Assembly (NCBI GenBank): GCA_964587725.1 | Contig: CAZPLO010000022.1 | Location: 2,836 to 20,210 of the forward strand | DNA from: an uncultured archaeon | Lineage (GTDB): Archaea; Altiarchaeota; Altiarchaeia; IMC4; SCGC-AAA252-I15 | Direction of reading: 5' to 3' | DNA: 17,375 bases | Shown: positions 1-17,375 of the stretch, piece after piece | Position numbering within the stretch: position 1 is the stretch's first letter | Layout of the letters: the number at the start of each line of letters is the position of its first letter | The notes under the pieces: model-generated | Database searches by the model: none | The model's input: the letters and a program-made list of their open reading frames with translations, nothing else | What the model was told of the DNA's origin: nothing | Program-made: the position numbers and the translations under genes

Positions 1-64
1 ATATTTGAAGTGCGTGCCACCGTCAGGTGGCACCCGCTGCGCGTGTGGACGGAGCGAGCCGTCC
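1..64. repeat. Palindromic (REP/MITE-like) repeat, copy 1, possibly truncated by the window edge
   Basis: nt 1-55 are identical to 111-165. Contains the hairpin GTGCCACC-gtca-GGTGGCAC (14-33) and GGACGG-agcgag-CCGTCC (47-64). Confidence 0.8.
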
Positions 65-110
65 CCTCACGGGCCCAGTATATGATAGGTTGCTGGAAGT
101 TATAAGTTAG

Positions 111-225
111 ATATTTGAAGTGCGTGCCACCGTCAGGTGGCACCCGCTGCGCGTGTGGACGGAGCACAGCCGACAGCCTTGCTGTCGGGTGCGCCCGGGA
201 CGTACGTCTCGGTTGCGAGCCGTAC
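111..225. repeat. Palindromic repeat, copy 2, carrying a 51-nt two-hairpin insert
   Basis: 111-165 matches 1-55. The insert at 166-216 has hairpins CCGACAGC-ctt-GCTGTCGG (170-188) and CCGGGAC-gtac-GTCTCGG (195-212). Similarity to copy 1 resumes at GAGCCGT (217-223). Abuts the TAG stop of the adjacent gene (226-228). Confidence 0.8.
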
Positions 226-729
226 CTAAAACACTATTGAGACTATTCCGAGCCAGAGACTGTATTTGAGGAGTTTGGCTGTGAACACGACTGCGGTGAA
301 TTCGAGGGGGTTCATTTTAGATGCGCCGCAGAGGACGGTTATGGGGTCGACGGGGAGGGGTACGGGGAAGGCTAAGGCCACGAAGACGCCGGCCCAGCCG
401 TAGCGGTCCATGAACCGGCGGGCGCGGCCCACCTCCTCCTTGCGGGTGTGGTCGTACACGTATTTGATGCCCATGTAGCCGAGGACGTAGTTGAGGAAGG
501 TGCCTGTGAGCGAACCCAACGCGGCGAACCATACGATGGCTATTTTGTGGACGCCCGACCTCACCAACACCGGGAAAGTCAGCTCCACCGACAGGGGGAG
601 GAATATGGTGGAGCCGAGGAAAGACGAGAACAGGAGGCCCAGGAGACCGTACTGCTGAACCATCAGCTTAAGCCATTCCACGGTGAACTCGCCGTACTCC
701 TGTATAAGCAGGTTAGCCCACTCCAGCAT
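226..729 (-). CDS. DedA/VTT (SNARE-associated, YqaA-like) membrane protein
   Basis: Hydrophobic 167 aa with family-like segments: YGLLGLLFSSFLGSTIFLPLSVE, AALGSLTGTFLNYVLG, RFMDRYG, PLPVDPITVLCG. Confidence 0.88.
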   Translation of the reverse strand: MLEWANLLIQEYGEFTVEWLKLMVQQYGLLGLLFSSFLGSTIFLPLSVELTFPVLVRSGVHKIAIVWFAALGSLTGTFLNYVLGYMGIKYVYDHTRKEEVGRARRFMDRYGWAGVFVALAFPVPLPVDPITVLCGASKMNPLEFTAVVFTAKLLKYSLWLGIVSIVF

Positions 730-756
730 ATAATCTATTACTGTGTTTTATATAAG
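727..756. promoter_or_regulatory. Overlapping divergent archaeal promoters (TATA boxes)
   Basis: Only 27 bp separate the divergent ATGs at 729 and 757. TTTTATATAA (746-755) lies about 20-25 nt upstream of the minus-strand ATG, and CATATAAT (727-734) about 25 nt upstream of the plus-strand ATG. Confidence 0.45.
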
Positions 757-1155
757 ATGTACCGGCGGCTTAAGGTTTTGAAGGGCTGCGTCGACGCGTT
801 TTCGGCTCCGCTGATGAAGGCGTTGGATGGCGCTGGCGTCCGGCCCATCCACCTCACCGTACTGTCGCTGCCCTGCGGGCTGGCTGGCGTTTGGCTCCTT
901 TACATTAGGCCTCTGTGGGGTGCCGCATTGGTTCTCTGCTACTTCACATTGGATTTCGCCGACGGGACTCTGGCGCGGGTCGCCGGCCGGGAAACCGAGT
1001 TCGGTGAAAAACTAGACTTCGCCGTCGACCGGGTGGTTGCTGCGTTCTTCCTCCTCACATACTATTTCAGGACGGGGGACCTGCTGCTCGCCGCTACCGG
1101 GTTGACCGCGGTGGTTGCGGTGAGTCTGGAGGAGGCGGGATTAATAAAAAGATAA
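757..1155 (+). CDS. CDP-alcohol phosphatidyltransferase family protein (short, 132 aa)
   Basis: Signature D-xx-DG-xx-AR-x8-G-xxx-D-xxx-D is present as DFADGTLARVAGRETEFGEKLDFAVD. Start moved to ATG 757 because the 448 start of the ORF track overlaps the DedA gene. Confidence 0.85.
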   Translation: MYRRLKVLKGCVDAFSAPLMKALDGAGVRPIHLTVLSLPCGLAGVWLLYIRPLWGAALVLCYFTLDFADGTLARVAGRETEFGEKLDFAVDRVVAAFFLLTYYFRTGDLLLAATGLTAVVAVSLEEAGLIKR

Positions 1156-1170
1156 AGTAAATATCAAAGC

Positions 1171-1752
1171 ATGGGAGAGCACCTGTATCCGTGGGGAGGG
1201 CGGTTCACGGAAGGCAACCCCGAATCCCCAGTGGCGGTGGTGACGTTGAGCGAAGACATGCAGCTGCCGGTCGACAGGGTGGCGTTGTACGGCAACATGA
1301 AGACCGAGAACCTGGGCGTCGAAAAAGTGGTTGCGAACGTGATTTCAAACCCCAACATAAGGTATGTGATAGTGTGCGGGACTGAGGTGCGGGGCCACCG
1401 CAGCGGCGAATCGCTGGTTAAACTGCATGAAAACGGCGTCGACGCCAACAACCGTGTGGTGGGGGCTAAGAGTGCGATACCCTACATAGAGAACCTGCCT
1501 CCGGAGGCGATACAGCGGTTCCGTGAGCAGGTTGAGTTGGTGGATTTGATTGGTGAAGGCGACGTGGAGAGGGTGATGTCTGCGGTGGAGGAACACGCCG
1601 CCGAAAAACCAGGCCCCTACGGGGAGCCGATGATGGTGGAGGCTGTGGCGAAGGAGAACGTGGTGGAAGTATTCCACACCGACTACGCCTTGCACCGCAG
1701 CGTCGACGTCGACCTGTACGGTGTGGTGTCGCCGATGCCGGAGGTGGGGTAA
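1171..1752 (+). CDS. mtrA: MtrA-like (MtxA-type) soluble corrinoid protein; tetrahydromethanopterin S-methyltransferase subunit A family
   Basis: MtrA motifs: GNPESPVAVVTL, KTENLGVEKVVANVISNPNIRY, CGTEVRGHRSG (His76 corresponds to the cobamide axial ligand), AIPYIENLPPEAIQRF. No C-terminal hydrophobic anchor. Confidence 0.92.
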   Translation: MGEHLYPWGGRFTEGNPESPVAVVTLSEDMQLPVDRVALYGNMKTENLGVEKVVANVISNPNIRYVIVCGTEVRGHRSGESLVKLHENGVDANNRVVGAKSAIPYIENLPPEAIQRFREQVELVDLIGEGDVERVMSAVEEHAAEKPGPYGEPMMVEAVAKENVVEVFHTDYALHRSVDVDLYGVVSPMPEVG

Positions 1753-2685
1753 ATGCATTCGTTCATGAAAGAGCAGGAGGTCGTAGAACTCGACGGCGTT
1801 AAGGTGGGGGGGCAGCCGGGCACGCATCCGACGCTGCTTCTGGGGACCCTGTTCTACGGGAGAGAGTTCAAGACCATGGACTCCACGGCGCTGACGAGGG
1901 CGAAGGAACTGGTTCTGGAGCAGGAGCGGCTCAGCCATGAAACGGGGGTGCCGGGGTTGGTGGATGTGTACGTCAAGGACGTGAAACACCTGGAGAAGGA
2001 AGTCAACCTGGTGTTGGATTCTACGGACCTTCCGTTCAGCATAGACAGCAGCGAACCAGAGACGAGGGCGGCCGCACTGAAGTACCTCGACAAAGTCGGG
2101 GCCTTGGACAGGGTAATCTACAATTCAGTAAACCTCGGCGTCACCGAAGACGAGATAAAAGCCCTTGAGAAACACACTCCCGCGGCGGCGATAGTCCTGG
2201 GGTATAACCCGCGGGACATGAGCGTCGACGGCAGGGCCGAGATTCTTGAAACGGGGGCGGGGATGGTGTGCGCCCCCGACAAGGGATTACTGGATGTTGC
2301 ACGGGACGCCGGAGTAGGCAAGCTTCTGCTGGACACTGGAGCGACTCCGTTCGGGAGCATGAGCGCGGAAACACTCAGGGCCATCCCGGTGTTCAAGAAC
2401 CGCTTCGGCCTGCCGGTGGGCTGCTCTATACACAATACGCTGGAGAGCTGGGGGTGGATGAAGGACTTGAGGAAAAAGGAGGAGCGTGCCTACGAGTGCG
2501 CGGACGCCGCAGCCAACGCGCTGGTGCCGCTGATGTCCGGGGACTTCATAGTATACGGTCCCGTTGCAACAGCCGACATAATCTTCCCGTCGATAGCGTT
2601 CGCGGACAAACTGGTCGCGGAGGGAGCGGCAGACTACTTCGGCGTGGAAATCTCTGAAGAACACCCGTACAATAAGCTGGAGTAA
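1753..2685 (+). CDS. mtrH: MtrH-like (MtxH-type) methyl-pterin:corrinoid methyltransferase
   Basis: N-terminus KEQEVVELDGVKVGGQPGTHPTLLLGTLFY, plus PFSIDSS, RVIYNSVN, GLPVGCSIHN and GDFIVYGPV, all typical of MtrH. Starts immediately after the mtrA stop, with a GGAGGTG RBS. Confidence 0.92.
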   Translation: MHSFMKEQEVVELDGVKVGGQPGTHPTLLLGTLFYGREFKTMDSTALTRAKELVLEQERLSHETGVPGLVDVYVKDVKHLEKEVNLVLDSTDLPFSIDSSEPETRAAALKYLDKVGALDRVIYNSVNLGVTEDEIKALEKHTPAAAIVLGYNPRDMSVDGRAEILETGAGMVCAPDKGLLDVARDAGVGKLLLDTGATPFGSMSAETLRAIPVFKNRFGLPVGCSIHNTLESWGWMKDLRKKEERAYECADAAANALVPLMSGDFIVYGPVATADIIFPSIAFADKLVAEGAADYFGVEISEEHPYNKLE

Positions 2686-2686
2686 G

Positions 2687-3361
2687 TCAGGCGAGGGTGA
2701 ACGAGCGGACCATTTCCTCAACCTCTGTTATGTAGTCGTCGTATGTTGAATCCAACGCCACGTATGTTAGGGTGTAGGAGTCGGTGCCGTCGAGGAGGTA
2801 GTATTGTAGGGCTTTGAGGGTGAACATCCCCTGCCGCATGGTGAAGACGTGGCGGTACCCCGGTAGTCCGTTTATGTTGGCCTCAGACACGTCGACCATC
2901 TCGTAGTCCGTGAACAGCACGGGCATCGCCTCCTCGTAGGCGGCCCGCACATCCTCTATGGGGAGGATGCCGTCGGTGTCGGTGCCTGATGCGACGCCTA
3001 GGTTCTCGTTCAAATTGTCTAACGGCCCGGTGGGCGGCGCATAGACTGTGACTATGGAATTCCCCTGCTTATCCTCAACCCTCCAGGTGTCTGGGTATTT
3101 GATGCTTATGCCCCCGCCGGAGTAGGTGAGGTATCTTACGGGCAGGTTGGTTGAGGCAGTAGTGGTGGAGGTGGTGGAAGTGGTGGTTGTCGTCGGCGGC
3201 TTGTCGCGGTCGCATATCCGGTCGCTGTTCTGGTCCAGGCAACATTCGCCGCCAACCAGGATGTATGGTGGATTGCATTGAGGAGTGGGTGGTTCTTCAG
3301 GGGCATAGCACATGCAGCCACTCACCAGAAGCAATGCCGTTAAAAACACGACCTCACGCAC
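2687..3361 (-). CDS. Putative lipoprotein with Cys-rich motif, Thr-rich linker and PsbP/DcrB-like domain
   Basis: Lipobox-like LLLVSGC, then CNPPYILVGGECCLDQNSDRICDRD, a poly-Thr linker, and ISIKYPDTW...YTLTYVA...EEMVRSFTL typical of the PsbP/Mog1-like fold. GTG start with a GGTGG RBS. Confidence 0.7.
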   Translation of the reverse strand: MREVVFLTALLLVSGCMCYAPEEPPTPQCNPPYILVGGECCLDQNSDRICDRDKPPTTTTTSTTSTTTASTNLPVRYLTYSGGGISIKYPDTWRVEDKQGNSIVTVYAPPTGPLDNLNENLGVASGTDTDGILPIEDVRAAYEEAMPVLFTDYEMVDVSEANINGLPGYRHVFTMRQGMFTLKALQYYLLDGTDSYTLTYVALDSTYDDYITEVEEMVRSFTLA

Positions 3362-3421
3362 GATACCACCGTAATGAATTAAATCTCAGCCTATAAATGT
3401 TGAATGCCAATAGAGTATGCG

Positions 3422-4312
3422 ATGATACCCACCACGGTGATAGGCAGCTACCCTGTGCGGCTCGACGGCACAGAGTATGCGAAGGCCTACTTCGGCGAGG
3501 TCGAAGTCCATGCGGTGGAGGACGCTATCGAACAGGCGGTGGAGAAGCAGGTAGATGCCGGAATCGACATAGTCAGCGACGGCCAGACCCGAGGCAACTT
3601 CGTCAACATCTACGCGAGAAACTTCCGCGGCGTCGTAATACAGGACAGACCCGTGGTATTGGATGAAATGGAGTATATGGGACCTTCGACTGTGGATGAC
3701 CAGATGAGGGCTAGGGAGCTGCTGCCAGACGGCGTCCAGCTGAAGGGCATCATCACCGGTCCCTATACGATGGCGAAGAACAGCGTCGACCGGCACTACG
3801 GCAGCGTCGAAGAGCTGGCGTATGCGTACGCCGACGGCCTGGCTGTGGAGGCTGAGGCGTTGGATGATATAGTGGATTACGTGCAGGTGGATGAGCCGTT
3901 TTTCAGCGTCGACTACCCCGAATACGGGGGGGAGCTGCTGGAGAAGGTTTTAGGTGGGGTGAAGAAGCCGAGGATGCTTCACGTCTGCGGCGACGTCTCC
4001 CACGTATTCGGGAAGTTCACGGAGTTCAACGTGGACGTGTTGGAGCACGAGTTCGCAGCCAATCCCCAGCTGTGGGATACGGTGAAGGAAGTGGACTTCG
4101 ACCAGAAACTCGGTGTAGGGGTGGTCCGGAGCGACCTGAACGACGTCGAATCCGTGGAGGAGATAGAGGCTAGGATGAAAAACGCCGTAGACCACGTCGA
4201 CGCCGATAAACTACTGTTTAATCCAGACTGCGGGCTCCGAAACCTCAGCCCGGACGCGGCATTCAACAAACTGAAAAACATGGTCGCGGCCAGGGACGAC
4301 ATCGGCAGGTAA
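3422..4312 (+). CDS. metE: Core (short) methionine synthase, methylcobalamin:homocysteine methyltransferase, MesA-like; MetE catalytic domain only
   Basis: Motifs TTVIGSYP, QVDAGIDIVSDGQ, KGIITGPYT and VQVDEP, with Zn ligands in HVCG, EHE and NPDCGL. About 300 aa, lacking the N-terminal folate-binding barrel of full MetE. ATG 3422 is preferred (TATAAA at 3392-3397); the alternative start is 3404. Confidence 0.9.
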   Translation: MIPTTVIGSYPVRLDGTEYAKAYFGEVEVHAVEDAIEQAVEKQVDAGIDIVSDGQTRGNFVNIYARNFRGVVIQDRPVVLDEMEYMGPSTVDDQMRARELLPDGVQLKGIITGPYTMAKNSVDRHYGSVEELAYAYADGLAVEAEALDDIVDYVQVDEPFFSVDYPEYGGELLEKVLGGVKKPRMLHVCGDVSHVFGKFTEFNVDVLEHEFAANPQLWDTVKEVDFDQKLGVGVVRSDLNDVESVEEIEARMKNAVDHVDADKLLFNPDCGLRNLSPDAAFNKLKNMVAARDDIGR

Positions 4313-4347
4313 ATTTAAGGGATGGTTCACATGGGGTATTGGTTGGG

Positions 4348-4668
4348 ATGAACACGCACTACTCTGATTTCAAGGAGGATCCGTCCGGCTTCTTCTACAT
4401 CTACTTGGACGGCGCCCGCAGGAACATCGTGGTCGAACACTACGTGAACGTGGTCAAGGACGTGGGGACGAGGCGGCGCACGGTGTCCGGGAAGCTCAAC
4501 AAGGTGTTCAAGGGCAACAACGCCGAAACACTGTACAGGACTATTTTGGGCAACAGCCTGGTGGGGCGGCTCGACCACGCAGCCTACCTCGGCTACGAGC
4601 TGGGGAAGGCGGAGACGGCTTTGAAGAACAACGTCAAATACGAGCAGGACCGCCCCCTCAAGTTTTAA
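4348..4668 (+). CDS. DUF4346 domain protein (stand-alone)
   Basis: Motifs DPSGFFYI, IVVEHY and LDHAAYLGYELGKAETAL...YEQD match DUF4346. ATG 4348 chosen; the ORF track uses TTG 4339. Confidence 0.85.
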   Translation: MNTHYSDFKEDPSGFFYIYLDGARRNIVVEHYVNVVKDVGTRRRTVSGKLNKVFKGNNAETLYRTILGNSLVGRLDHAAYLGYELGKAETALKNNVKYEQDRPLKF

Positions 4669-4720
4669 AATAATTTAAACAAAAATACTAATAATTTATA
4701 AAAAGTTTGAATAGTTTGGA

Positions 4721-6010
4721 ATGGAGTCTACTGAGGAGAAGGCGGCTGCAGCCAGGGACGCGGCACTGAAACTGGCTAAAACCCCTACGGGGGTAAAGGA
4801 CAAGGCGTTGTCGAGGATAGCGGAGATGCTGGAGGAACGCCGCGAGGAGATACTGGACGCGAACGCCCAAGACTGCAGCGAGTCGAAGGACAAGATAAGC
4901 CCGGCCCTGTATAAGAGGCTGGAGCTCGGCGAAGACAAGATAGACAGGATGATAGAGGGCATCGAGGACCTCATCGAACTCGACGACCCCGTCGGAGAAA
5001 CCCTGTATGCGATGGAGCTCGGCAAAAACCTGGAACTCTACAAGGTGACGGTGCCCATAGGCGTGATAGGCGCGATATTCGAGGCCCGCCCAGACGCCCT
5101 CGTCCAGATAAGCACGCTGTGTTTGAAGAGCGGGAACGCCGTCATACTCAAGGGCGGAAGCGAAGCCCGGCACAGCAACAGCATGCTCTACGCCCTCATA
5201 AAAACCGCGTCTGAGGAGGGTGGGATACCTGGGGGGTGGATTCAGCTGGTGGAGACCCGGGAGGAGGTGAAGGAGATGCTCGCGTTGGACGGGTACATAA
5301 GCCTCCTCATACCCCGGGGCAGCGGCGAATTCGTCCGATACATACAGGACAACACCAGGATACCCGTGCTCGGCCACGCCTCCGGCGTCTGCCACGTATA
5401 CGTCGACGGCAAAGCAGACATAAATAAGGCGGTGAGGATAGCGTTCGACGCGAAATGCCAGTACCCCGCAGTATGCAATGCGATGGAGACCCTGCTGGTC
5501 GATGAAAAAATCGCGGGCGAGTTCCTGCCCAGGATATGGGAGGAATACGGGAGAGAGGGGGTATCGGCTAAAGGGGACGAACGGGCGTGCAAGATACTCG
5601 GAGACCTGAAGAAGGCCTGTGAAGTGGATTGGAGCATGGAATACAACGACCTCGTGTTGAACGTGAAAGTAGTCGGCGGCATCAAAGAAGCGGTGGACAG
5701 GATAAACAGGTACGGTTCCGGCCACACCGACGCCATCGTCACCGAAGACAAAAAGGCTGCGCGTTACTTCATAGACACCGTCGACAGCGGCAGCGTCATG
5801 TGGAACGCATCCACGCGGTTCAGCGACGGATACCGCTACGGCCTAGGAGCTGAGGTGGGCATAAGCACCAACAAGATACACGCACGGGGGCCCGTGGGTT
5901 TGGAGGGTCTGGTAATCCACAAGTGGATTCTAGTCGGCGACGGACAGACCGTAGCAGACTACAAAAAGAAGAAATACGCGCATAAGAGACTCAGGAAGAG
6001 GTGGAAGTGA
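4721..6010 (+). CDS. proA: Gamma-glutamyl phosphate reductase (glutamate-5-semialdehyde dehydrogenase)
   Basis: Motifs VPIGVIGAIFEARP, LKSGNAVILKGGSEA, LIPRGS, CNAMETLLV, YGSGHTDAI, NASTRFSDGYRYGLGAEVGIST, HARGPVGL. Confidence 0.97.
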   Translation: MESTEEKAAAARDAALKLAKTPTGVKDKALSRIAEMLEERREEILDANAQDCSESKDKISPALYKRLELGEDKIDRMIEGIEDLIELDDPVGETLYAMELGKNLELYKVTVPIGVIGAIFEARPDALVQISTLCLKSGNAVILKGGSEARHSNSMLYALIKTASEEGGIPGGWIQLVETREEVKEMLALDGYISLLIPRGSGEFVRYIQDNTRIPVLGHASGVCHVYVDGKADINKAVRIAFDAKCQYPAVCNAMETLLVDEKIAGEFLPRIWEEYGREGVSAKGDERACKILGDLKKACEVDWSMEYNDLVLNVKVVGGIKEAVDRINRYGSGHTDAIVTEDKKAARYFIDTVDSGSVMWNASTRFSDGYRYGLGAEVGISTNKIHARGPVGLEGLVIHKWILVGDGQTVADYKKKKYAHKRLRKRWK

Positions 6011-6572
6011 ACTTTTCCCTCATCCGCTGGAGTATGGGCTCCACCAACCCCCGCCTCATGTCGGTGTCGGCGTGTTCCGCGAACACGTTGTCGCCTCTCC
6101 TGCTCATGTCACCGTCCCTGTCGGACAGTATCCTCCGGGCGAAAAGCTCGTTTAACTGCTTCTGCGTCTGAGTCGCATCCTCTTCGGCGTATTCCAGAAC
6201 ATCGGATACCCTGGAGCCGTTGGATTTGGCCCGCGCCACAGCGGAGACGAAGCCGACTCCGAAGCCCCCTATGAAATCCCGGACATCGTCTTTGCTCATG
6301 CGAAGCTCCTCCATCGGATACTCGCCCACGAACTTCACCTTGTGGGTTCCTCCGTGGGGGTAGACCATTTTCGTGAGCATCATCACCGCATCCAGTGTCT
6401 GAGAAGCCTCGCCGACGGTCAACGCAGGCTTGCACGCGTCTGAAAAAGCCTTCGACAGAGACTTCGGAATGTCTTCTCCGGGCTGTAACATCCCCTCGGA
6501 TATGAGCTTCTGTTTGAGAAGGCTGCCGTATTCGTCGGGGGCCTCCTGCGGGCCACCCTTTACCTTCTGCAT
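5991..6572 (-). CDS. Hypothetical protein (193 aa)
   Basis: Fills the gap between genes, ATG start with a T-rich TATA-like box about 24 nt upstream, protein-like composition. No family recognised. Overlaps the proA 3' end by 20 nt. Confidence 0.65.
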   Translation of the reverse strand: MQKVKGGPQEAPDEYGSLLKQKLISEGMLQPGEDIPKSLSKAFSDACKPALTVGEASQTLDAVMMLTKMVYPHGGTHKVKFVGEYPMEELRMSKDDVRDFIGGFGVGFVSAVARAKSNGSRVSDVLEYAEEDATQTQKQLNELFARRILSDRDGDMSRRGDNVFAEHADTDMRRGLVEPILQRMREKFTSTSS

Positions 6573-6596
6573 GATAATATCAGGGGAAACGCGGGT

Positions 6597-6632
6597 AAAA
6601 AAGAAAAAAGGAGCCCCCTTGCGGGAGCCCCT
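6597..6632 (-). terminator. Intrinsic terminator-like hairpin plus U-tract
   Basis: Minus strand reads GGGGCUCCC-GCAA-GGGGGCUCC (9 bp with 2 G-U pairs, GNRA loop) followed by UUUUUUCUUUUUU, about 20 nt after the stop of 6653..8329. Confidence 0.75.
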
Positions 6633-6652
6633 GTTGTGTGGTGGTTGTTGGC

Positions 6653-8329
6653 TTAGTCTGGTAGTGGAGGGGGGACGGGGATGTCATCCGCGTCTCCGCC
6701 GCCGAGGCGGCAGTCACCGTCCGCGTACGCCACGATTCCTCCGTAGACTTCATCGTCTCCGAAGACATGGCCTTCACCTATGCTGTACCACTGCTGTCCG
6801 CCGGAATCCCACATGTAGAGGCGGTGGAAGACACAGTTGCCACCTATCTCATCCAGCGACTTATCCTCCATGTCTTTGGTGACGGGTATGAAGTTCCAGC
6901 CCGCATTCACAGGCATCCCGTTGTAGCTGGTGTAACGCCATACTGTGAACACGAACTCGTCGTCGACAGGCGTGTACACCCAGAACGCGTTGTATTGTAG
7001 GTATTTCCTGAACTCCACTGCACCCATCAAACGGACGGCCTCCGCGAAGGTGGCGTATCGTTTCTCGTCCTTCAAGTAGACGAAAAAGTATTTCCTGGGA
7101 TGGATCTCAGGCAGCGCCACAATCTCGTCCACAACCTCCTCGGACAGGCCTGCGGACGAGGCAGAAACCTCGGCCTCAGAGTCAACTGCAATAATCTCTT
7201 TCACAGTCGTCACAGGATAGTCTGGCCTGCCCACACCCGGCAGTGACACTATGTTCCAGCCCACATCCAACTCGACCTCTACCTTCTCGCCGGGGGGTGT
7301 CGGCGGGGTCGTGGGGACGCCCACATACAACACCGCATGCCCGGACCCGGCTCCGTCTTCCGACTTAGCGGTGACGGTGAAACTGTACGGACGCCTCGCA
7401 AGTATCTTCTGGGACGCGGAGTTAACCTCCAACTCCTCATAGGATACTGTGGACTCCATTATCATGGCGGAGGTGTCGACCTCCAGTTCAAACGTCGTCT
7501 TGTGGCCGGGCTGCACCCTCACCTCACCTGGGTGGTTGAGTGCGAACGGCAGACCGCTCACACCTATACTGTAGATTATTGGTTCCACAATACATTTCTC
7601 GTTGGACGTTGACGCGCACTTCACCGCAACATGCGGGTCTGCTACAGTAACCGCATACACCGCTGTCTCTCCGTTGCGGACGTACTTCCTGGTGGGCTGC
7701 ACACTTACCGTCACCTGCCTCGGGTCTGGTCTGCTTCTAACGTTCAAGGTTGCGGACTCGGAGTCGAAGGAGCCGTCGTCTCCTGAAGCCGATACCTTAA
7801 ACCTGTACCTGCTGATCGAGGAGACATCGTCTGCGCTGTATTCTTCAACCCCCGATTGCGCAACAGCTATGATGGCTGAGGTGTCAACCACCAGGTCGAA
7901 CGCCTTTATTGAACCAGGGTATATCTCTATCTCCCGTTCATATTTTAGGTTGAACGGAAGTCCGGAGACAGATATCTTATAGGTCGTCGGCTCCACTACG
8001 CAGTCGATCTCCTGGCCTTCAGATACTGGACATAGGGGCCTTGGATTCAGGTTCCTAACAGCAATGTTATACACTGCCGCCCCCCCAGTAACTACAGTCT
8101 GGGATTCAGGAACCACTGCAACCTGAACCCTTCTCGCATACTCTACCCCATCTACTATCTGGGCTTCAACCGCCCTTACAGAGGGTGTGGCCTGAGCAGC
8201 CACAGCCTCGGCATAAACTCTGTTATAGAGTTCGGCCTCCACCGGCCCCGCAGCCATTTCACTCGCTGCGAGCGCCTGGGAAGCCAACAACACCAAAACC
8301 AAAACCGTGTAATGCTTTTTCACTTGCAT
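6653..8329 (-). CDS. Secreted/cell-surface protein with two tandem beta-sandwich-like repeats and a C-terminal GWN-motif domain
   Basis: Signal peptide MQVKKHYTVLVLVLLASQALA. Two internal repeats share AVY, C-x-C loop, VEP..Y.I.VSGLPF, F.L.VDTSA and Y.F.V.A. C-terminal part has GWNIVSLP and GWNFIPVT and a Pro-rich tail. Confidence 0.75.
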   Translation of the reverse strand: MQVKKHYTVLVLVLLASQALAASEMAAGPVEAELYNRVYAEAVAAQATPSVRAVEAQIVDGVEYARRVQVAVVPESQTVVTGGAAVYNIAVRNLNPRPLCPVSEGQEIDCVVEPTTYKISVSGLPFNLKYEREIEIYPGSIKAFDLVVDTSAIIAVAQSGVEEYSADDVSSISRYRFKVSASGDDGSFDSESATLNVRSRPDPRQVTVSVQPTRKYVRNGETAVYAVTVADPHVAVKCASTSNEKCIVEPIIYSIGVSGLPFALNHPGEVRVQPGHKTTFELEVDTSAMIMESTVSYEELEVNSASQKILARRPYSFTVTAKSEDGAGSGHAVLYVGVPTTPPTPPGEKVEVELDVGWNIVSLPGVGRPDYPVTTVKEIIAVDSEAEVSASSAGLSEEVVDEIVALPEIHPRKYFFVYLKDEKRYATFAEAVRLMGAVEFRKYLQYNAFWVYTPVDDEFVFTVWRYTSYNGMPVNAGWNFIPVTKDMEDKSLDEIGGNCVFHRLYMWDSGGQQWYSIGEGHVFGDDEVYGGIVAYADGDCRLGGGDADDIPVPPPLPD

Positions 8330-8436
8330 TTCACCTCACACACGATAACACATGAACGCAATATAAGGTTTCCGGTGTACAGGAGTGAACAGGGGTGAAC
8401 ACCGCTTATTTAGGTGAAATACCATGGTATCACAGT

Positions 8437-9222
8437 ATGGTGCGGGTTGGCTTTATCGGGGTGGGGCGGATGGGCTCCGCACTCCTGCAGGGGTTCATCG
8501 GGAAGGGCCTGCTGGAGAAGGAAGACGTTCTCGCATACGATAAAAACCCGGACGCCCTGGATTCCCTGGACGTGCAGTCGAGGTATTCGGCGTTCGAAGT
8601 CGTGCAGGACAGCGACGCAGTGTTCCTGTGCGTGAAGCCGCAGGACGTCGATGACGTCCTCGACGAGATAGAGGATATCGTGGGGAGCAGGCTCATAGTG
8701 TCGATTGCCGCGGGGGTGTCGACCAAGGCGATTGAGAAGAGGCTGAAGGAGGCGCGGGTCATGCGGGTGATGCCCAACACCCCCGCCTTGCTGCATGAGA
8801 TGGCGGCCGCCTACTGCCTCGGCAAACGCGCCACCGAGGAGGATGCAGTATACGTGGGGAGCCTCCTCAACAGTCTCGGCGTAGCCTACAGGGTGGAGGA
8901 GAAGCTCATGGATGCCGTAACAGGATTGAGCGGCAGCGGACCCGCCTACGTATACTATTTCATAAAGCATATGGCCGCCGCAGGCGTGAAGGAGAAGCTG
9001 CCGGAGGAGGTAGCCTTCAACCTCACGGTGCAGACGTTCATGGGCGCCATCGACATGGTCGTGCAGTCCGGGAAGACGCCGGATGAGCTGATAAAGGAGG
9101 TTAAGAGTCCTGGGGGGACGACTGAGGAGGGGTTGAACGTATTGGACGAACTGAAGGTGGATAAAGCGTTGGAGAAGGCTGTTAAGGCGGCTGCGAAGAA
9201 ATCCAAGGAACTGGGTAAGTGA
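8437..9222 (+). CDS. proC: Pyrroline-5-carboxylate reductase
   Basis: Rossmann motif VGFIGVGRMG, plus LCVKPQ, VSIAAGV, RVMPNTP, TGLSGSGPAY and SPGGTT. Start at ATG 8437 (MVRVGF), with a TATA-like TTATTTA about 25 nt upstream. Confidence 0.96.
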   Translation: MVRVGFIGVGRMGSALLQGFIGKGLLEKEDVLAYDKNPDALDSLDVQSRYSAFEVVQDSDAVFLCVKPQDVDDVLDEIEDIVGSRLIVSIAAGVSTKAIEKRLKEARVMRVMPNTPALLHEMAAAYCLGKRATEEDAVYVGSLLNSLGVAYRVEEKLMDAVTGLSGSGPAYVYYFIKHMAAAGVKEKLPEEVAFNLTVQTFMGAIDMVVQSGKTPDELIKEVKSPGGTTEEGLNVLDELKVDKALEKAVKAAAKKSKELGK

Positions 9223-9224
9223 AT

Positions 9225-9602
9225 ATGGCGGCTGAAGGCAGGTTGAGGGCGGTTCACAGCTACGTTCATTCAACAGGCGGGAAGGTAACCAGCCTCACCG
9301 TCTCCGTTCCGAAGACTGGGAAATACTGCATAGTAAGCTTCAGCGACAAAAAAAACATCATCAGGGTGAAGCTGAACCTGGACGAAATCGCCGGCCTCGC
9401 GAAGGCCGTTGAGGGAGACGTGCAGTGGAACTGCTTCCACACATTCCAGCGGCAGAGCCAGCAGAGCGAGACCAGGATACATTACAACAACGGATTCATA
9501 AACGCGGAGAAGGCTGGGGTTAAGATTGCGTTGAAGCTGGGCGACGACGAGAGAGCCAGCCTCCAGATGGTGTTGAAGACGATTTTCACGCGGATGATAT
9601 AA
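9225..9602 (+). CDS. Hypothetical protein, possible Whirly/PUR/PC4-like ssDNA-binding fold
   Basis: Follows proC after 2 nt. Shows two beta-rich-plus-helix units ending in IRVKLNLDEIAGL and IALKLGDDERASL, with an FH dipeptide after the first helix. The fold call is inference. Confidence 0.7.
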   Translation: MAAEGRLRAVHSYVHSTGGKVTSLTVSVPKTGKYCIVSFSDKKNIIRVKLNLDEIAGLAKAVEGDVQWNCFHTFQRQSQQSETRIHYNNGFINAEKAGVKIALKLGDDERASLQMVLKTIFTRMI

Positions 9603-9766
9603 TGTATGTGAGGAAGAAGACCATCAAGGGGCGGGAATACTATTACCTGGTGAAGAGCGTCCGCAGAGGAGACACCATAAGACAGGTCTACCTCGAATAC
9701 CTGGGGTCCGAACCGCCGTCTAAGAAGGCTGTTGAAGCAGCCAAGAAGGAGCACCAGACTAAATAG
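9602..9766 (+). CDS. 54-aa basic microprotein resembling the N-terminal beta-sheet domain of IS1634-type transposases and some archaeal Fic proteins
   Basis: Translated by hand: MYVRKKTIKGREYYYLVKSVRRGDTIRQVYLEYLGSEPPSKKAVEAAKKEHQTK. TAATG coupling to the upstream gene. Below the ORF-track cut-off. Confidence 0.75.
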   Translation: MYVRKKTIKGREYYYLVKSVRRGDTIRQVYLEYLGSEPPSKKAVEAAKKEHQTK

Positions 9767-9935
9767 GGCTCTTCTCCTGCCGGGCCAGGTCCCTCACATC
9801 CTGGCGCAAACCCTTCAACTCCTCCACCACCTGAGCCATAGTCTGGTTGAGGCTGTTCAAACCAGACCTGATGGTGGTGACCTCATTGTATATGTAGTCG
9901 ACGCTCCGGTAGATTTCCCCGTCGTAGTCACCCAT
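9759..9935 (-). CDS. 58-aa putative coiled-coil microprotein
   Basis: Translated by hand: MGDYDGEIYRSVDYIYNEVTTIRSGLNSLNQTMAQVVEELKGLRQDVRDLARQEKSPI. Heptad pattern, fills the gap after icd, ATTTATT box about 22 nt upstream. Confidence 0.65.
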   Translation of the reverse strand: MGDYDGEIYRSVDYIYNEVTTIRSGLNSLNQTMAQVVEELKGLRQDVRDLARQEKSPI

Positions 9936-9966
9936 AACAGAGTATTGGAGAGGGTGAATAAATGCT

Positions 9967-11028
9967 TTATTTCAGCGCCCGTACTATGGCGTCGGTCATC
10001 TCTGCTGTGCCGGCTTTTGTTTTCGGGTTTAGGTCTGGTGTGACGTATGCTCCGTCTGCGATTACTGTTTCCACTGCCGTGCGGAGTCTGTCCGCTGCCT
10101 GGTGTTCGCCGAGGTAGTCGAGCATCAGCGCCGCGGACAGAACCAGTGCGGTGGGGTTGGCTATGCCTTTCCCTGCGATGTCTGGTGCGCTGCCGTGGAC
10201 GGCCTCGAACACCGCGTATTCTTCGCCTACGTTGGCTCCCGGGGCTACGCCGAGGCCGCCGGTGAGGCCGGCGCACAAATCCGAGACGACGTCACCGTAC
10301 AGGTTCGGGAGCACGAGGACGTCGTAGTCGCGGGGGTGCTGCACCAGGTGCATGCACAGCGCGTCTATGAGAACGTGGTCGAATTCCGTGCCAGGGTGTT
10401 TGGCGGCGACCTCCTCCGACGTATGGAGGAACAGTCCGTCGCTGAACTTCATGATGTTCGATTTCGTCACGACAGTGACTTTACTCCGCTTGTTCATTGC
10501 AGCGTAGTCGAATGCGTACTCGACTATGCGCTCGGACGCGGACTTTGAAATCGGCTTCAAACTGACGGCGGAGTCGGAGGCTATTTTCTTCTGCCGGGTC
10601 TCTTCAACAAACTCCAGCAGCTTCATAGTGTCGTCCGCGCCGACGTCGTATTCTATGCCCGCGTACATGCCTTCCGTGTTCTCCCTGACGACGACGATGT
10701 CGACGCCGGGGAAGGAATTCGGTATTCCCTCGATGGTCCTGCATGGGCGGACGCACGCGTACAGGTCGAGTGTCTGGCGGAGGCGAACGTTGACGCTTCT
10801 GAAGCCTTTGCCGACGGGCGTGGTTATGGGGGCCTTCAACGCCACCCTGTTTTCGCGGATGGAATCCAGTATGCGCTCCGGCAGCGGGTCCCCTTCTTTT
10901 TTGTAGACTTCCGCGCCCGCTTCCTGAACGTCCCACCCTATTTCAGCAACGGCGTCCACGCACTTCCGAGCTGCTTCAGCGACCTCCGGACCTACCCCGT
11001 CACCGGTGATGAGCGTTACCTTATGCAT
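9967..11028 (-). CDS. icd: Isocitrate dehydrogenase (isocitrate/isopropylmalate dehydrogenase family)
   Basis: Motifs GDGVGPEV, TPVGKGFRSVNVRLR (S-x-N-xx-LR, IDH-type), RENTEG, KSNIMK, NLYGDVVSD, FEAVHGSAPDIAG. Coupled to the aconitase gene. Confidence 0.85.
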   Translation of the reverse strand: MHKVTLITGDGVGPEVAEAARKCVDAVAEIGWDVQEAGAEVYKKEGDPLPERILDSIRENRVALKAPITTPVGKGFRSVNVRLRQTLDLYACVRPCRTIEGIPNSFPGVDIVVVRENTEGMYAGIEYDVGADDTMKLLEFVEETRQKKIASDSAVSLKPISKSASERIVEYAFDYAAMNKRSKVTVVTKSNIMKFSDGLFLHTSEEVAAKHPGTEFDHVLIDALCMHLVQHPRDYDVLVLPNLYGDVVSDLCAGLTGGLGVAPGANVGEEYAVFEAVHGSAPDIAGKGIANPTALVLSAALMLDYLGEHQAADRLRTAVETVIADGAYVTPDLNPKTKAGTAEMTDAIVRALK

Positions 11029-12889
11029 TTTTCACGTAGTTCAAGAGGCCGCCTGCCTTCACGATTTCGAGCTGCCGGGGCGTGAGAGTGTGCGAGACCT
11101 TAAGTGGTTTGCCTCCGGCGGACACGTTGAAGGAGTCGCCTTTAGATTCTACCGTCAGGGTGTCTCCCTGTCGTATGATGTCGTAGCCGTCTTCCAGCTT
11201 CAACGGGAGTATGCCGAAGTTGATGAGGTTGGATTCGTGTATTCTAGCGAACGACTTCGCCAGCACCGCCTTCACACCCAAGTACATGGGCGCCAATGCG
11301 GCGTGCTCGCGGCTGCTGCCCTGCCCGTAGTTTTCCCCGGCCACGATGAAGCCGCCTTCCTTCTCTTTGGCTCGTGACGCAAACGACGGGTCGAGTTGTT
11401 CGAACACGTGCTCGCTTATCGCGGGTATGTTGCTGCGGAGCGGCAGTATTTTTGCTCCTGCTGGCATGATGTGGTCTGTGGTTACGTTGTCTTCCACCTT
11501 CAGCAGAACTTCTCCTTCAACCCTGTCGGGTAATGGCTTGTTCATGGGCAGCGGCTTGATGTTGGGGCCGCGCACCACTTCACCGCCCGTCGGCTTCAGT
11601 ATGAGGCTGTCGTCGACCGTGAACTTCTCGGGCAGGTTGACTTCAGGGTATTCTCCGAGCTCGCGCGGGTCTGTCAGCTCTCCAGTCAATGCGGTTGCGA
11701 CTGCGGTTTCGACGCTGGTCAGGTATACTCCTGCGTCAGCTGTGCCGCTGCGGCCCTCGAAGTTCCGGTTGAACGTGCGGATAGAGACCCCCCCGGACGG
11801 GGGGCTCTGGCCCATGCCTATGCATGGCCCGCATGCGGACTCCAGTATGCGGGCGCCCGCCTTAACGAGTTTCGTGAGGCCCCCGTTTTCCGACATCATG
11901 GTGAGGACCTGCCGGCTGCCGGGCGACATAGTGAGGCTGACACCCGGGTGGATGGTTTTCCCATCTAAGAGTTCCGCGGCGGCAATCATGTCCTGGAGGC
12001 TGCTGTTGGTGCATGAGCCTATGCACACCTGATCCACTTTCAACCCTGATATTTCACACACTTTCACCACGTTGCCTGGGCTGTGGGGGCGGGCCACCAA
12101 CGGCTCCAGCTTCGAAAGGTCGATGGTGATGACTTCACTGTATTCCGCGCCCTCGTCGGCGGACATTTCAACCCAGTCTCTTTCGCGGCCCTGCGCCTTC
12201 AGGAATTCCTTGGTTACTTCGTCGCTGGGGAACACGGATGTGGTCGCGCCGAGTTCAGTGCCCATGTTGGTTATGGTGGCGCGCTCCGGCACGGACAGTG
12301 TCTTCACGCCGGGGCCGTAGTACTCGAATATTTTGCCGACGCCGCCCTTCACGTCCAGTCGGCGGAGCAGCTCCAGGATCACGTCCTTCGCCGACACCCA
12401 CGGCTTCAGCGAGCCGGTGAGTTCCACGCCCACTACCACGGGCTTCTTGATTCTGTAGGGGTGACCGGCCATGGCGAGCGCGACGTCCAAGCCGCCTGCG
12501 CCCATCGCAATCATGGCCATCCCCCCTGCGGTGGGGGTGTGGCTGTCGGAGCCAAGAAGCGTCTTACCCGGTTTAGCGAATCTTTCAAGGTGTACTTGGT
12601 GGCAGATGCCGTTGCCGGGCTTGCTGAACAGTATCCCGTACTTTGATGCCACCGTCTGGAGGTAGCGGTGGTCGTCGGCGTTCATGTAGCCCGTCTGGAG
12701 GGTGTTGTGGTCGACGTAGCTGACACTCAGCTCCGTCTTCACCTTTGGGAGCCCCAGCGCCTCGAACTGGAGGTACGCCAGGGTGCCTGTGGCGTCCTGG
12801 GTGAGCGTCTGGTCTATGCCAACCGCCAATAAGCCGTCTTCCCCCTGTTTAATGTGGGAGTCCAGTATTTTCTCCGCCAGAGTCGGCAT
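11021..12889 (-). CDS. acn: Aconitate hydratase (single-chain, about 620 aa, anaerobe/archaeal type)
   Basis: Motifs TQDATGT, VDHN, GICHQ, GSDSHT, [4Fe-4S] ligands in IGSCTN and ACGPCIG, RTFNRNF, TTDHI, NYGQGSSREHA. The swivel domain is fused. Confidence 0.92.
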   Translation of the reverse strand: MPTLAEKILDSHIKQGEDGLLAVGIDQTLTQDATGTLAYLQFEALGLPKVKTELSVSYVDHNTLQTGYMNADDHRYLQTVASKYGILFSKPGNGICHQVHLERFAKPGKTLLGSDSHTPTAGGMAMIAMGAGGLDVALAMAGHPYRIKKPVVVGVELTGSLKPWVSAKDVILELLRRLDVKGGVGKIFEYYGPGVKTLSVPERATITNMGTELGATTSVFPSDEVTKEFLKAQGRERDWVEMSADEGAEYSEVITIDLSKLEPLVARPHSPGNVVKVCEISGLKVDQVCIGSCTNSSLQDMIAAAELLDGKTIHPGVSLTMSPGSRQVLTMMSENGGLTKLVKAGARILESACGPCIGMGQSPPSGGVSIRTFNRNFEGRSGTADAGVYLTSVETAVATALTGELTDPRELGEYPEVNLPEKFTVDDSLILKPTGGEVVRGPNIKPLPMNKPLPDRVEGEVLLKVEDNVTTDHIMPAGAKILPLRSNIPAISEHVFEQLDPSFASRAKEKEGGFIVAGENYGQGSSREHAALAPMYLGVKAVLAKSFARIHESNLINFGILPLKLEDGYDIIRQGDTLTVESKGDSFNVSAGGKPLKVSHTLTPRQLEIVKAGGLLNYVKNA

Positions 12890-12996
12890 TTTGTCCTCAC
12901 AATATGGATTTTTCAGTTAATAACCGAAAGGTTTTTTAATGCATACTTGCATATTTAATCACTGGTTGGCTGGCAGCAGTAAACGGGAGTGTCAGA

Positions 12997-13620
12997 ATGA
13001 GGATAAACGGCTGTACCAGCATGAAGACAAGGGATTCTTACAGGGGAGAAGTCAACCGCGCATCAAACGAACTCCAGTGCAGGCAACTGTACGGGGACAC
13101 CCGCGGCATACACTATGAGACTGAAACCGTCGTCCTCAGAAGCAAGCGTGCCGAGATGGGCTATTCACCCCGTGAGGAGAAGTCGGAGGCCATTCGGGGC
13201 AACCTTCCCAGGAAGGAGGAGAAGCCGGCGGCCCAGAGCACCATAGGACTGTTCTCATCATCCAACGGCAAATCCAGCAGCAAGAAGTACGGCAACGGCT
13301 TCTTCAACCGGCTGATAGACGAGATGGAGTCCCGCGACAGCAAACCACAGTCCAAGAAGGCGGGCACGTGGTCTAAGGGCGTGGGAGACAACGTGCCCGA
13401 GAACAAGAAGGTCTGTATCGAGCGCTCCCTGAGCTGGCTGGAGAACCGGATGGAAGGCAACGGCGGGGAGCAGAAAACACGGGCGCACGACCCGAACCTC
13501 GTCGACTCCATCATGGGCAGAATCAAGAACCTGATGATGTGCGACATGCCCCATGAGGCGACTTCGGAGCTGAGGCAGCTGGCCCGTGAGCTGGAGCAAC
13601 TGAACGCAACCCTAAACTGA
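12997..13620 (+). CDS. Hypothetical protein (hydrophilic, with a helical C-terminus)
   Basis: 207-aa ORF fills the gap, GGGAG RBS-like sequence upstream, stop 1 nt from the convergent gene. Alternative start 13021. No family recognised. Confidence 0.6.
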   Translation: MRINGCTSMKTRDSYRGEVNRASNELQCRQLYGDTRGIHYETETVVLRSKRAEMGYSPREEKSEAIRGNLPRKEEKPAAQSTIGLFSSSNGKSSSKKYGNGFFNRLIDEMESRDSKPQSKKAGTWSKGVGDNVPENKKVCIERSLSWLENRMEGNGGEQKTRAHDPNLVDSIMGRIKNLMMCDMPHEATSELRQLARELEQLNATLN

Positions 13621-13621
13621 A

Positions 13622-14182
13622 TTACTTGTGAACGACCTTCAAAAGGTCGGCCTTCGTTATTATGCCGAGGGTCTTCCCCTGGTCTTGAACAAGCACTGCG
13701 GGGTTGTGTTCCAGCAGCGTGGACACCACGCTCAACGGCGTCTCCGACTTCACGATGGGGAACGCGTCCTCCATGTGCTCCCCCACCTCCTCCCTGGAGA
13801 ATGTCTTGGTGTCGACACCCTTTGAAATCAGCTCCAGTATCACCTTCTCGGAGAATGCGCCTATGATTCTGTCGCCGTCGAACACCGGCATCTGTGACAG
13901 GCTGTGTTTCTTCAGCTTCCCTGCCGCGTATTCGATGGAGGCGTCTTGCTGCACGCCCACCACGTCCTTGGTCATGATGGCTGCCGCGTCGACCTCCTTA
14001 CCCTTCAGTTCGTCCAACGCCAGGAATATCTGGGCGACCTTGCTGTACCGGGGGTCAACCGTTCCCGCTTCCAGGCGCGCTATCAGACTCTGGCTGACGT
14101 CGGCTTTTTCAGCGAGTTCCGTCTGGGTAAGGCCCAGCCTCTTCCTGAGTTTGCCTATCTCCGTCAGCGGCGGAAGTTGCAT
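13622..14182 (-). CDS. XRE-family HTH transcriptional regulator with two C-terminal CBS domains (COG3620-like)
   Basis: HTH segment LRKRLGLTQTELAEKADVSQSLIARLEAGTVDPRYS; CBS segments IMTKDVV...SQMPV and GIITKADLL. Start set at ATG 14182 (MQLPP), with a GGGGTGTGA RBS-like sequence. Confidence 0.92.
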   Translation of the reverse strand: MQLPPLTEIGKLRKRLGLTQTELAEKADVSQSLIARLEAGTVDPRYSKVAQIFLALDELKGKEVDAAAIMTKDVVGVQQDASIEYAAGKLKKHSLSQMPVFDGDRIIGAFSEKVILELISKGVDTKTFSREEVGEHMEDAFPIVKSETPLSVVSTLLEHNPAVLVQDQGKTLGIITKADLLKVVHK

Positions 14183-14240
14183 TACATCACACCCCAATCG
14201 TTCGGCGCCCCACCCCTGAGACGCTTTATTCAACGATGCA

Positions 14241-14366
14241 TATTCTCGTATGCATATGCATATTCGAATAGGTATTAAAAGCTTGGTTTATTCCCATTCG
14301 TATGCTTAAAAAGATTATTTATGCAATATAGCATAAAATAGGAGCATGCGTATTTAAATATGAATA
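14241..14366. promoter_or_regulatory. Divergent promoter region with repeated palindromic operator-like sites TATKC-N6-GMATA
   Basis: Exact matches at 14241-14256, 14255-14270 and 14320-14335; near-matches at 14289-14304 and 14351-14366. The last overlaps the TATTTAAATA box about 21 nt upstream of ATG 14381. Confidence 0.6.
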
Positions 14367-14380
14367 CCGAATTTTCTTCA

Positions 14381-15880
14381 ATGGCGAAGACCATATCCGA
14401 GATAAACGAGAGAATCAGGCGGGGCGACGCAGTGGTCGTGCGCGCGGATGAGATGCCTGAGATAGTCGCCGACAGGGGCGCGAAGAAGGCGGCGAAGGAA
14501 GTGGACGTCGTGACCACGGGAACCTTCGGCGCCATGTGCAGCTCTGGCGCATTCATCAACTTCGGACACAGCAACCCTCCGATTAAGATACAGCAGCTGT
14601 GGCTGAACGATGTCCCCGCCTACGCAGGACTCGCGGCGGTCGACTGCTACATAGGCGCGACCGAACTCAGCGTCGACAGAGGATTCGACTACGGCGGCGG
14701 ACACGTCATCGAAGACCTCATAGCAGGCAATGAGATAAACGTGCGGGCGACCTCCTACGGAACCGACTGCTACCCACGCAGGAAACTCGAAACCACCGTC
14801 ACGCTCCAGGACCTGAACCAGGCGTACCTCTTCAACCCACGCAACAGCTACCAGCGATACAACGCCGCAACCAACACCTCAGACCAGAAGCTCAGAACCT
14901 ACATGGGGACGCTGCTGCCCGACACCGGCAACGTCAACTACGCAGGCACCGGAGAGATAAGCCCCCTCAACAACGACCCCGGATACATGACCATCGGGTT
15001 CGGCACCAGGATACTGCTGGGGGGGGCCGTGGGGCGCATAGTCGGAGAGGGCACCCAGCATTCGCCGCAGAAAAAATTCGGCACCCTCGCAGTGAAAGCG
15101 GACCTGAAGGACATGAGCACAGATTACATACGGGGGGCGAGCATAACAGGGTACGGCACCAGTTTGTTCGTGGGCATAGGCACACCAATCCCCATACTCA
15201 ACGAGGAACTCGCGAAGTCCACTGCAGTCACCAACTCCGACATAGAGGTGTCGGTCCTCGACTACAGCGTCCCCAGAACAGACCGGCCGACTGTGAAGAA
15301 AACCACATACGAGGAACTCCTCTCAGGCAGCGTTGAAATAGACGGGAACGAAGTCAAAGCCGCCCCGCTGTCGAGCCTCAAAATAGCGTATGACATAATG
15401 GAGGAGCTCCGCGCGTGGATTGAGGAGAAGAGATACTATTTCGCGGAGACCGTGGACAGCCTGCCGAGGGACCGGGAGTTCAAACCCATGCGTGTGAGCC
15501 GGCACGTCCCACGGGTGTCGGAGATAATGACCAGGAAAGTGCACACCGCACGGGTGAAGGACTCCGCCAAAAGAGTATCCAACCTCATGGTGGAGAAGGA
15601 AGTCGACCAGATACCCATACTCGACAAAGAGGGCTCTCTGGTCGGGATAGTGACGTCCTTCGACTTCACCAAGGGACTGGCCAGGAACAGAAGAAGGCTG
15701 TCCGACATAATGACGAAGAATGTCATCACGTCGAGGGCGGACGAAACAATAGACGAGGTGTCCAGGAAACTGGAGAAGCACGGGATAAACGCCACCCCCG
15801 TGGTCGACGAACAGAAGAGCGTCATAGGCATCGTCACGTTGTCCGACATAAGCAGGGCGTATGAGAGGTTGAGGAGATGA
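14381..15880 (+). CDS. Homocysteine biosynthesis enzyme, L-aspartate semialdehyde sulfurtransferase (DUF39 plus 2 CBS; MA1821/MJ0100 family)
   Basis: N-terminus MAKTISEINERI, conserved-Cys motifs VDVVTTGTFGAMCSSG and YGTDCYP, YGGGHVIEDL, FNPRNSYQ, GEISPLNNDP, and a C-terminal CBS pair. Confidence 0.93.
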   Translation: MAKTISEINERIRRGDAVVVRADEMPEIVADRGAKKAAKEVDVVTTGTFGAMCSSGAFINFGHSNPPIKIQQLWLNDVPAYAGLAAVDCYIGATELSVDRGFDYGGGHVIEDLIAGNEINVRATSYGTDCYPRRKLETTVTLQDLNQAYLFNPRNSYQRYNAATNTSDQKLRTYMGTLLPDTGNVNYAGTGEISPLNNDPGYMTIGFGTRILLGGAVGRIVGEGTQHSPQKKFGTLAVKADLKDMSTDYIRGASITGYGTSLFVGIGTPIPILNEELAKSTAVTNSDIEVSVLDYSVPRTDRPTVKKTTYEELLSGSVEIDGNEVKAAPLSSLKIAYDIMEELRAWIEEKRYYFAETVDSLPRDREFKPMRVSRHVPRVSEIMTRKVHTARVKDSAKRVSNLMVEKEVDQIPILDKEGSLVGIVTSFDFTKGLARNRRRLSDIMTKNVITSRADETIDEVSRKLEKHGINATPVVDEQKSVIGIVTLSDISRAYERLRR

Positions 15881-16275
15881 ACAGGTACGTGCTCAGATAC
15901 ACGGCAAAGGAAACCAAGAGTCCGATACTTGCAGAGGCAGTGAAAGACACGGGGGTGTTGGTGAACATCCTCATAGCGGACGTTGAGTCTAACCAGGGGA
16001 GGATGGTTGTGGCTGTTCTCGGCGACGGCAGACAGCAGAAGAAGCTCGTCGACTACCTCCGGGAGAAAGGGGTGGAGGTGGAGAAGCTCGAAGCCCACGT
16101 GCTGAAAGACGACGACCGGTGCGTGGACTGCTGCCTCTGCTTCGGGGTCTGCCCCACCAAGGCCATAACCGTCGGCGAAGACCGGAGCATGGTGTTGGAC
16201 AACGGCGAATGCATCCGCTGCGGAGCGTGCGTGGAAGTCTGCCCCACGAAAGCACTGAAGATGCAGGAGGCCTGA
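15877..16275 (+). CDS. NIL domain plus 2x[4Fe-4S] ferredoxin (MA1822/MJ0099-like partner of the homocysteine synthase)
   Basis: NIL motif PILAEAVKDTGVLVNILIA; ferredoxin motifs CVDCCLCFGVCP and CIRCGACVEVCP; ATGA overlap with the upstream gene. Confidence 0.92.
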   Translation: MNRYVLRYTAKETKSPILAEAVKDTGVLVNILIADVESNQGRMVVAVLGDGRQQKKLVDYLREKGVEVEKLEAHVLKDDDRCVDCCLCFGVCPTKAITVGEDRSMVLDNGECIRCGACVEVCPTKALKMQEA

Positions 16276-16964
16276 TGCCGCCGCACTCCTTCACCCTGGA
16301 GTACGGGGAAACCCGCATCCAAGTGAAGGCGGACGTCGACTGCGGGGGGGAAGCGCTGGATGAGCTGATAAAACACTACACGCTTCTGGTCGACTACATA
16401 AACAGGTATCCGGAGTTCAAGTCCTCGTACGAGCCCGTTGAAGTGTTGCATGATGCACCCGCGGTGGTGAAGACCATGGCCGCCGCTTCGAAGGAATGCG
16501 GTGTGGGGCCGATGGCCGCCGTGGCGGGCGCCCTCGCACAGTATGTGGGTGAGAGGATTCTGGATGAAGGCGCTGGAGAAGTAATAGCGGACAACGGCGG
16601 CGACATCTACGTGAAGACGTGTGAGGTGCGGACGATAGGACTATATGCAGGGGATTCACCGTTCACTGACAGGATAGCCTTCAATGTGACGGGAGACGAC
16701 ACCCCCTGCGGGATATGCACCAGCTCCGGTTCCGTCGGCCACTCCGTAAGTTTGGGGGAGGCCGACTCGGTCACCGCGGTGGCGGACTCCTGCGCGCTCG
16801 CTGACGCCGCAGCCACGGCCGTGGCAAACCTGGTCGCCGACGAACACAGCGTGGACTCCGCATTGAAAGCCTCCGAGAGGATAAAGGGGCTGCGGGGGAT
16901 CCTCATAGTCAAAGGGGGGCTCATGGGCGCCGTCGGAAAGCTTCCCGAACTGACTTCTGAATAA
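16275..16964 (+). CDS. UPF0280 / COG2122 ApbE-like protein (MA1715-type, sulfide assimilation)
   Basis: Motifs GVGPMAAVAGA, DNGGDI, GICTSSGSVGHSVSLGEAD, LADAAATAVAN. TGATG coupling places the start at 16275. Confidence 0.9.
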   Translation: MPPHSFTLEYGETRIQVKADVDCGGEALDELIKHYTLLVDYINRYPEFKSSYEPVEVLHDAPAVVKTMAAASKECGVGPMAAVAGALAQYVGERILDEGAGEVIADNGGDIYVKTCEVRTIGLYAGDSPFTDRIAFNVTGDDTPCGICTSSGSVGHSVSLGEADSVTAVADSCALADAAATAVANLVADEHSVDSALKASERIKGLRGILIVKGGLMGAVGKLPELTSE

Positions 16965-17019
16965 GACAGAATAAGAAGGATATTAATAATTAAGTTGATA
17001 ATCCAAATAATTACATAAT

Positions 17020-17375
17020 ATGACGCCCGCCCCCGCCGGAGCCGGAAAACATAAACTGAACATCACACTGGCTGTGCTGTTGCTTGCAGCCGCAGTGTTC
17101 GCCGCATGGGCGGGGTCGGCCGAGGGGGGTGCGGAGGAAGCGGACGAGGGCATCAGAAACATCTTTAAAGAGAACATCAATGAGTTTGAAGGTAGCTTCC
17201 TGCCCCTGCTGTTCGGCAGGCGCCTCGACAGAAGCGGTCCGGAAAGCATCTACAACGCAAACCACCCATTGGTACAGAGGATGGGTGGGATCATACTCGA
17301 GCTTCTTGTGCCGGTGTACATGGCTCTCATACTGCTCACAGGCATATACTATATCTGGGGTGCGTTATCCCCAAG
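17020..17375 (+). CDS. Membrane protein, 3'-truncated by the window end
   Basis: Open frame from ATG 17020 to the end: MTPAPAGAGKHKLNITLAVLLLAAAVFAAWAG...IILELLVPVYMALILLTGIYYIWGALSP. Two hydrophobic segments; AT-rich promoter-like region upstream. Confidence 0.7.
   Translation, partial: MTPAPAGAGKHKLNITLAVLLLAAAVFAAWAGSAEGGAEEADEGIRNIFKENINEFEGSFLPLLFGRRLDRSGPESIYNANHPLVQRMGGIILELLVPVYMALILLTGIYYIWGALSP

Follow-up and report, generated by a model that had tools for sequence, protein, structure and literature searches.

Core methionine synthases of the MesA type share, by definition, at least ~40% identity with the characterised enzyme and occur only in methanogens, and MtrA has been predicted as their methyl donor from phylogenetic profiles alone (PMC7857596). 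Soluble mtrAH genes have been reported from environmental Methanomassiliicoccales and SG8-5 Thermoplasmata (PMC6147122; 10.1101/2020.03.09.984617), where either a methyl-H4F:CoM methyltransferase was proposed or the function was left open; the terms 'metE' and 'methionine' do not occur in the main texts of these two reports. In 'Ca. Methanomethylicus mesodigestum' a CoP-MtrH couple lies beside a metE homologue, and one sentence considers a possible anabolic role (PMC7886697). The corrinoid protein in that case is of the methyltransferase-associated CoP type, whereas the locus described here encodes MtrA, and the published account of the case contains neither DUF4346 nor a survey (PMC7886697). 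We found no publication describing an mtrA-mtrH-metE-DUF4346 cassette.

Such a cassette is present in the genome of an uncultured archaeon of the Altiarchaeota (1.56 Mb, 48 contigs, 92% complete). The analysed stretch of DNA, 17,375 nucleotides in length and referred to as the window, holds the following features:

1171-1752, plus strand: mtrA, 193 aa (PF04208, E 5.6e-56)
1753-2685, plus strand: mtrH, 310 aa, pterin-binding TIM-barrel methyltransferase (PF02007, E 6.4e-77)
2687-3361, minus strand: gene for a PsbP_2-like putative lipoprotein, 224 aa (PF18933, E 1.9e-08)
3392-3397, plus strand: TATAAA, a hexamer resembling a TATA box, 25-30 nt before the ATG at 3422
3404-4312, plus strand: core MetE, ORF of 302 aa (PF01717, E 3.7e-41, whole catalytic-domain profile)
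4339-4668, plus strand: DUF4346 gene, ORF of 109 aa (PF14251, E 8.5e-25)
14360-15880, plus strand: HcyBio (COG1900-type) gene with CBS (PF01837, E 2.7e-142)
15877-16275, plus strand: NIL-domain 4Fe-4S ferredoxin gene (NIL and Fer4 domains)

The first-pass annotation of this DNA had pointed out adjacent mtrA and mtrH genes, with a ~300-aa MetE and DUF4346 beyond them, an MtrA that keeps its His ligand but has no transmembrane tail, and a synthase devoid of the folate-binding half; all of this is borne out. The mtrH start codon follows immediately on the mtrA stop. Residues 9-154 of MtrA align with 5LAA, a solved structure of the cytoplasmic MtrA domain (E 7.8e-47), and H76 in its 'GH' pairs with the 'GH' of that structure, which marks it as the axial His. 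The C-terminus has no hydrophobic stretch and the protein stops after residue 193, i.e. there is no membrane helix; full-length MtrA chains in the PDB comprise 238-240 residues. A tail of ~35 residues is conserved and includes the invariant His H175; the conservation of H76, H175 and G184 was checked across 35 cassette sequences. In the AF2 model pLDDT exceeds 90 in the core and ranges from 49 to 79 in the tail. The mtrA product is a predicted soluble corrinoid-binding protein. MtrH passes the mtrH equivalog model TIGR01114 (276.3 bits, cut-off 271.4) and, with 178.9 bits, stays under the cut-off of the model for the tetrahydrofolate-using MtgA.

The MetE likely starts at ATG 3422, giving 296 aa, consistent with the 296 aa of the database copy, and it consists of the catalytic domain alone. 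Its nearest curated model is NF002119, the NCBIfam 'methionine synthase' equivalog, which it passes with 260 bits (cut-off 258). The zinc ligands H193/C195/E216/C276 and the homocysteine-binding residues S15/Q61/D163 are invariant, and their motifs match those of 3RPD in the alignment. In trees that left out MesB and MesC reference sequences, the cassette MetEs form a clade of their own (SH-aLRT 96), and methanogen-named sequences form the neighbouring clade. For the earlier proposal of a MesA-like synthase linked to MtrA, gene neighbourhood now supports the link, and the family assignment is corrected: the MetE belongs to a separate clade beside the methanogen homologues and shares only 32% identity with two named ones.

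The product of the PsbP_2-like gene carries an N-terminal 'LLLVSGC' and a Thr-rich linker. Neither the same-genus genome nor other relatives have this gene between mtrH and metE; it is an insertion that interrupts the cassette and no member of the system. All four genes lie at the coordinates originally noted, but the cassette is broken in this window. Because the inserted gene lies between mtrH and metE on the opposite strand, the four genes cannot share one transcript here. Its insertion would have split an ancestral operon in this genome, and the metE-DUF4346 unit would probably have its own promoter, for which the TATAAA hexamer is a candidate, giving a leaderless transcript.

Whether the four genes belong together can be judged from 80 species-level loci outside this species, which MetE alignment A1 brought up and whose record titles point mostly to Thermoplasmatota, plus 8 Altiarchaeota. 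Among the judgeable loci, mtrH lies directly upstream of metE in 69 of 75, mtrA precedes mtrH in 66 of 72, and DUF4346 follows metE directly in 67 of 75. Since these pairings recur in other species, the adjacency is not due to chance. Of the 67 loci that have both flanks, 56 show the four genes in an unbroken row and in one direction. In 34 loci whose ORFs are of typical length, genes are spaced by no more than 10 nt or overlap at the mtrA-mtrH (34), mtrH-metE (27) and metE-DUF4346 (30) junctions. Within the same family of Altiarchaeota, MtrA occurs in all ten genomes with this MetE type: mtrA-mtrH-metE is contiguous in seven, split across two contig ends in one, separated by a ~2 kb gap in another, and interrupted by the inserted gene in the genome studied here. 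Altiarchaeota with a tandem (split) or full-length MetE are without MtrA, the sole overlap being G008, where the Meth_synt_2 match is marginal. Two facts count against the proposed system: the cassette is interrupted in this window, and DUF4346 lies ~240 kb away in the same-genus genome. Overall, the linkage is kept in relatives and across two archaeal phyla, and is stronger than the first-pass annotation could see.

A further point against it is that four Altiarchaeota without any MetE possess, besides an MtrA-like gene, an mtrH-DUF4346 pair, so that the MtrA/MtrH/DUF4346 module can serve or survive without this acceptor. One could read this as two merely co-regulated systems, with MtrAH-DUF4346 as a separate methyl-transfer module and the core MetE as a methionine synthase fed directly not by MtrA but by free methylcobamide or another corrinoid protein; characterised core synthases do work in vitro with free methylcobalamin (PMC7857596). 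However, the mtrH stop and metE start codons overlap in 24 of 34 loci, the gene order is kept across two phyla, and in the genome studied here the B12-binding domains outside the cassette occur only in radical SAM proteins, with no CoFeSP present. We therefore consider such a separation improbable.

The DUF4346 protein, which likely starts at ATG 4348 (106 aa), aligns with positions 287-369 of NF002128, which models a fusion of MtrA and DUF4346. Its longer homologues are MtrA+DUF4346 fusions in 62 of 65 cases and DUF6513-Pterin_bind-DUF4346 proteins in the other three; the order MtrA then DUF4346 was seen in all three fusions checked. The pair with mtrH is kept in 4/4 of the MetE-less Altiarchaeota. 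The AF2 model (pLDDT 89.4) gave no fold match in the PDB at E <= 0.001. DUF4346 is the fourth conserved member of the cassette and a candidate accessory of the MtrA/MtrH half.

Gene content was compared with 30 other cassette genomes, hand-picked from the 80 loci for long contigs and label spread and thus not a random sample; the absences rest on metagenome-assembled genomes, the completeness figure referring to the genome studied here only. Profile searches of that genome gave single matches for MtrA, MtrH and Meth_synt_2 and one MTHFR/MetF, and no match for MCR_alpha/McrA, MtrE, CdhD/CoFeSP, Mer or a MetH-type S-methyl_trans domain. The S-methyl_trans domain is likewise missing from all 30 others, 28 of which have just one Meth_synt_2 match. 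In this genome and in those 28, no methionine synthase other than the cassette MetE is recognisable, and neither metH nor a full-length metE, both of which the first-pass annotation had proposed to look for, is found in the former. McrA is absent from all 31 genomes, in keeping with the earlier suggestion of a non-methanogen. CoFeSP (CdhD) reaches the cut-off in one of the 30 others; since it is absent from the remaining 29 and from the genome studied here, it is excluded there as the methyl donor.

These absences also bear on the possibility that the cassette methylates another thiol, e.g. coenzyme M, with the MetE-like protein acting as an MT2-type enzyme. The mtrAH genes of environmental Methanomassiliicoccales have been proposed to act as a methyl-tetrahydrofolate:CoM methyltransferase (PMC6147122), and the MetE-like protein shows weak matches to URO-D and MtaA-type models (E 6.4e-08 and E 1.2e-06). 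Yet methyl-CoM would have no use because McrA is absent throughout, the protein passes the methionine synthase cut-off, and no second synthase is present in this genome or 28 of the 30 others, which makes this function very improbable.

As to the methyl source, MTHFR occurs in 28 of the 30 other genomes and Mer in none at the cut-off. Among the 54 loci with 1 kb or more of upstream sequence, 12 have a MetF-like gene as the immediate upstream neighbour of mtrA, in the same orientation. Therefore, a methyl-pterin remains the expected source as first suggested, but it is more likely MetF-made methyl-folate than methyl-H4MPT. Cobamide use by the organism is indicated by three B12-binding radical SAM proteins. 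Some observations count against the proposed pathway: just one of the 31 cassette genomes has CobS (nucleotide-loop assembly), so that scavenging would have to provide the cobamide; a RamA/RACo-type reductive activase for oxidised cobamide was found in none of the 31; and no canonical DHPS was detected in this genome or its genus-mate.

The HcyBio+CBS and NIL-ferredoxin genes, ~10 kb downstream of the cassette and downstream of it in locus L024 too, would supply homocysteine, the substrate of the synthase, albeit in loose association with the cassette. Methyl transfer by corrinoids can in principle go either way, and the system might run in reverse or catabolically, taking the methyl group off methionine or another methylated thiol and passing it via MtrA and MtrH to the pterin pool. 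The role of MtrAH outside methanogens has been called unclear, with the hypothesis that it funnels methyl groups into the WLP (PMC9635834). Against such a reversal stand the lack of the carbonyl branch (CdhD) in this genome and 29 of the 30 others, the homocysteine biosynthesis genes in the same window, the absence of any other visible methionine route and the biosynthetic order of the 12 loci in which metF precedes the cassette; it is the least probable of the readings considered.

Gene content, gene order and coupling, catalytic residues and the missing alternative synthases and donors were seen directly. With good confidence, it is reasonable to propose that together these genes specify a methionine synthase which is soluble, modular and cobamide-dependent and performs MetH chemistry with mostly different parts. 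Each chemical step of the following scheme is inferred, as are which pterin is used, which way the flux runs and what DUF4346 does. A MetF-type reductase would make 5-methyl-tetrahydropterin, most likely methyl-tetrahydrofolate, and MtrH, the pterin-binding barrel, would use it to methylate the Co(I) of the cobamide bound by the anchorless MtrA. Methyl-Co(III)-MtrA would then dock on the zinc-containing core MetE, where homocysteine would be converted into methionine. DUF4346 may be a fourth subunit that takes part in the MtrA/MtrH half-reaction, where it would help docking, serve as a lid or bind the pterin tail. Comparative genomics supports the chain from methyl-pterin via MtrH, MtrA and core MetE to methionine, which the first-pass annotation had put forward as purely biosynthetic and possibly in a non-methanogen. 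If true, 'methanogenesis' genes would gain a job outside methane metabolism: in an uncultured non-methanogenic archaeon, methyl groups would travel from a folate-type carrier via a B12 protein known from methanogens.

Compared with known systems, the synthase resembles MesA in its single ~300-aa MetE catalytic domain, the HCEC zinc site and the Gln at the Glu484 position, a residue found in MesA and MesC (PMC7857596). In contrast to MesA, the organisms here lack Mcr, and the link to MtrA is a physical cluster with mtrH, DUF4346 and sometimes metF. With MesB it shares a core synthase gene beside a presumed corrinoid-protein donor; the MesB operon, however, contains the CoFeSP genes acsC/acsD for the Wood-Ljungdahl iron-sulfur corrinoid donor (PMC7857596), whereas here MtrA takes that place and comes with a loader of its own, MtrH, in genomes that, with one exception among the 30 others, lack CdhD. 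The mtrAH genes of Methanomassiliicoccales and SG8-5 Thermoplasmata, likewise soluble, with an unusual C-terminal extension of MtrA, a divergent MtrH and a folate pathway (PMC6147122; 10.1101/2020.03.09.984617), are probably the same genes as those of the cassette. With the membrane Mtr complex (MtrA-H) the system shares an MtrA close to the solved cytoplasmic domain, an MtrH above the equivalog cut-off and probably the first half-reaction. Unlike in that complex, MtrE is missing from the genome studied here and MtrA lacks a membrane helix; the methyl group presumably goes, through MetE, to homocysteine instead of coenzyme M, and ion pumping is not expected. All three half-functions of MetH are represented: the barrel that binds the pterin, the carrier of the corrinoid and the zinc site for homocysteine. 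MtrH has been argued to be remotely homologous to the pterin-binding (MeTr) domain of MetH (PMC4632066); a MetH-like SAM-dependent reactivation domain was not identified in the cassette system. In contrast to MetH, these functions reside on separate polypeptides, and the corrinoid module of MtrA fold and the homocysteine module of MetE fold stem from other families.

The gene order of the window, taken from the ORF listing together with Pfam and NCBIfam scans, agrees with the first-pass annotation, which had placed mtrA, mtrH, a core MetE gene and a DUF4346 gene here; all four lie where it had seen them. The features are the following:

Before mtrA: CDP-alcohol phosphatidyltransferase gene, first in the listed gene order
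1171-1752, plus strand: mtrA, 193 aa (PF04208, E 5.6e-56)
1753-2685, plus strand: mtrH, 310 aa (TIGR01114, 276.3 bits)
2687-3361, strand opposite to mtrH and metE: PsbP_2-like putative lipoprotein
3404-4312, plus strand: core MetE, 302-aa ORF, Meth_synt_2 (PF01717)
4339-4668, plus strand: DUF4346 gene, 109-aa ORF (PF14251)
4721-6010: proA, after the DUF4346 gene
5991-6572 and 6653-8329, other strand: two ORFs that separate proA from proC in this genome
8395-9222: proC, downstream of proA
13622-14233, minus strand: HTH-CBS regulator gene, divergent from the following pair
14360-16275: homocysteine-biosynthesis pair, HcyBio-CBS and NIL-4Fe-4S ferredoxin, about 10 kb downstream of the cassette

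As the intervening PsbP_2-like gene is encoded on the opposite strand, a single transcript of all four genes is impossible in this genome, and co-transcription of the mtrAH and metE-DUF4346 halves is excluded in the window. Reading the DNA suggests that two of the ORFs probably start later than listed: metE at ATG 3422, which is preceded by TATAAA at 25-30 nt and agrees with the 296-aa database copy of MetE, and the DUF4346 gene at ATG 4348. In several Altiarchaeota relatives proA and proC also come after DUF4346, and the trio of HTH-CBS regulator, HcyBio-CBS and NIL-ferredoxin follows the cassette in the locus L024 too. As to the rest of the window, ORF 6653-8329 encodes a 558-aa protein with weak Ig-like matches only, and at 9967-12889 (minus strand) lies a 622-aa aconitase-family protein with fused large and small subunit domains, next after which comes an isocitrate/isopropylmalate dehydrogenase-family gene with an overlap of 8 nt. 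ORF 16119-16964 resembles, from about residue 56 on, the NCBIfam 'hypothetical protein' models PRK04334.1-x (E 9e-69); the start given for it falls within the ferredoxin gene, so that the real one is probably further downstream. The stretch is present in four DNA runs from one microbial mat metagenome study, possibly including the run from which it derives, and no RNA run was found among those listed for it.

The cassette is conserved well beyond this genome. One genome per prokaryote species was scanned with an alignment of 20 MetE sequences (A1), and the best 80 of 152 related stretches were compared. According to their record titles, these 80 loci comprise 62 from Thermoplasmatota (Thermoplasmata, 'Methanomassiliicoccales' MAGs, Halarchaeoplasmatales and others), 8 from Altiarchaeota and 6 from Methanobacteriota (one labelled Thermococci), together with single loci labelled Undinarchaeota, Aenigmatarchaeota, Nanohalarchaeota and Odinarchaeota; for any individual MAG the label may be wrong. 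Within this best 80 of 152, mtrH lies directly 5' of metE in 69 of the 75 loci with enough upstream DNA, mtrA is ahead of mtrH in 66 of 72, DUF4346 is found directly 3' of metE in 67 of 75, and the four genes are contiguous in 56 of the 67 loci with both flanks. The most distant match (Odinarchaeia, 36% identity) is among the loci without an upstream mtrA-mtrH pair. In the 34 loci whose four ORFs are all of typical length, the junctions are at most 10 nt long or overlapping in 34 cases for mtrA-mtrH, 27 for mtrH-metE and 30 for metE-DUF4346. Spacings of -4, -1 and 0 are common at the first two junctions and overlaps at the third; as starts were set at the first ATG, GTG or TTG after a stop, the overlap sizes may be overestimated. 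Among the 54 loci with 1 kb or more of DNA upstream, 12 have a MetF-like MTHFR gene in the same orientation directly 5' of mtrA. Clustering of the flanking ORFs of the 80 loci, with Pfam annotation of the ten commonest clusters, revealed no further conserved partner save this MTHFR, only unrelated housekeeping genes, the majority of them encoded on the opposite strand (OB-fold protein, RadA, peptidase C25, aminotransferase, NAD kinase, DUF1616 and others).

Within the Altiarchaeota, MtrA occurs in 14 of 61 genomes, and MetE of the cassette type, recognisable as a single, lower-scoring Meth_synt_2 match, in ten genomes, all of them among these 14. Seven genomes have mtrA-mtrH-metE directly contiguous, and DUF4346, proA and proC usually come next. 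Contig ends interrupt the cassette of one genome, with the order as expected, in another it contains a gap of about 2 kb, and in the genome holding the window it carries the inserted PsbP-like gene. A genome of the same genus has mtrA-mtrH-metE contiguous, with DUF4346-proA elsewhere on the contig. Altiarchaeota without MtrA possess either two adjacent Meth_synt_2 genes, i.e. a split MetE as described in the relevant part of PMC7857596, or a full-length MetE, which indicates that one kind of synthase takes the place of the other. In four genomes (G047, G045, G043 and G008) an MtrA-like gene is accompanied by no MetE or, in G008, by a marginal match only; all four have mtrH next to DUF4346, with the MtrA-like gene by itself at another site. 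The MtrA/MtrH/DUF4346 trio thus exists without MetE in a few genomes, which is a weak point of assigning the cassette to methionine synthesis. In two of these four genomes a triosephosphate isomerase gene precedes the mtrH-DUF4346 pair, and the lone MtrA-like gene of G045 is located about 1 kb from an HcyBio/NIL-ferredoxin pair.

The genome holding the window (1.56 Mb, 48 contigs, 92% complete) encodes one MtrA, one MtrH, one Meth_synt_2 match and one MetF-type MTHFR, the latter set among unrelated genes (topoisomerase VI, DFP and a radical SAM gene). The nearest MetE homologues and related records bear Altiarchaeota or Altiarchaeales names. MCR_alpha, MtrE, CdhD/CoFeSP, Mer, a MetH-type homocysteine domain and CobS were not found in this genome. 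Thirty cassette genomes, chosen from the 80 for long contigs and spread of labels, gave a similar picture, in which, as in the genome holding the window, all absences rest on MAGs: McrA, S-methyl_trans of the MetH/BHMT type and Mer over its cut-off are each found in none of the 30, CdhD passes its cut-off in one, MTHFR is present in 28, and Meth_synt_2 is present in all 30, with a single match in 28. The three B12-binding radical SAM proteins of the genome holding the window imply that this organism uses cobamides. Counting this genome in, CobS was detected in 1 of 31 genomes, and RACo_C_ter in 0 of 31, leaving no candidate activase. With so little CobS despite the cassette and, in the genome holding the window, the three B12-binding radical SAM genes, the cassette archaea look like cobamide scavengers.

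The synthase itself is a core enzyme. PF01717 (Meth_synt_2) spans residues 8-296 of 302 (profile positions 1-321 of 324), and a separate N-terminal Meth_synt_1 domain was not found in it, the one match (E 2e-4, below the cut-off) falling on the same residues as PF01717. The zinc ligands H193, C195, E216 and C276 and the homocysteine-binding residues S15, Q61 and D163 are invariant in alignments of 20 and of 35 sequences and align with the corresponding motifs of the PDB entry 3RPD. Section 11 of PMC7857596 lists the residues of the zinc and homocysteine sites, and the set with Q61 agrees with that list, including the Gln typical of MesA and MesC. The first-pass annotation had called the enzyme MesA-like. 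On the one hand, it is a core MetE and narrowly passes NF002119 'methionine synthase' (260 versus 258 bits), a model that we infer to be equivalent to MesA from one control genome scoring over the cut-off. On the other hand, the definition of MesA in PMC7857596, as far as that source is considered here, sets a minimum of about 40% identity with the characterised Methanothermobacter enzyme and confines the family to methanogens. Named cluster members were substituted for the characterised MesA, MesB and MesC in our identity comparison, and the Methanosphaera and Methanocalculus homologues that stand in for MesA are each 32% identical to the cassette MetE (BLASTP); the absence of McrA speaks for non-methanogen hosts. 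Co-occurrence with AcsC/AcsD (CdhE/CdhD), by which MesB and MesC are recognised, is not seen here, CdhD being absent from the genome holding the window and over its cut-off in one of the 30 others.

For family placement, 1.84 billion representatives were scanned in full with HMMER, and only 38 proteins reached E <= 1e-30. We built a FastTree phylogeny of 145 rows (35 cassette sequences and, from the 150 representatives listed, the 110 with a length of 270-360 aa) and an IQ-TREE quick tree from 63 of these rows, with 82 omitted. In both, one clade holds every cassette MetE (SH-aLRT 96) plus 11 unlabelled representatives. The named members of a neighbouring clade (SH-aLRT 95) are Methanosphaera, Methanocalculus, a Methanosarcinales MAG, Odin- and Baldrarchaeota and Hydrothermarchaeota, and the branching order of the cassette clade, this methanogen-homologue clade and a small third group is not resolved by the tree. 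From the 32% identity and the separate clade, the cassette MetE is MesA-like yet probably outside MesA as the family is delimited in that part of PMC7857596, the comparison being with named homologues.

MtrA aligns to 5LAA, the solved cytoplasmic MtrA domain, with E 7.8e-47, its H76 is in register with the GH of 5LAA, and H76 is invariant in 35 cassette sequences. The histidine in this position is the established cobalt ligand of MtrA (residue 84). That MtrA is anchorless, as noted at first pass, proved correct: the chain ends without any hydrophobic helix. Neither this membrane tail nor, in the genome holding the window, MtrE of the canonical membrane Mtr complex was found, and it is MtrE that the negative for Mtr subunits rests on. 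Where canonical MtrA has its linker and membrane helix, and fusion proteins the linker that leads to DUF4346, cassette-type MtrA carries a conserved C-terminal tail some 35 residues long (residues ~160-193) with an invariant H175 in an 'ALHS' motif and a near-invariant G184; the AF2 model gives it a pLDDT of 49-79 and two short strands. MtrH scores over the TIGR01114 equivalog cut-off (276.3 versus 271.4 bits) and also resembles the tetrahydrofolate-using MtgA, reaching 178.9 bits with its model, under that model's cut-off. The available part of PMC4632066 describes MtxXAH of Methanosarcinales as an operon that includes mtxX. In the window, mtrAH is flanked by the CDP-alcohol phosphatidyltransferase and PsbP-like genes, and in relatives its neighbour is metE.

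DUF4346 exceeds the Pfam gathering cut-off of PF14251 (87.8 versus 29.6 bits). Its AlphaFold2 model, computed from 35 sequences, has a pLDDT of 89.4 and consists of three strands and two helices. With this model, Foldseek found no match in the PDB at E <= 0.001 (best E 0.14); a PDB sequence search returned chance-level xylanase matches only (E 0.26 or worse), and a protein atlas search other DUF4346 clusters only, at 0.76. Since 14 positions are invariant, among them D14, E33, H80, Y83, E87 and Q103, the protein looks more like a candidate binding site than a mere spacer. Among longer homologues, 62 of 65 are MtrA+DUF4346 fusions, and the other three are DUF6513-Pterin_bind-DUF4346 proteins. 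MtrA precedes DUF4346 in all three fusions checked, and DUF4346 is likewise C-terminal in the dihydropteroate synthase (DHPS)-like fusions of Altiarchaeota. Together with the mtrH-DUF4346 pairs, the MtrA fusions tie DUF4346, as a prediction, to the MtrA/MtrH half-reaction. Three of the MtrA fusions (P0371, P0376 and P0381) also contain a phosphopantetheine-attachment (acyl carrier) domain, confirmed for P0371. A 513-aa MtrA-DUF4346 protein is labelled Verrucomicrobiae, by which label the pair occurs in bacteria too. About two thirds of the aligned DUF4346 sequences, many from Thermoplasmatota loci (L044-L098), end in 'Q(G/D)GC' with a terminal cysteine, and those of Altiarchaeota and some others have a different C-terminus, 'YEQD...'.

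The DHPS-like fusion protein of about 500 aa is present in most Altiarchaeota genomes examined; the ten cassette-bearing genomes gave no match to it and have stand-alone DUF4346 only. An origin of DUF4346 as a split-off piece of this enzyme was nevertheless rejected, as the stand-alone gene coexists with the fusion in genera g8 and g9, and the longer forms being mostly MtrA fusions also contradicts it. No mention of the DUF4346 family was found in the literature searched, and the cassette would be its first functional context.

The simplest account is that the cassette would be a modular methionine synthase, in which each chemical step is predicted: MetF would supply the methyl-pterin, MtrH would put the methyl group on the MtrA cobamide, and core MetE would hand it to homocysteine. 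Four lines argue for it, namely the tightly coupled gene order conserved across two phyla, MetE as the sole visible methionine synthase, the absence of Mcr and of CoFeSP, which has been proposed as donor of MesB and MesC, and the invariant zinc and homocysteine residues. A four-chain complex prediction (MtrA, MtrH and MetE, partnered by DUF4346), in which the controls did not separate, speaks neither for nor against binding. As the pterin, a folate is more likely than H4MPT, judging from the presence of MetF, sometimes in the operon, the absence of Mer and the canonical DHPS of relatives. The latter (E ~1e-84 to 1e-95) occurs in 17 of 21 genomes of the window's family, most cassette genomes included, and was not found in the genome holding the window or its genus-mate.

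Which methyl donor core methionine synthases use physiologically is so far a matter of prediction. PMC7857596, in the part considered here, names MtrA as the MesA donor on the basis of phylogenetic profiles in methanogens and explicitly calls for tests of MesA with MtrA. Soluble mtrAH has been reported from Methanomassiliicoccales and SG8-5 Thermoplasmata (PMC6147122, 10.1101/2020.03.09.984617), where a methyl-H4F:CoM methyltransferase was proposed or the function left open; the available portions of both main texts contain no mention of metE or methionine. Excerpts of later papers repeat the CoM reading for Asgard lineages (PMC9723677) or term the role of MtrAH outside methanogens unclear (PMC9635834), and one sentence in PMC7886697 mentions a CoP-MtrH couple adjoining a metE homologue in 'Ca. 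Methanomethylicus'. With one conserved cassette naming all players, both the donor of core synthases and the role of non-methanogen MtrAH become addressable. MtrA and MtrH serve as markers of methane metabolism and in ancestral reconstructions (PMC13473441, in part); if they make methionine, their presence in a genome says nothing about methanogenesis.

A wider proposal, that soluble MtrA-MtrH(-DUF4346) is primarily anabolic and serves as the cobamide arm in a methionine synthase of archaea, we consider unlikely when taken jointly with its corollaries. Were it true, 'orphan' MtrAH in non-methanogenic archaea would stand for methionine synthesis and not for remnants of methanogenesis, and so would the MtrA and MtrH assigned to the archaea's last common ancestor in that section of PMC13473441. 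From the MtrAH module the membrane Mtr pump would have been elaborated later, and DUF4346 would be a hitherto unrecognised docking or lid subunit that replaces the in-chain cap and linker functions of MetH.

With the modular synthase proposed here, many Thermoplasmatota and some Altiarchaeota would make methionine with a cobamide-dependent enzyme, a point of relevance to B12 dependence in sediments and mats, and methionine synthase would have a third design. The genome holding the window is without a PF02574 match, and its three PF02310 matches are radical SAM proteins, unlike MetH, a single protein with both a B12-binding module (PF02310) and the S-methyl_trans domain for homocysteine.
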